Shown here piece after piece: positions 1 through 64,000 of a DNA stretch of 64,000 nt. Numbering within the stretch: position 1 is the stretch's first letter; every line of letters begins with the position of its first letter. The notes below the pieces were generated by a model that worked only from the letters and a program-made list of their open reading frames with translations, did not search any database and was not told where the DNA came from. Position numbers and translations under genes: made by a program. The DNA lies in NCBI GenBank assembly GCA_000004985.1, contig GG738845.1; one strand, written 5' to 3'. The DNA comes from Naegleria gruberi. Taxonomy: Eukaryota.

Positions 1-1
1 A

Positions 2-1231
2 TCACTGCAAACCAACAATGAAAATAATCAAGAGGTTGAAAAGAAAATATCAAAATTGATAGTCAAGTCTGTAGCAATTAGTGGAACAATTAATATGGTA
101 CTTGTTCTGGCACTCACATTCACTCTCTTTGATGTTATCACACAGGGATGGGCTATATTCGGTTGCTACCTGATTGGATTCTTGAATGGTGGAGTTTTAA
201 TTCAATTCTTATTCAGATATTATACTTTCCACAGATATCGTCCAGTTCAATACCTGGCTCTCAATTCTACAAGTTGGTATCACTATGTTTCAAGTGGATT
301 TTCTCATTCAGTTCTATCCCTCATTATTCCAATACTTTCCATTATTGTCAATATCATTCTTTGTAGTGCTCTTTCTACTTTCATGACAGGTGGTAGAGCA
401 TTTGGATCATTATTTGGGTTGACAATTTCTGGTATTGGCATGTCTGCAAATATAATTTTCTTCCTAGTACTGGATACTATTGTTCCAAATATGAATATTA
501 GACACTTGGATCAGAAAGAAACCAAATTGAATCCAACTCTTCACACTTACTTTTTAACAAATGGTGGTGTGAATAGAGGTTGTCTTTTAAGTATTACTCT
601 ATTTTTCTGTTTGAGTGGTTTGCAATTTTTGATGGTCAAGAGTGGCTTGGGTGTTGTAAACATGATAGATCTTTCTACCTTGATTGGCTTGATTGTTGGA
701 TTGGTACTGCCATTTATTATTGTTGGACTATTGTGGAGCACAATTAATTATTGCTCCATGCAAATGATTAATGAATGTAAAGGTCAATTGAGAGAAATTG
801 ATGGCCTGTTAGAAGGTAGACTAAATAGTAAACCTAATTATGAGAATATGAACCGATTACAGGGTGTGAAATCTATCAGAGGCGTCATTATGATTACTAG
901 TATCATTTTTTTAGCACCAACTTTGATAGGGTTAATTGGAAGACAAAAAATGTTGCTTGGATTTTTAGTGAGCTTTTCATTGGTTGGCTATTTTCTTTCA
1001 TTTATAATGTTAAACTTGGGCTTTTCTTGGAATTCTGTGAGAAGAATTGTGGAGCTAAAATATACTGAGCAGTCTCTTCATATGGATATCACAAGACATA
1101 ATACTGTCATTGCGGACACTGTTGGAATTTCATTAAGAGACTCTCTTGCTCCTTCCCTTTTATCTAGTGTTAGAGTTGTTACTCTAATTTGTCTAGTGAT
1201 AGCCCCAACATTGAAATTTCTATATCCATAA
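2..1231 (+). CDS. 5'-truncated multi-pass membrane protein; divergent H+-translocating pyrophosphatase (V-PPase) family, C-terminal half
   Basis: The frame is open from nt 2 with no in-frame ATG, and the ORF-track M at 56 is TTG, so the gene starts upstream of the window. It stops at TAA 1229-1231. At least 8 hydrophobic helices are visible. Three segments parallel remembered V-PPase motifs: IGLIVGLVLPF...GLLEGRLNSKPNY against IGLIVGAMLPY...GLMEGTAKPDY; LGFSWNSVRR against GGAWDNAKK; and HNTVIADTVGISLRDSLAPSL against [22 protein letters not shown]. Several conserved Asp/Lys positions are substituted. Confidence 0.5.
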   Translation, partial: SLQTNNENNQEVEKKISKLIVKSVAISGTINMVLVLALTFTLFDVITQGWAIFGCYLIGFLNGGVLIQFLFRYYTFHRYRPVQYLALNSTSWYHYVSSGFSHSVLSLIIPILSIIVNIILCSALSTFMTGGRAFGSLFGLTISGIGMSANIIFFLVLDTIVPNMNIRHLDQKETKLNPTLHTYFLTNGGVNRGCLLSITLFFCLSGLQFLMVKSGLGVVNMIDLSTLIGLIVGLVLPFIIVGLLWSTINYCSMQMINECKGQLREIDGLLEGRLNSKPNYENMNRLQGVKSIRGVIMITSIIFLAPTLIGLIGRQKMLLGFLVSFSLVGYFLSFIMLNLGFSWNSVRRIVELKYTEQSLHMDITRHNTVIADTVGISLRDSLAPSLLSSVRVVTLICLVIAPTLKFLYP

Positions 1232-1399
1232 GCGGATTACTTAAAGTTGATGATTTTTGGGATGGTTAATTTTATGGTTTCTAATCAAGCAGAAAAGGAA
1301 ATTCTTTCCATTCACATGTGAATGGATTATTGATGAAGAAGTAAAAAAAGGATTGCTTAGTAAAACCCCGCCATTTATAGTATGGAATTATTTTAAATA

Positions 1400-2312
1400 A
1401 TGGAAAAAACACCCAAGCAAGCATCTGTGGTGATGCTTATTAATGTCCCTAGAGGCAAACAAGCAAAAACGATTATCAAATCAATAGCAAAATATTTTGA
1501 TATCAAGGGAACAGTACAAAGAATTAATGTCTACCAAGTAAAAATTGTTTTTGAGAGCAATCACCATATCAATTTAGGTCTCTTTACTTCAGAATTATAT
1601 TTTAAATTTAAACAATTTAATCTTGTCGATTTTTACTTTGAAGAAAAAAAGTATTTAACATCATTCGATATTATCAAAGCAAACACTAATGTAGAATTAA
1701 GTAGTTATAGGAATAGGTTTTAATGATGACTCAAAAATTCCCAAAATAAGTGTTCAATTTTCTAAAGATGAGGCGATAACTTGGAATCTAGTTAAAGTAT
1801 TTGTTGAAAAATGTACACTACTGACTGCTATTTCTGAAAGTAGTGAAAACATATCAGAAAGTGAAAATCAAGAAATTGGAAAACTACAATTTTTAGACAG
1901 CTTAAAACAAGCATCTGAAATTATTGAAAAAAAGAAGTTGAAAAAAAGCAAGAAACATCATGAATTAGATGAACCTATTTCAGCAAAAAAGAATCTGGAA
2001 AGAATAGAGGGATCATTAATTATTGGTAATCTTGTGTTAAACAAAAGCAATCCAAAAAGTTGGAGCCCTGAGCAAGTAAAGGTGGTTTTATTAGATACTG
2101 AGTTGGGTGTTGGATTGGATGAAGAAGAGTTCCAAAACCTCAAGTTGAAAGGGCGTGACTTGTATTATATTGTTGATGCTTTGATTAGTTTTAATGGTGA
2201 TAAAGAAGCAAAGATTAGTCATGCCTTTTCACAGCCTCTTGGAATTGAATGTCCCAAGATTAAAAACATCATTGTTAGATGGGTATTTGATAATTTACTT
2301 GAATACAAATAG
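1400..2312 (+). CDS. hypothetical protein with a C-terminal SAM-like domain; two exons join(1400..1650,1718..2312)
   Basis: ORF 1400..1723 starts at ATG 1400. The downstream ORF (1716..2312) has no in-frame ATG, since its track M is TTG. A GTATTT donor at 1651 (phase 2) and an aatAG acceptor at 1716-1717 give a 67-nt AT-rich intron that joins the two frames without a stop. The C-terminus, WSPEQVKVVLLDTELGVGLDEEEFQNLKLKGRDLYYIVDAL, has a SAM-domain-like pattern. Confidence 0.4.
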
Positions 2313-2401
2313 AGATTGTTTGATTAAATGTTTCTCTATTTGTATTCAAGTAAATATTAATATTAAGACATATTTACCAAGAGTTTAAATTGTGGACAAG
2401 T

Positions 2402-4894
2402 TTATTCGAAGGACTTTTCAATAAACAAAATTTCCCTCGAAACATCATCATAGAATGTTTGTGTGCATACTTCATCCATATGACCATGCTTGTGCACTTT
2501 GAGTACTTGATGTTTGTTTGTTGGTTGAGTGAGATTTCGTTTTCTAATAATGGCCATTGTTTTTGCAATATTCCAAAGAGGACATTTAAAATCATCAATG
2601 CTTCCTGTAACATAAAGATTGGTGTTGAAATCATCTTTTCCTTGCATGATTAAATGATATGGAGAGTAAGACATCATGAGATGGGCAATTTCCTTGCTCT
2701 CTTTTGGACTTCCATATTCATCAAACTCGTGTTCTGTGAGTGGTAATGATTCATCCAACATGGTTGTCAAAACATCCAAGAATGGTACTTTCAATACAAG
2801 TGTATTGAAAATATTCTCATTTCTGTACATTAGAGAAGTGCTCATCATTAATAATCCACCTGCACTGATTCCACGTCCAATAAATAGTCCATTCCTAGTG
2901 AGTTTCTTCTCGTTGACCAAGTAATTGGTTACCGATTTCAAATCCTTCATACTATTTGATTTTAATTCTTTCACTCCTCCCTTGTACCATTGAATTCCAT
3001 TCTCCTTTCCACCTCTCACGTGAGCATAGACGAAAATGTATCCTCTCTTTAAAAAGTATTCTCTATAGGCATAGAATAGGGTATTATCAGCAATTTGTAA
3101 ATCTTCCATTAGGTGAGTTCCGTATGCTCCATACCCAATTAAAAAACACTTGCTATGGTCTGTAACAGTGGTCTTATCGTAAAGAATGGTAATAGGAATA
3201 TTATTCTCAATTACTATCGACTCGGTTACTAGATTATCATTTGCAATGATATGGGAATTAAAGAGAGTGGTAGCTGAATCGTCCTTCAAATCAAATTTTA
3301 CAAGGATTGGATTTCTGCGAATGAGGGAATGGCATTTGATATTATAAAATGAGCCATTATAATCTAAATTGGCTCCAATTTCAATATAATGAGTATTTTC
3401 TGGTATTGGCAAGTATGAAAATTCTCTTGTTGAAATGTTATACTTGAGTAATTTTGGAATACTGTTCTCTATCAAGTAAATGACGAGAAAATTGGAGAAA
3501 ATATCAATCTCATGAATTGTCTGGCCCTTCTTGTGGGTAAAAAGGACCGTCTTGTCATCTTCTCCTTTCAGAAGGTTCTCCCTAGAGACTGAGAAAATAT
3601 CCAAATCTGACTCAGGATCGTTGTTTGTGATAATATAGCATGTTTCAGTTTCTTTGTGGTATTCGAAAAAGTATTGAGATCCCTCCTTTCTTTTTTGAAT
3701 GCATTTTAACTCAAAATCCATATCATTTGTTGGAATCAATGCATGAACTTCTGTCGTTGTCTTGCTATTGATAGAAATGTATTTGAGGTCATTGTCTTTA
3801 GTTCGTCCAATATCTATAAAGAATTTATCATCCAACTCTTCCAACAAGAGTTTTTCTCTAAACGAGATGAATTCGCTATCTGAATATTTTCTATAGAATG
3901 CCTTATTAGTCCTATACTTTTCATCAGTGGTAGTATAGAGAAGATACAAGCTTCCATCTGGAAAAATATCGAGCTCTAAATTTGAAATATTAGGAATATC
4001 GTCCACAACATGTACCACCTTATTCTTGTGTTTAAGGACTATATAATTGGAATTGTTAATTTCTATTATGGTGGCAGAGTATTGTAAGCAGTGACTATTC
4101 TTATGGTTCACTAAATTATATGAGAGACTACCATCTTGTGTAATTCTCTTTACATTTTTCTTTACATAATGTTCCACATCTGAATAGATAGCCTGCTTGT
4201 TGTAAATAATTTCCATATTTCCATGAGGTATGGATGACATTAGTCTCGATCGAATAGAAACATTCTTTGTAAATAAAGATTCAAATGATTGACAAACTCC
4301 ATGATAAAATTCATCACAATAAATAGACTTTGTATCCAAATCTCCAATAGGAATTCTAGTAATATATTGATCAAAATTGAATGAAAAGTAAATATAAGTA
4401 TTGGTAGTCTCAATATCTGTCAAGAATAATTTATCATTAAATACATAAAACGAATTCTCCTTATTTTGTTGCATTTCCTTCAATTCTTTTTTAATTTTCT
4501 TTGTTTCCTTCTTGTATTGCTCAAAATATTCATCATAATAATCAATTTCCTGTTTTAAATAATTATCACATTCAACTATATCGGAAGATAATTTAAAGAA
4601 GGGATCTCGAATTTCAACATTGTGTACTCGATAGGTTGTTTCGAGATGTTCATCATTGAGGAAGGGAATTTTAGGCTTTTTCTTGAACAGAGAAAAATAA
4701 TTTCTATTCCATAATGATGAAGTTTTTGAATTGTTGTTGCTAATTTGATGATGATTAAATAGTGATGCTGATGATGGTTTGCAAAGTAGTTGTGGACATG
4801 ATTGAATATGTATTATCTGTAATTTCCGATTGACTGTAAGGAGCTTTTGTTTTAACATTTTTTTTTCAATCAATTTTAACTTGATTAAATTCAT
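2402..4894 (-). CDS. prolyl oligopeptidase family (S9A) serine peptidase, oligopeptidase B / protease II-like
   Basis: The 830-aa ORF has the region PKIPFLNDEHLETTYRVHNVEIRDPFFKL...YLKQEIDYYDEYF, which matches the oligopeptidase-B start (PxIP..L..HG..R.D.Y.WLRD....EVL.YL..EN.Y). The C-terminal alpha/beta hydrolase domain carries the nucleophile motif GRGISAGG (GxSxGG), a later Asp in GSIDDF and a His in HGHMDE. The first about 60 aa look like an extension or targeting peptide. Confidence 0.8.
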   Translation of the reverse strand: MNLIKLKLIEKKMLKQKLLTVNRKLQIIHIQSCPQLLCKPSSASLFNHHQISNNNSKTSSLWNRNYFSLFKKKPKIPFLNDEHLETTYRVHNVEIRDPFFKLSSDIVECDNYLKQEIDYYDEYFEQYKKETKKIKKELKEMQQNKENSFYVFNDKLFLTDIETTNTYIYFSFNFDQYITRIPIGDLDTKSIYCDEFYHGVCQSFESLFTKNVSIRSRLMSSIPHGNMEIIYNKQAIYSDVEHYVKKNVKRITQDGSLSYNLVNHKNSHCLQYSATIIEINNSNYIVLKHKNKVVHVVDDIPNISNLELDIFPDGSLYLLYTTTDEKYRTNKAFYRKYSDSEFISFREKLLLEELDDKFFIDIGRTKDNDLKYISINSKTTTEVHALIPTNDMDFELKCIQKRKEGSQYFFEYHKETETCYIITNNDPESDLDIFSVSRENLLKGEDDKTVLFTHKKGQTIHEIDIFSNFLVIYLIENSIPKLLKYNISTREFSYLPIPENTHYIEIGANLDYNGSFYNIKCHSLIRRNPILVKFDLKDDSATTLFNSHIIANDNLVTESIVIENNIPITILYDKTTVTDHSKCFLIGYGAYGTHLMEDLQIADNTLFYAYREYFLKRGYIFVYAHVRGGKENGIQWYKGGVKELKSNSMKDLKSVTNYLVNEKKLTRNGLFIGRGISAGGLLMMSTSLMYRNENIFNTLVLKVPFLDVLTTMLDESLPLTEHEFDEYGSPKESKEIAHLMMSYSPYHLIMQGKDDFNTNLYVTGSIDDFKCPLWNIAKTMAIIRKRNLTQPTNKHQVLKVHKHGHMDEVCTQTFYDDVSREILFIEKSFE

Positions 4895-5058
4895 TTACAT
4901 AATATTTAAATTCATTATTGTCCTGATAATGAAAGCTAAATAGTGAAACGGTCGCATTACAGTTACATATTAAGGTGGAGCCCAATAGTGCTTATTTTTG
5001 TTGGCGCCATTTCCTATCGTTAAGAATTAAGTAACGTTATTCTTCATCTCTAAAAAAA

Positions 5059-6901
5059 ATGAAATCATCAGCAACCACTACAACCTCATCATCGGGCATT
5101 AAGAAGGTAGGTTTATTAAATGTAACTTTGAATCATTTGTTTTGTATGATGTATTAAATAGCAGTCGATAGAAAGGAAAGTTGTTGCGCTCAAAGATAAG
5201 AACGATCTGCTGGAGAGTACCAATCAGCAATTAAATTCCGTCATTGCCCAACAACAACAAGAAATAAGAACATTGGAAACAGCATTAGAACTTGCTAAGG
5301 GTCATGATGCTCAACAATTCTATAACTTTGGAGCCTTCCAGTTGGAAATACAAAGCTTGAAGGAACATCTTCAAAAATCTAATAATGAAATTGTACAATT
5401 AAAATACGAGAAGCAACATACAGAGGCATCACTAGACGAGAAAACAGAACAAGTAAACTTGTTAGAACAACAAAAGGAAAATCTCATGTCCATGATTGAC
5501 TCACAGAGAAAAGAGTTGACAAGTCTGAAAAGTAGTGTTGATAATTTGAAGGAAAGATCAACCCAACTAAAGAGAGCAGATATTGAAATCACTAGGTCAA
5601 GAAAAGAAATGGAAGAAATCAAATCCAAAATGGAAAATTTTTCAAAAGAATATGCACAAGAGAAGGAGGCAAGAGAAAAGATTGAAATGGATTTTGAGGA
5701 GTACAGGGAGAGCACAACCAATGAGAATGAATCATTGAAAGAGCAACTCGATAAGTTTGCTGCAATGAACTTCCAATATCAAAAACAAGTGAATGAACTT
5801 CAATCAGAAAATTACAGACTGAAAGACATGTCAGAAACAGCAATTATGAAGCATAAAGAGTTGGAGGAAGTTATCAAAATTTTAAAGGAAGAAAGAAAGA
5901 ACTCAGAAGAGGAATTATGTAACAGACTCAAAGAAAGAATTGCTCAATTAACTAAACTGAATAGTGAAAAGGATGCAATTCTGATTTCACAACAAGAACT
6001 TCAATTCAAGTGCATGGAAAAGGAAGAGGCACTAAAGCAAAAAGAAGAATATCTGGACACTTTGCAGCAAAAGATTTCCAATCAAGATGAAAACAAAAAG
6101 ATTATGCAAAAAACACTTTTACATCAATTAGAATCTTTGAGGAAGGAAATTCAACTCAAAGAAGAGGAAATTACCAACTTGAAAGAGTATGTCGAGAGGG
6201 CTGATAAGGATAACAATAGGTTAAAGATTCTTGTTAAGGCATTGAAGAGAAACCAAGAGGAACGAGCTCAAAAGGTTGGAAAGGAAAGAGGTTTAGTATC
6301 AGCTCTTAACACATCCACATCCACAACACTTTCTTATTTGGAGAGTCATGCAGTAATGGCAGTACCAACCTCTTCTACCAATAACACTATGGTCAACCCA
6401 ATTGCGACAGAAGAACACTACCCAGAAGCTTCAATCACTTTCGAACAAGAACCAAACATTCCAAGATCAGTTGTGTCAACACCTAAGCAAGATTCTCCTC
6501 AGCCAATTATAACTACCACAATAATAGAACCACCAGTAATGTCCAGGGAAATAACAAGGGAACCAGAATTCATTTCACAATTCACTAAATCTCCCAAACT
6601 TTCCAGAAAACCATTGGCTAACATTACCAATTCTGCACAACCTCAATCAGTTTTATCTTATCAACCAGTTAAAAAAACTCCAAACAAATCTATCAAACAA
6701 TATGAGCCTCTTCCAACACCTCAATATGCCAAGACCCTAAACGACCTTGCTATGATTAGTCCATCTCCTTATCATGGCACTAAGCAATCTTATCAACCAT
6801 CTCACAGCATTTCTAATAAGGAAAACATTTGTGACATGAGCGTTTTGAGTACTCCATCATTCCAGAGAATGGATCTCTTTGAATTGGCAGATATGAAATA
6901 A
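5059..6901 (+). CDS. coiled-coil protein with S/T/P-rich C-terminal tail; join(5059..5106,5162..6901)
   Basis: Exon 1 runs from ATG 5059 in an AAAAAAAATG context and encodes MKSSATTTTSSSGIKK, ending at a GTAGGT donor at 5107. The 55-nt intron ends aaatAG at 5161. Exon 2 is in frame with the 542-aa ORF, whose track start is a TTG. It has long heptad-like E/K/L/Q-rich stretches followed by a Pro/Ser/Thr-rich C-terminus. Confidence 0.6.
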
Positions 6902-6997
6902 ACGTTTAATAAATTCTAGACCTTAAATAATTGCAAAAAATCTACTCATTAAATCTTTGCAACATAGCAGCCAAATCATCCATCAACCACAAAAAAA

Positions 6998-9586
6998 ATG
7001 CCTGCAGGAGCCTGGATTATGAATAAGCTTTATACCTTGGGAAATGGATTTTACGACATGACCATGACCAAGCAATCGGATCGTGTAAAATATAAATACG
7101 AAAAGAAGATGAAACAAGTTGAAAAGTTTGTTAGTGAAGATGGTGCCATCAAATCTCACTCGATCGATCAAAAGAAAGTGATCATCACGTACGTATTTGT
7201 TTGTTTGATTAGTCACTTACGTTTAACAGCTTCGACAATTCTCGTTTGACTTTGCGTTGTATTGACAATATTGTTTGGAAGGTTTCATTCATGCCAAAAG
7301 AGTCGGTTGAATAGTAAGTACTGATAGTTAAAATAATATTAAATTTGAGAACACGATCCATTCAATCAATTAAATTATAGTCCATCACTAGTAGTTTCCG
7401 ATGATGCTCTTAATTTTGTAAATATTATTGTTGATGAGGAGAATGAAGATTTTATTACATTCAAACCAGCTGACAGTGCATTGACCAAACTCAAACTCAA
7501 CAAGAAGAATCTTTCCATTGATATCCTGACACAATTTACCAATGACCAATATACTACTGCTTTCAGTAATATCAAGGTTGCAACCAGACCAAAGGATGAA
7601 CAAGCAACTAATATTTCCTTTGGATATAATGTTTCAACTGTAAAGAGTGTTTCAAATGATTGGTTTGGTCTGGGAGAAAAGTCCAACTCTGTCAAGAAGA
7701 ATGGTAAAAAATACTTGTTCTGGAATTGGGATTCATTTGCTTATCAGAGTGAAACTGATCCACTTTATCAAAGCATTCCTTTCGGTATTGTCTCATCTAA
7801 ATTTGAAATTGATCAAGGAAAAACAGAGAGAAGATTTAATGGTATCTTTATTGACAATTATGGTATGCAACAATGGGATTTAACTTCAGAAGAACATTTT
7901 TCCGCCAATCTTGAAAGCTTCCCATGTAATGTTTACTTTATGGCTAATAATGCCAAGACACCATTCAATATTTCAAAGACCTATGAACAATTGACTGGTG
8001 CCAATCCAATGGTTCCATTGTGGGTTTTAGGTTATCATCAATGTAGATGGTCCTACTATCCAGATACTCAAGTCAAGGAAATTGCTCAAGAATTCCTCGA
8101 TCGTGACATTCCTTGTGATGTCATTTATTTGGACATTGATTATATGGATGGTTATAGAGATTTTACATGGAGTAAGACTGATTTCCCAAATCCAAGAGAA
8201 TTACTTAAATGGCTTCACGAAAGAAAATTCAAAGTGGTCACAATTTTAGACCCAGGTGTCAAGGTTGATTCCAATTATGATGTCTACAAGACTGGGGTTG
8301 AAGGAAATCATTTCTGTGCCTATCCTAACGGTAAACTCTATGAAGGTGTTGTTTGGCCTGGTGCTACTCACATGCCTTCCTATACTTCTGAACCAGTTAG
8401 AAAGTGGTGGGCTGATTGGTATAAGGGACTCATTGAAGATGGTGTTGATGGTTTCTGGAATGACATGAACTGTCCATCAGTTAAAGTCAATCCAATAGAA
8501 GCTGGTACCATGGATGACAATGTTTTACAAGTTATGGATGCACCTTATCCAAGTCCACAAATGCACAAGGATATTCACAACTTTTATGGTAGTTCCATGG
8601 CTATTGCAAGTAGAGAGGGTATTGAAAAATTCCAAAGACCACTCAATAGAAGATCATTCCTCTTTGCCCGTGCTTGTTTTGCAGGTATTCAAAAACATGC
8701 TGGATCTTGGAGTGGTGACAATATGTCTACATTTGAACATTTAGCAATTTCTTTGAGATTATTAATGGGACAATCAATTTGTGGTCAACTCATGGTTGGT
8801 GCTGATATTGGTGGATTCAGATGGAATTGTTTCCCTGAATTGTATGCACGTTGGATTGCATTTGGTTCCATCTTTTATCCTTATTGTAGATCTCACACTG
8901 ACAAGTTCACTATTCAACAAGAACCATGGTCTTTTGGTGAACAAGTCGAAGCCATCTCAAAGAAGTTTATCAAACTCAGATATCAATTAATGCCATACTT
9001 GTACACAGCCTCTGTTCTCCACAGTAAGAGATCAATGCCAATGATTAGACCACTATTCTATGATTTCTCAAGCGATGAAGAATGTTACAATCAAGAATGG
9101 TTAGATACACAAGGTATGATTGGTAATGCTCTTATGGTGGCTCCAATCTTACATGAAAAACAAACTTCCAGAAAGGTCTACTTGCCTAAACTTGAAGAAG
9201 AAAAGTGGTACGACTTTTTCAATCCAGCCAATTCATATGAAGGTGGACAAGTTATCACTGTTGAAGCTCCTTTGGATCATTTACCAGTTTTTGTTAAGGG
9301 AGGTTCAGTCATTCCAATGAGACAAACTCATGCTCAATCAGTTTATGATTTACATTTGGTTGACTTGACTTTCAAATCTTTCGGAAGTATTGTTACCTCA
9401 CAACAAAACTACCTCTACTTGGATGATGGTATCAGTTTGGATTATGAAAATGGATTGTATGGTTTCTACCAAATTGAAGATGCTAATGGTACCCTCAAAT
9501 TATTGGAAGGTAATGGTTTCCCAACACGCTTGGAGATTGGAAAGGACTTTGAAAATCTTGAACAGTTCACTGCCAAATTCTATTAA
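6998..9586 (+). CDS. glycoside hydrolase family 31 alpha-glucosidase; join(6998..7188,7230..7313,7381..9586)
   Basis: The main exon carries the GH31 signatures DVIYLDIDYMDGYRDFTW, GVDGFWNDMNCPS (WNDMNEP-type) and GADIGGF. Its track M at 7481 is TTG, and the frame stays open back to an ATTATAG acceptor at 7380. Upstream, GTAAGT (7314) and GTACGT (7189) donors with phase-compatible acceptors link it to an ATG exon at 6998 in a CAAAAAAAATG context. The N-terminal exon chain is the less certain part. Confidence 0.7.
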
Positions 9587-9818
9587 ACAAATATATTCAA
9601 TCCAATAATTATTATTAGTGAGAGAAGAATAAAAACTCTTTATAAATTTAGATATTGCTCCTAAGGAAGTTTATTGTGATGACAGCAACAAATCGTAGTG
9701 TTTGCTGTTTGGTTCGTTCCGAATGTTAAAACCGCCAAATTTTACAATTACTTCCCAAGAGCAAAGGTTCCCTCCAAAACCACAAAAAAAATAGCCTTAA
9801 AACCTTAAAGCCTCTAAG

Positions 9819-10141
9819 ATGTCTGAAAATAAGAAAGCTGTGATTAAAAATGCTGATATGGAAGAAAACATGCAAAGAGAAGCAGTAGATATTGCTGCTC
9901 AAGCTTTGGACAAGTTTAACATTGAAAAGGATATTGCTGCTCACATTAAGAAGGAATTCGATAAGAAATACAACCCAACTTGGCATTGTGTTGTGGGTAG
10001 AAATTTCGGAAGCTATGTTACCCACGAAAGTAAGTAGTTTTGTTAATTACAATTCTAATCAATTCTTTCAATATTATAGCTAAGCACTTTATCTATTTCT
10101 ACCTCGGTCAAGTTGCCGTCTTGTTGTTCAAATCAGGTTAA
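9819..10141 (+). CDS. DYNLL: dynein light chain LC8 (DYNLL family); join(9819..10029,10080..10141)
   Basis: The protein [70 protein letters not shown] is near-identical to the conserved LC8 sequence. A GTAAGT donor at 10030 and a 50-nt intron ending TATAG restore the conserved C-terminus [20 protein letters not shown] followed by TAA. Confidence 0.92.
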
Positions 10142-10307
10142 ATAAATCTAAGAATTGTAATATATATAAATATTTATTCAGGTTAATTATTATTGTCGGT
10201 TAGTGTTGATGAGCGCAGAGCAAGAATTTAAAGTGCTTTCACTGGCTTTTAGAACTTTAAAATTGTATTCTGATGATGAGTATTGAGGCTCAAAGCAATA
10301 ATAAAAA

Positions 10308-11282
10308 ATGAAAGAGCTGACCCTTAGCGATACTCCATCTATTGGATACAATAATCTTGTCGTGGACTCCAAGACTGATGTTATGGCCTACGTTTCAAAT
10401 GGTCAAATTGTTGCCAAGCCTTTGAAGGAATTTATTACAAACGGAAAGGTAGATGATAATACTGTAATTCAAAATTTGTCGGATTATGAAGTAAAGAATG
10501 TTGCTCTATGTATGGACGGAAAATGTATTGCAGCAACTTGCGAAAAGGGAGTGTTGGTAGGTAGTAGATGTCCTTCAAGTTCTCAATATTTTCATATGAT
10601 ACAATGATGATCATTTTAGTTTTATGAAGCTAAATCATTCTCCCTCTTATATTTCTACAAAATTGATGGAGAAATTACATTTACTTTTACTGCTCTTGCT
10701 GGAAGTGGAACTAAACTCTATGCAGGTGATACCAAGGGAAACTTATCGGTATTTACTCTCAATTCTCAAGATTCAATCATGTTGGAGAGCTGTAAGAATA
10801 TTTCCCTTTTTGAAATTACATCTGTAGTCTTCAATGGAGATCATGTTTGTGTGGGAACTGCTAATGGTGACGTTTTAATTATGAACTCAAAATGTGAAAC
10901 TATTAAGTGTCACAAGAATAAGGTAGAAGCTTTGGAATATCCATGTTCAAGCTTGAATATTGTTGGAAATGTTCTAATCTCAGCCTTTGCAAGTGGACAT
11001 GTTAGAATTTATGACCTTGTTTCTGGAAATAAGACAGCAGAACTTGGAGCTCACTCAAAGAGTGTCACTGCTCTTGCATCAAAGAGTAAGGGAGGTGAAA
11101 TTGTTTTCGTTACTGTATCTGAGGATTGTTCAGTGTTTGTTTGGAGTTACAATAACAAGATTTCAGCTGTCAAGGGAGATAGAATTAAGGATTCCATGAT
11201 TGTTGGAGTTCAATTTGTTGATGAAAATCGTCTCATGTTGACATGTTTCGAAAAGAAGGATTGTTTCTTAATGGATTTGTAA
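10308..11282 (+). CDS. WD40-repeat-like protein (~304 aa); join(10308..10556,10620..11282)
   Basis: ATG 10308 lies in an AAAAAATG context. A GTAGGT donor at 10557 and a 63-nt intron with in-frame stops end at TTTTAG (10619). Both exons share frame 0. WD-like beta-strand motifs include TANGDVLIMN, ASGHVRIYDL and VSEDCSVFVWS. Confidence 0.6.
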
Positions 11283-11420
11283 TTTTAAATAGTACTAATG
11301 CAAGTATTGAAATAAACACAACGAGAATGTGTTTTTGTAATATGATCTTCAATATGTACCAATTGGTAGATCTCCAGATGTTGTTCTAGAAGAATCAATT
11401 CCAATTTTTAGAAGAAAAAA

Positions 11421-13718
11421 ATGCAACCAAACCACTTTTACCCCAACAATAATGCAGGTTTTGGTTTTCATCACCAACCACCAATTCCAATTCCATCATC
11501 ATCTGGTATGATTTATAATCCACAACCTGTGGCTTCTCTTCACAATGACCTTCCGACATCATCACTGATGGTCAATCATTCTCCTCGTAATGTATCACCT
11601 CCACCTTCTTCCATTCCGAATCATGCTCATCAATTTAATTCTTTATCATCACCTCATCCGATATCGATCAATTTAAAACAATCATCAGAGACAATAATGA
11701 TGGACAGTATTAAACTAAACCAATATGAAAATACAATTTATTTAAACCAATTGAGTTATTCAAAAGACTTTGAAATACATCGGAGGAAAATTACAAGTGA
11801 TCTGGAACAAATCAAACTCTTAAATTCAGAAGTGACCCAACTCAAGTCTCAAATTAAAACCCTAAACGAGAAACGAAAGGAATTTCTCAAATCGCTCTAT
11901 GGAAATCATTCAATCATGAATGATGATGACGAGGAGGACGAAGATGAATTGGATATGGAAACTCTATTGATGGAATATGAATATAATGTAAATAATGACA
12001 TGTACACTCCCCATTACCTACCTAAATCAATACCTCAAACCTTATTGAATAACAATATAATGACGAGTAATCAGAGCAATGCTAATACTATGATTAATAA
12101 TAATGGCACAGCTGGTAATAGTAATGGTCACCAAATACCAAATAATGTAAATATGAATCATCAACATCCTCCTCCTCATATCCATTCGAATTATCAATCA
12201 TCATCTTCACATTTAAATTCAAAGTCATTGAGTGCTGTTCCAACTATATCAACAACAGCAAATAAGATATCACAGATAGAAGAATTAGAACAAGTAGAGC
12301 AAAGAGAAATTTCTAGTACCAATCACCCCCACCATTGGAATCATCCTCCTCCTGTTAATAATACCACATCCACTGCTCAACAAACAATAGCCAGTACAAC
12401 TAATACACCTAGGAAACAACATAATCAACAACAAACACCCTCAAATATCATACCACCTCAACAGCACGATGATGCTACAAGTGTCTTTACCACAACCAGT
12501 AATAATTCCAATAACTTTAGAGTTACTACACCATCCAAATCAAAACCTACAGCAACAACAACACCATCTGCCAACAATACCTCCAAGCATAACCAAAGTT
12601 TGAATGAATCTAGGATGGATGATAATGTTTCTACAATCTCACTAAATACATCAAGAACAAGCATTAACAAATCTAAGAATAAGACTAATCTTATTGTTGA
12701 ATCAAAGAAGAGGAAGGAAATTGTGGATATTGATGATAGTGATGACGAAGATGCCAAGTTTTCTCTATTCAAGAGTCCTAAAAAACCAAAACAAGATAAA
12801 ACAGTTAAGGAACTCATAAAACTCAAAAAGAGACAAGAAATTGAAAAACAAAAGAAATTACATTTGATGAATAGATTCGATGATAGGGAATATATCGTCA
12901 TTACAAATAATTCAACACCACCCCAAGTTGAAAAGATTGAATTAAAAGCTGAACAAGAATCAACTCCAAAATCAAAGCAAACACCAACAGAAGAGGAAAT
13001 TGAAGAAGAGGTTATCAAGTCACCAACTATTCACCAACAGGTAGTGAACTTGGTCGAAGAGGAAAACTCTATTGGAGACGACATTCTCTACTACTCCCTC
13101 CTGAGTGGTTGTGTGAAAAAAGATGAGCCTAATAATGATGTCATCCAACCTTCCGAAAAGAAAAAGTCAAGCTCACCACCTCATGCCAATTATAATGGTG
13201 GTGGGGTTAGCTCATCAAATCATTCCAATGAAAAAACAACTAAGAATGTTGCTGTAAATATTCCACCCCAAAAAGATAGTGAACTAAGCCAGTCCGAAAG
13301 TTCTAGCAGTGAGGAAGATGATACCTATGGAAAGTATTTCAAATCAACTAGGAAAAAGAAAAAATCTAAAAAACCAGGCATTGAATGTGAAGACTGCAGA
13401 GAATTCTATTCAGCATGCTTTCCTGATGACGAGGAGAAAAGAAATCGAATTATCAGAGAGTGTTCAAGGCACAGACATGGCCACCATCACCCCAATAAGA
13501 GTCCCTCTTCTCTCAACCAATCTCCAATAATTGTTGGAGCTCACCAAGCACCCTCATCAACACCACATCAACAATCAACTTCTTCCACTGCTGCCAAACC
13601 TTCTGTGAATTTTGACTCAGTTCCTGGCACACCTCCTGAATATTGGAATTTAGGTGATGGTCCAACTGATACATTTGTAGAAAATGAAGATGAAACGCAA
13701 CTTTCCAAGAGTTATTAA
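11421..13718 (+). CDS. low-complexity N/Q/S/T/P-rich nuclear-type protein with C-terminal Cys/His cluster
   Basis: A single 765-aa ORF starts at ATG 11421 in an AAAAAAATG context, with poly-N, poly-S and acidic runs. The C-terminus is CEDCREFYSACFPDDEEKRNRIIRECSRHRHGHHH, a possible zinc-binding module. I recognise no family. Confidence 0.55.
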   Translation: MQPNHFYPNNNAGFGFHHQPPIPIPSSSGMIYNPQPVASLHNDLPTSSLMVNHSPRNVSPPPSSIPNHAHQFNSLSSPHPISINLKQSSETIMMDSIKLNQYENTIYLNQLSYSKDFEIHRRKITSDLEQIKLLNSEVTQLKSQIKTLNEKRKEFLKSLYGNHSIMNDDDEEDEDELDMETLLMEYEYNVNNDMYTPHYLPKSIPQTLLNNNIMTSNQSNANTMINNNGTAGNSNGHQIPNNVNMNHQHPPPHIHSNYQSSSSHLNSKSLSAVPTISTTANKISQIEELEQVEQREISSTNHPHHWNHPPPVNNTTSTAQQTIASTTNTPRKQHNQQQTPSNIIPPQQHDDATSVFTTTSNNSNNFRVTTPSKSKPTATTTPSANNTSKHNQSLNESRMDDNVSTISLNTSRTSINKSKNKTNLIVESKKRKEIVDIDDSDDEDAKFSLFKSPKKPKQDKTVKELIKLKKRQEIEKQKKLHLMNRFDDREYIVITNNSTPPQVEKIELKAEQESTPKSKQTPTEEEIEEEVIKSPTIHQQVVNLVEEENSIGDDILYYSLLSGCVKKDEPNNDVIQPSEKKKSSSPPHANYNGGGVSSSNHSNEKTTKNVAVNIPPQKDSELSQSESSSSEEDDTYGKYFKSTRKKKKSKKPGIECEDCREFYSACFPDDEEKRNRIIRECSRHRHGHHHPNKSPSSLNQSPIIVGAHQAPSSTPHQQSTSSTAAKPSVNFDSVPGTPPEYWNLGDGPTDTFVENEDETQLSKSY

Positions 13719-13746
13719 GCAATAGGAAAAAAATGAATAAATAATT

Positions 13747-16503
13747 TTATTCCAACAATGCAAAACAATACAATACTGGTGACTGATTTGAATATCTGGG
13801 AGTGGCATTTGAGGTTCTTCTTGATATGTTTTGATGGTAGCTACTGAGACTATTTTGATGATTTGAAGAAAAGTGCAAATTATTTGAATTGGCACCTGAG
13901 TTTGGATATGCAGATGCAAAGTCCATCTGAGGTTGGAAAACATCAAAGGCTTCGTAGGCCTTTGTAATGAGTTTGGTTTCATAGCTTTGAGGAATATCTT
14001 GTTTCAACTCTTCCATTTGATGAGTCATGAAATTGTAAACCTGAGATTTACACTCTTTTGAAATTGGCGTCAATCTTACATCCAAGTAATGAAGTTGAGA
14101 TCGCTCAAATTCAAAATTGATACTTGTTAAATTTTTACAAGAACTAATTTCCAATCTGAATAATTTGGAGAGCACCAGAGAATCTGAATATTCTTCCTCT
14201 TTGTGTTGACTTTTCTGAATAAGGCTACTAAGGTTGCTCATGTTATTGTTTCCACTGTGGTTAATGTTCTGTAGAGAACATGTACCTATTGGAAGATGTA
14301 AATTTCTAAGTTCATTACATGAATTCAATTTGAGAGTCAATAGCTCCAAGCTTGTAACTTGATTCAGAACGCCATTCCAAAGATCCTCATCATTAACACT
14401 CGAATAACTTAAATCTAAATGTAATAATCCACTACATTTGATAACTGGATGAGTCACATTTGAACAGTATCTCATCACTAGAGTTTCCAAATGTTTCATT
14501 TCAATGTGTGGCTTGACGAGTTTTTTACATTGTGAAACATTGAGTGTTTGTAAAACTCCAAAGAGTTGAGATAACATTTCTTCAAGTGTAGAATCTGTAA
14601 TACATGTATTGGTTAAATCCAAGTGACACAAGTTTTGACCCATCGTAAGGTAAATATTATTATTCATATTACCATACTCTATCATTTCATTCTTGAAATG
14701 AATTTGTGTCAAATTTCTATTATTTGAAAAGTCAATAATTTTCACTGTAGTATTATCTGATAGAGAAACATTTCTATATCTGAAAAGAGGAATACTTGGT
14801 GTCTTTAAATTACAATCTACAATTTCTAAATTTTCTAAAAATCTACAATTCTTAACAATTACATTCAAACTTTGATCATCAAGTTCATAAAATGAATGCA
14901 ATCTCAAGTTGACTAGATTATTAAAACGGATAATCAAATTTGTCAAATCCTCAATAATATCAATAGCCACTGACTTTTTCAAGAAGAATACATTTTCATT
15001 ACAATACACCATATCTAATGATTTAAATGACTGATAAATAATCTTGTACCACCATTTACATGTAAGTGCTAATATAGGAAATATTTCTTCAAAAATACAA
15101 TATTGAAATATTCTCAAGAATAAATCATTTGGTAATTGATAAATCTTTGAGGTTTGATCCAAATCCAATTTCAGAAATTCAATCACACTATCAAATGATA
15201 AAAAATCTGATTCCTTCACAGTATTTGTAAGGTATGAATCCAGATCAGAATTACCCTTGCACATTAAATCCAAATACGTTTGAAGTGACTCTTTTCTTTT
15301 TTGTACATTTTCAGGTTTAAAATTACCTATCAAGATTTTTGGTGGAAGTTTTGGCAGTTCCAAGTCTTTGGAAATTTCACAATTTTTCAATTTAGTTCTA
15401 TGCTCTTTCAGGAGTGATTTGTGTAATTTACTGAATTGAGAGTATCTCTTCTCTATGCACCATGAACGAGAGAAATTATTTCCCTTTCTAACTCGTAACA
15501 AGTATATCAAGTGTGCACCCTTTGTCATTTCATCATTATTATTCCTTCTACCTCCTCCGGGTGATAATGGTTCTTCAATGGGAATAGATGAATTATTGTA
15601 AGTATTTGTATAATTATTATAATTGTTATAATTGTTATTATAGTTATTATTATTGTAATTGTTGAAATTATTAGAATAATTATTGTTGGTATTGAAAATC
15701 ATTGGATTAGAAGAAACAACATTCGGAGTGCTTGGTTTTAAATTCTTCGATAATTGATTTTGATATTGAGAATATGGCATTTGAATATTCATTGAAGCAT
15801 CACAATATATAATATCAATAATATCAACAGTAGTATGTCTTTGTTGCTGATTTGCATTTTGATCAGCATTTGGTGATAGAGCATAATTATTGTAATAATT
15901 ATCATTAATTGTTGGTGCACTGCTATAGGATGTTATATTACTTGTTGGACTGGTGGAATCTTGCAAAGTATAACTGCTAGTTCCGACTCCACTTTTCAGA
16001 TAACAATCAACAAGATTTTCATTGATGAAATTGGAATTATTTCGTTGAAGTGTTTGTCTTCTCTTTCGTAGAAATTTAGAAGGTGAAGGTAAAATTGATG
16101 TTGATGATTGATTATCCTTGTTATTATTATTTAAATTGTTATTAGAATTAGAACGAGGCAAGAAGAGGGGAGGAATGAGATGAGCAAATAATCCACCTCC
16201 TCCTCCATTGTTGTGTTGATTATGATTGTTAGATGTTGTTGATGATGATGGAGGTATTAATTGATTAGTTGATGAAGTCAATCGTTTGATATCTTGTTGT
16301 AAGAGTGCATTGGAAATTACTTGAGGAGAGGAAACAGGCTGGCTATCTGATCGTTTACGATTGTTAGGATTTTCAATTTGAATGTTAGGTGTTGTTGTTG
16401 TTGTATGGGTAGATGATATTGGCACTCCCGAAGTAGAATGTCTTGTCGATGAGGAGGACGAAGAAGTAGTATTCAACAAGTGGTAATTATTATTGGTACT
16501 CAT
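13747..16503 (-). CDS. PX-domain + F-box + leucine-rich-repeat protein
   Basis: The 918-aa ORF starts with an N/S-rich low-complexity region. The PX domain matches the RYSDF...LP.LP......RR..L..YL pattern in RVRKGNNFSRSWCIEKRYSQFSKLHKSLL...LELPKLPPKILIGNFKPENVQKRKESLQTYLDLM. An F-box-like LPNDLFLRIFQYCIFEEIFPILALTCKWWYKIIYQ follows, then about 10 cysteine-containing LRRs (CxxLxxLxLxxC...). Confidence 0.7.
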   Translation of the reverse strand: MSTNNNYHLLNTTSSSSSSTRHSTSGVPISSTHTTTTTPNIQIENPNNRKRSDSQPVSSPQVISNALLQQDIKRLTSSTNQLIPPSSSTTSNNHNQHNNGGGGGLFAHLIPPLFLPRSNSNNNLNNNNKDNQSSTSILPSPSKFLRKRRQTLQRNNSNFINENLVDCYLKSGVGTSSYTLQDSTSPTSNITSYSSAPTINDNYYNNYALSPNADQNANQQQRHTTVDIIDIIYCDASMNIQMPYSQYQNQLSKNLKPSTPNVVSSNPMIFNTNNNYSNNFNNYNNNNYNNNYNNYNNYTNTYNNSSIPIEEPLSPGGGRRNNNDEMTKGAHLIYLLRVRKGNNFSRSWCIEKRYSQFSKLHKSLLKEHRTKLKNCEISKDLELPKLPPKILIGNFKPENVQKRKESLQTYLDLMCKGNSDLDSYLTNTVKESDFLSFDSVIEFLKLDLDQTSKIYQLPNDLFLRIFQYCIFEEIFPILALTCKWWYKIIYQSFKSLDMVYCNENVFFLKKSVAIDIIEDLTNLIIRFNNLVNLRLHSFYELDDQSLNVIVKNCRFLENLEIVDCNLKTPSIPLFRYRNVSLSDNTTVKIIDFSNNRNLTQIHFKNEMIEYGNMNNNIYLTMGQNLCHLDLTNTCITDSTLEEMLSQLFGVLQTLNVSQCKKLVKPHIEMKHLETLVMRYCSNVTHPVIKCSGLLHLDLSYSSVNDEDLWNGVLNQVTSLELLTLKLNSCNELRNLHLPIGTCSLQNINHSGNNNMSNLSSLIQKSQHKEEEYSDSLVLSKLFRLEISSCKNLTSINFEFERSQLHYLDVRLTPISKECKSQVYNFMTHQMEELKQDIPQSYETKLITKAYEAFDVFQPQMDFASAYPNSGANSNNLHFSSNHQNSLSSYHQNISRRTSNATPRYSNQSPVLYCFALLE

Positions 16504-17094
16504 CTCCTTTGTTTCTTGTTATTCTTGGTGATGAGGAGAAATGGCCGATCACAATTTTTTCAACAATTTCTAGAGTTGCAACTGGGATAAATTATTATTG
16601 CTCGGGTCTACTTTTATTTGCTAGTGTGTTATTCAAGTAGAGGAGTAACAATGATGAAGATGGGGGTTAATGCTGATGAATAGTAGTACTTGGTTTTGAT
16701 TTTTTCAAAGAGACAATTTGATTCTTCTCTGTGGCAGTAAATTGTTTGCTATGTGGGCATACTGCTTACTACCGTAAATCCAGAAACATGTATTATATGG
16801 AGTTGAATAATGCCAAGAAGAGAAGGGACACAAAAGTTGATCCCTCCACAGTGTTCGGTCATGAAAAAGTAGCGACACTGTGCACTCTCACAGAGATTGA
16901 GAACTGTTCTTGAGGATTCATTAAGCAATATTATCATGTAAAACAATTTTTTAAAACCACTAACTAACTCTATCACCCTTCTTCATATGATAAATTTTCT
17001 AAAGTTCCCTTATAACAACGAGTATTTTCAAAAACAAATAAGGTATTAAGAGTAAAAAGAATTGTAGTCAAGTTGAAAAAAAATTGAATGAGCA

Positions 17095-19366
17095 ATGAAT
17101 GAAGGTGGAGGAGTTAATTCAAATAGTGGATTTGGTGGTATTAGTTCTTGTAATAATAATAACATTAATAATGGAGGAGCCACATCTTCGGGACTGATAA
17201 ATATCAATAAGGAGGATCACAAACTAGTTGTAAATCAGGAACAGCTACTTCTCATGCAAAAGGAATTTTCCAAGCAAAAGATTCATCAAAAGGATTTAAT
17301 TCTTCCCGATTTGAATCATAATTTGCACTTTCACAACTCTCGTCGAGTTTCTGTCATAAAGCAGAGAAGAGTTTCTCTCTCCTCACAATCCTCATCACCA
17401 ACACATTTTGTTCCATTAGAGTTTTCGGAATTAACAAAGAAAAGATCAGCCTCTCCAGTTAAAACACATCAACAACGTTCCTCATCAACCATTTCGTTTA
17501 ATCAGCAGCATCGAAAATTTCAATCCTTTCATTCACCACTAGCATTGGAAGTTTCTAAAAGGTAAGTTTATGCATATTCACATTGCTCTTAATTTGCATG
17601 ATAAAAGAGAGCTTGTCAATAGGAGTGTACCCCTTAAATTAAGCAAACACAGCTCCTCTTTCACAACAAAAAAGGAGGAAGCCACAACTATCAACTCTGC
17701 AACATCTATTATCGAGAATGAAAGTGAGGAATTGTCAGAAGATGATTCAGATTTATTGACTAGTTCCGAAGATGAGCATCACTTTTCTACCTCGTCATCT
17801 GATGGAGAAGAGGAGGAAATTGAAATTCTTGCTCCTGAGGAATCAATTCAAGTTCAGAATAATGAATTGGAAACAAGTGATAGTGCTACAACTCCTTCAA
17901 TACCAGAAGAAATTAATGAGGTTCCATTCATTTCAGAGAATTATCGAGGAAATCTACTATTTGATGCCTCATTCGAATCTGGTAATTTGGACAGAGTGAT
18001 ACGAGTCGATGAGAATGAGTATGATCTCTACATTAGAGGTGATACATTCAGTGGAGGAAAACGAATGTGGTACTATTTCAAAGTTTCCAATGTTAAAAAG
18101 AATCAAAAGGTACTATTCACCGTTACAAATCTATGTAAAGATAAATCTCTCTATAGGAAGGGAATGACACCTCTAGTGTCGAGCACGAGTAGACCTCGAT
18201 GGGAAAGAATTCCTGAAAAACAAGTTTACTATTACAAGAAAACGGCCAAATACAACACCATTGTGAATAATAGTAATTTACTATCATTTGTATTTATATT
18301 TGATAATGAGCAGGATGATTATTACTTTTCCTATTCATTTCCTTATACATATACTGATTTACAAAAGTATCTATTTGTGATTGAGAGTAAGCAATTGAAA
18401 TATTTTCACAGATCTGTGCTGTGTAGAACGACACAGAATAGAAAATTGGATTGTCTCACTATTACTAGTGTTAATAATTGTAAAAATCACCACTATATCA
18501 ATAATGTAAATTTAAACTCTATATTTGAAAACATTCCTCATAACACACCAAGTACATCCACAATGTCCGAATTGACTGACATTTCACCAACGATTCTAAC
18601 ACCACCAAGCATAGCGAAAAACATTGTAATCACCAATGAACTCACCTTAGAAAGTCAAACTAAAAAGAGGATTGTATTTGTCACATGCAGAGTTCATCCA
18701 GGAGAATCACCAGCAAGTTATGTTTGTCATGGATTTATCAGTTTTATTTGCTCAAATCATCCAATTGCAGTTCAATTAAGAGAAATGCTCATTTTCAAAA
18801 TTGTACCCATGTTGAATCCAGATGGGGTAGCTATTGGGAACTATAGATGTTGCAGTATGGGATTTGATCTCAATAGACACTGGCTCAACCCTCAAGAATG
18901 GTCGCACCCAACTATTTACCACGTCAGAAAATACTTGCTTCAACTGAAACATGATCCAAACTTTCAAGTGGACTTTTTCATGGATTTACACTCACACTCT
19001 GGAGCAAATAATGGCTTTATGTATGTTAATTACACCTCGAAAACATCTCCAGATGATCAATTGAGATTCCCAAAATTGTTAAATGCAAGAGCAAGAGAAT
19101 TTTCAATGAATGACACAAAGAGGTGCAGAGATCCTTCAAAGATGGGAGCTTCAAGAAGAGTTCTTGGTCAGGTTTTAAATGTGGCAAAGTATTGTTACAC
19201 CTTGGAGGTTTCATTCTTTGGGTATTCGGCTGGTACAGATGTCCAACCCTCTTCGAAACATGTTCCATTTTCGATAGAGAACTATTTCAACTTGGGGAAG
19301 AATATGTGTTTGGCACTGGCCGATTTTTATGGCATTGAAACCCCTACATCTTCAGAAGATGTTTAA
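17095..19366 (+). CDS. cytosolic carboxypeptidase, M14 family (Nna1/CCP-like); join(17095..17561,17623..19366)
   Basis: Exon 1 ends at a GTAAGT donor at 17562, and the 61-nt intron ends CAATAG at 17622, keeping the frame (..SKR|SVPLKL..). It has an acidic S/E-rich linker and the M14 zinc-binding motifs HPGESPASY (HxxE), NRHW and DLHSHS in the right order for the CCP subfamily. Confidence 0.75.
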
Positions 19367-19512
19367 GAAAAATATTGTTCAATAAAAGGAAGGAACATTA
19401 TTTTTGTGTGTGAAAATAAATACATCTTTACTGTAAAACATACAAAATTGTTACAAAACACAAAGTTGCTCTTTTTAAGGATTACTCAACAATTTTTAAT
19501 GTTATCTTCGAG

Positions 19513-19603
19513 GGTGCGATGGTCGAGTGGTCTAAGACGACACGTTTAGGAGTGATAAATTCCGTGTTCCGCAAGGGCGTGGGTTCAAATCCCACTCGCA
19601 TCA
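19513..19603 (+). tRNA. tRNA-Leu(UAG): tRNA-Leu (anticodon UAG) with 11-nt intron at the canonical 37/38 position
   Basis: The acceptor stem GGTGCGA pairs with TCGCATC, with one G-U pair. The D arm GTC-GAGTGGTCTAA-GAC carries the Leu-type A box TGGTCGAGTGG. The anticodon stem is ACACG/CGTGT with loop TT-TAG-G, interrupted by AGTGATAAATT (19551..19561). A long variable arm TCCGCAAGGGC marks it as type II, and the T arm GTGGGTTCAAATCCCAC carries the B box. Discriminator A is followed by a T6 run. Confidence 0.85.
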
Positions 19604-19610
19604 GTTTTTT
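19604..19610 (+). terminator. RNA polymerase III terminator (oligo-T) after tRNA-Leu
   Basis: GTTTTTT sits immediately 3' of the discriminator base. Confidence 0.6.
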
Positions 19611-19846
19611 ATTCTTGCATTTAATTATTGGATCGTTTGTTGTGCATTAGGAATTGTAACTTAAACGGAGATTAACTTTGAATCACAATCTTAGCCTATG
19701 ATCAATTACCACAGAAGGAAAGGGTTGAATCTTTCGTTTACAATTTCTCTGGATTTCTTGATCGTTGCATCTTTATTTTATTCCAGTTCAACGTTGTGTA
19801 TATGAAATTAACCTGAACTAAAACAATTTACACAACAACAAAAAAA

Positions 19847-21232
19847 ATGAGTAAACGAGCAAGAGAGGATTTTAGTGAATATGAAAATTCACATTCCAAC
19901 AAAATAACAAAAAACGAATCTTTAGGAAATGATAAGAAATCATTATTTCCAGACGAAATTTACCATGAAATAATTTCCTTCCTCGATGACAAATTCAAAA
20001 TTTTAACTTGTTCTTTAATTTCAAAACAAGTTTTCAATGTTATTCGAAAATATTCGAAACTTATCCTCCGCTTTTGCAGACCGATTGAATCAAATGAAAA
20101 AATGATGAATAATCAATTTTTAGAAAATATTGTGGAATTGAGAATCAGCACAATAATGCTAAATGCCAAAGTTTTGGCAAATATTTTGGAATCTTTCAAG
20201 TTTATGACACAATTGACTTCATTGGAAATTCCTAATGTGGATTTGGGGGAAATTAGTGAAAGTTACTTTCATGTCAAGGATATTCCTAAAGCAGGTATAA
20301 TATTCTGTCAAGCAATTAGTCAATTAACCAATTTACAAAAGCTAAATGTTAACAATTGTAAAATTGGAAATTTAGGAGTTCAATTTATTACTCAATTAGG
20401 AAATTTAATGGAGCTCAGTGTTATCAATACAGGAATGGATGCCAAGGGATTGAACTTAATTGCTACCCGATTGAAAAATTTAACCAAGTTGCAGTTTAAT
20501 GGAACAGTGCAACATGTTACATCACTGTCAAACATGAAACAATTGACATCTCTTAGTATGGGATTTGATGTCGATGTAGATGTGAAGGGTGCTAAAGCAA
20601 TTAGTGAAATGAATAATTTGACAAATCTTAGTTTGAACACCAATGATGAAGGTCTTGAAGAAATTTGTAAAATGACACAATTGACCAGTTTAAAAGTTTG
20701 TGGATTTTATTTAACAACTTTAGGATTGAAGTTTCTACCTCGATTGAAAAAATTAAGAAAACTAAATCTTAATGATCATGAAGATTTTGGCAATGAAGGT
20801 GCCAAATTAATAAGTGAACTTGATCAACTGACAAGTCTAGAAATTAATGATATAGGAATTGATAAAAAAGGAGCCAAGTTTATTACCAATTTGAAACAAT
20901 TAACAAGCCTAACCATTTCTAATAACCCAATATTCAATGAAGGAGTTAAATATCTTACAGAATTGCCACAATTGACCAATCTCAATGCACGTTTTACTAA
21001 AATAGACAACGAAGGAGTCAAGTATTTGAGTGAAATGGCCAATTTGAAAATTCTAAATATCAAACGAAACTATGTACAAGATTTAGGAGTTGAATCAATT
21101 TGTGGAATGAAAAATTTAACTGAATTAGATATTGAACAGAATGAGATTTCGGAAGAAGGTGTTGCAAAACTCAAAGAAATGAAACAATTGAAAGTGTTAA
21201 AAAAGGCGGATCAACGAGCTTCAAAAGAATGA
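19847..21232 (+). CDS. F-box + RNI-type leucine-rich-repeat protein
   Basis: The N-terminal F-box-like segment is FPDEIYHEIISFLDDKFKILTCSLISKQVFNVI. It is followed by about 12 repeats of roughly 24 aa, such as IxNEGVKYLSEMxQLTxLNI (ribonuclease-inhibitor-like LRR). ATG lies in an AAAAAAAATG context. Confidence 0.7.
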   Translation: MSKRAREDFSEYENSHSNKITKNESLGNDKKSLFPDEIYHEIISFLDDKFKILTCSLISKQVFNVIRKYSKLILRFCRPIESNEKMMNNQFLENIVELRISTIMLNAKVLANILESFKFMTQLTSLEIPNVDLGEISESYFHVKDIPKAGIIFCQAISQLTNLQKLNVNNCKIGNLGVQFITQLGNLMELSVINTGMDAKGLNLIATRLKNLTKLQFNGTVQHVTSLSNMKQLTSLSMGFDVDVDVKGAKAISEMNNLTNLSLNTNDEGLEEICKMTQLTSLKVCGFYLTTLGLKFLPRLKKLRKLNLNDHEDFGNEGAKLISELDQLTSLEINDIGIDKKGAKFITNLKQLTSLTISNNPIFNEGVKYLTELPQLTNLNARFTKIDNEGVKYLSEMANLKILNIKRNYVQDLGVESICGMKNLTELDIEQNEISEEGVAKLKEMKQLKVLKKADQRASKE

Positions 21233-21400
21233 ATAATATAGTATTCAACATTCCAATTTTACATAATATTAACAATGAAAATTAAATACTTTCCCTACAT
21301 TGTTGTAAGGCTTTGTTGCTTCACTTAAATCTTGCCAATCTGAACATAGAGCAATGATAAATTTTTTATGGTCTAATTAACTAGTTGTCTTACTACGGTA

Positions 21401-24400
21401 TTACTTTCTAATATCTTTAGAACTAATATTTTGCAACTCCTTAATTATTTGAGAGAATTCAGGTCTATCTTTTGGATCCTTATCCCAACACTTCTTCATC
21501 AACTTGATATAATCAAAAATAATAGCTCTCATGGTTTTGTAATTATATTGCTTTGAATGGAAAGGATATTCATTGTAATATTCATCAAATTCACGTTCAT
21601 TATTGAAAGGAATCATGGGACGAACTCCACTCAATACCTTTTGAGGAATATTGAAAGGTGTAAGATCACCACTTGCTGAACTATTACTTGAATAACTGCC
21701 ATATTGTGAACCTTTACTTGAGAGAGGTTTTGACGTTTTGGCGCCAGTATATGGAATATCCTCAAATAAAGTTTCCCACATTATAATTCCGAATGAATAA
21801 ATATCCAACCTATTATCAATTACAGCACATGAAGTTTCACCAAACATTTCTGGAGCTAGATAATATAGAGTACCTAATAAAAATTAATAGTAGTATCATA
21901 TTCATTTTAACAATTGGTTGTTGAATGAATACTTACCAATATTTGTTGTAAGATTTTTAGATTTTTGTTGGAATATTCTACTCAATCCAAAATCTGAAAT
22001 CTTACTATTGTAATTCCTATCGAGTAATATATTTCCAGGTTTCAAATCTCTATTTATGGTGTTTGAAAAAAGGTTTGTTAGCTTCTATTGACTTACCTAT
22101 GAATGATACATGGATTTAGAGAGTGCAAATAATTGACTCCTCTCGAAACTCCAAGTAGAATATGAATTTTCTCTTCCAATGTAAGTGTTATCCTTCCACT
22201 CTTACTCTTATATAACACATTCTCCAAACTACCATGTTCCATATACTCAATTACCATGTATTTGGTATTATTTGATACAGAAACACCATAAAAATTAACT
22301 ATGTTTGGATGTCTCAAACTCTTCATCAAACTCACTTCAGTTTCAAATTCCTCATTCATCTTTTCTGCCTCATCCCCATCATTTGAAGAAGTGACAAGTG
22401 TTTTGATTGCAACCATTGTATTAGGTTTCAATAAGCATTTGTAAACAACTCCAGAAGCTCCTTGACCTATCTTGGAAATAATGCTTAAATTTTCAATTGG
22501 AATAAACATGCTGGATTTTGATTTGTAAGTTGGTGATTCCAATCGTAAATAATCACCATTATGATCTCGAGTAGTTGAGTAGTACATTGCCTTGCTTTCG
22601 TGTGATGATAATTCTTGTTCTTCATCCTCATTGATTAGTGGAATTGTTTTAGAATCTGATTTATAGACAGCTTTCTTATTCGAACTAAATATATTATTAA
22701 TACTGAATGTAGTATCATAGTAATCAGAGTAATCTTTTTGTGAAAAATCAAATGTCTTTTCTATAATATTTCTTTCCAATTCATTTTCTGCTTGTTCAAT
22801 CTTTTGTAGCTTTTTCAACCTTTTCACAACTCTATTATTAATCAAGACAATACTGTAGATGAAAAGGAATCCCAACAAGAAGCCAGTCAATAACATGAAA
22901 ATTCCCCCAATAATAGAGCATGGCAAGATGATATCATATCTAACCCTGTCCTTACAAATATACCATCCATTACCATCATATCTCATCTCCATTAAACTTG
23001 GACAATCTAGCAAAGTAATGCTCACATTGAACACGACACTATCAGCATCCAAATAATAATGGTATTCTGTTGAATTTGTCAATAAGTTTGTTTCCATTAT
23101 TGAACTAGTCTTGATAAAAACACTAAAATAGGGAATTACATTAGAATGACTAAACTGATCAATACCCTTGTTTTTAAAATCAATATTAGGATAATTGAAG
23201 TCTGTATCATTAGTTGTCACACTGGTAGTTTTGATGAATGGGATATTTGCACCAAAAATGTCATAAAATATTGATGTCATATTGATAACTTGTCCAGGAT
23301 ATAATGCCAATCTAATAGTATCTAGTCTTGTGATATTCTTAAATGTTATGGTATTAATGCACCCACTGTGGATGTAACGATCATTGCTATTTCTATCAAT
23401 ATTTGTAACAGTACAATAGCTGAAATCAGCTGTATTAATACTAGATGAGGCTTGATTACCATAGATAAGTGCCTTATTATCGCTGCTATTTGTGACAGTG
23501 ATCTTGCTTCTTTTAGTCTTTTCAAGTTCTACTAATCTTCCCAAATGCAAATGGTAGCAGCCACCAGTAAATTCGGCATTATTTCCAAAACACTGAATAT
23601 CCAAGTTGTAAGAATTGATGGTGAAATGAGCTAAATACAATGCACCACCCCTAAGTCCTATATATTCACACTATAGTCAGTAAATGAAATATAGTCATAC
23701 TACATACCAGAATTATTTGTAAATGTGATATTGTTTCCAATTAAAGTATTGATTGAATTAATGAAAGCAGCTCCTCCAGAACCAAATGATTGAAAAATAT
23801 TCTTTGGTCTAAAGATGGCCTTGTTATTTGAAAATTGAAGATTGTACATGTTAAGTTGATGAATAGATGAGCAATAAAGAGCACCTAAACAATTGTTCAA
23901 TTAATTGCAATCATAGTACAATTCACTTACCTCCAGCATACGATCTGCTATTTTTAAAAATGGAATTCTCTATCAATACATTAGTACATGTTCGAATACT
24001 CACAGATCCTCTAACAGCCTCCAATGAATCAAAAGTTGTTTTGGAAATTTGAATATTTGACGAACCGAAATCAGTAGCAACTGAGCAATGAATATCAATG
24101 GATTTGACATCATAAAATTTAGAGTTGGAAATTAAAAGTTGGTGAACATAATTTTCAACAACTAGGAAATAACTACTATGAATTGACTTGAAATTAGAGT
24201 CTGTAATCTTGGCTGTCCCTACAGAGTCCCATGATATATAGGTTCCAGTATTCAGATTAATATCATTAATACCTTCCAAACCATTCAGCTCCAAATTGTA
24301 AACAGAGTTTGCCTTTATAAATCGGCTAGAATTATAAACGTTTACACTCTTGAATGAAACAAAACTTGTATATGAAAATTGTAATGGATTTTCCAAGTTA

Positions 24401-25287
24401 TAAAATCTATTGTTAATAAATTTCACTTTATCCAACTCTCTGAACATGAATTCAGATTTGTTAATAATACTATTTGAAAGTGTAAAACTATTTGTATCTA
24501 TCGTTCTATACTTGGTAAAACTTATTTTTGAGCCATGTACCTCCAGATTCGCCATTTGAGTATTTGCAATGGAGGCAGTTAAAGAGCAATCAATAATCTT
24601 ACCACTCGAAAATGATATAGACACACTATCATAAACTTCCAGTTTAGAGTTTAGGAAAGTGAAACCTGACATTGAAAACATTTTGGGCTCATTTGGATTA
24701 CCTTGTTGGACTTTAAGTTGCATATTTTCAAACTTGGTATTGCTTGCTATTATTCCAATTGAAGATATTACGTTATCTTTAAATGCATTTCCAATAAAAT
24801 GAATATTTTCCAAAAACAACAGAATTATCTTGCCATTTCCAAAATTAATAGAATTTGAACAATTAAATCGCACCAAATCACCATATCCTGTAAAATAAAA
24901 AACAGAAGTTTTGTAATTTAGTTTTGAAAAATCAATCGAACATTGTTCCTCCGTGATTGCATCACCATTCAACAAAAATCCAATATTTGATTGATTGCTT
25001 TGTAAATATTCCACTGTTGGATAACTTTGTTTAATACTAAAACAAGCTGTTTCCCATGTCAATCCACAATATCCACCACCACTACCATTATTAGTACTCG
25101 GAATGGTTGTTGTTGTTTGATTTATATATATTGTAATACTGGGTGACAATTGTCCTAAAATATTCGTAAAATTCTGCAAATAATATATTATTATAAAAAG
25201 TATACTGAATGAATAAAAGATCATTGGTTGGATAGGATTTAATTTCCTCCGATGATGCTGGTGTGTGAGTGAAAGCTTCATGTGCAT
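21401..25287 (-). CDS. receptor-like serine/threonine (TKL-type) protein kinase with large N-glycosylated ectodomain; complement(join(21401..21873,21937..22049,22097..23657,23708..23884,23931..25287))
   Basis: Exon 1 has a signal-anchor segment (IFYSFSILFIIIYYL) and a roughly 430-aa repetitive Asn/Ser-rich ectodomain, possibly beta-helix-like. Exons 2-3 continue the ectodomain, then a TM segment (IIGGIFMLLTGFLLGFLFIYSIVLI). The kinase subdomains GQGASGVVYK, AIK, HRDLKPGNILLD, DFGLS and APE span exons 3-5. The four introns (46-63 nt) have GTAAGT/GTATGT donors, and each junction restores frame. Two read ...IIHR|DLKPG and ...TNIG|TLYYLAPE. Confidence 0.72.
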
Positions 25288-25895
25288 TTTTTTTTAAAGA
25301 TATTTTGTAATCAAAATAAATTCCAAGTTTTCCTGTCCTTTTTGATTCTAGTTGAAATATGATGGGTGTTCAAAAAAGATACGAATTTGAATGGTAGTTA
25401 AACGCTGAAACCTAATTGAAACCCAACTTGTATTTAATTGCTTAGAATCTCAGAGAATCATATCAGATTAACTTGATGTAATATTTAACAAGTGGAAATT
25501 GTTATGAATCTCCATGACTTAAATTTTGTACACTATTTAGTTTTTTAAAGGAACGGATCAAGAACAACTTGTTCAAACACCTATCACTCTCTCATTCTAA
25601 GACTTCACGCTCTTTCATCATGTGAACAAAAATTGCCTTAATGTGTGAAAAATTCTCCATTCCACTAACAATCACCTCAATAATCCCAATAAAAGCAGTT
25701 TTTCAATATCCGTTTCACATACGTATACTAACAGCTACACACATAGAGGTGGTGACCGAGTTGGATCGGAGTGAGAATGTGTTAACAGTTTTCTTGTCCG
25801 ACATACTTGGCAATTTAATTGAACAAAAAAAATTCAACACACCCAAAGTTGATTCCAATTTGCTTTTTAATTCCGAACAATAAGATTGCTTCAGG

Positions 25896-26759
25896 ATGGC
25901 TCTAAATAATAACCATACCAGTGGTGTGCCTGAATGGGTTGGCAATGTCGACTTGAATAATATGGGATTAGATCAACAGTTCTATTACTTGATTAGATCT
26001 AATTTCTCTGAACTTGAAATTACCACAACAGTTTCAATCTTTTATATTTTCTTTTTATATACAATTCTAAGTTTACCATGGTATTTTATTAAAGTGTTTA
26101 AACCATCCTTCCTATACAAGTATAAACTTCAACAAAAAGAAGAAGAAAAACAAACAGATTGGGGTTGCATTTTACAATTGGTTATTAACCATTTACTCAT
26201 TCTTCCAATGTTATATATGGGTTATCCAGTTCTCAAGTGGGTCGGAGTTAGTTATGATTTGGCTCTTCCATCTTGGTGGGATATGTTGGCACGTTCAATG
26301 ATTTTCCTTGTAGTTGAAGATGCTTGGTTTTATTGGGTCCATCGTTTTATGCACACTGATTTTGGTTACAATTATATTCACAAAATACATCACGAATATC
26401 AAACACCAATAGGATATTGTTCATCTTATGCCAGTTGTGTTGAATTTATAATTTTAGGTATTGGATCATTCATTGGACCATTCCTCTTTGGCTGTCCACA
26501 TATTATGTCATGGTGGGTTTGGATGACTGTTCGTCAAATTGAAGCTATTGATTGTCACACTGGTTTCCATTTCCCTTGGAGTTTGTGTAATTTCCTTCCT
26601 TTCTATTGTGGACCTATTCACCACGACCATCATCACAAAACTTATAATGGAAACTATGCTAGTACTTTCACATGGTGGGATTGGATGTGCGGAACTGATA
26701 AGGGCTATCGTCTCTGGTTGGAAAAGCAAAAGAAGAAACAAGAAAAGAAGGTTGAATAA
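25896..26759 (+). CDS. C-4 methylsterol oxidase-like (ERG25/SC4MOL family, fatty acid hydroxylase superfamily)
   Basis: Three histidine boxes occur in the correct spacing: HRFMH, HKIHHEY and HDHHH. Several TM helices are present. The ORF is 287 aa. Confidence 0.75.
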   Translation: MALNNNHTSGVPEWVGNVDLNNMGLDQQFYYLIRSNFSELEITTTVSIFYIFFLYTILSLPWYFIKVFKPSFLYKYKLQQKEEEKQTDWGCILQLVINHLLILPMLYMGYPVLKWVGVSYDLALPSWWDMLARSMIFLVVEDAWFYWVHRFMHTDFGYNYIHKIHHEYQTPIGYCSSYASCVEFIILGIGSFIGPFLFGCPHIMSWWVWMTVRQIEAIDCHTGFHFPWSLCNFLPFYCGPIHHDHHHKTYNGNYASTFTWWDWMCGTDKGYRLWLEKQKKKQEKKVE

Positions 26760-26947
26760 TTAAAATTGTAAAAAAATTCACATCATTTTTCATATATTTA
26801 ATTTTGATATCATCATCTCAATAGAGTGTGTTGAAATAAGCAATTCTGATATACTTTGCAAAAATTAATGTATTATTATTATTCATCATCATCATCATGA
26901 TGAAATAATGTATTATTATATTATTAATAAAATAATTATTGAAAAAT

Positions 26948-27706
26948 TTAAAATTCAAGATGTTCGAATGAGGTGACTGCTTCAAAAGTATGATCTTCTG
27001 GTAATTTCATAGTACCTGGTCTAACAGAGAGTACTGAATCAATACCAGCTTCTCTTGCAGCAATTGCTTCTCCGATATTATCAGTCAAGAAGAGGATATC
27101 ACTATTTGGGATTCCAGTTCTTTCCAAAATTTTAACATAACTTGATTTTTCCAATTTGTTTCCAATATTTGATGTATCGAAATGATCAACAAAGTATGGT
27201 AATAAATTTCCATGAGTTGAATATTGGAATAATAATTTTTGAGCTTGTACACTTCCACTTGAATAAATGTAAATATTCTTTCCTTGCTTTTTGATTCTTT
27301 CAAAAAAGTCAAAAGCATCATCATAAACTTCTCCCAAAATATTACCACTTTCATAGCCACTTCTCCACATGTGACCTTGTAATTGTTTCAAAGCAGTCAT
27401 TTTTCTATCCTTGTCCATATTATAAACAACATTATCAATAACAGATTGTTGTGAATCAATGTTAATTTGTGGAGCATCCTTAAAATCCGATTGGCTATTA
27501 GCATCTTGTTCTGCTTGTTCCTTGAGTGAGAGGACATCCTTTTTGGTTTCTTCGCTTTCCCATGTTTCTTCAATATGAGTTTTCAATGACTTTCTAATGT
27601 ATGGAAATAAATTTTCAGCAACAAAAACAATTGGAGTTGTTGTTCCTTCAATATCAAACATGAAGGTCTTGTATTTGGAGACGGAAATTCTTTTAACAGC
27701 AGACAT
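26948..27706 (-). CDS. ENOPH1: enolase-phosphatase E1 (HAD superfamily, methionine salvage)
   Basis: The N-terminal HAD motif I is FMFDIEGTTTPIVFV, matching the E1 signature DIEGTTTPI. A C-terminal HAD motif FLTDNIGEAIAAREAGI follows. The ORF is 252 aa from an AAAAAAAATG start. Confidence 0.8.
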   Translation of the reverse strand: MSAVKRISVSKYKTFMFDIEGTTTPIVFVAENLFPYIRKSLKTHIEETWESEETKKDVLSLKEQAEQDANSQSDFKDAPQINIDSQQSVIDNVVYNMDKDRKMTALKQLQGHMWRSGYESGNILGEVYDDAFDFFERIKKQGKNIYIYSSGSVQAQKLLFQYSTHGNLLPYFVDHFDTSNIGNKLEKSSYVKILERTGIPNSDILFLTDNIGEAIAAREAGIDSVLSVRPGTMKLPEDHTFEAVTSFEHLEF

Positions 27707-28500
27707 TTTTTTTTGTTTTTTTTAAAAAATTCAAAAATCAAATTGACTTGTTTACTGTTAATTGAATTGCGTGAAAGTTATTTGGAAGAATATGGTTTCA
27801 TACAGTAATTACTTGGAAAAAGCTGTTGTTGAACAAGAAGGAATCATCGTTGATGATTAAGCATTTTGGATAATGAAACAGTTCAGTAAAATGCAAAATC
27901 ATTTCACTTTTAAAAGAATATTCAATGTAAATTGAAAGTTTCCATCATTCCACTGTCCAAGTCCACATCCTATCCATTGAATATTCTCCGTACATAATAT
28001 GATACAATTTTCTTCCTTATTAATTTTTGCAAATGGATAAAGGTGGTTCTAAGCAGCAAACCAAACCATAACACTCTTACTTCGCTCACACTTTCTCGTT
28101 CTCCGAATAACCACTTCTTACCTCAAGTAGCAAAAGGGATGGAGAATGCAAACTCTACACATCAGGTAATACGCACTTCCACGTTATTTTTCAATGACCG
28201 CAAAGCACGGATAATGATATTCAATGCCACTCCACCTATGAATGAGCTTATCTGTGTATGAGTATCGGACAGAGAGTTCTCTGCTGCAGCATAGTGGTCT
28301 TGTCGGGATTGAAATTAAAATCACAAATTCATCATGGCCAGTATATTATTCACTCAACACAACTTTAAAAAAAACTAGCCGATATTCAAAATCACTCTCA
28401 GTGTGTGATTACCTCTCTACTCTCTTTCTCTATATTTATTCACACAATCAATTATTAATAATTTGATAGTGTCACTCTCGAGTTTTATTCTAATATATAT

Positions 28501-28541
28501 ACATACACAATCACACATACACACATACACATACACATACC
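28501..28541. repeat. imperfect (ACACAT)n / CA-rich microsatellite in the ERG3-like promoter region
   Basis: The sequence acatacacaatcacacatacacacatacacatacacataccc lies directly upstream of ATG 28554. Confidence 0.8.
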
Positions 28542-28553
28542 CCTATATACAAT

Positions 28554-29477
28554 ATGGACTTGTTAAGAGTTTTGGAAATTATTCCATTGCCATCGGCAGC
28601 CACCTGTGAAAGTATACCTTCACTTGTTCAATATATCCATGATGCTGTTTTGGCCACTAATCAAATGGATTTAATATCACAATTTGTTGTCTTGTGGTTT
28701 GCTGTGACCATTGCTGCCACAGTTGGATACTTTGCTGCCACTTCAATTTCCTATATGATTTTCTTTGGTATCTTTAGAGATTATTTCCATCCACCTCATG
28801 AACCACAACCATTCAAGGGACAAGAATGGTTAGAAGCCAAAATGAGTATGATTGCTATTCCATGGTTATCCTTCTTGACCATTCCATTCTTTATTGGTGA
28901 ATTGAAAGGTCATTCTAAACTCTATTGGCAAGCTGAAAATGATCCATTGTGGTACTATGTTGTTGTAGTGAGTGCCTTTATCTTGTTTACTGATATGTGT
29001 ATTTATTGGATCCATCGTTGGGAACATACCTTCCCATTGCTTTACAAGTATATCCACAAACCACATCACAAATGGTTGGTTGTTACTCCATTTGCTGCAT
29101 TTGCTTTCCATCCTTTGGATGGTTGGGCTCAAGCTTTACCATATCACATCTTTGTCTATTTGATTCCTATGAATACCAAATTATACATTTCACTCTTTGT
29201 TGTTGTTCAATTGTGGTCAATTAACATTCATGATGGTGTTGATGCTGTCGGAAGTAGACTTGGATCCTCTGCTAGTCAATATGTCAATGGTTCTCTTCAT
29301 CACTTTATTCATCACACTAGATTTGATTATAACTATGGTCAATACTTTACCATTTGGGATAGAATTATGGGATCTCACTATGATCCAAAACCAGATTTTG
29401 ATACTGGTGATTTTAATTTACCAAAACAAAATTACAATGAAGGAATGCATCCTGCCGATAAGAAGAAATCTAAATAA
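28554..29477 (+). CDS. C-5 sterol desaturase (ERG3/SC5D family)
   Basis: The segment WIHRWEHTFPLLYKYIHKPHHKW...FAFHPLDGW...NIHDG...HHFIHHTRFDYNYGQYFTIWDRIMGS matches the ERG3 histidine-box and FHP.DG / YNYGQ..T.WDR motifs. The ORF is 307 aa. Confidence 0.75.
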   Translation: MDLLRVLEIIPLPSAATCESIPSLVQYIHDAVLATNQMDLISQFVVLWFAVTIAATVGYFAATSISYMIFFGIFRDYFHPPHEPQPFKGQEWLEAKMSMIAIPWLSFLTIPFFIGELKGHSKLYWQAENDPLWYYVVVVSAFILFTDMCIYWIHRWEHTFPLLYKYIHKPHHKWLVVTPFAAFAFHPLDGWAQALPYHIFVYLIPMNTKLYISLFVVVQLWSINIHDGVDAVGSRLGSSASQYVNGSLHHFIHHTRFDYNYGQYFTIWDRIMGSHYDPKPDFDTGDFNLPKQNYNEGMHPADKKKSK

Positions 29478-29660
29478 AACACATTATATTTTTGAACTAT
29501 TTCTCTAATTTTTAAATGAATGATTCAAATGGGTCATATACTTAATATTTCTTTACAAGGAGAATAAAGGCATACTATTCCACTAATTTAAGCACCAGTT
29601 GGGACGCTTCACGCAAACAGAAGTCATAATGAAAAAATGAGAGAAAACAAGCAAATTGAA

Positions 29661-29700
29661 ATAATTCACACAAAACACAAAAAATTAAACACGTGTTTTT
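29661..29700. repeat. left copy of a ~40-nt motif containing the perfect palindrome AAACACGTGTTT (E-box core CACGTG)
   Basis: The left copy is ataattcacacaaaacacaaaaaattaaacacgtgttttt. It is about 80 percent similar to the copy at 30292..30332. Confidence 0.6.
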
Positions 29701-30017
29701 TCATGATAATTGAATAATTCGAGATTTTTCAGTTTTATTTGAAATATCTTCAATGTTAAGTTTTAAATGAAAACTATTAAAATTGGAGAAATCAAAAAAA
29801 ACAAGAAAACGCTCTCAAATATGATAACCACCAAGATTTCAAATAATCCACCAATAATGATTACTCTTTCGTCTCTGTGATAACATGAGTAAATAAACTG
29901 GTTATTAGGAAGAATACAACCATGAACTAAGAGGAAAAAGAAAGATACTCAACATTATCTGTATATAATGGCAAATAAGGAAGGACATCTAAACATCTGG
30001 ATATTGTAAAGATCTAA

Positions 30018-30186
30018 TTGTTGATTCTTTGTTTTTTCCAGTTGATATTGATTAACAAAGGTCTTCCATTTATTGGAGATGAGGGTTTGCTTCGAAAGTA
30101 TTTTAATAAGAAACTTGCCTTGATTAGAATTGTTGTAGAGAATGTAAACAGCCATATTAAGAAATGGAAGCCCATCTGGATCTAGT
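30018..30186 (+). mobile_element. remnant of a Harbinger/PIF-type (DDE_Tnp_4) transposase C-terminus (pseudogene fragment)
   Basis: A 55-codon open stretch encodes ..GLPFIGDEGLLRKYFNKKLALIRIVVENVNSHIKKWKPIWI*. It matches the remembered transposase tail (LLGDSGYPL...FN..LS.ARRVVENAFGRLKGRWR). No upstream DDE-containing exon is recoverable within the 900-bp intergenic gap. Confidence 0.4.
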
Positions 30187-30291
30187 TCATCGGATAGAAT
30201 TTGTAAAATTCGTGAAATGAGCCAGATATTCAATAAATTTATGTTTTATTGTGTTTTGTGGATTTGTTTCAGAATAATCACAATTCTAGAA

Positions 30292-30332
30292 AATTCACAA
30301 CAAACAGAAAATTTACACAAAACACGTGTTTT
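30292..30332. repeat. right copy of the ~40-nt motif containing the palindrome AAAACACGTGTTTT
   Basis: The right copy is aattcacaacaaacagaaaatttacacaaaacacgtgtttt. It lies about 100 nt upstream of ATG 30428. Confidence 0.6.
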
Positions 30333-30427
30333 ATTAAAAAATTGAAAAAATCAGTGCAAACAGATAACTCACCAAAAAGGTGAATCACCCCAAGTAGTAA
30401 AATCAATTGACTTGGTAAATTGAAAAA

Positions 30428-31705
30428 ATGCCAAAACATAGAAAGCATAAAACTCTTCCCAATCAGCAAGAATTAATTAATTTACAAGATTCGAATGTTG
30501 TTGAATTAAACCTTGAAAGCTCCAATCAAATATTCCCAGATGATATTTGTTGTGAAATATTTTCCTATTTATCGAATAATACATTCCATCTCCTTCTTTC
30601 TTGTTCACTTGTTTGTAGACAATGGTTTCGAATAATTAAAGAATATTCACATCTTTATTTAATATTTAAAAAACAATTTCCCCGAATGCTCCTGATGAAT
30701 AGTTTGTATTTGAATAGAGTTACTAGTTTGGAAATTGGAGAGAATGTAATGATTGAAAGTGATTTATTAAAAACAATGGTCAACTGGCAAGTTTGCAAAA
30801 AGATGAATAATTTGAAGAGATTTCACATTTATAAAAATGATATTGGTGAAGAAGGAGTGAAAGAAATATTAGAAATGTCTCAATTGACTGATGTTTCCAT
30901 TATTTCAAATGGAATCACACGTGACGAAATGAAATTAATGGGAAAATTGAAACATTTAACAAGAATTGACCTGAGTTGGAATCCTATTGGTGATGAAGGA
31001 TTGAAATCTCTTTCAGAAATGAAAGAATTATTAACAAGTTTACATGTTTCACATTGTAAAATTGGTGATTTGGGATGTGAAATAATTGGTCAAATGTATC
31101 AATTGACTGAATTGGATATTAGTAGCAATAGTGGTTGGAATTCCAAGGTTTCTTCAATAGGAGTAAAATCAATTAGTCAACTGAAAAAATTAACAAAATT
31201 GAACATTAGTAGAAATAATATTAATGGAGAAGGTATCAAGTCAATTAGTGAAATGAAACAATTGATTTCACTAAATGTTTTCAATTGTAGCATTTCAAAA
31301 GAGTTTACAAAATTTCTAGTGTCAGAAAAATTGACAGAACTTGATATTGGAAATAATATCTACTTGGATGATTCATTTTTAGAAATGAAACAATTGAGAA
31401 TACTTAAAATGGAAGGTCTTCTTGTTAAGATTCCAGAAAAGATTCGTCAATTGAAAGAATTAACAGAGCTAGATGTGTCATCATGTAGATCTAATGATAG
31501 AGATTTTGTGTATGATATAAAAGAATTAAGAAATTTGAAAAAGCTGTTCCTTAGACGGAATGCATCAATTCAAGATAAAGGAGTGATTTTGCTGAGCCAA
31601 CATTTGGAACACTTGACCGAGTTGGATATTCGTGATTGTGGAATTAGTTACGAAGTAGAAAAATCACTCAAACACAAGAAAAATTTGACTAAACTTGTGT
31701 TGTGA
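30428..31705 (+). CDS. F-box + RNI-type LRR protein, paralog of the 19847..21232 gene
   Basis: The F-box-like FPDDICCEIFSYLSNNTFHLLLSCSLVCRQWFRII is followed by repeated units of about 24 aa of the form IGDEGLKSLSEMKELxSLxVSxCxI. Confidence 0.7.
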   Translation: MPKHRKHKTLPNQQELINLQDSNVVELNLESSNQIFPDDICCEIFSYLSNNTFHLLLSCSLVCRQWFRIIKEYSHLYLIFKKQFPRMLLMNSLYLNRVTSLEIGENVMIESDLLKTMVNWQVCKKMNNLKRFHIYKNDIGEEGVKEILEMSQLTDVSIISNGITRDEMKLMGKLKHLTRIDLSWNPIGDEGLKSLSEMKELLTSLHVSHCKIGDLGCEIIGQMYQLTELDISSNSGWNSKVSSIGVKSISQLKKLTKLNISRNNINGEGIKSISEMKQLISLNVFNCSISKEFTKFLVSEKLTELDIGNNIYLDDSFLEMKQLRILKMEGLLVKIPEKIRQLKELTELDVSSCRSNDRDFVYDIKELRNLKKLFLRRNASIQDKGVILLSQHLEHLTELDIRDCGISYEVEKSLKHKKNLTKLVL

Positions 31706-31875
31706 GTAATAGGATTGAATTAAATAACTATTATATTGGTATTAATTTGAAATAATTCTGAGTAAATTGATATAGAAATCAAATGTTGATTATCAGGTTT
31801 ACAAATAAAATTGAAAATTCATGATACCTTTATTTCAACCTAATGAAGAATATGTTATCATCATCATTACAGGAT

Positions 31876-32682
31876 TTAGAGGTCAGGATTACCTAAAAAT
31901 TCTCTACGCTTTTGTTGAGCACACTTTGTGAACTCCTTCACCAGGTGTGAACAATTAAGAGTTCCGTATGGTGTATTGTTAGCCTTGAAACAATTAATCA
32001 AATCAGATCTTTGTGTTGGACATCCATAGGATTGAATAGTACGATGATGTGGAATTAATTTATCGAGTTTTGAAATTTCTTCTTCCAAATGTTCAACTCT
32101 GGCATCTTGTAAATGTTCCAAAAGTCTATTTTGTTGATTCTATATATTATCATCAAGAATTATTATGTTCCGCATAATGTTTGTTATTAGAGTATTCCGC
32201 ATAATATTATACATATAATTTACACATTTGATTGTAGATGATGATTATCATTAGCCAAGTTTTATCATCAATATTATTAATAGTAAATAATATAATAGCA
32301 AATAAAAACCAGATGATGATGAATATTAATAATAATAATTATTGCTTACCTTCAATTGTTCATATTTAAATTTAGCCAAATTAAAATCTTCAATAGAAAC
32401 AGTCTTCTTTTCAACAGCAGCAACAGGCTGTGACTCTACTGGTGCAGATTCTTCAACACTTCTATTAATTGGTGATGAGACTTGTGTGGTTATTGATGAA
32501 TTCATTGTTGGTTCAGGTTGTTGTGGAAGTTGTTGTTGTTCAGGTTGTTCTGGTTGTTGTTGTTGGTGGAGTACAGCTGGCTCTGGCTCAACACTACTTG
32601 ATTGTTGTGATGCTTGTGTGAGTCCGTTGTTTGGGAAGAAATTTTTGACAAAGTTGGTGGTGAGAGAAACACTGTGGTGCAT
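31876..32682 (-). CDS. twin Cx9C (CHCH) domain protein, MIC19/CHCHD3-like; complement(join(31876..32139,32350..32682))
   Basis: Exon 1 runs from ATG 32682 and encodes a Q/P/E-rich N-terminal half ending ..KYEQLK at a GTAAGC donor. The 210-nt AT-rich intron ends ATATAG. Exon 2 encodes a helical segment and two Cx9C motifs (CPTQRSDLINC and CSHLVKEFTKC). Confidence 0.6.
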
Positions 32683-33320
32683 TTTTTAGTGTTGATTGAA
32701 TTTGGAAAATAAAAGTGGTGAGCATTGGTGAGAATCGAAACACCAACCTTCTCTATGGAACATTTCGATAATCTTTTTCAAGAATTTAATTCGTGTTTAT
32801 TGGTCAGTATATTCAAAAAGGATAAGGTGTTTAAAACTTGGTTTTGGATGTCTGAAAAAATAGCTTTGTTGATTCAGTCCAATTCAGAAAAGATTTATTA
32901 AGGGAATGTTGAATTTGATATTAGTTACTTCTCTAAGAATGGATGAGAGTAGAAATTCATTATTTCAATACTTGATATTCAAAACACTCAAATTATTTGT
33001 AAAGCTTATGAGCTGTATTATGTTCCATTGTAATTTTTCTGGTTGACCAGCAAAACTCATCCACATAGACAAATTTAACCTCGTGCAAACTCTACCTAGT
33101 ACACACATTTTCACCATTTCATAATAACTGTATTAGATAATGAAACTTTACATTGTAAAAATATTAGAATTATAAAAAGAGAAAATAAATGGTTCAAAAT
33201 TCACTTTTGAGGGGCATGCTAAAAACTACCCACCAATTTGCTGTGACTCACAACGCAACCCATTTCCGAGCCTTTTCCATTGGACTTTTTAATTGCTTCA
33301 ATAAAACTTTCGAAAACAAA

Positions 33321-34480
33321 ATGCTTGCTGCTAAGAAATCAGGTGCTGCTACTGCTGCCGACAATAAGATTAAAATTCTCTTCGTCACTGGTAACGAAAA
33401 TAAGAAGAAGGAAGTTCAACAAATTATGGGTGAACAATTCCAAGTTGATTCTTTGGCTATTGATTGTAGGTTTTTTAAATCATCATCATGGAAATTTTAA
33501 TTTAACAATAATTATTATCATAACCATGATTACAATGTTTTAATGAAATATTATTTCACTTATCGAAATTATCAAAATTATCAAAATTATATTTTAACGT
33601 TTTTTGGAAATTGTATTATTGAATTTAAATAGTACCAGAACTTCAAGGAGAAATTGATGAAATTTCAAAGGAAAAATGTAGAATTGCCATTCAAAACGTT
33701 TTGACTGATCCAAAGATTGCCTATAAATATGGTTCCGAACACGTCATTGTTGTTGAAGACACTTCATTGTGCTTTAATGCTTTGAATGGAATGCCAGGTC
33801 CTTATATTAAATGGTTCTTGGAAAAGTGTGGACATGAGGGTTTGAACAAGATGTTGGTTGGTTTTGAAGATAAGACTGCTTCTGCTGTTTGCACTCTTGC
33901 TTATTTCCATCCTAAATGGTTGCAAGAACAATTAAAGACTATGAAGGGACACGAACATATGCATGACCATGGTGAATCTGGTTGTTGTGACCACGATCAC
34001 GAACATGATCATCATGAACACAAGCATGAACATAAACATGAACATGGTGAATCTTGTTGTGATCATGACCATCATCATGAACACAAGCACGAACACAAGC
34101 ATGAACATGGTGAAGAAAAGTGTTGTAAGGGATTGAGCCCAGAGGAATGTTGTAAAAATAAGGAAGGAGCTGAAAAGTGTTGTGAAAATGATGAATGTTG
34201 TAAGGAAGGTGAAGAAGAATGGGAAGATGATTGTTGTGATGATGGATGTGGATGTTGTGGAGAAGTTGAATTGGATTTGAATCCAAAAGTTATCAGAGGT
34301 GAAACCACTGGTGACATTGTTCTTCCAAGATCTGCTGAAGGTCCAGCTTTCGGATGGGATCCAATCTTCCAACCAACTGGTTTCACACAAACTTTTGCTG
34401 AAATGACTAAGGAACAAAAGAATACTATCAGTCACAGATATAAGGCTTTCCAAGCTTTGCAAGCTGCCTTGTTAGAGTAA
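33321..34480 (+). CDS. ITPA: inosine triphosphate pyrophosphatase (Ham1/ITPA) with ~105-aa His/Cys-rich insertion; join(33321..33465,33633..34480)
   Basis: Exon 1 (from a CAAAATG start) encodes [22 protein letters not shown]...SLAID. A GTAGGT donor at 33466 and a 167-nt intron ending AAATAG lead into exon 2. Exon 2 continues in phase with [17 protein letters not shown]...[26 protein letters not shown] and ...[33 protein letters not shown], all canonical ITPase motifs. The ORF-track ATG at 33189 lies upstream in frame and is probably 5' UTR or an optional presequence. Confidence 0.8.
33971..34108 (+). repeat. in-frame tandem duplication (75 + 63 nt) encoding GES(G)CCDHDH(E/H)H(D)[12 protein letters not shown] units inside the ITPase insertion
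   Basis: Unit 1 (33971..34045) and unit 2 (34046..34108) are about 85 percent identical at nucleotide level. Each begins ggtgaatct(g)gttgttgtga and ends aagcatgaacat. Confidence 0.75.
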
Positions 34481-34602
34481 ATTTTTGTCTTTTCAATTGT
34501 TGAGTATTTAAGTGTAAGAGATGTGTTTGTCTCGAAAAATTTGTTCTGCCTCAATTCAAAAAACAAGAAAATTCGTGTCTTATTAAATAACCAAAAAAAA
34601 AT

Positions 34603-36429
34603 ATGAGACAACACTCCCTCGTACATCTTTTATTCGGTAGCAGAAATGATGACACACTGAATGCTGCTGATGATGATCAAATGAGCACCTTTGCTGCCAC
34701 TAATGAGCACGATAAAAATCAAGAGAATATTCTTGTTACAATGATGGTTCTAGCTATTGCTTCCTTTTCAATATTTGCTTCGGAGGAGAGTTTCTTTTTT
34801 CAATCATCAATGATTTATAGATTGATTTTGTTCTTTTTGATGAGTGCAATTTCTATTGGATTACTTCAATTAATTATCAAGTTTGTAAATACTAATGATT
34901 ATTGTAGATATGTGATATATTCCCTCCTCATCATTGTGATTGCACAATTTCCATTTGAAAAGTATTCGAGTTTGAATTTGCATGATGAAAAATTGTGGAA
35001 ACATGATGTAGAGTATTCGACTAAGGTTTTACTACCAACTATATATACGAATGTTACTTTTTCCAAGATACAGCACGAGTATAAACTTGAAGAAATTGCC
35101 AAATGGTACAAAATACCAACAAATGATACCTATCTTGTGAATGAAGATGATTTATTTTACAATTCGATACCAAATGATATGAATTATTGTAATTATAAGG
35201 CTAGTATTGATAGTCAATGGTTTGAATATTTAAAGGCTGCAAAGGACATGACAATTATTCCTCTCAATAGAATGAAAATCTTGGAGAAATTCAATTCTAC
35301 TATGAGTTTCAAACTCTACAAATCAGTCTCCAAAATTCTCAACTCTATCAAATCTGTACATGATTTGACATTAACTAAAACTAGATTGGAGCAGGGTATT
35401 TCAAATGAATGTAAAGGAGATTATTTCAAATTGATTTGGTGGGATTTTAATAAGGAGTCAATTATGAATTGTTCATTTATAATCAAGTTTAACACAACCG
35501 AAAGAACCAAGCACGAAACTATTTTAGATTTTGAACGTCGACAAGTGTTGGAGCCAACAGAGCATACATATATTGAGAATTTGTACAAACCCGAATATAA
35601 ATGGGCAGTTGCAAGGAGGACAATACAAGAAACTGAAATATTTGTAAGCATTCAGTCAAAGAGTGTACATGAGGATTTTTCTGAATTATTCATTCCTTAC
35701 TCTAACGCAACAACCTATTCTTCATCAAGTAAATGTAGAGAGGAAAAACATACAGTTTATTTGGGAGATTTCATAATTAAGAATGAAACGAAATACGAGT
35801 GGGTTCACTCTTATGATCCAATATTATTTTATACTGGAGCAATTATGGCTGCTTTTGCCTTTCTATCAATGTGGATATGTAAAATGTTACTAATTATCTT
35901 GATTGGATTTATTATCTATTATTTAATATTTAATCATCAACAAGCAAATGAAGAAGAACACTTAGAGGAGGAAATTATCACGAACATTTTGGAATCCACA
36001 AATCCTGAAACACTTCAACAACCTGTATCATCTTTATCAAATGACATGACATTTTTCAACGTAAATCTTAATGAAGTGAAAATGGAAGAACAGATTGGGG
36101 AAGAAATACTATTGGGACCAGTTATATCATTCGAGGAAATGAGAAATTCCAGAAAATCCAGACCAAACCAATCGAATGATAGTATTAGTCAGGATTCTAA
36201 TGAGGAGGATGAAGAGTTAGGTTCAACTCTTGAACTAGCAGTCAACCCTTCTCCAGCGACATTACAGGAAGGAATTGCAGAACAAACCACTCTATTAAGA
36301 GTGACCAGAAGAAAGAATCCAAGTGTAAAGCGTTCCTTTGAACGAGCCATGGAACCAATTTTAGATATTATGGTAGATGATGATATTATAGAATCATCAC
36401 CAAATCTAAAGAAAATCAAGGAAGAATAA
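34603..36429 (+). CDS. hypothetical multi-TM membrane protein
   Basis: The 608-aa ORF starts at ATG in an AAAAAAAAATATG context. It has N-terminal TM helices, a large N-glycosylation-site-rich loop, a C-terminal TM segment and an acidic tail. I recognise no family motif. Confidence 0.5.
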   Translation: MRQHSLVHLLFGSRNDDTLNAADDDQMSTFAATNEHDKNQENILVTMMVLAIASFSIFASEESFFFQSSMIYRLILFFLMSAISIGLLQLIIKFVNTNDYCRYVIYSLLIIVIAQFPFEKYSSLNLHDEKLWKHDVEYSTKVLLPTIYTNVTFSKIQHEYKLEEIAKWYKIPTNDTYLVNEDDLFYNSIPNDMNYCNYKASIDSQWFEYLKAAKDMTIIPLNRMKILEKFNSTMSFKLYKSVSKILNSIKSVHDLTLTKTRLEQGISNECKGDYFKLIWWDFNKESIMNCSFIIKFNTTERTKHETILDFERRQVLEPTEHTYIENLYKPEYKWAVARRTIQETEIFVSIQSKSVHEDFSELFIPYSNATTYSSSSKCREEKHTVYLGDFIIKNETKYEWVHSYDPILFYTGAIMAAFAFLSMWICKMLLIILIGFIIYYLIFNHQQANEEEHLEEEIITNILESTNPETLQQPVSSLSNDMTFFNVNLNEVKMEEQIGEEILLGPVISFEEMRNSRKSRPNQSNDSISQDSNEEDEELGSTLELAVNPSPATLQEGIAEQTTLLRVTRRKNPSVKRSFERAMEPILDIMVDDDIIESSPNLKKIKEE

Positions 36430-36513
36430 ATTGTCAAATAGATGCCCAATTCTCTCAGTAACAAGTCCAATTTGAGATTTATTGTTTGAAATCAATAGAT
36501 TCAATATTTACAA

Positions 36514-38220
36514 TTAAAATGATTCCCCTGTTCCCATTTGTTGATTTAGTAATTCTTCATCAAGGTAAGAGGTTTGTCCATTATCAAAATCTGTACTCTC
36601 TATTGTAGTTGCTTGGGTATCGTATTGTGAGTATCTATTATTATTTGTGTGGTCAGTAATTGGTTGAGATGGAAGATATTGATCTGAGAATAGTGATAGC
36701 ACATTTTCTGATTTAAAATTCGCAATAACGTTAGCGATTGGATCTTTCAAACGTATTTCATAATCAATTGTTGCCATTATTGTCTTGTTGGCCTTTCCAA
36801 TTATATTGGCAGTTCCCTTAATAACATTGCTTTTGCCATCCTTTATAAATCCGGCTAAAGGAATCTCAACTTGCCCAACAACTTCGCAATTATCTATTGA
36901 GTGAGCAATTGTTAATTGCACCAATATATAACCATTAGCAATATAGTACATAAATAGTGTGTTGTTTTCAAATTCGAATAACTTTTCAAACGCAAGCTCA
37001 TTAGTTATACCGTATGTCATTCCTGATAATTGTGTTTCATGCTTGAAGAAATCAACTGACAAGAAGAATGGAAGATTGCTCCACTCCTTGGAAAAGTGAG
37101 TCATATTTGGCCTAGTGTTGAATAACTTGAATTGACATTGATTTTCAGAATGGGTTTGAACAAAGTTTACCTTAATTTCTCTAGGTTGAGGTAAATCTTT
37201 GTGTAAAATTGTAACCATTCTATCTCCTTCATCTTCTGGAATATATTTTGGCTCTGGCTTTGTTTGGGGCTTTTCCTTTGGTGGTTCTTGTTTAGGAAGT
37301 ACCAACTCTTCATATATAGGTTTTTCGATAATTGGTGGTTTTCTTAGAGTTGGTTTTTCAATAATGATAACTTCAGGTTTGTAATTACTTTTTACAACAT
37401 CGACAAAAGGTTCAATTTCCTTATAGATTTGAACAGGTGGTTTCCAATCCATAATTGGAGGTGGAGGTTTCACTTCTCGTTTCACTTCTGGTTCAATATT
37501 TACTTGAACAGATTGAGCATAACTAGCAGGTTTCTTTTCTATGAGTGTTTGAACTTCTGCCGATATTGTTAATATGGAGTTAGTTTGGGTTGGAACTGAT
37601 TTCTTTTCCTTTTTCTCCATCATTGTCTCCAGCTGAGTTTCTTGATTTTTATACTTGGCAACAATTTTTGTATACTTTACGTGTTGCTCTGAAAATTTAT
37701 CATTCCATTGTTTGATTTCTTGTTTTAATTGTTCAATCAAAGTTTCATATTTTTTGTTTTGTTTCTTTTCCTTTAACTTTTCTGTATCCAACAATGTATC
37801 TTGAAGGTTTTTGTTGACCTTCCTTAGTGATTCAATTTCTTGTCTTAGTTTCTTATTCTTTTCCTCGCTGTCTGATAATTTTGTAATTTCAATTTGTTGA
37901 AGTTGAATTTTGTTTTGGAGCTCTGATGAGCGTTCTCTTTCGTCCTTTAAATCTCGTTCCAACTCTCCTAAACGATTAATTAATTCCTTATGATTATCCA
38001 AAATAAATTTGAAATTATTTTCCAACTGATCGTATTTAGATTGAAGTTGTTTAATCTTGGTATTTTTACTCCGAATTTCATGTTGAAGAGATAATAATTC
38101 CATCTCATGTTGTTGACGCAATTTAATATCATCAGCTGAGGGCTGAATAGGATTTCCTATTTGTTGTTGTTGTTGTTGCTCCCGACTAACAATCCGTGCC
38201 TGTTGTCGTTGTTGAAGCAT
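36514..38220 (-). CDS. coiled-coil protein with Pro-rich linker and globular C-terminal domain (possibly C2-like)
   Basis: The 568-aa ORF is Q-rich at its N-terminus, with about 180 aa of heptad-rich sequence and KP/EP repeats. The C-terminal 200 aa are beta-rich. Confidence 0.5.
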   Translation of the reverse strand: MLQQRQQARIVSREQQQQQQIGNPIQPSADDIKLRQQHEMELLSLQHEIRSKNTKIKQLQSKYDQLENNFKFILDNHKELINRLGELERDLKDERERSSELQNKIQLQQIEITKLSDSEEKNKKLRQEIESLRKVNKNLQDTLLDTEKLKEKKQNKKYETLIEQLKQEIKQWNDKFSEQHVKYTKIVAKYKNQETQLETMMEKKEKKSVPTQTNSILTISAEVQTLIEKKPASYAQSVQVNIEPEVKREVKPPPPIMDWKPPVQIYKEIEPFVDVVKSNYKPEVIIIEKPTLRKPPIIEKPIYEELVLPKQEPPKEKPQTKPEPKYIPEDEGDRMVTILHKDLPQPREIKVNFVQTHSENQCQFKLFNTRPNMTHFSKEWSNLPFFLSVDFFKHETQLSGMTYGITNELAFEKLFEFENNTLFMYYIANGYILVQLTIAHSIDNCEVVGQVEIPLAGFIKDGKSNVIKGTANIIGKANKTIMATIDYEIRLKDPIANVIANFKSENVLSLFSDQYLPSQPITDHTNNNRYSQYDTQATTIESTDFDNGQTSYLDEELLNQQMGTGESF

Positions 38221-38435
38221 TTTTTTTGTAAATTGTTTTGGCGGGAAATTTCGTTACATTGATGATTTCCTATGAGGATTGAAACAACTCATGATGATTT
38301 TAAATTGAGATGAGTTGATGAAATTTTCTTTAATAAGTTATTGATTTGTTTAATTTGCTCTTGTATGCTGGTGGTTAGAAGAGTTCCAATATATGACATT
38401 ATTCAATAGTTTATTTAAACTTTCTAATAAAAATG

Positions 38436-39038
38436 TTATAAATCATGTAAAGCATTTTTAAAAGGTTCTTCGTCTAAAGCCTTACTACCAATTGTAATAT
38501 CACTTTTAATAGCATTAATTAAATCATCTAAATTGTCATATTTTTCCATATATCTAATAAAGCCACAAATAGAAATAGTTAAATTTTCTCCATAAAAATC
38601 AGAATTAAAATCATGCAATAAATGTGGTTCAATAGTTTTCTGTTCATTTTGAAAATGTGGATTGTTACCAATACTAATAACTGTTTTACAAGTTATTCCT
38701 CTTATTTTAGCATATCCTATATAAACACCCATTTCGATTTGTGATAATTCTTTACAATTTTCAATTGGTAAATTCGCTGTTGGAATTCCCAATAATTTTC
38801 CTCCTCTTCCAAATCCTTTAATTACTTCTCCTGTTATTTTAATAGGTTTTTCAATCGGAATTACATTGTGTATTCCTATTATAATAAAAATTAATAGGAA
38901 TAATTTGTTTATATAAAAAATTTAATAATGTAACATTTCCGATGATTATTAAAATGATGATTACTCATCAATAATTTTTTTACTGTACATACTCTTTAAT
39001 AAATGATTGGGTATAGTACAAAGGGTGGAAGTTGCCAT
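38436..39038 (-). CDS. RFK: riboflavin kinase (flavokinase); complement(join(38436..38875,38993..39038))
   Basis: Exon 1 runs from ATG 39038 and encodes MATSTLCTIPNHLLK before a GTATGT donor. The 117-nt intron ends TAATAG. Exon 2 contains GEVIKGFGRGGKLLGIPTANLP...GVYIGYA...VISIGNNPHFQN..KTIEPHLLHDFNSDFYGENL, matching the RFK motifs GRGSKQLGIPTANF, VSIGWNPYY and E.HI.H.F..DFYGE. Confidence 0.78.
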
Positions 39039-39520
39039 TTTTTTTGTTTGAAAAGGTTCATTCCGATGAGTCGGATATTTGTAGAGCATATTGTTCCGTA
39101 ATATAGCCTCTGCAGGGTGGATTAATTGCAGTAAATAATTTTAATAAGGATGAGAGAACAGCACAAAATATTTCATAACAATACGAGTGATATTTGAAAG
39201 TTTTACTCTGCAGAGAAGAATTTACAGTGCAAGTAAATGGTAGTATTTTGGAAGAACAAAAATTTTAGCTTTAAAAAATGTCAGAAGTGGACCGTGAAAC
39301 TAAAGTGAGAAAGGAGGTTTTGCGAGTGTAGGTATTAATTTCATCATCATCAACAAATATTAATAATGATCATTATTATTGTGTGGAATGAACAAATTGG
39401 AATCTATAGATTTAATTTGAGGAGAGACAATTTTCAAACTTTACTAGAATACAATGATTATTTGGAAAGGGTTGAGGATATTAGTATGTGTTTTATAATA
39501 ATATATATTTGTTAATCATC

Positions 39521-39982
39521 ATGACAATAGTCTTTGATCTTGCCTATTCAAATGATAATGAAGTTAAATTAAAAAGACAAAAGGAAATGGATGATTTTAA
39601 ACATAATAACAAGACTCTTATCGCTAAAAACAGAGCACTTGCCGAGAATGAATACAAACAACAAATTTTGGAGAAGGAAAAGAAGGAGGCAGTAGAGGAA
39701 GAAAGAAAACATAAGGAATCCCAACTCAAACACTTGAGAGAAGTAACAGTGCAAGAGAAACAAGAAGAAAAGAATGCAACTACAAATTTCCAAGTACCAC
39801 TGGCAATGCAAATGGGATTGAATCAAAAGAGACAGCCAGCTCCGAAAATGATTGCTCAAACAGGAGTTATCTATGCAACTTTACCTCCCGAAGAACAGAG
39901 AAGATACGAAGCAGCAGCTGGTTACACTCCTTCCTTTGTCATGCAGAGAGCTAATCAAGAAGCTTACACTCTTGTTTTGTAA
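39521..39982 (+). CDS. hypothetical charged/coiled protein (start uncertain)
   Basis: The ORF-track start at 39488 is GTG, and the first in-frame ATG is at 39521. The protein is rich in K/E/Q. I could not build an upstream exon in phase. Confidence 0.3.
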   Translation: MTIVFDLAYSNDNEVKLKRQKEMDDFKHNNKTLIAKNRALAENEYKQQILEKEKKEAVEEERKHKESQLKHLREVTVQEKQEEKNATTNFQVPLAMQMGLNQKRQPAPKMIAQTGVIYATLPPEEQRRYEAAAGYTPSFVMQRANQEAYTLVL

Positions 39983-40260
39983 TGAATGTATTCATATTAT
40001 ACAGGAGAGATCAATCTTTAAACTCTCGGAATTAGATTTTCAGATAACATATGATGCAAGATTTGGAAGAGATTTGTAAATTAGAAATTGGTTGTTTGCT
40101 TCAAGTGAAGATCGAAGATGTCAACAATAGATGGTGCATATTATACAGGTTCTAATAACTCAATAAAATTTACACTCATCATGAAATTGCACTACAGTAA
40201 TGCTGTTAATACTGTATGTTATTGTTGCTTTATTGTTATTTCGAATAATCATTAGAAAAA

Positions 40261-41370
40261 ATGCTTTCGTTCTCTAGAAGGCTCCTTCTCAAAGGTCCCA
40301 CTATTTCTGCCACAGAGCTGGAAAGTATATTCGGATTAAAAGCACACAACTGTGATGTAAAAACTGCTCTCGATCCAACCAAAGCAAAATGCAAAAAGCT
40401 TGCTCTCTTTGGTGATTCCAAGTTGAGCAATTTAATAACAGAAAAATTAAAACCACTACTTGATGATGAATCAATACCATTGGGAGATATTAGCATGAAG
40501 AGAGAAAGGTACACCATGAACTCAACTCTTGCTTCCTATTTGAAATACAAGCATGAGGAAATTTATCTCAGTATTCTTGAGAATGACATTGAAAAGAGGG
40601 AACAATTGAATGACCACAGTTTGGGAACTGTATTTGAAGCGTTGTTTTATCTTGCTCCACAAGAGAAGTGTATTGAAATTGTGAATAGTTTGATTGAATG
40701 GGTCGATGGAGAAGGTTCACAATATATCAAGGCACCATTAGTGAAATTTTGCATCATGGTTGATTCTATTAATGATGGACCACAGCTCAAAGTGGAGAAT
40801 TGTTTCTCAATGAAAGAAATTACAATGAAGATTGATGAGGATAATAGTCAGGAATTGTTTGGCGATATATCTAAATTCATGATGGAACGTTCCAAAGAAG
40901 CTATTGAAAAACACAATGAAACTAACTCTCTAGATTTCATAATTAATGGAAAAATTATTCAGGGAAATCATTTAGAAGAACCAATAACAGTTCAATGGAA
41001 AAGTAGATCTGGAAATTATTATGATCAGAAGGTCTTTCCGTGTTGTGGTACTTTATGTGTTTTGAATGGTGGAAAATGTAAAAGGAGAACATGGCTCAAT
41101 AAGGATTCATTTCATTCTGGCCAATTGAAAGGATCAGGAAGTAAGAGATGTGGAGGTGGACATGCACCCTCAGGAAGTAGTACAGATCACATCCCCAAAG
41201 TTAGAGCACATTGGTCATGTTGTTACGAACATGCAGAAAGTGAAGGATGCATCCAAAATGGCTATACTAAAAAGTTGAAAGGTCTCGATTTGTTTCCAAA
41301 AGTACCAATATCATCATCACAAGAAGATGAATTAGAGGATATATCCAACACACCTCATTTCAGTGCCTGA
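40261..41370 (+). CDS. hypothetical protein; N-terminal presequence-like region, C-terminal Cys/His-rich module
   Basis: The 369-aa ORF from ATG begins MLSFSRRLLLKG, which resembles a mitochondrial presequence. LALFGDSKLSNLITEKL weakly resembles an RNase III signature. The C-terminus FPCCGTLCVLNGGKCKRR...RCGGGH...HWSCCYEHAESEGC suggests metal binding. Confidence 0.45.
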   Translation: MLSFSRRLLLKGPTISATELESIFGLKAHNCDVKTALDPTKAKCKKLALFGDSKLSNLITEKLKPLLDDESIPLGDISMKRERYTMNSTLASYLKYKHEEIYLSILENDIEKREQLNDHSLGTVFEALFYLAPQEKCIEIVNSLIEWVDGEGSQYIKAPLVKFCIMVDSINDGPQLKVENCFSMKEITMKIDEDNSQELFGDISKFMMERSKEAIEKHNETNSLDFIINGKIIQGNHLEEPITVQWKSRSGNYYDQKVFPCCGTLCVLNGGKCKRRTWLNKDSFHSGQLKGSGSKRCGGGHAPSGSSTDHIPKVRAHWSCCYEHAESEGCIQNGYTKKLKGLDLFPKVPISSSQEDELEDISNTPHFSA

Positions 41371-41475
41371 GTAATCATGTAAAAACTGGAAATTTTAAAC
41401 TTCCACACAACAGTTCTAAAAATTTTAAAAATAAAATCAATTCTCTCCTCGAACATCAAATTCTACAAAAAAAAT

Positions 41476-42456
41476 ATGGCCCCAAAACGTAAACGTGTTG
41501 TTGATGATGAAGAAGAGGAAGAATATGAACCAGTTGAAGTAATTGATGACTCGGATGATGACGATGATGATGTAGCTGCTTTTGTTGATGATTCGGAAGA
41601 GGATGATGGTGATTTTAAAGAAAAATCATCCAAGAAGAAAAAGAAAGATGAAGGAGATTCAAAGAAGAAGAAATCATCCAAGAAGGAATCAACTAAAAAA
41701 TCCTCCAAATCAAAAGATAAAGATACAAAGGAAACTAAAAAGAAAGCATCAGGTGGTAAAAAAGCTGCATCAACCTCTTCTGGACCTAAAAAGAAGGATC
41801 TCACCATCAAGGATGAAAAGGAAGCAAGACAAGTTGTTTTAGATTTATTTAAAAAGACAAATAGACCATTCAATTTACAAAATGTTATTGATCACTCGAA
41901 AGGTCAATTGAAAAAGGCGATGGCCACTAAGTGTGTTGACCATTATGAAAAGAAGGGTGATTTGAGTGTAAAAGTAAATGGTAAAACAAAGATTTGGTGG
42001 ATCAATCAAGAAGGGTTGGAAGTTTTGAGCAAGGAAGAGTTAAAGGAAATTGATGTAGAAATTAAAGAATTACAAGAAGAATTAGCACAAGTTAGATCCG
42101 AGGTCACACAACTTACAAACGAGAAAGCTAAGTTATTGAAAGCTCCAAAAACAGAAGATTTACCTGCTCAAATTGCAAAGGAAAGAGCTGATTTAGAAAA
42201 GAAGAAGGAAAAATTAGAATCACTTCAATCTGGTTCAGTTAAACTATGTACAATGGATGAAAAGAAGGAAGCTTTAAAGAGTATGGATAGATATCTGAAA
42301 GAATGGAGACTAAGAAAGAGATTAACTAAAGAAATTATTGATAAGATTTCGGAATCTACTGAAAAGAAACCAGCAGAAATTATTGATGACCTAGGAATTG
42401 ATACTGATGAGATTGTTGGTGTTAGTATAGATCAAGTTGGAAAACTAACACAATAA
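41476..42456 (+). CDS. HOP2: homologous-pairing protein 2 (HOP2/TBPIP/PSMC3IP) homolog with acidic/Lys-rich N-terminal extension
   Basis: The winged-helix segment LFKKTNRPFNLQNVIDHSKGQLKKAMATKCVDHYEKKGDLSVKVNGKTKIWWINQEG matches HOP2 (LQEQNRPYS.QDVF.NL...GK..V.K.L..LA..GKI..K.YGKQKIYF..Q). Coiled coils follow. The C-terminus YLKEWRLRKRLTKEII...IIDDLGIDTDE matches HOP2 (YCKEWRKRKRMATEL...FEEVGIETDED). Confidence 0.72.
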   Translation: MAPKRKRVVDDEEEEEYEPVEVIDDSDDDDDDVAAFVDDSEEDDGDFKEKSSKKKKKDEGDSKKKKSSKKESTKKSSKSKDKDTKETKKKASGGKKAASTSSGPKKKDLTIKDEKEARQVVLDLFKKTNRPFNLQNVIDHSKGQLKKAMATKCVDHYEKKGDLSVKVNGKTKIWWINQEGLEVLSKEELKEIDVEIKELQEELAQVRSEVTQLTNEKAKLLKAPKTEDLPAQIAKERADLEKKKEKLESLQSGSVKLCTMDEKKEALKSMDRYLKEWRLRKRLTKEIIDKISESTEKKPAEIIDDLGIDTDEIVGVSIDQVGKLTQ

Positions 42457-42513
42457 TTTTGTAAATAATAATAATTTAATTAACTGTACAATAATAATAA
42501 TTAAATAGAAAAA

Positions 42514-43282
42514 ATGTCATTAATGAACAAGTGTAAAATCATTACAATAAGTGGAAGACCAGCAACAGGAAAGGTAAAATATTAATCATGATCATAATAA
42601 TTGAATAATGATATAATAGACAAGTGTTTGTTCAGATTTAATTACGAAATTGAGGGAAACATTTCCGAATGATAATATTATTTTCTTGGATTCAAACACC
42701 CTTCTTGCCGAATCATCACCACAATACAACAACATACCTCTCGAGCATAAACAAGAAATTGAAAAACTTAAAAATTCTGGAAAATTGAAATACAATTTAA
42801 ATCCAATGATTATGGCCAACCTTTTGAATTCATTTATTAATTTTCATGAAAATAATCAATTATCATCAGGGTGCAGTAATATAATAATTTACTACAGAGG
42901 GCCTCAATCAGTGGATGTAGCAAATCTTTTGGAATTTAAACCTGATTTGTATATTTATTTGGATGCCCCAAAGGAGGATTTGATTGAAAGAGTTTGTAAG
43001 AGACGAGTGGATTTAATATCTGGAAAAACGTATCACATGACATTGGATGCTGAATTTATCAAGCAAAATTCAAAAGGTTTGAAATTGAGTCAAAGAATTG
43101 GCGATTCTGAAGAATTATTTGTGCCAAGAATTGAAAGATCTGACAAACACTTATTGCCAGTTCTAGAATATTATCAAAACATTCCAAGTGTCCATGTGGA
43201 AATTATTAAGAGTGACAAGGCCTCACCAAGACAATTAGTTTTTCAACATGTTTACAATTCGTGTTTGAAAATATTGAAATAA
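42514..43282 (+). CDS. P-loop nucleoside-monophosphate kinase, adenylate-kinase-like; join(42514..42573,42620..43282)
   Basis: Exon 1 encodes MSLMNKCKIITISGRPATGK and ends at a GTAAAA donor. The 46-nt intron ends TAATAG. Exon 2 starts TSVCSD.., completing the Walker A GRPATGKTS. A LID-like SGKTYHMTLD and an R..R pattern follow. Confidence 0.55.
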
Positions 43283-43376
43283 TCTCTTGGTCAACTTGAT
43301 TGGAACAAGTGATTGATCTGATGCAAAAATACTCTTCCAGCAAACAATCATACAGAACATCAGTTACAAACACCTT

Positions 43377-45602
43377 TTATCTTTTATTGTAATAGGTATT
43401 ATTATTTTTGCTATTATTATAAGAAGAGGAATTATTATAAGAGGAATAACGAGGAGGAGATGAATCACTTGCAAATGATTTGAGGAAGTAATCAATAAAT
43501 TGTGATGTGATTGGATTGATGGTTTTTCCCTTTTCATTTTGCAGAACAAAAAAGTGAGTTTCATGCACAGCATTATACTTTCTCTTGTGGACATTCTTTT
43601 CATTGTGTTGACTTCCTGTAATATAGGCATGCACATTAGCTCCCAATACATGTTCATGTGTGAGGAAACTAGAACTGCACAATCTTTGTAAACTCAGAGC
43701 ATCCATCCAATTTGGAACCACAATTAGGAATGAAAGAGATTCTGTAGAGTTTGCTAACAGATTTTCCATATGAGATACCATCATTTGCATCAACTCTTCA
43801 CTAAATGGAGGATTAGATTCGAAACTATTTCAATTAGAGTTAATATTATTTAAAAAAACTTACCATCCAGATTTTGGGAAGAATTCAAAAAATCCTCCCA
43901 ACGAACCAAACCAAAAATCTAAATCTCCACAAGCTGAACAAAAATCTACAAAGTATGAATTCAATGGAGAGGCAAAGTTTTCAGAATTTACATTCATATT
44001 CTTATTGAGAGTTTCAAAGACCTCTACAGGACAAGCAGCATGCAGACCTGTTCCTTCAAATCTCTTTTCTCCTGCTCCAAACATGGCTCCATATCTCAAA
44101 AGTAAGCAATATACAAAATAGTCAAATACACAAGTTGTATAGTCGTTCGATCTATTGAAGAAAATATCTTGTAAAACTTCTCTTTTTCTTGAATCATTTG
44201 CAGAGATGATATTCAATCTGTGATGGAAATGTTTTTTCAGCTTTTCATAGTGGCTCATATTTAATTGGTGACTGGTGAGTATATTTGAAAATCTTTGCAC
44301 CCTTTCTCTATTTTCTAGAATTATTTGGAATGGTTCCTCTTTCTTGCTAATTTTTCCACAAATTTGATTCACCTTCTTTGTGTTAAAGTATTTTACAATA
44401 AAATCATACAATGAGTTACAGTCATTGAAATTCTCCAATACTAATTCACTACTATTGAAATGTAAGAGTAATTCATTCTTGATGGAGGTGTGTATCAATT
44501 CATTACTCTTGGTGGCAATAAATTTACAAATATCATCAGCAACATTGAATACCTTTTCTTGTAATGGTTTTCCAACAAGATCTTTCATTTCTTTCAATTT
44601 TTCCATAATTTCGTCCATGTTATTTGCCGAGTTGAGATACTTTTCATAGTTGGAACAATGTTCAACAAGTTTGGATTTCTCCTCCTCAGATAAACTCTTC
44701 CCAATATTGTCCTGATTGATACATTTCCTAGAGGCGTCAATGTATAATTTCAATGAAACTCTTGCTTCTTCTAAATTTCTTGGAAACATGTTTGCCTTCA
44801 TTGGTACGTCATCAAGTATTTCTCTCCTCAAAGATTCACTGCTCGGATCAACTAAATACTTGTCACTGTTACAAAGGAGGGATGGAACAATTGGATCAGT
44901 GAAATAGTCAATAGTTTCAGATTTGAAATTTTCTCTCAATGCCTTGTTTTCCAAAACTTTTCTCTCCAACATCCATCTATTGAATGATTGTTTTGGAACT
45001 TGATCCATATCTAATTTTTCCTTGAGTAACTCTCTTTGGTATTGTCTCAGAGATGTGATCGAAAGACTTCTCTCCAATTCAACCTCCAATCTCGGAACTA
45101 TTCCCAAGAATTTACAAAGTTTAGGATTCAAGTTTTTAGATATTTCCTCGTGCCTAGATAATAAATTAGAGTGTAAATTGTACAAATGGAAATTGGAAAT
45201 GTATTCAAACAAGCTAATACTATTTGTATAATTTCCATTGAAAGCATTCTCAAGAGGAACAATTTGCACTTGATAGAACGCATTATTTGCCAAATCACCA
45301 AGTGTCTTGTCCATAGCAAAATAGAAATTATCCAACTTGGGAGCGTAATTATTAGAACGTTGCTTGTATGATTGTTGTTTATATCCTCCACCACCACTAT
45401 TACCTACATCATAATCACTATACAACCTCTTATCTTCATACCGATCATTTCTATTATTGTATCTAGAAGATGATGACGATGATGATGATGAATAATTATT
45501 GTTGTTGTTGTATGAATTATTATTATACCGAGAGTTTGATGACGAAGAATAATTATTACGATTATTATTATTGTGATTATTTGAACTCATTTTTTTATTC
45601 AA
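43377..45602 (-). CDS. PCIF1/CAPAM-like mRNA cap-specific N6-adenosine methyltransferase homolog; complement(join(43377..43824,43864..45602))
   Basis: Exon 1 (580 aa) has an N/S-rich N-terminus and then a helical domain. The segment LHAACPVEVFETLNKNMNVNSENFASPLNSYFVDFCSACGDLDFWFGSLGGFF matches PCIF1 (LHAALP..VF..L...F.V..ECFASPLNCYF..FCSAFPD.D..FGS.GSFF). A GTAAGT donor at 43863 and a 39-nt intron ending AAATAG lead to exon 2. Exon 2 begins C-FESNPPFSEELMQMMVSHMENLL. NPPF is the N6-MTase catalytic motif, and PCIF1 reads [23 protein letters not shown]. Confidence 0.72.
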
Positions 45603-45791
45603 AATTAAGAATAGATTCCTGGAGGAATCTGTTTTTTAATTTTTATGCAATTAAAGAATTGATGATGAGAATGTTTTCATTCTATGTTGTTAACATTTCA
45701 TCAATATATTAAATTGTTCAAAGTTTTAAACTAGTTTAGTCTTTAGACTTTTCCCGCCTAAATAATTCTTCAAAAATTGATTTTAAAAAAA

Positions 45792-46893
45792 ATGAGCAAA
45801 AGAAAAGCAGACGACATTTCAACAAGTAAATTAACATCACCACCATCAGGTACAACAACGTCTGAGGAGGTCATTGAACCAGTACCTGTACGATCAAGAG
45901 AAAAGAGGAGAGTTGTCCGTAAAGTTACTACTAACAGCACAACAAACGATCAATCAAATAATGTCAACAATACGGAAGTACAACCATCAACCATAATTGT
46001 TACAAATGAGGTGCCATCTGTGGTTACTGTTGTTAAACCAATAACCCAGAAGGAGGAATTTTCCAAGAAGGAGAAGGAAGTATTGGATGAAAATTTTGGT
46101 AAACTCATGTTTACCTTGGGTACCTATTTTCATCGTGGTTTCAGTGACTTTAAGTTGTCTGCAATTAATGAATTATACAAGAATAGTGGAGAACCTTTTG
46201 GTGTTGAAACGTTAAAGATGATTCAATATATTGTTCCTGAACTGTTTACAATTTACTTGAATCATAATCAGGAAATTTGTGTAAATATTAGTAATGACTT
46301 TGAAAAGATTAAAGCCACTATTGTTGGTATGTGGAAGAAGAGAATTGTAACAGTAGAAAAACCACAATCTTTGGAACCACAAATTGAGATCAGAGCCTTG
46401 AATATCACAACAACCAAGCCATTACCAAAAATTGAAAACTCTACAGATAAAACACAACAACCAAAGAAATCTATTGAAGAAATGCTCAAAGAAAATGACA
46501 GAAAAGAGCAAGAAGAATTTGAAAGAGCAAAGATTCTCTCTAAAAAATTTGAAATTGACCGAGTGATAGAAACTTTACTAATCATGTTTACGTAAGTAGT
46601 ATTGATATCTCAAGTTCTCTATAATTTTTTTCAGTATTTTGAAAATGAAAAAGAAATTCAGAATGGACTTGAACACTCTAGTTCAAGAATTGAAAAATCG
46701 ATATACTAAGGAAATCTCTGTTCAAGAATTGAGAACACATTTGGAGCTGTTGTGTAAGCATGTTCCAACATTATTCACTTTGAACTCTTTTGGAAATCTC
46801 AAAGTATTTGAAATGTCCAAAGATGCCAAGTTTGAAAATGCTAAAAAAAGTTTGGAAGAAAGTATGTCGAGGGACAAAAATTGCTGCTACTAA
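45792..46893 (+). CDS. hypothetical nuclear protein, possibly Cdt1-like replication licensing factor; join(45792..46591,46635..46893)
   Basis: The first ATG is at 45792 in an AAAAAAAATG context, since the track M at 45777 is TTG. A GTAAGT donor at 46592 and a 43-nt intron ending TTTTTTTCAG lead to exon 2. Exon 2 ISVQELRTHLELLCKHVPTLFTL resembles the Cdt1 C-terminal [23 protein letters not shown]. The central region weakly resembles the Cdt1 core. Confidence 0.42.
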
Positions 46894-47303
46894 CCTTACA
46901 GTATTGTATCCTCTATTATTGAATTGTATCAAAAATAATTTAACTTTGGAATTATTTTCAAAATAGAATGCAATATCCAAAGCGTTTTGAGTAGTTAAAC
47001 TAATTGGAGAAGAGACCACTATCAAAAGCTCACAAATATTTTCGAAATATTCTTAGTTTATTGGTGGATTGTTCATCCATTGAAATCCAATAAATTTTTA
47101 ACGAATGTTTAATGGTAAGATTCTAGCTTAGTTTTCCTTTCATGTCCTTACCATGAAATTGTCTTCCACCATAGATGGTGTTCATGATTGATGAAGTACG
47201 AAACGAATGAGATTGTTAACTTATGAGACTGTTAACCGTTGTAACAAATTTTACTCCTTTTGTGCTTTCACTTTAAAGAGCTCTCCATTTCACTCGGAAA
47301 AAA

Positions 47304-48725
47304 ATGGCAAAACCAATTTTCTCCCTTTTCACATTAAAGGCAGAGGTATTGCTGTTGATGGTGCTCCTTCTTCTTTTTACTTCACAAACTTTCCAACAAA
47401 CATGTGAAAGTTTCTTGTTTTCAGAAAACGAATCTCCACCAGAAAGAGCTTTCTGTCCAATTTCTTTTGTCAATTTGGACAACAAGTGCCAATCTTTCAC
47501 AACCATTAACAAGCAGAAGAAAGGTAGTACATGTTCAACAAAATCTGATTGTTATTTCGCTTATATGAATTGTGTCAATCAAAAATGTGTTCCCATGCTA
47601 AGACTACCAGGTGATTCTTGTGTCGATGACAATCAATGTTTGTTTAATATTGTTCCTGCCAATAGAAAAACCATGGTTGATATGGTCAGACCAAAATGTA
47701 TCAACAATAAGTGTCAATTGTACAAAGTTGTGAAGAGAAATGATGGAGAAGAGTGTTTTGTTGATGACAACATCAATACAGTGTATGATTGCAAAGATGG
47801 ATATGTATGTTATAAGTGTTGTGAATCCTGGAAACCAGTCAAGAGTAAATGTGTTCCAAAAGTAAAGGCAAAGAAGGGTGAAAGTTGTTCGAATCCTTCT
47901 GCAGACAATTCCATTATTCCAACTTTCAAGATTTGTGAAAGTGGCTTGTATTGTAAAACAATGAATGATGGAAGTCAATTGTGTACTGAAACACTTCCCA
48001 AGGGAGCCAACTGTGCAAATTCAGAATCTGTATGTGAAGAAGGCACAATTTGTCGTCAAAATTCACCAAGTGATAAAACAATGACTTGTCAAAAGAGCGC
48101 TAGTTATGGAGAGAGTTGTGTTTTGAATTCTGATTGTACTCACAGTTCATCAGCTCTAGTCAGGTGTTACAATAACAAATGTACAAGATGGTACGGAATA
48201 GAAATCAATGGAATTTGTAAGGCAAATGACGAATGTTATTCTGGCTACTGCTCTACTGCTGGTAAATGTGCAGAAAGACCAAGTACACCATGTTCTGGAT
48301 CCGCTTACTGTCAAAACAGTAATTATAATAATTATTGTGCATGTGGAGGTAAGAGTTCATCAAATAGTCCAGGAAAATGTGTAGACAGTTGTTTAGGAGC
48401 AATGATTGATGTAACAACCTGCCTATACAATCAAGGATTATTAGGAAGTGATTTTTATGGAGGATTGGGTTTTCTTCAATATGTAGATGAAGATAGTTCA
48501 TTATTTACTAGATGTAGATATGCCTTCTCAAGACATTATTCTTGTTTGAGAAAATCATGGATTGCTGCTGGAATTCCAACTAAAGGAGACATGGCAGGAA
48601 TTGATTTGGATGCTTATTCGGTTGATGCAAGTCCAATTGTACCAGACGAAGCAAATCAACATCAAATTTCTTTTGGATTGATTTTCATTATTATGATTTT
48701 AATCAATTTTGTAATTTTACAATAA
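47304..48725 (+). CDS. secreted cysteine-rich repeat protein with C-terminal hydrophobic (GPI-anchor/TM-like) tail
   Basis: The protein has a signal peptide MAKPIFSLFTLKAEVLLLMVLLLLF. About 60 Cys are arranged in repeated C-x(n)-C-x-C modules, such as NKCQ, NQKCVP and NNKCQLY. The C-terminus is ISFGLIFIIMILINFVILQ. Confidence 0.6.
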   Translation: MAKPIFSLFTLKAEVLLLMVLLLLFTSQTFQQTCESFLFSENESPPERAFCPISFVNLDNKCQSFTTINKQKKGSTCSTKSDCYFAYMNCVNQKCVPMLRLPGDSCVDDNQCLFNIVPANRKTMVDMVRPKCINNKCQLYKVVKRNDGEECFVDDNINTVYDCKDGYVCYKCCESWKPVKSKCVPKVKAKKGESCSNPSADNSIIPTFKICESGLYCKTMNDGSQLCTETLPKGANCANSESVCEEGTICRQNSPSDKTMTCQKSASYGESCVLNSDCTHSSSALVRCYNNKCTRWYGIEINGICKANDECYSGYCSTAGKCAERPSTPCSGSAYCQNSNYNNYCACGGKSSSNSPGKCVDSCLGAMIDVTTCLYNQGLLGSDFYGGLGFLQYVDEDSSLFTRCRYAFSRHYSCLRKSWIAAGIPTKGDMAGIDLDAYSVDASPIVPDEANQHQISFGLIFIIMILINFVILQ

Positions 48726-49242
48726 ATTTATCTAATCACAAAATGTCCGTTACTTTCGTGTCCAAATTTAAATTTATTTTGGTTTAAACAACTCCCAAAC
48801 AATATCAGAACGTAAAACCTATCTCTATTTAGTTAGATATTGGTGAATGTTTAATTCTGAGGGAAGTGAAGAATGGAAATAAATGCTGAGCTTGTCTTTA
48901 TCAATGCCCTTCCAGACTACATAATATTATTAAAAGAAGACTTTATTTATAATAATTATAAAGCTAATTTAGAAATAATTAAATTAAAAACTGAACATTA
49001 TTATGATTTTTATATTAGTGTTGAAGGTATTGTATGTCCTTTCCAAATTGCCAAAATTTTTTCCAAACAATTCATAAAAACTGACAAGGAATTAGTTAAA
49101 TCCATATCAAAATCTCTGGCACTTATGTTATTTGATTACTGAAGTCCTATTTGCAAAATTGTTGTTTATTATTTATTATTGGTGAGGTAATATCTAATCC
49201 AAACCTTATCATTGGATTTTCTTAACATATAGTACAAATAAT

Positions 49243-51327
49243 TTATTGTTGAATCTTTTCCTTGACAACCTCAAATATTTCATAAAGAGTGTCCCAATCA
49301 GGATTAATAAAGTAACACCACCTACATGTCCAATCCATTTGAGTAAAATACAACCCTCCAAATATAGCAAAATAGGAGAACAATAAGCCAGCGCTGACAA
49401 TTCTGACCCACAATGTGAATTTTCCCACCCTTCTCGTTTTTTCACTACAACAAAAGAAGCAACAGCAAAAGAATGCAGAGCATGCATATAATAGTTTGAA
49501 AGGTTTTGATTTTGAGAAATTCTTCCACTTGGAGGGTTTTCCATTCTCCAAATCCAAGTTTTCCTCCCCATCTTCATTACTAGAATTTCCAAGAAGTTTT
49601 CTCCTTTGAGGTGTCTTATTGTTCAAATCTTTCTGTTGAGCTGCTTGTTCTTCATATGGATTTGGATGTCTCATTCGTGGAATGAAAATCATTGTGGATA
49701 AGAAACCAACAAGTAATCCTCCAACGTGAGCAAAATTATCAATCCAAGGAATTAATCCAACAATTACCTGAGCGACAACTTGAATGGTAATTAGAATGAA
49801 ATCTCTTTTTGGACTTGGCATGTACCTCCAATTCATCCATAAATCTGCATAAATGCCTCCGAGAATTCCAAATAGAGAACTTGAGGCTCCAACTGTGACA
49901 ATTTCTGGAAGAAAAAGAGCACTCAATAGATTGCCACCAACACCACTAATGAGATAAATGAAGCAAACAAAGATACATCCCCAATGTCGTTCAAGTGGGA
50001 GCATGACTGACATTTGCCACATCATATTGAGGCACAAGTGAACTATTCCACCATGAAGAAATATTGGAGTGAGTAATCTATAGACTTGCCAATTGGGAGA
50101 AATAATCAAAGTACCTTGTTTGGCTCCCAATTGCACAAGAGTTGCTTCTGGTGGGCCAATTAATGGATTGACCAAGATGGACTCAAGTCCACCTAATCCA
50201 ACACTCACTGCAAACATTATTATTTGAACAATGGTCAATCCAATTGTGAGGAATGGTGTCTTTTTGTGTTCCTGATTGACAGTTCTATTGACAAGGAATG
50301 GATTTTTACTGTCTTTCATGAACTTGCTTGAAAAGTAATTGGAAACAAAGTTTTTGGATGGTTTCTGGAGGAGAACGTCATCTTGTAAATCATTTTCATC
50401 CATTACATCACCCAGAGATTGTCCATTTCCTCTTTCAAACATCAATTCTGGTGTTTCACTATTGGAATTCGATTTGCCCTTATCCTGTTTTTGAAATCCA
50501 AAAGAGTTAATTTCCTGTCTCATTCTCTTAATCTTATCATCCCATTTCTGCTTTCTTTTGAGTTGCTTAACTTGTTGTGGACTTTGTCTCTTTGGGTTGC
50601 TTGTTGGAGATGAACTTCCTTGATTCCTAGGAGAATCGTGAAGATTGAGTGGGGATGGCATTGGTGAGGAGGGAATGAGATTCCTCGTTGAGGATGCATT
50701 CGATACAGGTGATGAATAATCCACTGCACTTGGAGATTGTGATAAAATCGAAGAGTTGGAAATATTGAGTGGACCAGCACTTTGTTCCTTTAACAATTTT
50801 CTCCTAAAGAACCCTGAGAGTCCACCACCAGAATGTTTCGATTGTTGTTGTGGAGCGAGTTCTCTGGTTTTCTTTTTGGGAGTGGAATTTGCAGAGTTGG
50901 ATTCAAGATCGTTGTGGAGTGGAATTTCTTCAATTTCATCAGTCATTACCATGTCCATCAGTTCCAACATGATTGAATCGGGTCTTCTCACTCGAGGCAG
51001 GGAAGAGCTACTGCTTCTGTTTGATGACTCATTCACTCTGAGAGCTGAATAGGAGCCAGGTATACCATCAGTGTTGTTATTTACATGGTGTTCATTAGAG
51101 GAAGATTGTGGAATACTTGATGATGAAGAAGATGACGGAGGTTTTGGAACTGGCCTCAGACTAATGACATTCTCTGTAAGCTCCACAGAGATGACATCTT
51201 CAGAGGATGAAACTGATGACGAGTTTGATGTTGTAGTTGGAGGTTTATGAGAACTTAGGGAAGAGAAGGTAACACTATTCGATGGAAATGCAAATGAGTA
51301 GTTGGTACTAGTATTCGTTGAGTGCAT
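49243..51327 (-). CDS. rhomboid-family intramembrane serine protease with long S/P-rich N-terminal cytosolic region
   Basis: The C-terminal third has 6-7 TM helices. The catalytic-Ser helix is VGASSSLFGILGG (rhomboid GxSxxxFG), and the His helix is AHVGGLLVGFL. The about 390-aa N-terminus is low complexity. The extreme C-terminus CSAFFCCCFFCCSEK is Cys-dense. Confidence 0.75.
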   Translation of the reverse strand: MHSTNTSTNYSFAFPSNSVTFSSLSSHKPPTTTSNSSSVSSSEDVISVELTENVISLRPVPKPPSSSSSSSIPQSSSNEHHVNNNTDGIPGSYSALRVNESSNRSSSSSLPRVRRPDSIMLELMDMVMTDEIEEIPLHNDLESNSANSTPKKKTRELAPQQQSKHSGGGLSGFFRRKLLKEQSAGPLNISNSSILSQSPSAVDYSSPVSNASSTRNLIPSSPMPSPLNLHDSPRNQGSSSPTSNPKRQSPQQVKQLKRKQKWDDKIKRMRQEINSFGFQKQDKGKSNSNSETPELMFERGNGQSLGDVMDENDLQDDVLLQKPSKNFVSNYFSSKFMKDSKNPFLVNRTVNQEHKKTPFLTIGLTIVQIIMFAVSVGLGGLESILVNPLIGPPEATLVQLGAKQGTLIISPNWQVYRLLTPIFLHGGIVHLCLNMMWQMSVMLPLERHWGCIFVCFIYLISGVGGNLLSALFLPEIVTVGASSSLFGILGGIYADLWMNWRYMPSPKRDFILITIQVVAQVIVGLIPWIDNFAHVGGLLVGFLSTMIFIPRMRHPNPYEEQAAQQKDLNNKTPQRRKLLGNSSNEDGEENLDLENGKPSKWKNFSKSKPFKLLYACSAFFCCCFFCCSEKTRRVGKFTLWVRIVSAGLLFSYFAIFGGLYFTQMDWTCRWCYFINPDWDTLYEIFEVVKEKIQQ

Positions 51328-51747
51328 TATCTGAGTGTATATTTTTTTAACTGTTAAATATTTTCAAAAAATTAATTCAAAATAGGAAATCCCTTAATTA
51401 AGGAAATGACAGAACATTGAGAATCAGTAAAATCTGATATGGTAGCGGATTTTTTTCTATCTATTCTGCTAAAGTTATGAACCTAGTTGCCACTTATTTT
51501 ACTTATTTTATTGTTGTGCACAATGATAATAGTTTGCTGGTTGACACTTATTATTAAGGTGATTCATTCTATTGCATACGTTTAGTTTTGCCACTTTAGT
51601 GGGATGATTTCGTATCTAATATCTTTAATGGAGGTCAGAAACCTTGCCTCGCCGAGTGAACGATTGTTAGTTCTTAATGTGTTAACCAATATTTTTGAAA
51701 ATTCCATAATTCACCTGTGTAAATGTGAATATTTCTAATCTCAATCA

Positions 51748-52962
51748 CTAGTCAATCAAGTCAACATTTGAAACGTCTTCAGTACTAAAGGGAGTTACAG
51801 GAGTTACAGCATCACTACTCGAATAATGGTTTTGTGATTTTTCTTCCTCCTCTTGCTCTTCCTCATCAACAACAGTTGCCACAAATGGTGTAACAACATC
51901 ATTACTCTGCTCTGTTCCTGAAAAAGGAGAAGTACTTCTTGTAAAGAGTGTAGAACTTTTAGGTCTATCTTCAACATCTTCATCACCGTTCGCTGGTGTG
52001 ACAACATTGGTTTTTGGAGGGGATTTATGAAGATCTTGAGCTGATTTAGTCATGGTTGCAGTGCCCAATCTATATGCCGTTGCAGGAACATTTGTAAAAG
52101 CATCCACAGTTAAAATCCTTGCAGCAGATGCGCCGTGAGGTGAATAAGTGTAAAAAGAATCCAAATTGGTTGGTGTTAAGGTTGTTGGTGTTGGTGGAAC
52201 ATGAAGAAAGTCTTGATAATCCTCCGATGTTACTTGAGAACCAAGTCTAATGAGCCTCAGAGTGACATCTTGGACGATCGTTACCTCCATCCAATGCCCC
52301 ACCATGATCGAATTTGAAACAGTTTGTTTGAATTTATAATAAACCACCCACTCCAATCCATATTTCAATAATTTTTCATTTTCCTTCTCCAACATTTTCC
52401 TTATCCTCGTTTTTACATTCTTATCATATCGCCTCATATATCTCATCTTTAGTAGTGGTGCAATGTAAATTAAAAAGACAAATATGAAACCTCCAATGAA
52501 AAAAGTGAAAATGAATAAGAAAATAAATAGTATCAACATGATATAATAGAATCGATCATATTGTTCCATTCTAGTTTCATAATGTTTCAAAATAAAATTG
52601 AGAGGTGAAATAATACTTTCATTGGCAGTTGAAAAGAAATCCTCTGCATTTGGAATTCCTTCTCCACTCAATTCCTCAATCAGTATTCTTGATGGCCGTA
52701 TCGTTAATGGTGATCCACAAAATTTCCTTGTACCCTCATAGACAATTTCCATCTGAGGTCCACCAAATGGATATTGCTTAATGTTAGTAGAGTTGTTTAA
52801 AAATCGAGAACTTGATACAGCCGAATCGGAACGAAGAATGGGATGTTTTATAAAACTCTGATTGGGTACTAATAAGGATGCATGGCTGAGTGAGGGCACA
52901 AAGAGTGAAAAGTTAGATTTCGAAGAACCTGCATCCGTGGCAGTTGTGGTTGTTGTGGTCAT
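51748..52962 (-). CDS. hypothetical membrane protein (central double TM hairpin)
   Basis: The 404-aa ORF has a T-rich N-terminus and a hydrophobic block YYIMLILFIFLFIFTFFIGGFIFVFLIYIAPLL. The C-terminus is acidic and T/P-rich. Confidence 0.5.
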   Translation of the reverse strand: MTTTTTTATDAGSSKSNFSLFVPSLSHASLLVPNQSFIKHPILRSDSAVSSSRFLNNSTNIKQYPFGGPQMEIVYEGTRKFCGSPLTIRPSRILIEELSGEGIPNAEDFFSTANESIISPLNFILKHYETRMEQYDRFYYIMLILFIFLFIFTFFIGGFIFVFLIYIAPLLKMRYMRRYDKNVKTRIRKMLEKENEKLLKYGLEWVVYYKFKQTVSNSIMVGHWMEVTIVQDVTLRLIRLGSQVTSEDYQDFLHVPPTPTTLTPTNLDSFYTYSPHGASAARILTVDAFTNVPATAYRLGTATMTKSAQDLHKSPPKTNVVTPANGDEDVEDRPKSSTLFTRSTSPFSGTEQSNDVVTPFVATVVDEEEQEEEEKSQNHYSSSDAVTPVTPFSTEDVSNVDLID

Positions 52963-53302
52963 TGTTTTTTATGAATGATGTGAAGGATGATAATTTAGAG
53001 TGTGGTGGTTTTGGGGGTGTTGATGAACCTGTTGTTAACATGAACAGGTTTGGTGTTTTTTTACAAGTATGAATTCGTCGGTTATTCTGTTATTGAGGAA
53101 CAATGATTGACGAACTGAGATTTGACAAAGTTGTTAACAACCAACTGCACTGGCAAGTTGTTTTTGTTAGGTGTGCGCTGTTAGCATGCTATTTGTTATT
53201 TAACATATTTAGAAAGATAACTTCATTGCTACCAATAATCTTTCCAATTCAATCATTGTCATATAGAATAGTTATTATTTTAAACTGTGGCGGGAAAGAA
53301 AA

Positions 53303-54970
53303 ATGATTTGCAAATGGCGCCAAAACATGTACAAAAAAATGTTTCAATTCCCTCAGAGCAGAGAAGATTTCATGCTCTTTGTTCAGCAGGTGGCGAGGGA
53401 GGATGTAAAGAAGTGTCTGGCTGGTATCACAACCACTCATCCCGAGTTGGTGCAACAATTTGTGAGTGTTTCACCAAAGCAACAACCCTCTCCGACACTT
53501 TATCAACAACCTCCTTTCATACAACAGCAACCTGTAATATCTAATAATCAACCATCTTCATCTCCTCCTCCAAAATTCTCCTCTTATTCAACCACACCAG
53601 CAACTAGTAATCAGGAATATACATCACATCTTTCTAGAAATGTCTCAACGAATCAAAATACAGCTCCTTCTCAAACTAAGAATAATCCAACACCAAACTC
53701 TAATCATCAACAACATGTAAATACTCCCAACAGATCCAGCACAACAACTCCAAAAACAGTGTCACCCAATAGTAAGCGAGTTCAACCACCAGTAGCTGCA
53801 ACAAATAAATCTGCATTGAAAGACAAGTCGCCCTCGCCTAATGAAAAGGTGAAGAAATCACCAACAGAAGGAAAACAGGTGACAATCTCCGAGAGACTAC
53901 TAAAGCCAACCATATCAATGCAGAAAAAGTTTGAAAAAGGTCAAGTTAAAAAGCCAACTTCTGAAAAACAATTTAAGGACCTAAGAAAGGAGCAAAACAA
54001 GTCAACTTCCTTATTATTAAAGAAGAAACCTATTACTCCAAAGAAGGATGCTAAAAAATCGAGCCCAAAACAAAATATTTCAAAAACTGTCTCTAACGAA
54101 AGTAATATCAGCACAGCAGAAAGGGAACAGGAAAATTCTGAAGACGAATCAAACATTGACAATTCTCAAGAAGAGGAATATCATGAAGAAATTATTGAAA
54201 CCAATTTGGATATTAGTAATATTTCGAATGATCCTTCAGAATCATATCATTCAAATGAATCTCAATCAACAACACCTAAGAAATCTCAACCTGCTTCAGC
54301 AAGTTCTTCACCTAAAAATCAGAATTCTTCCACGAATTCCATCCAACAACCTCCATCACCAAAAATATCACCTAAGAGAGAAGTTTCTCAGCCAGTAATT
54401 GTGAATCAATCAAACAGTGTACAATCCAAACCTTCCGAAAAATCCCTTATTTCCAATCAAACTCAACCCATCAACAGGACAAGTCCAACAAAAAGCAACA
54501 CCACAAATAACAATTCTGAACAGCCATCAATTTCTTCAATTTCAAATCATTCGAATAATCCTCAATACGATCAATTGGAAGAGATGGTTCTTAATGACCT
54601 CCTCAACGAGCTTGTAAGAGAAGAACACTTGGCAAACAAGAAACGAGCTCATCAAGAAATCAAACTGATTGAAAAAAAGAATCAACAAAACGACAAGTAT
54701 GACGAAATTCTAAAGCTATTAACTCAATTAGAACAGGACGAACAGTCGATACGAAAGAGATTTACGAATAAGAATTATTTATTGGACAGCACAATGAATA
54801 GTGAGACAAGTACAAGTACAACAGAGGAGGTGGGCGAGGAGGGGACATATGATGGGCTTGGTGTAGAAACTATCAAAACTATTCAAAAATTCAAAAGAAG
54901 AAACAAGAAATATTTTGAAGCGTTTTGTAGACCTCACGATTTATCTATTGATACTTTAATGCAAGTGTAA
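53303..54970 (+). CDS. S/T/P/N/Q-rich low-complexity protein with N-terminal CUE/UBA-like motif and C-terminal coiled coil
   Basis: The 555-aa ORF from an AAAAATG start begins KKMFQFPQSREDFMLFVQQVAREDVKKCLAGI, which carries a CUE-like MFP motif. A long disordered region follows, and the C-terminus is heptad-like. A GTAAGT site at the stop codon suggests a possible short 3' exon (see findings). Confidence 0.5.
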   Translation: MICKWRQNMYKKMFQFPQSREDFMLFVQQVAREDVKKCLAGITTTHPELVQQFVSVSPKQQPSPTLYQQPPFIQQQPVISNNQPSSSPPPKFSSYSTTPATSNQEYTSHLSRNVSTNQNTAPSQTKNNPTPNSNHQQHVNTPNRSSTTTPKTVSPNSKRVQPPVAATNKSALKDKSPSPNEKVKKSPTEGKQVTISERLLKPTISMQKKFEKGQVKKPTSEKQFKDLRKEQNKSTSLLLKKKPITPKKDAKKSSPKQNISKTVSNESNISTAEREQENSEDESNIDNSQEEEYHEEIIETNLDISNISNDPSESYHSNESQSTTPKKSQPASASSSPKNQNSSTNSIQQPPSPKISPKREVSQPVIVNQSNSVQSKPSEKSLISNQTQPINRTSPTKSNTTNNNSEQPSISSISNHSNNPQYDQLEEMVLNDLLNELVREEHLANKKRAHQEIKLIEKKNQQNDKYDEILKLLTQLEQDEQSIRKRFTNKNYLLDSTMNSETSTSTTEEVGEEGTYDGLGVETIKTIQKFKRRNKKYFEAFCRPHDLSIDTLMQV

Positions 54971-55626
54971 GTAATTCTTAATACTTTTTCCAGTTTAAAA
55001 AATTAAAAGAATTGGAGAGGATATTTTGAAGGAGGTTATTGCTGATGTTTGTGACGAATTCTCTGATGCCATGTCAGATATTGTTAAAAACACAGCCGCT
55101 CAAGAATTTGGAATGAATGAAACATCTTCAGATATTTCATCATCAATGAATAGGACAAATGATGAAGACCTTTCTACCACATTAAAATCGTCCTTGTAAT
55201 CCTGTTATTTCTTTGTTGAAGGGACGATCTTATTAAAAGACAAAAAACGTCTGTGAGCGTTACAATGAATACTAAATGTTACAGATGTTTCAGAATTAAC
55301 TTATCTGGGTCTTAAAAGTACCAAATAAGTTAGCCATTTTCTGTACAAACATCGGTTCAAAATTCTTCGATTTCTTTCATTAAAATATCAAAATAAAAAC
55401 GCTTAATTGTTGTGATAGTATTTAATTCACAAGTGGAGGGAACTTTTAGTGCGCCATTTATTTTATCATTACACAATTAGGCTGCAGTTGACGACATTAT
55501 AATAGTATAAAAAACAACAGACAAACAAGCTAGTTTGCTGGCTTTTATATTATATACTATTAAAGAACATTGATAGAGTAACAGTAATATAGTAGTAGAG
55601 TAAATTAATGAATTACAAATACAATA

Positions 55627-58443
55627 ATGGGTTCAGCACTCTCAACTCGGTACCCCTCATCAGGCTCTGAAACATCATCATCTTCGGTAAACCACACCCC
55701 TCGAGAGAGTAGAGTGGTGGTTGTTGCCAAGAGAGCCAATTCAACTCCAAACCTTAAAAGCGACTTGAATGCTTCACCTACAAATTTTTCCTCATCAAAC
55801 AATGTGGCCAATAGTGCCACCACTGTTAATACCTCTCCAACATCTTCAATGAATAATAATATATCACCTTCAATGAATCAATTTAAATTTCCAAGACATG
55901 GAGCGAATGGTTCTCGGTCATCTTCATTCACGAGAAGCATTCATGGAGGTACAATATCAACAGCAACTTCTGCTGTACAGAATGCCAACTCTGGTTCATG
56001 CAATAACATCCCTTATTCAAACAATAATAATTTTGATACAACATCAATGGCATCTATTCAGCCATCAGTTATCACAACAAGTAATATAAAACTTCAAGCT
56101 CATGAATCTGCAATATCATTACTAAGGTTCAGTCCAGGTGTAGCAAGAACTCCATCGCCCGACAATACATCAGATGCTCTAAGCTCACCAAAATCTATTG
56201 AACAATTAGTCGATAATACCCACATTTTTACAACAAGTAATCCAAGTATCGTAAGTTCTATTGGAAATAATCAGTCTCCTTCCCCTCCTACATTAAGCTA
56301 TTCCAACACTCCAACAGGAACCACGATAAGTCCTTTTAATAGTGGAAGTTGTTCCACTCCTCCTGTTCCTTCTGTTTCCACCCCACCTACTGTCACCTCT
56401 ACTTCATTGCCTCCAATTCACCCTCAAACAATTTCTGGGTTTAATAGTGTTTCAAGTCCAAATAATGTCAATTCTGCCTCCAATACTGCCTCTCCAACTC
56501 ATTTCACATTTCCTTCACACACTCCAACTCTTTATCCCATTCAAACGGAGAGCAATTCTTTACCGAGTATTGACAGAGTATCTACTCCTAATAGATATAG
56601 GCATATTCCACCGAATGCTTTTGCAGCTTTTAATTCAAACAGAAGAGGATCAGTCACTAATCCTATTGTACCTGTTGCTATTGTTGAAAATAACAATTCA
56701 GGGACCTCACATTCAATTGAAGTGACCAATTCTTTTTCGTCTCTTTCACAATGGGGCGGAATTAATGAGGAAATTATTCTTCCTGAAACACAGAAAATGA
56801 ATGAATACAATAAGGAACTTAAAAAACAGGTTAAAAGCACCATTAGTCCAGAGGATTTAACTAGATTGGAAATTGGTGACAATAGCGATATTCTCATTCA
56901 AATGCTTCTTTATAATCCAATAGCAACAGTAATCACAGATTTGGACGGGAATATTATTGTGATGAACGAACCCTTTAAGCAACTATTCAGAGTGGATGAT
57001 CCAGAAACCATTACAAGCATTTCAATATTCATTCCTAAAGAATACAGAAAATTTCATGAAAAGATTCTTAGAAAATATAAGAAAAAGAACAGACCAAAGA
57101 TTAAGAGAGTAACGTTGGGATTAACACAATATGGTGACAAAATTCCAATATCCATATCAGTCACCTCTTCTGAGCTTCAAAGTTCTGGAAAACCTGTCTA
57201 TATTTGTTTTATCAAGGATCTTACAAGTGAATTCAAACTTAACACCCTAGACGTCATGTATCAAAATGTTACAGGACTTTCTTCTATTCCTATCATTGGT
57301 ATAGACCAAGATTGTAGAATTACATTATTTAATCATGCAGCCGAAGAGACTTGGATGATTAGTAAAACAGAGGTACTCGAAAATAATGTTAAAATTCTAA
57401 TGCCAGAGGCAACAGGAAAGGTGCATGACAAATTTGTGACTGAGTATATTATTGGTAAAAGAGAAAAATCAGTCATTGACAAAGTTAAGCAAGTCATTGG
57501 AAGAAGAGTTGGAAATGGCAAAGAATTCCCACTAGAAATTAAGGTGGCTGAGGTTAAGCACGAACTCAACAACAAGAGATCATTCGTTGCATTTTTAAGA
57601 GATTTAACAGCTGTCATGACTGCAAGAGAGTTTCAGTTGACTCTTTACCCAGAAAAAGTTGTAAATATGTTAGAGTCAGGAGAAAGAACTATTCACCATC
57701 ACCACACTTGTGCCAGTGTTTTGTTTTGTGATATTGTTGGTTTTACAGAAATATCTAGACAAATGGAAAGTAATGAATTGGTGATGATTTTGGATGAAAT
57801 TATTTCAATGTTCGACAATCATCTGTTAAGCAAATACAGAATTGAAAAGATTAAAACAATGGGTGACAATTATATGTGTGCAACTGGACTGGATGACAGT
57901 ACTGACCATGCGAATAATATTGTTGAGGCTGCTATTGAAATGCAAAAATTAATGCATGAATTTAATGAGAGACATGCCGAATTGAGACTTAGATTTCCAG
58001 ATCATTGCAACAATTTTGGACAAGTTATTTCTGTAAGAGTTGGTGTTAATTCGGGAGATTTAGTAGCAGGTATTGTTGGTAACAGAAAACCAGTTTATGA
58101 TGTTTTTGGAGATAATGTCAATCTTGCCTCAAGAATGGAAAGTTCAGGAATTGAATCACAAGTCCAAATCACTCCAAAAACATATAGCTTATTGAAAAAT
58201 GAATTGAAACAATATTTTACAATAAGAAGGGATAACAAGGTTAAAGGTATTGGTCTAATGGATACGTACATTACAAATCTCTCCCCCGAAAGTTTTGATA
58301 TGAAAAGTGCAAGAATTAATTCTCGTCACGCTCATCAAAACTCTGGAATACCTAATATTGGAGATATTGATGAGCATTCATTCTCTCTAACATCCACTTC
58401 CATTGAAGACGATATTGATGGAGTTGAACATTCGAATTTATAA
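55627..58443 (+). CDS. soluble PAS-PAS-adenylyl cyclase (class III nucleotidyl cyclase catalytic domain)
   Basis: The 938-aa ORF has a roughly 390-aa S/T/N/P-rich N-terminus. Two PAS-like modules follow (..IATVITDLDGNIIVMNEPFKQLF.. and ..IIGIDQDCRITLFNHAAEETWMI..). The C-terminal cyclase domain carries FCDIVGFTE, KIKTMGDNYMCATGL, VRVGVNSGDLVAGIVGNRKPVYDVFGDNVNLASRMESSG. The Lys before T in KIKT and the Asp in PVYDVFG are the adenylyl (not guanylyl) specificity residues. Confidence 0.78.
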   Translation: MGSALSTRYPSSGSETSSSSVNHTPRESRVVVVAKRANSTPNLKSDLNASPTNFSSSNNVANSATTVNTSPTSSMNNNISPSMNQFKFPRHGANGSRSSSFTRSIHGGTISTATSAVQNANSGSCNNIPYSNNNNFDTTSMASIQPSVITTSNIKLQAHESAISLLRFSPGVARTPSPDNTSDALSSPKSIEQLVDNTHIFTTSNPSIVSSIGNNQSPSPPTLSYSNTPTGTTISPFNSGSCSTPPVPSVSTPPTVTSTSLPPIHPQTISGFNSVSSPNNVNSASNTASPTHFTFPSHTPTLYPIQTESNSLPSIDRVSTPNRYRHIPPNAFAAFNSNRRGSVTNPIVPVAIVENNNSGTSHSIEVTNSFSSLSQWGGINEEIILPETQKMNEYNKELKKQVKSTISPEDLTRLEIGDNSDILIQMLLYNPIATVITDLDGNIIVMNEPFKQLFRVDDPETITSISIFIPKEYRKFHEKILRKYKKKNRPKIKRVTLGLTQYGDKIPISISVTSSELQSSGKPVYICFIKDLTSEFKLNTLDVMYQNVTGLSSIPIIGIDQDCRITLFNHAAEETWMISKTEVLENNVKILMPEATGKVHDKFVTEYIIGKREKSVIDKVKQVIGRRVGNGKEFPLEIKVAEVKHELNNKRSFVAFLRDLTAVMTAREFQLTLYPEKVVNMLESGERTIHHHHTCASVLFCDIVGFTEISRQMESNELVMILDEIISMFDNHLLSKYRIEKIKTMGDNYMCATGLDDSTDHANNIVEAAIEMQKLMHEFNERHAELRLRFPDHCNNFGQVISVRVGVNSGDLVAGIVGNRKPVYDVFGDNVNLASRMESSGIESQVQITPKTYSLLKNELKQYFTIRRDNKVKGIGLMDTYITNLSPESFDMKSARINSRHAHQNSGIPNIGDIDEHSFSLTSTSIEDDIDGVEHSNL

Positions 58444-58496
58444 ATTATTAATTTTCCATGTTAATTATTATTCTAAAAAAAAGAATTTATTAAAAA

Positions 58497-58808
58497 ATGC
58501 AACAAGTTGATGATAATTCATCGGATGAATATGATGACATTCACTTGGTGTTCGACATTCCGGATTTTAATTTAATTGAAAATTTAAAATTTGAAAAGTA
58601 TTCAATTATTGGGATGGACACTGATAGACCAATGGTGAAAATCGACAATTTTATATTTGAAGGAAAATTTGAAAATTTACTATCGGATACTGCTATTTGT
58701 GTTGAACAATATCAATCGGACGACCATCACCATCATAAACCGACTGTTATTTCCACAAGAACTATATTAAAATTGAACAGAGTATTAATTGGACCAAAAA
58801 AGCTTTAA
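58497..58808 (+). CDS. TFIIIC subunit 6 (GTF3C6 / tau55-related / Sfc7)-like small protein
   Basis: The segment DDIHLVFDIPDFNLIENLKFEKYSIIGMDTDRPMVKIDNFIFEGKFENLLSDTAICVEQ matches the GTF3C6 core (LVLVELSGIIDSDFL..C...K.LGIDTERPILQVD..VFAGEYEDTLGTCV.FEE). Confidence 0.55.
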   Translation: MQQVDDNSSDEYDDIHLVFDIPDFNLIENLKFEKYSIIGMDTDRPMVKIDNFIFEGKFENLLSDTAICVEQYQSDDHHHHKPTVISTRTILKLNRVLIGPKKL

Positions 58809-58983
58809 TGGACAAGTTTTATCAATTGATTTTCAATACACCACACATAGAAGGAAATATTGAAACTATATGAGCATGGCCAAATGAAACATTTCAAAAA
58901 TACTAGTAGAGAAACAACATCTTCAATTAATTGATGATGAAGAATTGTTTCAATTTTGATATTAATAAAATTAATAAGAAAAA

Positions 58984-60192
58984 ATGAGCAACAACCAACA
59001 AGGAAATTACATTAATTTTCGGCCTTCATCATCAAATAATGGTGGCGGAGGTAGTTATGGTGGATCATCATCATCATCCTCCTCTAAGAAACAACACAAA
59101 TATCCAAAACGTCTGAGTCAAAATCAAGAAAAGACTAAATCATCATCAGGAAGTGAAAATATTTATCGACCACAACTTGCTGCACCAAGCAATGCACCAC
59201 TTCCATCAGCAGAAGAAATGTATAATAGTAGAACTAATCAAGATAGAGACACTAGAAACAAATCACCTATTAAACCGTTAAGAAATTTCAACAATTGGGT
59301 TAAAGGAGTATTGATCCATAAATACGTACCAACACAATCAACAGTTTTGGATATTAGTTGCGGAAAGGGAGGTGATTTATTTAAATATCACTTTCGTAAT
59401 ATCAAGAATTATGTTGGTGTAGATATTGCTCTTTCATCTCTTGTAGATTGTATTAACAGATATAATGAAAATTCAACACAATTTAAATTTCCAATGTCTC
59501 TAGTTCATGCTGATGTAGGAAGGGTATGTATTTTGATTTATTTATTATTTTGAACTTTTTAGAGATCAATTGAATCAGCTTTACCTAGAGGACTGCTCTT
59601 CGATGCTGTCAGTTGTCAATTTGCTGTTCACTACATGTTTGATGCTGAAGAGCATGCTAGAACTCTCTTGAGAAACGTTTCTGAGAGATTGAAAATTGGT
59701 GGTAAATTTATTGTCACAACGTCAGATGCCTATGTTCTTGTAAAAATGTTAAGGGCAGCTCAAGGCCTTACTCTTAAGAATGAGGTGTTCGAAGCAACTT
59801 TCCATTGCACTAGTGAAAAATCATTCCCTCAAACATTTGGTAATCGTTATGATTTCCAATTAGTAGATGCTGTTGATAGATGTGCTGAATATCTTGTTCC
59901 TCCAAAACATTTCATTGATTTGGCCAAGGAACATAATTTGTCCCTTGTTGAACATTTGAATTTCCATGATTTTTATCAAAAGTATGGCAGTAATCAAGAA
60001 ACTAAGGTAAATGTTAAACCAGAACTCAAATTGGAAGGTATGACAGAAGATCAATGGACTGCCATCTATTTGTACAGAGCTTTTGTTTTTGAAAAGATTG
60101 GAGATGACACCTCACTAGTTCAAGATTATCAATTTAATCAACCTTCAGGATATAGAAAACTTTCTGAATCTGACATTATCTCACTTAAATAA
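58984..60192 (+). CDS. RNMT: mRNA cap guanine-N7 methyltransferase (RNMT/Abd1); join(58984..59523,59563..60192)
   Basis: Exon 1 encodes NFNNWVKGVLIHKYVP..TVLDISCGKGGDLFKY (SAM motif I), VGVDIALSSLVDCINRY and HADVGR before a GTATGT donor at 59524. The 39-nt intron ends TTTTTAG. Exon 2 encodes LLFDAVSCQFAVHYMFDAEEHARTLLRNVSERLKIGGKFIVTTSDA...YDFQL, matching RNMT (FD.CSCQFVCHYSFES.EQA..MLRNA.ERL.PGGYFIGTTP). Confidence 0.82.
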
Positions 60193-60393
60193 ACACCCTA
60201 GTATTTTGTTAACTTGAACTTCAATTCTAAATTAAAACCATCAAGACCATTTAATATCCACGACAATTATAACCTACAACAACCTTCATACAGAAAACAA
60301 CTTTATTTTTACCTCAAGGTTCACCTTTGTAGTTGAAATAAAGTCATTGAGTGCACTTTGAAATCTCTATCAACAAGTAAGAAAAAAAAAACA

Positions 60394-61278
60394 ATGAGCA
60401 AGAACTTCAACTTTAGATCTGAGAAAGTGTCGTCATCCAGTACTGCTTCCACCAGTGGTAGTAGCAGTGGCAACAAGAAGGATGTTACCAAGACAAGTTC
60501 TATGTTTAAATCGACCAAGCCAACTGAAAATAATTCAACAACCACCACTATTACATATAAGGACATGCCAATAACTTTCAAAAAGGAAGATGTCGAAGTG
60601 ATATCGAACAGTGGCATTGTTCTCATCAAGACTTTTAGAAATCATCCAAACCTCCAACAAGATTTAATTAATTACTGCCTCAGTGCATTGAGAGGAAATG
60701 AGGAGGGCATAACTGGAACTGAATTTCCTACCGATGAAACAACCTTTCAAAAGTGTTTCCTCGACATTCCATTCGAACAATTCAACTCTAAATTTGCCGA
60801 CATTATTTGTGGAGCAGCCATGAAAGTAGCCAAAGAACATTGCAAAATATTACAAGACTATCAAGATGATTTCCGTATAGCTCAACTATGCTACTATACC
60901 AATAAGGGAAAGCTAGGATGGCACAGAGATAGAATTAGTGGATTAACCCCAGAGGAGCAACATTTAATAGTAAGTCCTGTGGTATCCATGTCTTTAGGCA
61001 ATGATTCTATATTCAGTTACAAACTCAATACTATCAATGAAACCACTGGAAAATTAGAATATGGAACGGAAGCCATCGATCTTCAATTGAAATCTGGAGA
61101 TATTCTCATCTTTGGAGCCACTCAACGAATGTTCTATCACTGTGTTAAAAGAATTATTCCATCAACCAATCACCACAAACTGGATATGGACGGATTGAGT
61201 GGGAGAATTAATATCACACTAAGGGAGGGAACTTACTATCCAGAAAACATTGGTGCTCCAACTGCAAACTTGTTTTAA
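60394..61278 (+). CDS. AlkB-family Fe(II)/2-oxoglutarate-dependent dioxygenase
   Basis: The first ATG is at 60394 in an AAAAAAAAAACAATG context, since the track start at 60358 is TTG. Motifs present are LGWHRDR (HxD), IFGATQRMFYHCV (second His) and RINITLR (RxNxTxR). The N-terminal 50 aa are S/T-rich. Confidence 0.7.
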   Translation: MSKNFNFRSEKVSSSSTASTSGSSSGNKKDVTKTSSMFKSTKPTENNSTTTTITYKDMPITFKKEDVEVISNSGIVLIKTFRNHPNLQQDLINYCLSALRGNEEGITGTEFPTDETTFQKCFLDIPFEQFNSKFADIICGAAMKVAKEHCKILQDYQDDFRIAQLCYYTNKGKLGWHRDRISGLTPEEQHLIVSPVVSMSLGNDSIFSYKLNTINETTGKLEYGTEAIDLQLKSGDILIFGATQRMFYHCVKRIIPSTNHHKLDMDGLSGRINITLREGTYYPENIGAPTANLF

Positions 61279-61405
61279 TAAACTCAAAGGTAGCACCTTC
61301 ATTCCCTGGCCAATTCGTTCTTTTTATTATCCATTCGAATTCAAATTGTTTAGTAAAGTTTCGAATGGTTCATGATGAGTGTGATGAAAGTTCTCTACAA
61401 AAAAA

Positions 61406-63256
61406 ATGCTGAATCATCAGCAGCTGAATCATCATTTCGAGTCGGAAAATGAAGTAAAATCTTCAACATCATCCATGCGAAATAATGTAAAGAATACAAC
61501 AACAACAATAATAACAACAAATGGGACAATACATAGTATTGTAGGAGGAGGAGGAGGAAATAATTTTGAACGAAAATCAACATCCTCACCGAGAACATTA
61601 GACTATACTAATAGTAATAATAACAAACAAAAACTTTCCTTTATAATGAATAGATTAATTCTATTCGGAGCCTTGTTGCTATTTATTTATTTAATTTATG
61701 TCATGCTCAAGTTTCATAGTACAGTGAAGAGTAATGAAAGTACAACCAATAATCGAATTAAAAGCGAGTTTATCAGTGAGGATGATCCGTCCACAATTAA
61801 AAACATTATCAAGGAACAAATTGAACAAGAACAGCAGCAGCAAATAGAGGATAAATCCGATGCTGATAATATTCTAGATAATATTCTAGATAACGCTACT
61901 AGTAAGAAGGGTAACAAACAACAATTGGATGGTAATATAATTGATACGACGAATATTGATTCTGTCAATACGAAAAATGTAAATTCCAATAGTAATAGTG
62001 TGAATAAGAATACATTCAGTACAAGTATAATGGATGAAGAGGCACAAATTGAATTGGTTTGTAATTTAAATATTCAACGATCGGATTCTTGTTATAATAA
62101 TTGTAACAAGATTAATGAAATGAAAAAGGAATTGGAATTATATTGTAAACCTAAAGATAGTGATGAATCTTTGATGAAATGTACAAATTTATATAATTCA
62201 CTAATTTGTCAAACTAATAATCTAGTAATGGATTTGCAAAAAATTTCAAAATCAAATTGTTTGAAATATAGAAGTCAATATAATTGTGTAAATAATAATG
62301 TTAAATCTATGTATGTCTATGAAAAGAATGCTTTCAAATTGAATTGTAATATAAATTTTAGAAATTCCAAATTTTCCATTGATTTCCAAAAGGACTATTT
62401 CAACTCATTCAATTATGATACATTTAAGAATTTAAAAGTTATTGAGAATGAAAATCTAGTTACCATATTAGTTTTTAGAGAAAATGGAATTAGAAATGAA
62501 ATTAACAATATTTATTACTTTATTAATGAGTTATATAATACATATATGGTAATTGAACTTTTTGATTTGGGAGTAGAGTGGGATTTGATTCATATAGTTT
62601 TTATGGATGAGCACGAAAATTCAAAATTCGACTCTATATGGAAATTAATGTTCAAGCAAACTAGGCAACTAAATCAAATATATCCAGAAATGAATCAATT
62701 GGTCAAATTCCAACATGTTCTATTTCAACCTTCAGTTTACAATTCTCCAATTATTAATTATTCCAAAAATGTTAACCATGATTGCCAATCAGTTGATTTG
62801 CTCAACAATTTTGCGAAAATTATCCTACGTAAATTGAGTACCGTTACTACATTACCATTTAAAATAGCTCAAAAGTCACTCTTGGTTGTCTGCATGTACC
62901 AAGATGATAGATTGAAACAGTATTGGACCAATACTGATACACAAGTTAATTACCAACTAATTGACTATTCAACCTTTTCAACATTGAGTATACCACAACA
63001 AATAATTCTATCCTCAAAGGCCAATTTGTTGATTGGCAGAGGTGACAAATTAATTTATTCTTTATTTATGAAACATGGCAATTATGTAATTGAACTAGTT
63101 GATACAGATTCACAAACTTCCTATCAAGAATCATTTAACAATATTGCACAATGGAAGGGACTTCAATACGAGAAAACACATACAATGACTATTTTAAATG
63201 GAGGTCAAAGAGATTTTAATATATTTTTGAATTTAGTTTTATCTAAAATAAAATAA
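61406..63256 (+). CDS. type II membrane protein, putative Golgi glycosyltransferase (DUF563/GT61-like)
   Basis: The 616-aa ORF has a short cytosolic N-terminus, a single TM segment LILFGALLLFIYLIYVML and a large Cys-containing lumenal domain. The C-terminal LLIGRGDKLIYSLFMKHGNYVIELVD resembles the G.HGAGL.N..F...G..V.E motif of DUF563 transferases, which I recall only weakly. Confidence 0.4.
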   Translation: MLNHQQLNHHFESENEVKSSTSSMRNNVKNTTTTIITTNGTIHSIVGGGGGNNFERKSTSSPRTLDYTNSNNNKQKLSFIMNRLILFGALLLFIYLIYVMLKFHSTVKSNESTTNNRIKSEFISEDDPSTIKNIIKEQIEQEQQQQIEDKSDADNILDNILDNATSKKGNKQQLDGNIIDTTNIDSVNTKNVNSNSNSVNKNTFSTSIMDEEAQIELVCNLNIQRSDSCYNNCNKINEMKKELELYCKPKDSDESLMKCTNLYNSLICQTNNLVMDLQKISKSNCLKYRSQYNCVNNNVKSMYVYEKNAFKLNCNINFRNSKFSIDFQKDYFNSFNYDTFKNLKVIENENLVTILVFRENGIRNEINNIYYFINELYNTYMVIELFDLGVEWDLIHIVFMDEHENSKFDSIWKLMFKQTRQLNQIYPEMNQLVKFQHVLFQPSVYNSPIINYSKNVNHDCQSVDLLNNFAKIILRKLSTVTTLPFKIAQKSLLVVCMYQDDRLKQYWTNTDTQVNYQLIDYSTFSTLSIPQQIILSSKANLLIGRGDKLIYSLFMKHGNYVIELVDTDSQTSYQESFNNIAQWKGLQYEKTHTMTILNGGQRDFNIFLNLVLSKIK

Positions 63257-63263
63257 GCAAAGC

Positions 63264-64000
63264 TTAATCACTAATGACATATTCCTCTGGCTCTTCCTCG
63301 TCATAGGATTCTTCACTATCAAACTCTTCATCTTCAGACGATTCAAACACGTCCTTCTTGTTATTATCGAATTCTTGATTTTCTACCTGTTTGAACTTGT
63401 TGTAATCCAATCGATTGACCATGAGGGATTGTTCTTCCTCTTCTTCACTAGGGGAGGCACTCGAAGCATCTTCTTCTGCTGGTCTTGAAACTCTCACAGT
63501 CTTTTGGCCATATTGTGAACGAGGAGGAACGTAATCATTGGTAACTGTTTGTTTCACACCCATTTCACTTTCACTACTGGTTGTGGATTCATCGTCTTCA
63601 TCAACCATCTTTTCAGGTATTTGCATTTTGTTTGGAGGTAAATAGAGTAAATCTTGTTTTTCAACACTTGGTAGCAAGTGTTTTCTGTGTTTACCAATCC
63701 ATTTAGGAGAGGCTGCATCAAACAGAGAAGGAATAGTAAACGTTGAAGCCTTGTCATTTTGATCCAACCACGATTTAAATGATGTCAATTGGTTAATTAC
63801 CTTCAATTGATTTCCATTCTTTGAGAAAATTGGTTGGTTGATACGTCTACCACCCATTTTCAAAAGTGGATTCTTCTTTACATCTGCCGTATTTTGATCT
63901 AATTTAACCTTTTGAATTGGTGGTAAAATATTTCCAATAATTGCCAACAAGTTATTATTGTTGAATTGCAATGACAAATGATAGGCATCAATATAATTAC
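63264..64000 (-). CDS. 5'-truncated (window edge) hypothetical protein with acidic S/E/D-rich C-terminus
   Basis: The ORF-track M at 63977 is TTG, and the frame stays open to nt 64000 (..NYIDAYHLSLQFNNNN..), so the start lies beyond the window. The C-terminal 60 aa are poly-acidic. Confidence 0.45.
   Translation of the reverse strand, partial: NYIDAYHLSLQFNNNNLLAIIGNILPPIQKVKLDQNTADVKKNPLLKMGGRRINQPIFSKNGNQLKVINQLTSFKSWLDQNDKASTFTIPSLFDAASPKWIGKHRKHLLPSVEKQDLLYLPPNKMQIPEKMVDEDDESTTSSESEMGVKQTVTNDYVPPRSQYGQKTVRVSRPAEEDASSASPSEEEEEQSLMVNRLDYNKFKQVENQEFDNNKKDVFESSEDEEFDSEESYDEEEPEEYVISD

Follow-up and report, generated by a model that had tools for sequence, protein, structure and literature searches.

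At one edge of a 64,000-nucleotide stretch of the Naegleria gruberi contig GG738845.1 (assembly GCA_000004985.1; referred to below as the window) lies the 3′ part of a gene whose product resembles the membrane pyrophosphatases (mPPases), and the question raised by this locus is whether the protein can still hydrolyse pyrophosphate (PPi) and pump ions. In canonical mPPases, Asp and Lys residues clustered on transmembrane helices (TM) 5, 6, 11, 12, 15 and 16 hold Mg2-PPi, D6.43 and D16.39 activate the attacking water, and H+ or Na+ passes through an R-D-K-Glu gate. The original prediction, made from the part of the gene in the window, saw a divergent vacuolar-type H+-pyrophosphatase in which residues coordinating Mg-PPi are substituted, and regarded it as a catalytically altered or dead pseudo-pump or as a highly derived transporter. 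The part of the gene in question is as follows:

2 to 1,231, plus strand: 3′ part of NAEGRDRAFT_61527, the last 409 codons and the TAA stop; 100% identical to residues 340–748 of XP_002683247.1 and corresponding to about TM9 to TM16 of the pump fold

Identity and integrity of the gene

The reading frame of 409 codons enters on the plus strand at the window edge (base 2) and stays open up to a TAA stop at 1229–1231. When 1.84 billion cluster representatives were searched exhaustively with HMMER, all 409 residues were 100% identical to those of a 748-residue protein (P0027), which a cluster look-up identified as XP_002683247.1 (EFC50503.1, NAEGRDRAFT_61527, UniProt D2UYN0) of N. gruberi. NCBI labels this entry "predicted protein" and UniProt names it automatically "H(+)-exporting diphosphatase"; the gene is already in public databases, unremarked or under an automatic enzyme name. 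The window edge does truncate the gene, as had been supposed, and its upstream part is present in a contig of a metagenome assembly (L001; ENA ERZ929261), which also carries a 97.7%-identical copy of window positions 1–2840. The full product has 748 residues in the NCBI model and 772 residues as a single uninterrupted open reading frame (ORF) in L001, since the NCBI model splices out a plausible GTATGT...ATAG intron (L001 1401–1558), thereby removing an extra N-terminal hydrophobic segment. The mPPase core is the same under either 5′ end.

The GC content is about 32%, and the GC and GC3 of the fragment at 2–1231 agree with those of the neighbouring genes, which indicates a native gene. The other long ORFs of the window are eukaryotic and encode a protein with PX and F-box domains, a cytosolic carboxypeptidase, F-box/LRR proteins and a protein kinase; their products also include Hop2, a rhomboid, a protein with an RPGRIP1-type C2 domain, a PAS-adenylate cyclase and a cap methyltransferase whose coding sequence is interrupted by a short intron. 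A prokaryotic origin or contamination is ruled out by these neighbours, by the matching GC and GC3 and by the 100% identity to the N. gruberi RefSeq entry. Compared with L001, which represents a second strain, the neighbouring downstream gene carries a frameshift of 1 bp, and the region contains lesions or assembly errors.

The frame is open across about 750–770 codons in both strains, the 772 codons in L001 being uninterrupted. In the 409 shared codons the strains differ at eight places, six of them synonymous and two non-synonymous (pN/pS 0.10; one-sided binomial p = 0.0026 against neutrality, from eight differences only between two very close strains), and 8 of the 1230 coding sites differ, whereas the flank downstream has 29 differences in 1585 sites, along with indels (Fisher p = 0.007). 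Because the differences are few and mostly synonymous, and because framework residues and positive charges are preferentially kept in the protein (see below), purifying selection is indicated, and the comparison of coding sequences, small as the sample is, points to such selection on the gene at 2–1231.

Neither the HMMER search of the 1.84 billion cluster representatives nor a word-indexed search with the full-length protein found an orthologue in another species. In the former, only the protein itself reached E ≤ 1e-30, and the next match had about 27% identity; in the latter, the protein itself was followed by matches of 26% identity or less. The best matches were a mixture of unnamed metagenomic proteins, proteins of Anaeramoeba and Ancyromonas, and bacterial and Asgard "sodium-translocating pyrophosphatases". 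The word "paralog" in the original prediction presupposes a canonical copy in the same genome and is unproven. No second Naegleria protein was present among the matches listed in the homologue searches (the source was looked up for 20 of the HMMER matches), and no paper on NAEGRDRAFT_61527, on Naegleria mPPases or on pseudo-mPPases was found in the full-text literature, from which most subscription journals are absent. As no orthologue was found in other species, there is no deep conservation to speak for a function, and the gene could conceivably be a young, fast-evolving one that is heading for loss.

These observations raise the possibility that the gene is a decaying relic, which was either inactivated so recently that stop codons have yet to appear or is devoid of function. 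The lack of orthologues in other organisms in the HMMER and word-indexed searches and the extreme divergence from the family would agree with decay, as would the frameshift in the downstream neighbour. However, an identity of about 25% to every relative requires a long history, and yet about 750–770 codons remain open in two strains; synonymous differences between the strains outnumber non-synonymous ones (6 versus 2, p = 0.0026), the flank is less conserved than the gene, and the preferential retention of the Gly/Pro framework and of positive charges is unlike neutral decay. A relic is therefore very unlikely.

Family membership and predicted fold

The 409-residue fragment matches the Pfam family PF03030 (H_PPase) at E = 4.4e-42 (145 bits) over profile positions 260–645 of 645. 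It also matches residues 356–754 of the Vigna radiata H+-PPase chains (4a01, 6afv, 6afs and others) at E of about 1e-29 and the Thermotoga Na+-PPase (4av3) at E = 1.5e-26; the similarity goes well beyond chance. With the full product, the PF03030 score rises to 249.6 bits, above the family cut-off of 29.7, and the match extends over profile positions 15–645 of 645; residues 153–754 of the Vigna enzyme are aligned at E of about 1e-44, and the Thermotoga enzyme is matched at E of about 5e-39.

An AlphaFold2 (AF2) model of the 748-residue protein, guided by a 50-sequence alignment of canonical mPPases, has a mean pLDDT of 83.2 and a pTM of 0.87 and contains the expected series of long helices. 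When this model was compared with the PDB by Foldseek, 36 matches were obtained at E ≤ 0.001, all of them to mPPases (Vigna, Thermotoga and Pyrobaculum) with TM-scores of about 0.75–0.80, and the next family followed at E > 0.01 with a TM-score of about 0.15. The fold of about 16 TM helices with an inner ring of TM5, 6, 11, 12, 15 and 16 is thus found in the predicted structure; because the guiding alignment consisted of canonical mPPases, the match is partly inherited from it. By sequence, the product of NAEGRDRAFT_61527 is a full-length mPPase homologue, for which approximately 16 transmembrane helices are predicted. Another transporter family is ruled out, since PF03030 is the sole significant Pfam match (INSIG and CrgA have E > 0.3) and non-mPPase folds have E > 0.01. 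Hence, the original assignment to the H+/Na+-pyrophosphatases, as a highly divergent member, holds, with all 36 structural matches falling in this family.

The further designation "vacuolar-type" is unproven. Every NCBIfam equivalog cut-off, including those for Na+-PPases (NF00195x/196x) and for TIGR01104 V_PPase, was missed with a score of less than half the cut-off, the best being 239 versus 546 bits for NF001960, and TIGR01104 reached 196 versus 652 bits. When the homologues were grouped by K+ signature and by the position of the gate Glu, no clear affinity to an mPPase subfamily was seen, sequences with Ala at position 12.46 scoring only slightly higher.

Among solved structures, the best match is the K+-dependent H+-PPase of Vigna radiata (4A01/6AFS; PF03030, TC 3.A.10), at the E value given above and a TM-score of 0.80. 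The helix order and the GL(L/M)EG..KP(N/D)Y sequence of the M13–M14 loop are common to the two proteins, although their identity is only about 22%. The K+-dependent Na+-PPase of Thermotoga maritima (4AV3/5LZQ) is likewise homologous over the full length, with a fold TM-score of 0.75–0.79; the Naegleria protein has His in place of its gate Glu (E6.53), has lost the same Mg/PPi ligands as in the comparison with Vigna and misses all Na+-PPase equivalog cut-offs.

Catalytic and gate residues

The motif skeletons quoted in the original prediction are all present in the window, namely LIGLIVGLVLPF (nt 680–715), GLLEGRLNSKPNY (nt 803–841) and ADTVGISLRDSLAPSL (nt 1112–1159), and both substitutions quoted there are exact, GGAWDNAKK being replaced by LGFSWNSVRR (nt 1016–1045) and the 15-letter canonical motif by ADTVGISLRDSLAPS. 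Several changes come in addition to these: the M11–M12 loop is seven residues shorter and lacks DNAGG (nt 470–514), N534 is Leu, K541 and K742 are Arg, and the TGAAT motif after TM9 is lost. The segments of the window concerned, with Vigna (Vr) numbering, are the following:

215 to 247, plus strand: RYYTFHRYRPV, end of TM9, counterpart of (E/D)YYTS..Y.PV; the acidic residue is Arg, and the next motif, (S)xTGxAT, is lost
470 to 514, plus strand: LDTIVPNMNIRHLDQ, end of TM11 and shortened M11–M12 loop; D11.50 (Vr D500) is kept, and the GPxxDNAGGIAE loop with D507 is seven residues shorter and without Asp
551 to 580, plus strand: FLTNGGVNRG, TM12, counterpart of GNTTAAxGKG; N12.43 (N534) is Leu, 12.46 is Gly and K12.50 (K541) is Arg
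803 to 841, plus strand: GLLEGRLNSKPNY, cytoplasmic M13–M14 loop, canonically GLMEG..KPDY; well conserved
1,016 to 1,045, plus strand: LGFSWNSVRR, TM15, counterpart of GGAWDNAKK; D691N, N692S, K694R and K695R
1,112 to 1,159, plus strand: ADTVGISLRDSLAPSL, TM16 counterpart; D723 and D731 (D16.39) are kept, D727I and K730R are changed
1,163 to 1,180, plus strand: SSVRVV, ionic-gate segment of TM16; K16.50 (K742) is Arg, and N16.46 (N738), just upstream, is Leu

The confidence of the AF2 model is low at nt 470–514, in the M11–M12 loop. The good conservation of the M13–M14 loop shows that non-catalytic features of the family are retained.

For the full-length protein, residues were called from an alignment of the Naegleria protein with 157 other family members of 600–900 residues and a Vigna chain that served for numbering. 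The same calls were obtained from HMMER pairwise alignments, from a seven-sequence MAFFT alignment and from the large alignment, so that misalignment is unlikely. The individual Mg/PPi ligands in Vigna numbering are those reportedly assigned in the 4A01 structure paper of Lin et al. (2012). Relative to Vigna, the positions of interest are occupied as follows:

Kept: K250 (K5.58), D253, D269, R272, N273, D294 (D6.50), S298, D500, W690, E698, D723 and D731 (D16.39)
Changed in the N-terminal half: R242Q (R5.50), D257N, K261Q, E268S, D270H, D279K, D283E and D287G (D6.43)
Gate Glu: 6.53 is His and 6.57 is Ala (E301A), Glu being missing at both known positions
Changed in the C-terminal half: D527P, D530H, N534L, A537G (12.46), K541R (K12.50), D691N, N692S, K694R, K695R, D727I, K730R, N738L and K742R
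Deleted: GPxxDNAGGIAE loop with D507, seven residues shorter and without Asp
Hydrophobic gate: L555 is Gly

Of the set that binds Mg2+ and PPi (D5.61, D5.65, D6.35, D6.39, D11.57, N12.43, D15.61, D16.31 and D16.35, with K5.58, K15.64 and K16.38), only K250, D253 and D723 are kept; D257N, D279K, D283E, N534L, D691N, K694R, D727I and K730R are changed, and the loop with D507 is deleted. The substitution of Mg-PPi-binding residues of characterised enzymes, which had been recognised from the C-terminal part, therefore extends to the whole protein. Roles in nucleophile activation have been described for D6.43 and D16.39, and roles are also described for K12.50, K5.58, K16.38, A/K12.46 and the semi-conserved Glu (PMC5150537; PMC9408878); the catalytic mechanism depends on the nucleophile-activating pair D6.43 and D16.39 and on the K12.50 latch (PMC5150537). 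Of these three residues, the Naegleria protein retains only D16.39 (D731), whereas D6.43 (Vr D287) has become Gly and K12.50 has become Arg. The ionic gate R5.50-D6.50-K16.50 reads Q, D and R, with His at 6.53 and Ala at 6.57, and the Gly at 12.46 is neither of the K+-dependence signatures, Ala (K+-dependent) and Lys (K+-independent), which occur in 81 and 66 of the 157 homologues, respectively.

The Naegleria protein keeps 7 of 25 core positions, fewer than any other of the 159 sequences compared, 107 of which keep all 25. Similarly, of the 73 columns conserved at 90% or more, it keeps 33 (45%), whereas the other sequences keep 99% in the median and no less than 59%. By class, the columns kept are 18 of 28 in the Gly/Pro framework, 8 of 17 acidic and 1 of 7 basic. 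Arg takes the place of five of the six lost Lys residues, which preserves the positive charge, and the acidic residues that are lost have given way to N, H, K, G, I, P or S.

An N-terminal half with intact PPi-binding motifs would have spoken against a dead pump, but this half carries the eight changes listed above, from R242Q to D287G, and has no gate Glu. Because the N-terminal half is as degenerate as the C-terminal half, the catalytically dead pseudo-pump is, as far as can be judged from the residues, the best supported of the readings proposed originally. The protein, moreover, has two features of a pseudoenzyme, namely the loss of essential residues in an otherwise intact homologue and an ORF that stays open, apparently under purifying selection, for which the evidence is weak but consistent.

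The UniProt name implies, instead, that the protein continues to hydrolyse PPi and to pump ions by way of a remodelled active site. Its predicted fold is that of a full-length mPPase, K5.58, D5.61, D6.50, D11.50, D16.31 and D16.39 are retained, D6.39 is replaced by Glu, the exchange of Lys for Arg keeps the charge, and the gene is under constraint between strains, all of which could be expected of such a pump. On the other hand, D6.43, which belongs to the pair of Asp residues that activate the nucleophile, is Gly; D5.65 and D15.61 are Asn, D16.35 is Ile and N12.43 is Leu; the loop with D11.57 has been deleted, and neither 6.53 nor 6.57 carries the gate Glu. The positions lost are at least 90% invariant in the 157 homologues, and the mechanism depends on them (PMC5150537). 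Together with the equivalog scores, every one of which is below half its cut-off, these losses make an active pump highly improbable, and the automatic name "H(+)-exporting diphosphatase" of D2UYN0 is probably wrong.

The evolutionarily divergent, Na+-regulated H+-PPases of Luoto et al. (2015, cited in PMC9408878) form the divergent branch of the family that has been described, in which unusual gate arrangements are tolerated. These enzymes reportedly are active, with their catalytic Asp/Lys set in place, and this set is not kept in the Naegleria protein.

A putative non-enzymatic mPPase

Since the catalytic, Mg-PPi-binding and gate residues are lost, neither PPi hydrolysis nor PPi-driven pumping is to be expected. 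Our main reading, to which we assign a probability of roughly 70%, is that the protein is not a PPi-driven pump and is kept by purifying selection as a non-enzymatic membrane protein with the mPPase fold, that is, as a pseudo-mPPase. According to this model, the chemistry of the family would have been lost with the replacement of D6.43 by Gly, the exchange of most Mg-ligating Asp residues for neutral or basic residues or their deletion, the absence of the gate Glu and the replacement of R5.50 by Gln. The scaffold is nonetheless kept, as is seen in the Gly/Pro framework, in one half of the gate (D6.50, S6.54 and R16.50) and in the pair of D16.39 and R12.50. As a result, the active-site funnel is predicted to have turned from a strongly acidic Mg2+ cage into a roughly neutral or basic cavity; in the Naegleria protein, the funnel contains K257, R555, R710, R711, R742, R754, K294 and three His residues versus eight acidic residues that are left. 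As the likeliest roles we infer, from these features only, that the protein binds an anion (Pi, PPi or a polyP-like anion) independently of metal, conducts ions without coupling, or acts in regulation. The most economical guess would be a non-catalytic membrane protein that binds anions without metal, conducts ions in an uncoupled manner, or does both. It should be noted that K5.58, D5.61, D16.31 and D16.39 are kept and that D6.39 is Glu, so that an unprecedented catalytic arrangement is conceivable.

A more specific form of the pseudo-mPPase reading is that the protein is lineage-specific, possibly the sole PF03030 gene of Naegleria, and that it binds, senses or conducts anions such as Pi, PPi or polyP independently of metal through an Arg-rich pocket, with part of the ion path kept. 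This proposal is tentative and, on balance, doubtful.

Regulation could take a particular form. The dimer is obligate in mPPases, and its subunits act cooperatively; control of an active paralogue is common among pseudoenzymes, for which regulation of a canonical partner through heterodimerisation is a typical fate. A pseudo-mPPase could thus pair with a canonical Naegleria mPPase and regulate it, and the fold and the dimer-interface helices are retained in the AF2 model. Subunit cooperation in mPPases has been discussed previously (PMC9408878). This arrangement requires a canonical Naegleria enzyme, however, and no second Naegleria protein was seen among the matches listed, nor any in the literature searched; conservation of the interface, furthermore, is beyond judgement at 22–27% identity. 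Regulation by heterodimerisation, as a special case of the pseudo-mPPase, is accordingly unlikely.

Loss of catalytic residues occurs elsewhere in the family. The metagenomic proteins P0115, P0135 and P0050 resemble the Naegleria protein in that they are PF03030 matches with many catalytic residues lost, and D6.43 is Gly in these three and in P0046; the core residues kept number 9 of 25 in P0115, 10 of 25 in P0135 and 13 of 25 in P0050. None of P0115, P0135 and P0050 is named or characterised. Their scores against the Naegleria protein are no better than those of canonical enzymes (87–100 bits versus up to 166 bits), and the gene neighbourhood of P0115 is bacterial (LolA, RodZ, a MiaB-like gene, PgpA and ClpA), which rules out a particular kinship between them and the Naegleria protein. 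Because P0115, P0135 and P0050 are no closer than canonical enzymes, the degenerations appear to be independent, and the mPPase fold seems, from these sequences, to have degenerated more than once.

mPPases have been described as a family without homologues among known ion pumps (PMC9408878) and are treated as uniformly active cation pumps. The impact of the present case is moderate, as it concerns a single orphan gene of one species that is known from its sequence and a model. If the protein is indeed a maintained pseudo-mPPase, it would be the first pseudoenzyme of the mPPase fold to be described within the literature searched, and if the reading with an Arg-rich pocket is also true, non-catalytic proteins of the mPPase fold would, together with the bacterial P0115-like proteins, constitute a recurrent, undescribed class. 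For reconstructions of PPi metabolism in Naegleria, NAEGRDRAFT_61527 should not be counted as a proton-pumping PPase. For the family, a maintained pseudo-mPPase would be a natural experiment on the capacities of the 16-helix scaffold and of the ion path in the absence of hydrolysis.

The 5′ end and the downstream neighbour of the pyrophosphatase-like gene

Two alternatives exist for the 5′ end of the membrane-pyrophosphatase-like gene (NAEGRDRAFT_61527), which lies upstream of the window in positions 1355-1560 of L001, the contig (ENA ERZ929261) that reaches this part of the gene.

L001 1355, start ATG of the NCBI model, with an intron (GTATGT...ATAG) at L001 1401-1558
L001 1441, alternative start ATG, located within the 'intron' of the NCBI model and followed by an uninterrupted frame

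Initiation at the ATG at 1441 would extend the protein at its N terminus by a strongly hydrophobic stretch, a possible signal anchor or signal peptide.

Directly 3′ of this gene lies a second gene, for which a Pfam search returned no match.

Window 1400-2312 (+), corresponding to L001 3928-4839, downstream gene

In L001, which comes from a related strain, this gene is a single unbroken ORF of 303 amino acids. In the window, one additional G at about position 1716 relative to L001 breaks it into ORFs at 1400-1723 and 1938-2312; the extra base is a frameshift particular to this strain or else a mistake in the assembly.

Other genes of the window

Window 19513-19603 (+), tRNA gene, 91 nt, 49.7 bits against Rfam
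Window 25896-26759 (+) and 28554-29477 (+), two genes of the fatty-acid-hydroxylase family (PF04116)
Window 58984-59553 and 59635-60192 (+), mRNA cap guanine-N7 methyltransferase, two adjoining ORFs

The tRNA gene, the only one found in the 64-kb window, is probably interrupted by an intron or else has a long variable arm; ARAGORN made no assignment and gave its anticodon as four bases ('ttag'). The PF04116 genes, which are separated by about 1.8 kb and flank an oppositely oriented HAD hydrolase gene, look like a local duplication. The methyltransferase ORFs match profile positions 16-126 and 155-314, and their arrangement suggests that the gap between them is an intron of about 80 bp.

Degenerate homologues of the PF03030 family

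Look-up of the degenerate PF03030 homologues P0115, P0135, P0050 and P0046 returned no functional name, nor indeed any name, for these proteins. P0115 is encoded in a bacterial neighbourhood that includes LolA, RodZ, a MiaB-like radical SAM gene, PgpA and ClpA/ClpS.

L003 8001-10079, P0115

The number of catalytic and gate residues retained, among the 25 core positions, is 9 in P0115, 10 in P0135, 13 in P0050 and 18 in P0046, and D6.43, one of the two aspartates that activate the water nucleophile in membrane pyrophosphatases, is replaced by glycine in all four.

Follow-up and report, generated by a model that had tools for sequence, protein, structure and literature searches.

The ITPase (Ham1) of Naegleria gruberi has a normal fold into which a genus-specific, largely disordered loop of 127 residues is set, and we hold with moderate confidence that this loop binds multiple metal ions, which would be of the Zn/Ni/Cu/Cd class. 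As judged from sequence comparison among three Naegleria species, the loop is translated and is maintained by purifying selection.

Gene structure and the ITPase core

The gene lies at 33321..34480 on the plus strand of the window (the whole stretch of DNA analysed, 64 kb) and consists of two exons and one intron. The organism is N. gruberi, a member of Heterolobosea, and not a dictyostelid as the initial annotation had assumed; the product length of 330 aa given there is the same after splicing of 33466..33632. The parts of the gene that make up the enzyme proper are listed below.

33321..33465, plus strand, exon 1: CDS start at 33321; aa 1-48 plus 1 nt, with the FVTGNxNK phosphate-binding N-terminus
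33466..33632, plus strand, spliceosomal intron: 167 nt, GTAGGT...AAATAG, 17% GC, phase 1; its removal restores IDLPELQGE
33633..34480, plus strand, exon 2: stop codon TAA at 34478..34480
33633..33904, plus strand, N-terminal ITPase core in exon 2: aa 49-139, ending in a core strand; AF2 pLDDT about 85-97
34262..34477, plus strand, core re-entry and C-terminal core: aa 259-330, with EVELDLNP, a strand, FGWD, KNxISHR and the C-terminal helices

Both the start context GAAAACAAAATG and the position of the intron are common to the three Naegleria species, the intron being 143 nt long in the N. lovaniensis gene and 162 nt in that of N. fowleri. Upstream of the gene, nothing but the start context was seen to be conserved among the three species, and a TGACTCA site at about 33243 was dropped as a candidate because among them it is present only in N. 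gruberi. There is no synteny between the flanks of the N. gruberi gene and those of its N. lovaniensis and N. fowleri counterparts, and the genes adjoining the N. gruberi ITPase include no metal-handling gene.

The protein matches the Pfam family PF01725 (Ham1p_like) with E=6.6e-46 and a score of 157 bits (cut-off 22.5), the match being split in two by the insertion. The alignment with human ITPA (2car; E=2.4e-49) covers N. gruberi residues 17-139 and 267-325. The invariant residue is present in N. gruberi at all 32 invariant columns of an 82-sequence ITPase alignment, and the family-invariant substrate and catalytic residues are kept (N25, K28, E51, K63, D91-T92, FGWD 288-291, K311-N312 and S315-H316-R317). 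AF2 models of the N. lovaniensis orthologue and of the N. gruberi exon-2 product gave a like picture of core and loop; in the N. lovaniensis model the core has pLDDT >90, and the best Foldseek matches of this model are to human ITPA (2i5d), with TM 0.85 and rmsd 2.0 A. The initial claim of an ITPase fold with two intact halves is upheld, and the alpha/beta fold is normal. Relative to human ITPA, the N. gruberi protein has a further 12-residue Naegleria-specific insert after helix 2.

The hairpin insertion

The insertion is internal. Both the human ITPA alignment and AF2 place it between two core beta-strands, where it replaces the ~9-residue hairpin turn of the human enzyme (human 123-131), and the surface-hairpin location that had been suggested is borne out. 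The length of about 105 aa proposed initially holds for the compositionally extreme part, 33946..34262, but the full insertion is 127 aa, with an extra length of about 119 aa relative to other ITPases. Its parts are the following.

33905..34285, plus strand, whole insertion: aa 140-266, 127 aa at the tip of the beta-hairpin; 24 His, 17 Cys, 38 Asp+Glu and 13 Lys
33911..33946, plus strand, leading predicted helix: aa 142-153, leaving the core strand; helical in both AF2 models and nearly invariant in the three species
33950..34108, plus strand, His-rich part: (H-x)n runs and GES(G)CC-DH units; TRF 33953..34108; fast-evolving, pLDDT <50
33971..34045, plus strand, tandem duplication unit 1: one such unit only in N. 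lovaniensis and N. fowleri
34046..34108, plus strand, tandem duplication unit 2: 88% identical to unit 1; the gaps in the alignment, of 3 and 9 nt, keep the frame
34109..34261, plus strand, Cys array: six vicinal Cys-Cys pairs among acidic residues and Lys, the CC pairs all conserved in the three species; pLDDT about 50-56

His and Cys together account for 41 of the 127 residues (His 19%, Cys 13%), compared with 4.2% (binomial P = 2.5e-25) in 15 long ORFs taken from the window. Translated in six frames, the 64 kb window contains no second stretch of 40 aa that is as rich in these two residues. The cysteines occur almost exclusively as CC doublets, and CxC is seen once (CGC); vicinal pairs hold 16 of the 17, a level met in 0 of 100000 shuffles. 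The repeat was described by TRF with a period of 75 and 2.1 copies, and the recent in-frame tandem duplication noticed at the outset (33971..34045 and 34046..34108) stands, being found in N. gruberi only among the three species. The loop is mostly disordered in the AF2 models, the Cys array being predicted with slightly more confidence, and with short helices, than the His part.

Coding status of the insertion

The public gene model of this locus differs from ours by one additional intron.

33861..34217, plus strand, spurious second intron in XP_002683257 (RefSeq/JGI): 357 nt with GT..AG ends, frame-preserving, 39% GC

XP_002683257 (211 aa) omits a conserved core strand together with most of the insertion, and if it were taken at face value the segment, or most of it, would be an intron removed from the mature mRNA. 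The removed piece is bounded by GT..AG and is a multiple of three in length, which agrees with such a reading, and the proteomic identification of the protein, having been made with the 211-aa model, is unable to contradict it. We consider it very improbable. The model is wrong because the removed piece includes the core strand, a feature that every one of the 82 aligned ITPases conserves. The GC content of the insertion region is exon-like, at 39% compared with 17% for the true intron, and its preference for the Lys codon AAG matches that of the ITPase core. The segment is kept by three independent annotations in N. lovaniensis and N. fowleri, neither of which conserves the RefSeq donor sequence, and it shows codon-level purifying selection with indels in frame only. 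Identity as a spliceosomal intron was accordingly rejected on GC, the stop-free frame, amino-acid conservation and donor absence, and the splicing-out in XP_002683257 is judged to be a modelling artefact rather than transcript evidence. That the insertion is coding, as first annotated, is upheld by the in-frame homologues in two species, by selection and by the exon-like GC. The mis-modelled protein, with 211 instead of 330 aa and a core strand missing, carries its error into proteomic databases and UniProt D2UYP5.

Evolution and distribution of the loop

A homologous stop-free in-frame insertion is present in N. lovaniensis XP_044546365 (321 aa) and N. fowleri XP_044558154 (323 aa), annotated merely as hypothetical or uncharacterized proteins. 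The tract is thus not confined to this gene, since these two orthologues carry it and were already in public databases; the supposition that the architecture is undescribed is supported, as no description of an ITPase with such an insertion was found in the literature. Measured from PGPYIKWF to FGWD, the spacing is 55-61 aa in 119 other ITPases, 168 aa in N. lovaniensis and N. fowleri, and 177 aa in the N. gruberi protein.

Between N. gruberi and N. lovaniensis, pS and pN are 0.58 and 0.115 in the core and 0.69 and 0.12 in the Cys array. The pN of the array (0.12-0.14, with pS about 0.7) equals that of the core, and that of the His-rich part is 0.24-0.28. Between N. lovaniensis and N. fowleri the whole insertion has pS 0.53 and pN 0.044, and the Cys-pair array with the helix has pN 0.025 against the same pS of 0.53. 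Interspecies indels in the insertion are all multiples of 3 nt, and 16/17, 14/14 and 16/16 of its cysteines are in vicinal pairs in the three species. By these substitution rates, purifying selection acts on the Cys-pair array no less strongly than on the catalytic core, with synonymous sites near saturation.

Among the ITPases compared, the insertion is specific to the genus Naegleria, and it is absent from the heterolobosean relatives Acrasis and Percolomonas. A metagenome scan with the exon-2 protein yielded 80 ITPase loci, none with a hairpin insertion; the longer matches in three loci (L059, L065 and L078) proved to be introns at other positions. A second metagenome scan, with the insertion alignment, gave 600 pattern matches and 0 confirmed. 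When 1.84 billion representatives were searched exhaustively with the profile, there were 0 matches, not even a Naegleria ITPase; Naegleria ITPases are perhaps represented there by a loop-less ITPase, and the search is weak evidence against the module occurring elsewhere. Word-indexed searches with the insertion profile and the Cys-array profile also gave 0 matches and missed the positive control, N. lovaniensis, as well, a protein that hmmsearch, run locally with these profiles and an equal database size, scores at 1e-54 (insertion) and 3.6e-28 (Cys array); these two negatives therefore carry no weight. The sole match in a PDB sequence search with the insertion was a His-tag.

Possible roles of the loop

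In the reading that we favour, the tip of the hairpin joining two long central beta-strands has been expanded into an acidic 127-residue loop of three parts, namely a conserved helix, a fast-evolving (His-x)n / GES-CC-DH segment and a conserved vicinal Cys-Cys array. The His segment expands and contracts by in-frame repeat slippage, as in the 75-nt tandem duplication specific to N. gruberi. With some 40 His/Cys ligands in each monomer, and about 80 in a dimer if the protein dimerises like human ITPA, the loop would bind several borderline or thiophilic ions of the Zn2+, Ni2+, Cu+ and Cd2+ class, and the abundant cytosolic ITPase could then also serve to buffer or sequester metal, in the way of the HspA (GroES), SlyD and Hpn tails. 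That the loop may sense or store metal is suggested by its composition and by analogy with these three proteins. Less centrally, the loop might shield or modulate the activity of the ITPase, which depends on Mg2+ and is favoured by reductants. The proposal can be carried further, to a Naegleria ITPase co-opted as a cytosolic metal store or chaperone, the eukaryotic functional equivalent of bacterial HspA and SlyD, in which metal occupancy of the loop gates activity or oligomerisation and so couples metal status (Zn/Cu/Ni, or the thiophilic toxicants Cd/As/Hg) to purine-pool sanitation; we think this extension unlikely, and the coupling of the loop to catalysis is speculation.

Searches of Pfam and PDB and profile searches detected no sequence homology of the loop to characterised metal-binding proteins or domains. 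A match to the His-rich loop of the ZIP transporters (PF02535) was rejected, with 16.6 against 35.1 bits and a match confined to the profile's variable (HX)n loop. Counting against the metal reading are the fast evolution of the His-rich part, as expected of a neutral low-complexity tract, and the non-metal character of the neighbour genes.

The ITPase was identified in N. gruberi proteomics by 8 peptides, with an intensity of 6.8e9 and log2 LFQ of about 30 (PMC9035749 supplement). Its abundance showed no significant change between copper chelation and copper supplementation (PMC9035749), which speaks against regulation of its expression by copper but leaves binding untouched. The same data are silent on the loop because the search database contained the 211-aa model, which lacks it.

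The loop might alternatively be a regulatory or redox module, with dithiols and His runs that sense redox state, a metal or metalloid, or a partner, and that switch ITPase activity, oligomerisation or localisation. The conserved CC pairs and the nearly invariant leading helix suggest a specific rather than a bulk function, and the AF2 confidence of the Cys array, slightly above that of the His part, is in keeping with this. ITPase also works best under reducing agents and requires Mg2+ (PMC5075207; PMC8833965), and Ni2+ on SlyD perturbs the PPIase active site, so that such tails can be regulatory (PMC3292732). We rate a switch of this kind as a minor but real possibility: communication between the hairpin tip and the active site is unsupported, no partner or motif was identified, and the many redundant ligands, with a repeat number that varies by species, fit capacity more than a switch.

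Low-complexity inserts are common in protist proteins, and the loop might be no more than a neutral slippage expansion, tolerated in a permissive surface hairpin and having no role of its own. The recent N. gruberi duplication, the many interspecies indels in the His part and the predicted disorder would all agree with this, as would the failure to find a homologous module elsewhere in the 1.84 billion representatives, a search that returned no Naegleria ITPase. Neutrality is nevertheless quite unlikely in our judgement, as the Cys-pair array and helix are conserved despite near-saturated synonymous sites, at a pN/pS level like that of the core in the N. gruberi comparison and lower still between N. 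lovaniensis and N. fowleri, and as the Cys pairing kept across the three species is a pattern unexpected of a neutral tract. The case shows a loop that arose by repeat slippage and was later partly frozen by selection.

If the loop binds metal, as we favour, a eukaryotic housekeeping enzyme would be moonlighting as a metal buffer, and it would be an unrecognised component of metal homeostasis in Naegleria, a subject studied on account of the pathogen N. fowleri, whose orthologue has the same loop. On the practical side, a native His-rich protein this abundant can be expected to co-purify on Ni-NTA from Naegleria extracts.

Comparison with known systems

The Naegleria protein shares the fold and all invariant residues of the ITPA/Ham1/RdgB family (PF01725; human ITPA PDB 2car, 2i5d, 2j4e) and differs in the hairpin, with 127 residues against a turn of ~9 and a motif spacing of 177 against 55-61 aa. 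The family activity, Mg2+-dependent conversion of ITP, dITP or XTP to the monophosphate and PPi, is putative for the N. gruberi protein. Metallothioneins resemble the loop in being Cys-rich, disordered without metal and able to hold many ions per chain, a capacity that is putative in the loop; identity with them was rejected, as they are small, free-standing proteins with CxC/CxxC motifs and few His, whereas the Naegleria segment sits in a 330-aa enzyme and has CC doublets and abundant His and Glu.

The closer likeness is to the His/Cys metal-binding extensions of HspA, SlyD and Hpn, a functional class rather than a homologous family, whose His content, His-x-His runs, CC pairs and flexibility are matched by the loop; members of this class are terminal tails or free-standing proteins, whereas the Naegleria segment is internal. 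HspA of H. pylori is likewise a housekeeping protein with a flexible His/Cys segment in which CC pairs adjoin His-x-His runs. That segment forms a short tail of 27 aa at the C-terminus, in a bacterium dependent on Ni enzymes; the Naegleria segment is an internal loop of 127 aa in an enzyme from a eukaryote, with no sequence homology to HspA and with metal binding that is presumed. The HspA segment binds Ni and serves as a storage or sequestration pool (PMC3856676).

In SlyD, an FKBP-type PPIase, a flexible segment with His-x-His runs, Asp/Glu and GCC / GCGC motifs is similarly carried on a folded enzyme. The SlyD tail is terminal and serves [NiFe]-hydrogenase maturation, and homology between it and the Naegleria loop is not detectable; Naegleria is known for an [FeFe]-hydrogenase. 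Several Ni2+/Zn2+ ions are bound by the SlyD tail with micromolar Kd, and the tail modulates the enzyme (PMC3292732). Hpn combines His runs with EEGCC repeats and binds Ni in a multi-site, non-cooperative manner (PMC5312948). It is a free-standing protein of 60 aa with 47% His, whereas the Naegleria segment has 19% His and is embedded in an enzyme, but the EEGCC units of Hpn and Hpn-2, the Ni-storage proteins of Helicobacter, resemble the GESGCC, GESCC and EEKCC units of the Naegleria loop.

The ITPase gene and its insertion

According to its best database matches, the window belongs to Naegleria gruberi, so the dictyostelid origin guessed in the initial annotation was mistaken. The ITPase (Ham1) gene described there encodes, after splicing, a protein of the length originally given.

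33321..34480, + strand: ITPase gene, two exons, 330-aa spliced protein
33321..33465, + strand: exon 1
33466..33632, + strand: intron of 167 nt, GTAGGT...AAATAG; splicing it out restores the ITPase motif IDLPELQGE
33633..34480, + strand: exon 2, TAA at its end

The product is a bona fide ITPase, as had been proposed, by profile, invariant residues and fold. PF01725 (Ham1p_like) in Pfam matches it with E=6.6e-46, split into two stretches, and residues 17–139 and 267–325 align with human ITPA (PDB 2car; E=2.4e-49). Because human ITPA has just nine residues between the two aligned blocks, residues 140–266 (33905..34285) constitute a 127-aa insertion where the hairpin linking the two long central strands makes its turn. 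A second, small insert of 12 residues relative to human ITPA, which is Naegleria-specific, lies at aa 71–83 (about 33698..33736), after helix 2 and before the VVEDT strand; all three Naegleria species keep it, and the insert that Acrasis has in this place is different.

The insertion contains 24 His, 17 Cys, 38 Asp+Glu and 13 Lys. His and Cys account for 41 of its 127 residues, whereas their share across 15 long window ORFs is 4.2% (binomial P = 2.5e-25). When the 64 kb window is translated in all six frames, every other 40-residue stretch falls well short of this content. Vicinal CC pairs hold 16 of the 17 Cys, a level reached in 0 of 100000 shuffles of the segment; in the orthologues' insertions the counts are 14/14 and 16/16. 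The tandem duplication noticed earlier is real: 33971..34045 matches 34046..34108 at 88% identity, the gaps, of 3 and 9 nt, preserve the reading frame, and TRF reports a period of 75 with 2.1 copies over 33953..34108. The unit is single in N. lovaniensis and N. fowleri, so the duplication is restricted to the N. gruberi lineage. Two ORFs run antisense (- strand) through the insertion, one of 176 aa (33932..34462) and one of 115 aa (33939..34286); the former most likely arises as a side effect of the repetitive, GAA/CAT/TGT-rich composition of the coding strand and is not a gene.

Orthologues and the reference gene model

The N. lovaniensis protein (321 aa) is 70% identical across 100% of the query, and its cluster comprises, besides the N. 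fowleri orthologue (323 aa), two more N. fowleri-like entries; all of these retain the insertion. The public N. gruberi entry XP_002683257 / D2UYP5 ('predicted protein', 211 aa) is 98% identical over the aligned part. It reads ...NKMLV directly followed by EWEDDCC..., a junction which implies that the model omits the following stretch.

33861..34217, + strand: treated as an intron in XP_002683257 / EFC50513 / D2UYP5; 357 nt, GT..AG-bounded, in frame, 39% GC

This stretch contains a core strand conserved in 82 of 82 aligned ITPases, together with most of the loop, and its donor sequence is absent from the N. lovaniensis and N. fowleri genes. Judged from these comparisons, XP_002683257 is wrong, the right model is the predicted 330-aa protein, and the splicing-out of 33861..34217 is regarded as a probable artefact of homology-guided prediction.

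That the loop segment is an intron, as the short model has it, is thus very improbable, and the initial annotation's reading of it as coding sequence stands. Its GC content is 39%, like that of the flanking exons (37–41%), versus 17% for the true intron; the only stop-free frame across it is the gene's own; and the preference for AAG as Lys codon is common to core and insertion. In the N. lovaniensis and N. fowleri genes the first intron has the identical position (143 and 162 nt, respectively), the reading frame continues uninterrupted through the insertion, and all interspecies length differences are whole codons.

Substitution proportions (Nei-Gojobori counts)
N. gruberi vs N. lovaniensis, catalytic core: pS 0.58, pN 0.115
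N. gruberi vs N. lovaniensis, whole insertion: pS 0.74, pN 0.175
N. gruberi vs N. lovaniensis, Cys-pair array (aa 210–266): pS 0.69, pN 0.12
N. lovaniensis vs N. fowleri, whole insertion: pS 0.53, pN 0.044
N. lovaniensis vs N. fowleri, Cys-pair array: pS 0.53, pN 0.025

These values indicate purifying selection on the Cys array and the leading helix about as strong as on the enzyme. The His-rich part evolves faster (pN 0.24–0.28) and changes chiefly through indels. Low-complexity inserts are common in protist proteins, and the loop might be a neutral tract of this kind; the selection data contradict this reading, which we consider improbable.

Genomic neighborhood

The order ABC transporter, NHL-repeat gene, ITPase, RNA-dependent RNA polymerase (opposite strand) is common to the fetched loci of N. 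lovaniensis (L001 1..13109) and N. fowleri (L082 1..7134). In N. gruberi the ITPase is flanked by an F-box/LRR gene on one side and a 608-aa ORF on the other, and no flank similarity was detectable between window positions 30000..38300 and these two loci. The 608-aa ORF has no counterpart in them, and its translation seems to include hydrophobic, possibly membrane-spanning stretches.

25896..26759, + strand: fatty-acid hydroxylase (PF04116) paralogue 1, region 25896..29477
26948..27706, - strand: HAD-hydrolase gene between the two PF04116 paralogues
28554..29477, + strand: fatty-acid hydroxylase (PF04116) paralogue 2, region 25896..29477
34603..36429: 608-aa intron-less ORF directly downstream of the ITPase, no Pfam match

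Distribution

Across the 120 best ITPase matches and the cluster members, PGPYIKWF and FGWD lie 55–61 residues apart in 119 proteins and 168 apart in N. lovaniensis/N. fowleri; in N. gruberi the distance is 177, counted on the spliced sequence. The insertion is missing from the ITPases of the heterolobosean relatives Acrasis kona (196 aa) and Percolomonas (202 aa) and from 80 metagenomic ITPase loci, where the small number of long matches are due to introns at other places in the gene. An exhaustive HMMER search of 1.84 billion representatives with the insertion profile gave no match, Naegleria ITPases included. Word-indexed profile searches also gave none, missed the known orthologue too (local HMMER 1e-54, 3.6e-28), and were discounted. 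On a GC-rich metagenomic contig with an ordinary ITPase (L059), a His-rich coding stretch (817..972) about 2 kb upstream, outside the ITPase gene, has weak tblastn matches to the His part. The novelty claimed initially holds in that the architecture appears in no paper found, nor did we find one on a Naegleria ITPase or these accessions; two orthologue sequences were, however, already public, though uncharacterised.

Predicted structure

AlphaFold2 was run on the N. lovaniensis orthologue with an 82-sequence alignment. The core has pLDDT above 90 and superimposes on human ITPA (2i5d) with a target-normalised TM of 0.85 and an rmsd of 2.0 A. A helix is predicted at PQWLQEQLKKMKG (residues 140–152), pLDDT is below 50 for most of residues 164–241, and at EVEL the predicted chain goes back into the sheet. 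The product of N. gruberi exon 2 gives the same predicted picture, with the helix at full-length residues 142–153, the His part below 50, and the Cys array at about 50–56 with short helices. The loop is translated, genus-specific, selectively maintained, by prediction largely disordered, and rich in His, Cys and acidic residues.

Expression and possible role

The copper proteome of N. gruberi (supplementary sheet 'NG cu BCS raw') contains XP_002683257.1, identified by 8 peptides covering 62% of the short model, with intensity 6.8e9 and 39 MS/MS spectra (PMC9035749). Its log2 LFQ values were 30.46, 30.40 and 29.79 with the chelator BCS versus 29.89, 29.86 and 30.08 with copper, which is not significant (PMC9035749). 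This makes the ITPase an abundant protein whose level did not respond to copper in that experiment; because the loop was missing from the search database, the data bear on the rest of the protein.

From composition and analogy, we infer that the loop may bind borderline and thiophilic metal ions at several sites. The disordered His/CC loop would bind several ions, and the abundant cytosolic ITPase would double as a metal buffer or sequestrant; this is the most likely role, and a binding-based function seems to us somewhat more probable than its absence. ITPase requires Mg2+ and is most active with reductant (PMC5075207; PMC8833965), so a protective or regulatory link between loop and catalysis is possible, and the loop possibly protects or regulates catalysis; that it is a redox or regulatory switch we consider rather unlikely. 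The CC array is strikingly well conserved, and this can readily be tested; the function of the loop is what we infer.

Comparison with known systems

Hpn, with His runs and EEGCC repeats, binds several Ni2+ non-cooperatively (PMC5312948); the His- and Cys-rich extension of HspA, a GroES homologue, serves nickel storage or sequestration (PMC3856676); and the His/Cys tail of SlyD binds 2–3 Ni2+ or Zn2+ with a Kd in the micromolar range and affects the enzyme domain (PMC3292732). The GES(G)-type units of the Naegleria loop are of the same type as the motifs of these proteins, whose segments are terminal or free-standing, whereas the Naegleria loop is internal. It differs from metallothioneins in both motif and context. 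Membership in the Pfam Zip family was rejected, the score being under the Pfam threshold, and the loop is assigned to no homologous family. By analogy, it is best described as a putative His/Cys-rich appendage of metal-binding type on a housekeeping enzyme, for which the host family (ITPase), the position (a hairpin loop) and the lineage (a eukaryote) are new.

Follow-up and report, generated by a model that had tools for sequence, protein, structure and literature searches.

A putative heme-PAS adenylyl cyclase encoded by a single-exon gene of Naegleria gruberi

The bacterial heme-PAS proteins FixL (Bradyrhizobium, Sinorhizobium) and DosP (E. coli) couple tandem PAS domains to a histidine kinase and a c-di-GMP phosphodiesterase, respectively, and in both of them heme is bound by one of the two PAS domains only. 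Bacterial and cyanobacterial PAS- or GAF-PAS-cyclases of the CyaB1 type place such sensors ahead of a helical linker and a homodimeric class III cyclase with Lys/Asp specificity residues, as does mPAC, a LOV-cyclase in which light is sensed via flavin. Animal soluble guanylate cyclase (sGC) has the same PAS-helix-cyclase order and is heme-regulated. Among protists, the trypanosomatid HemAC-Lm and OACs couple a globin that senses through heme to one class III cyclase domain and are devoid of TM segments; control of cAMP synthesis by O2 has its characterised precedent in HemAC-Lm (PMC7719234; PMC11259077), and the OACs have been described as a trypanosomatid innovation (PMC7719234). In a literature search of limited scope, this globin-coupled Leishmania enzyme was the only heme sensor found on an adenylyl cyclase, and no characterised heme-PAS adenylyl cyclase was found.

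Here we describe a gene of Naegleria gruberi, which like the trypanosomatids belongs to Discoba, encoding a single class III cyclase domain preceded by two FixL-type PAS domains in place of a globin. The reading we favour, and hold to be reasonably probable from homology and conserved alignment columns, is that of a heme-PAS adenylyl cyclase gated by a gas or by redox state, both heme binding and enzymatic activity being predicted.

The gene, its relatives and its N-terminus

Examination of the 64,000-nucleotide stretch analysed (the window) revealed the following gene and terminal regions, each given with its strand and the basis of the assignment.

55627..58443, + strand: complete single-exon gene, 938 amino acids plus TAA stop (open reading frame listing, exact-sequence look-up, upstream stop)
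55627..55644, + strand: N-terminal MGSALS, candidate N-myristoylation signal with Gly2 and Ser6 (read from the sequence)
55627..56826, + strand: low-complexity S/N/T/P-rich N-terminal region, residues 1-400 (composition; without Pfam match)
58273..58440, + strand: C-terminal tail, residues 883-938, little conserved and with an acidic end (alignment)

The reading frame is uninterrupted from its ATG, and an in-frame stop lies at 55609, 18 nt 5' of the start. An exact-sequence look-up showed the single-exon translation to be 100% identical to the public model XP_002683265.1 (EFC50521.1, NAEGRDRAFT_45237), which the database annotates as "predicted protein"; the single-exon, 938-residue structure given in a first-pass annotation of this DNA is therefore that of the public model. 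The frame is a real N. gruberi gene, uncharacterised so far. Between XP_002683265.1 and a second N. gruberi sequence there are 10 differing alignment positions, five in the N-terminal region and five in the C-terminal tail (from alignment column 899); residues 304-898 are free of differences.

Relatives were collected by an exhaustive protein search combined with a profile search. Orthologues occur in N. lovaniensis and N. fowleri, and all named family members (the three Naegleria species, Acrasis, Percolomonas and Andalucia) are Discoba, the closest relatives being Heterolobosea and Jakobida. The first-pass annotation had judged the gene against the Dictyostelium adenylyl cyclases ACA, ACB (AcrA) and ACG and derived its novelty from that comparison. 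This dictyostelid frame was wrong, as the exact match to N. gruberi and the nearest relatives show, and the novelty argument fails with it. Organism and supergroup differ, and what is shared with the Dictyostelium enzymes is the class III catalytic fold alone. Nor is the architecture itself surprising, since Naegleria is rich in cyclases and PAS proteins and bacterial PAS-cyclase fusions are common. Many Naegleria cyclases with PAS or BLUF domains were reportedly noted by Fritz-Laylin et al. in 2010. Reported figures for Naegleria are at least 81 cyclases and, for PAS proteins, 50-80 (PMC9928731; PMC10468136).

The abundance of PAS-cyclase fusions in bacteria, such as a Leptospiraceae protein with three PAS domains and a cyclase, together with the view that eukaryotic PAS domains are bacterial-derived (PMC10468136), could suggest that the gene was recently acquired from bacteria or is a contaminant. 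We regard this as highly improbable. The N. gruberi contig that carries the gene is 1.56 Mb long, and the neighbours are of an ordinary eukaryotic kind, encoding TFIIIC subunit 6, a rhomboid and, in an intron-split gene, a cap methyltransferase. The GC content of the gene is 0.36, compared with 0.33 for the window. Five other named Discoba species have orthologues, and genes for Ras/Arf, zf-MYND, WD40 and EMC3 proteins lie on contigs of uncultured relatives. Every named high scorer of the profile search belonged to Discoba, and bacterial PAS-cyclases appeared only below a clear gap (557, then 405, then about 340 bits). An operon-like or functional link to the neighbours was considered separately and rejected, the flanking genes being unrelated housekeeping genes.

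Residues 1-400 are probably disordered, judging from a composition of 20% Ser, 12% Asn, 11% Thr and 10% Pro that agrees with the S/T/N-rich N-terminus noticed at first pass. Beyond its MGS start this region is not conserved with N. fowleri. The start itself is another matter: N. gruberi begins with MGSALS and N. fowleri with MGSSVS, an MG start is found in 9 of the 14 family members checked, several of which have Cys as residue 4 or 5, and other N-termini in the family read MGNSC, MGNIC, MGACG, MGNSQ and MGNK. Most of the full-length members have an MG start, often in the form MGxxC. The conserved Gly2 start suggests a predicted N-myristoylation, and hence a membrane tether rather than a free cytosolic enzyme. 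The label "soluble" given earlier stands as far as TM segments are concerned, none having been found in the protein (the top 19-residue Kyte-Doolittle mean, 1.32, falls inside folded domains), and becomes doubtful because of the N-myristoylation-type start in both N. gruberi and N. fowleri and the MG start of most relatives.

The catalytic domain and the linker

The C-terminal half of the protein holds two further features.

57613..57699, + strand: helical linker from the PAS2 'RDLT' motif to the cyclase (sequence identity, alignment A2, model)
57700..58272, + strand: class III (IIIa-like) nucleotidyl cyclase catalytic domain, residues 692-882 (PF00211, PDB matches, Foldseek)

Pfam family PF00211 (Guanylate_cyc) matches residues 692-882 with an E-value of 9e-50 and 169 bits against a cut-off of 21.9, in one stretch only. 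The closest PDB sequences are the C2 domain of mammalian AC5/AC9 and Rv1625c, and identity to bacterial and cyanobacterial PAS-cyclases amounts to 35-43%. All seven catalytic residues of the homodimeric, ATP-specific type are in place: D702, K743 and D747 (the latter two within EKIKTMGD), R804, and D825, N832 and R836 (within PVYDVFGDNVNLASRM, D825 lying in its PVYDVFGD part). D702, D747, R804, N832 and R836 align with residues of AC5/AC9 C1 and C2, and D702, K743, D747, R804 and D825 are invariant in the 11 family members of alignment A2. In each chain D702 and D747 would bind metal, K743 and D825 would select adenine, and N832 and R836 would stabilise the transition state, while R804 occupies a position said to contact phosphates in mammalian C1. 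The adenylyl-type Lys and Asp, and the single cyclase domain, had both been recognised from the sequence at first pass. As there is only one such domain, homodimerisation is implied, and the gene product is predicted to be an active class III adenylyl cyclase obliged to homodimerise.

A guanylyl cyclase, an enzyme of mixed specificity or a dead pseudo-cyclase would be the alternatives, and two observations might be quoted in their favour: orthologues carry the UniProt-style name 'Guanylate cyclase domain-containing protein', and the N. fowleri model misses 14 residues, including the Asn and the Arg. The name, however, simply mirrors the Pfam family title, and the gap looks like a gene-model artefact. 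Lys743 and Asp825 stand where guanylyl cyclases have Glu and Cys/Ser-type residues, the metal-binding and transition-state residues are complete in N. gruberi and kept in the family, and the top sequence matches are adenylyl cyclases. We consider these alternatives very unlikely.

An AF2 model of residues 405-890 (mean pLDDT 87.9) has the layout PAS-PAS-helix-cyclase. Foldseek matched it to solved cyclase domains (TM about 0.8), DosP and the FixL tandem PAS, on whose PAS-A/PAS-B pair the Naegleria domains superpose (8js5, TM 0.66). The top match to the whole model was sGC; unlike sGC, which has an H-NOX domain, works as a heterodimer and produces cGMP, the Naegleria enzyme has no H-NOX, is a predicted homodimer and carries ATP-type residues. 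The PAS-PAS-cyclase architecture proposed in the first-pass annotation is thus found alike by Pfam, the FixL structure matches, the AF2 model and Foldseek, and residues 400-650, singled out beforehand as the stretch on which the proposal hinged, do contain PAS folds according to Pfam, the structure matches and the model.

The linker, for which the AF2 model predicts helices, contains a cyclase-transducer-like LTLYPEKVVNML segment and an HHHH run. Its stretch RDLTAVMTAREFQLTLYP is identical across the three Naegleria species, and the linker Pro is invariant in alignment A2 (P271). The distance from PAS2 to the cyclase takes values of 16, 20, 22 and 26 residues across the family, which form no clean heptad series of the sort that would speak for coiled-coil signalling. 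The orthologues in Naegleria, the identical linker and the unchanged residues 304-898 of the two N. gruberi sequences indicate that the gene is under purifying selection.

The PAS domains and a putative heme pocket

Five features define the sensor region.

56914..57228, + strand: PAS1, FixL-type, residues 430-534 (structure 1d06 at E 1e-7, column analysis, AF2 model)
57055-57057, + strand: H477, equivalent of the proximal His in PAS1 (aligned to the His of 1d06)
57106-57108, + strand: R494, equivalent of Arg220 in PAS1 (column analysis)
57280..57612, + strand: PAS2, FixL-type, residues 552-662 (Pfam PAS at 552-659, NCBIfam FixL and DosP, 1d06)
57424-57426, + strand: H600, equivalent of the proximal His in PAS2 (aligned to His200; Lys at the Arg220 position)

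Pfam PAS and PAS_9 each match two stretches and PAS_8 matches residues 431-463; the NCBIfam FixL and DosP models match as well. When the PAS segments were searched singly, the best PDB match of each was the FixL heme-PAS domain (E 7e-10 for PAS2, 1e-7 for PAS1), DosP/EcDOS ranking next, and the proximal His was aligned. In BjFixL this residue is His200, on the F-alpha helix; its counterparts here are H477 and H600. According to the alignments, the equivalents of BjFixL His200/Tyr207/Arg220 are H/Y/R in PAS1 and H/Y/K in PAS2, and those of the distal pocket residues Ile215/Leu236/Ile238 are I/I/V and V/I/V, respectively. In the family alignment A2, H600 and Y607 are invariant. The two domains are probably FixL/DosP-type sensors, each with a putative b-type heme on H477 or H600. 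They differ from FixL and DosP in having the histidine in both PAS domains, in a eukaryotic host, in a class III adenylyl cyclase as output and in a heme that is so far predicted, while the homologous fold, the proximal His, the Tyr207 equivalent and, in PAS1, the Arg220 equivalent are kept.

The same residues recur in the wider family. Across about 20 members of the PAS-cyclase family, most PAS domains retain the His/Tyr/Arg columns, as do nearly all the domains in a set of five multi-PAS proteins, which come from diplonemids and from uncultured sources. As a negative control, cyanobacterial GAF/PAS-cyclases and another PAS-cyclase of N. gruberi (P0328) lack all three. The CyaB1-like cyclases, similar in overall design, accordingly differ from the Discoba family both in these columns and in their far lower scores.

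This pattern bears directly on the possibility that the protein is an active adenylyl cyclase whose PAS domains hold no heme and serve for dimerisation, as a scaffold, or for binding another small ligand or a partner protein, the enzyme being constitutive or under some control that does not involve gases. Membership of the heme-PAS cluster is by itself no proof of heme, because the eukaryotic PASK PAS, which stems from the same cluster, lost heme binding (PMC10468136). Naegleria PAS2 moreover lacks equivalents of Arg206, where the N. gruberi protein has Glu (and K483 in PAS1), and of His214, and its Arg220 position is occupied by Lys, His or Gln, depending on which of the three species is considered. 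In two uncultured members of the family Leu replaces the histidine of PAS1. Against this stand the His/Tyr/Arg columns, kept so widely in the family and missing from the control cyclases, a conservation hard to account for without a cofactor role, and the retained hydrophobic residues of the distal pocket. We therefore rate a heme-free sensor as unlikely, though a rival to be taken seriously. Under the favoured heme-PAS reading, the missing Arg220, Arg206 and His214 equivalents mean that the ligand chemistry of PAS2 may be different from that of FixL.

The first-pass annotation had left the input as redox, oxygen or light. Its redox and oxygen options are narrowed here to a FixL-type heme sensor; light finds no place, given the lack of a LOV motif or a BLUF domain. 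BLUF photoactivated cyclases do exist in Naegleria (PMC9928731), and a light-gated flavin cyclase of LOV or BLUF type, comparable to the photoactivated adenylyl cyclases, would fit that earlier proposal. Pfam gave no BLUF match in the protein, however, the flavin-cysteine motif of LOV domains (GxNCRFLQ-type) is missing at the E-alpha position of both PAS domains, and the nearest structures are heme-PAS rather than LOV, leaving this option hardly credible. Globin and H-NOX sensors were likewise rejected, as Pfam matched neither in the protein, and globin not even at E-values up to 1.

A possible gas input into cAMP signalling

In the mechanism we propose, binding of O2, CO or NO, or a redox change of the heme, would shift the PAS dimer. 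The linker, a short helical stretch under strict conservation, would relay this shift with its transducer-like segment to the catalytic dimer, and cAMP synthesis would change. The ligand could turn the enzyme on or off, the sequence giving no direction.

The PAS-cyclase family and the OACs look like independent solutions, functional analogues in separate families, because one has a PAS and the other a globin sensor and the OACs are a trypanosomatid innovation. Tandem heme-PAS cyclases would be the convergent counterpart of the trypanosomatid globin-coupled cyclases. If heme binding is true, they would add to the globin-coupled type another kind of heme-based adenylyl cyclase, one built on PAS, and a compact enzyme of this kind might also become a gas-controlled cAMP tool. 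If it is false, the gene is one more among Naegleria's many uncharacterised sensor cyclases.

Little is understood of how oxygen is sensed by free-living protists, which lack the HIF pathway of animals. Naegleria, a genus with one lethal human pathogen among its species, passes back and forth between oxic and low-oxygen sediments. With heme bound, the N. gruberi gene and its N. fowleri orthologue would represent a concrete input of oxygen or another gas into cAMP signalling. We tentatively suggest, as a possibility short of an expectation, that the tandem PAS-cyclases of free-living Discoba are direct, HIF-independent sensors of O2 (or of NO or CO) that convert gas tension into cAMP at the membrane. 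Such a sensor could steer aerotaxis, encystment or the switch from amoeba to flagellate.

Gene model and genomic surroundings

The cyclase is encoded by a single uninterrupted open reading frame (ORF), with an in-frame stop at 55609 just upstream of its ATG. An exact-sequence look-up matched it to N. gruberi XP_002683265.1 / EFC50521.1 (NAEGRDRAFT_45237, UniRef D2UYQ8), annotated as "predicted protein" on a contig of 1.56 Mb. Since this public model equals the ORF, the single-exon, 938-aa gene of the first-pass annotation is confirmed. As the protein is from N. gruberi and not from a dictyostelid, the contrast drawn there with the dictyostelid cyclases ACA, ACB and ACG does not apply. The gene had also been called undescribed; it is indeed uncharacterised, but it is already present in public databases and its domains are detected by routine annotation. 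At 0.36, its GC content compares with 0.33 in the whole window, and the neighbouring rhomboid, TFIIIC subunit 6-like, cap methyltransferase and oxygenase genes are eukaryotic and unrelated to it. The ORFs of the region are as follows:

49243-51327, - strand: rhomboid protease ORF
53303-54970, + strand: low-complexity (S/N/P/K/Q-rich) ORF of 555 aa, upstream of the cyclase
55627..58443, + strand: cyclase ORF, 938 aa, ATG start, TAA end
58497-58808, + strand: small ORF, TFIIIC subunit 6 triple-barrel domain (E 8e-7)
58984-59553 and 59635-60192, + strand: mRNA (guanine-N7) methyltransferase ORF pair (profile positions 16-126 and 155-314)
60358-61278, + strand: 2OG-Fe(II) oxygenase superfamily ORF (PF13532)

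The TFIIIC subunit 6-like ORF begins 54 nt 3' of the cyclase stop, a very tight spacing, and the methyltransferase pair resembles a single cap methyltransferase gene with an intron of ~80 nt. No link to the cyclase is evident for the oxygenase and rhomboid ORFs. The 555-aa ORF has no Pfam match and, like the cyclase N-terminus, illustrates the amount of low-complexity coding sequence in the region.

At least 81 cyclases (PMC9928731) and 50-80 PAS proteins (PMC10468136) have been reported in Naegleria, where PKA, RegA and adenylate cyclases are present (PMC5055082). Given so many cyclases and PAS proteins, a PAS-cyclase is in itself unsurprising there.

Catalytic domain, connector and N-terminus

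The predicted layout was recovered by Pfam, with a single Guanylate_cyc domain (residues 692-882, E 9e-50), two stretches each for PAS and PAS_9, and PAS_8 at 431-463. Residues 1-400 are S/T/N-rich as described (Ser 20%, Asn 12%, Thr 11%, Pro 10%), both quoted motifs (KIKTMGD and PVYDVFGD) are present, and no transmembrane segment was found by Kyte-Doolittle analysis, the best 19-residue window reaching only 1.32.

Among solved structures, the cyclase domain is matched best in sequence by mammalian C2 domains (AC5, AC9 and AC8) and by mycobacterial Rv1625c. Alignments and motif positions identify the metal-binding residues D702 and D747, the substrate-specifying residues K743 and D825, and the transition-state residues N832 and R836, plus R804; five of these (D702, K743, D747, R804, D825) are invariant in 11 members of the PAS-cyclase family described below. 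The Lys/Asp pair, of the adenylyl type as proposed, indicates ATP as the substrate of the predicted cyclase activity. Mammalian cyclases divide these catalytic residues between their C1 and C2 domains; class III cyclases that work as homodimers characteristically carry the full set on a single chain. With one domain bearing the complete set, the protein would be expected to homodimerise, as previously suggested. Directly before the first cyclase strand, N. gruberi has an HHHH run (residues 689-692, window 57691-57702), which is HKYH in other Naegleria species.

Modelled with AlphaFold2 from 30 aligned sequences, residues 405-890 (mean pLDDT 87.9) are predicted to form a pair of PAS folds, a helical connector and a cyclase fold. 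Foldseek against the PDB returned many cyclase catalytic domains (target TM ~0.8), a FixL tandem-PAS dimer (8js5, target TM 0.66), soluble guanylate cyclase chains and full-length DosP. The PAS fold postulated for residues 400-650 is thus clearly present. From the RDLT motif at the C-terminal end of PAS2 to the cyclase, the connector reads RDLTAVMTAREFQLTLYP... and is identical in three Naegleria species whose overall identity is only ~60%; its Pro is invariant across the family. The LTLYPEKVVNML stretch presumably resembles the "cyclase transducer element" of class IIIa/b cyclases. Linker lengths across the family (16, 20, 22 and 26 residues) give no clear heptad pattern. The segment is a conserved helical connector, and we claim nothing beyond this.

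N. gruberi and N. fowleri start with MGSALS and MGSSVS, their remaining N-terminal regions being unrelated. Acrasis starts with MGNSCLSS, Andalucia with MGACGSKQ, and uncultured members with MGNSCISH, MGNICIPH, MGNSQRRE, MGNKIHS and MGNKPVQ. A Gly2, in many cases with a Cys close by, is typical of N-myristoylation, alone or combined with palmitoylation. Such starts make it probable that the enzyme is membrane-tethered, so that the earlier description as soluble is doubtful.

The N. fowleri model XP_044569006 (P0122) lacks 14 catalytic-core residues (VFGDTVNMASRMES), the transition-state Asn and Arg among them, probably through a wrongly predicted intron. The 590-aa N. lovaniensis model XP_044543891 (P0003) starts at an internal Met corresponding to about N. 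fowleri residue 186 and probably lacks part of its N-terminus. The 10 alignment positions at which a second N. gruberi sequence (P0002) differs are confined to the low-complexity region at the N-terminus and to the C-terminal tail, with none between residues 304 and 898.

Putative heme-pocket positions in the PAS domains

Searched alone, PAS1 (residues 405-545) and PAS2 (residues 540-670) both had the FixL heme-PAS 1d06 as best structure match (E 1e-7 and 7e-10), followed by E. coli DOS/DosP; the FixL and DosP models of NCBIfam also match. In these alignments H477 of PAS1 (IFIPKEYRKFHEKILRKY) and H600 of PAS2 (ILMPEATGKVHDKFVTEY) fall opposite His200, the proximal heme histidine in BjFixL, so that the check for a cofactor motif called for earlier points to candidate heme ligands in FixL-like domains. 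In FixL, Arg220 is the residue that contacts O2.

Table. Heme-pocket positions of BjFixL (numbering of the 1dp6 chain) and the aligned residues.
BjFixL; PAS1; PAS2
His200; H477; H600
Arg206; Lys (K483); Glu
Tyr207; Tyr; Tyr
His214; Lys; Ser
Ile215; Ile; Val
Arg220; R494; Lys
Leu236; Ile; Ile
Ile238; Val; Val

The gating by redox, oxygen or light first proposed can thereby be sharpened to a putative heme-PAS, gas- or redox-regulated mode.

Distribution of the family and known counterparts

An exhaustive search covered 1.8 billion representative proteins and found 49,638 matches at E < 0.001. Ranked directly behind the orthologue are giant proteins, 2-5 thousand residues long and with ~13 PAS repeats; one comes from the diplonemid Sulcionema specki. 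In a family profile search, a group of PAS(2-3)-cyclases scoring at least 557 bits stood apart from all else; Andalucia godoyi reached 405 bits, cyanobacterial and metazoan cyclases ~340 bits at most. The named members show that the family spans Heterolobosea and Jakobida:

N. gruberi
N. lovaniensis (59% identical)
N. fowleri XP_044569006
Acrasis kona AKO1_010388
Percolomonas cosmopolitus
Andalucia godoyi ANDGO_07835

Contigs of the uncultured members carry Ras/Arf, zf-MYND, WD40 and EMC3 genes, which identifies these members as eukaryotic.

A small HMM, made from two sequences of FixL and both N. gruberi PAS domains, served to read the His200, Tyr207 and Arg220 columns in every PAS match. The His200 column is His in most PAS domains of the cyclase family (exceptions are PAS1 of members P0286, P0287 and P0221, with Leu, and, in P0219, a more distant member, the early PAS domains) and in all domains read of five multi-PAS proteins; the Tyr and Arg columns are almost as constant. 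In two negative controls, cyanobacterial GAF/PAS-cyclases and the 606-aa N. gruberi PAS-cyclase P0328, the three columns hold unrelated residues or gaps; the signature is thus specific to the clade and does not simply arise whenever a PAS domain is aligned to FixL. The main rival reading, an identical enzyme whose PAS domains bind no heme, must be set beside this clade-specific signature on one side and the Leu exceptions and substituted pocket positions on the other; we consider it rather unlikely.

Further PAS-cyclase paralogues in Naegleria include, besides P0328, one of N. fowleri (P0207 / P0279, XP_044566589, 635 aa), whose PAS domain keeps His/Tyr/Arg. The nearest PAS relatives outside the cyclase family (P0128, P0131, P0138, P0167 and P0177; ~770 to 3,560 residues) contain 6-13 tandem FixL-like PAS domains, with the proximal His in every domain read and usually Tyr and Arg; two of the largest also bear an N-terminal TPR_TmcB region, and one of these relatives comes from Sulcionema specki. 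Should every repeat bind heme, they would be striking examples of multi-heme proteins.

FixL and DosP are the closest homologues of the PAS sensor, but their outputs are a histidine kinase and a c-di-GMP phosphodiesterase instead of a cyclase. Bacterial PAS-cyclases have the same layout without the heme signature. The closest functional analogue is the Leishmania globin-coupled oxygen-sensing adenylate cyclase HemAC-Lm with its trypanosomatid family, described as a trypanosomatid innovation (PMC7719234); having no globin, the N. gruberi protein falls outside it. Among the heme gas receptors tabulated in 2024 (PMC11259077), HemAC-Lm alone is given an adenylate cyclase output, and our literature search, of incomplete coverage and hence weak as evidence of novelty, found no heme-PAS adenylyl cyclase.

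New here are the reading of the PAS domains as heme sensors, the family spanning Discoba and the motif for acylation, all three being computational. With moderate confidence, the most likely reading of the N. gruberi protein is a predicted adenylyl cyclase that would work as a homodimer under gas or redox control through heme-PAS domains and is probably N-acylated.
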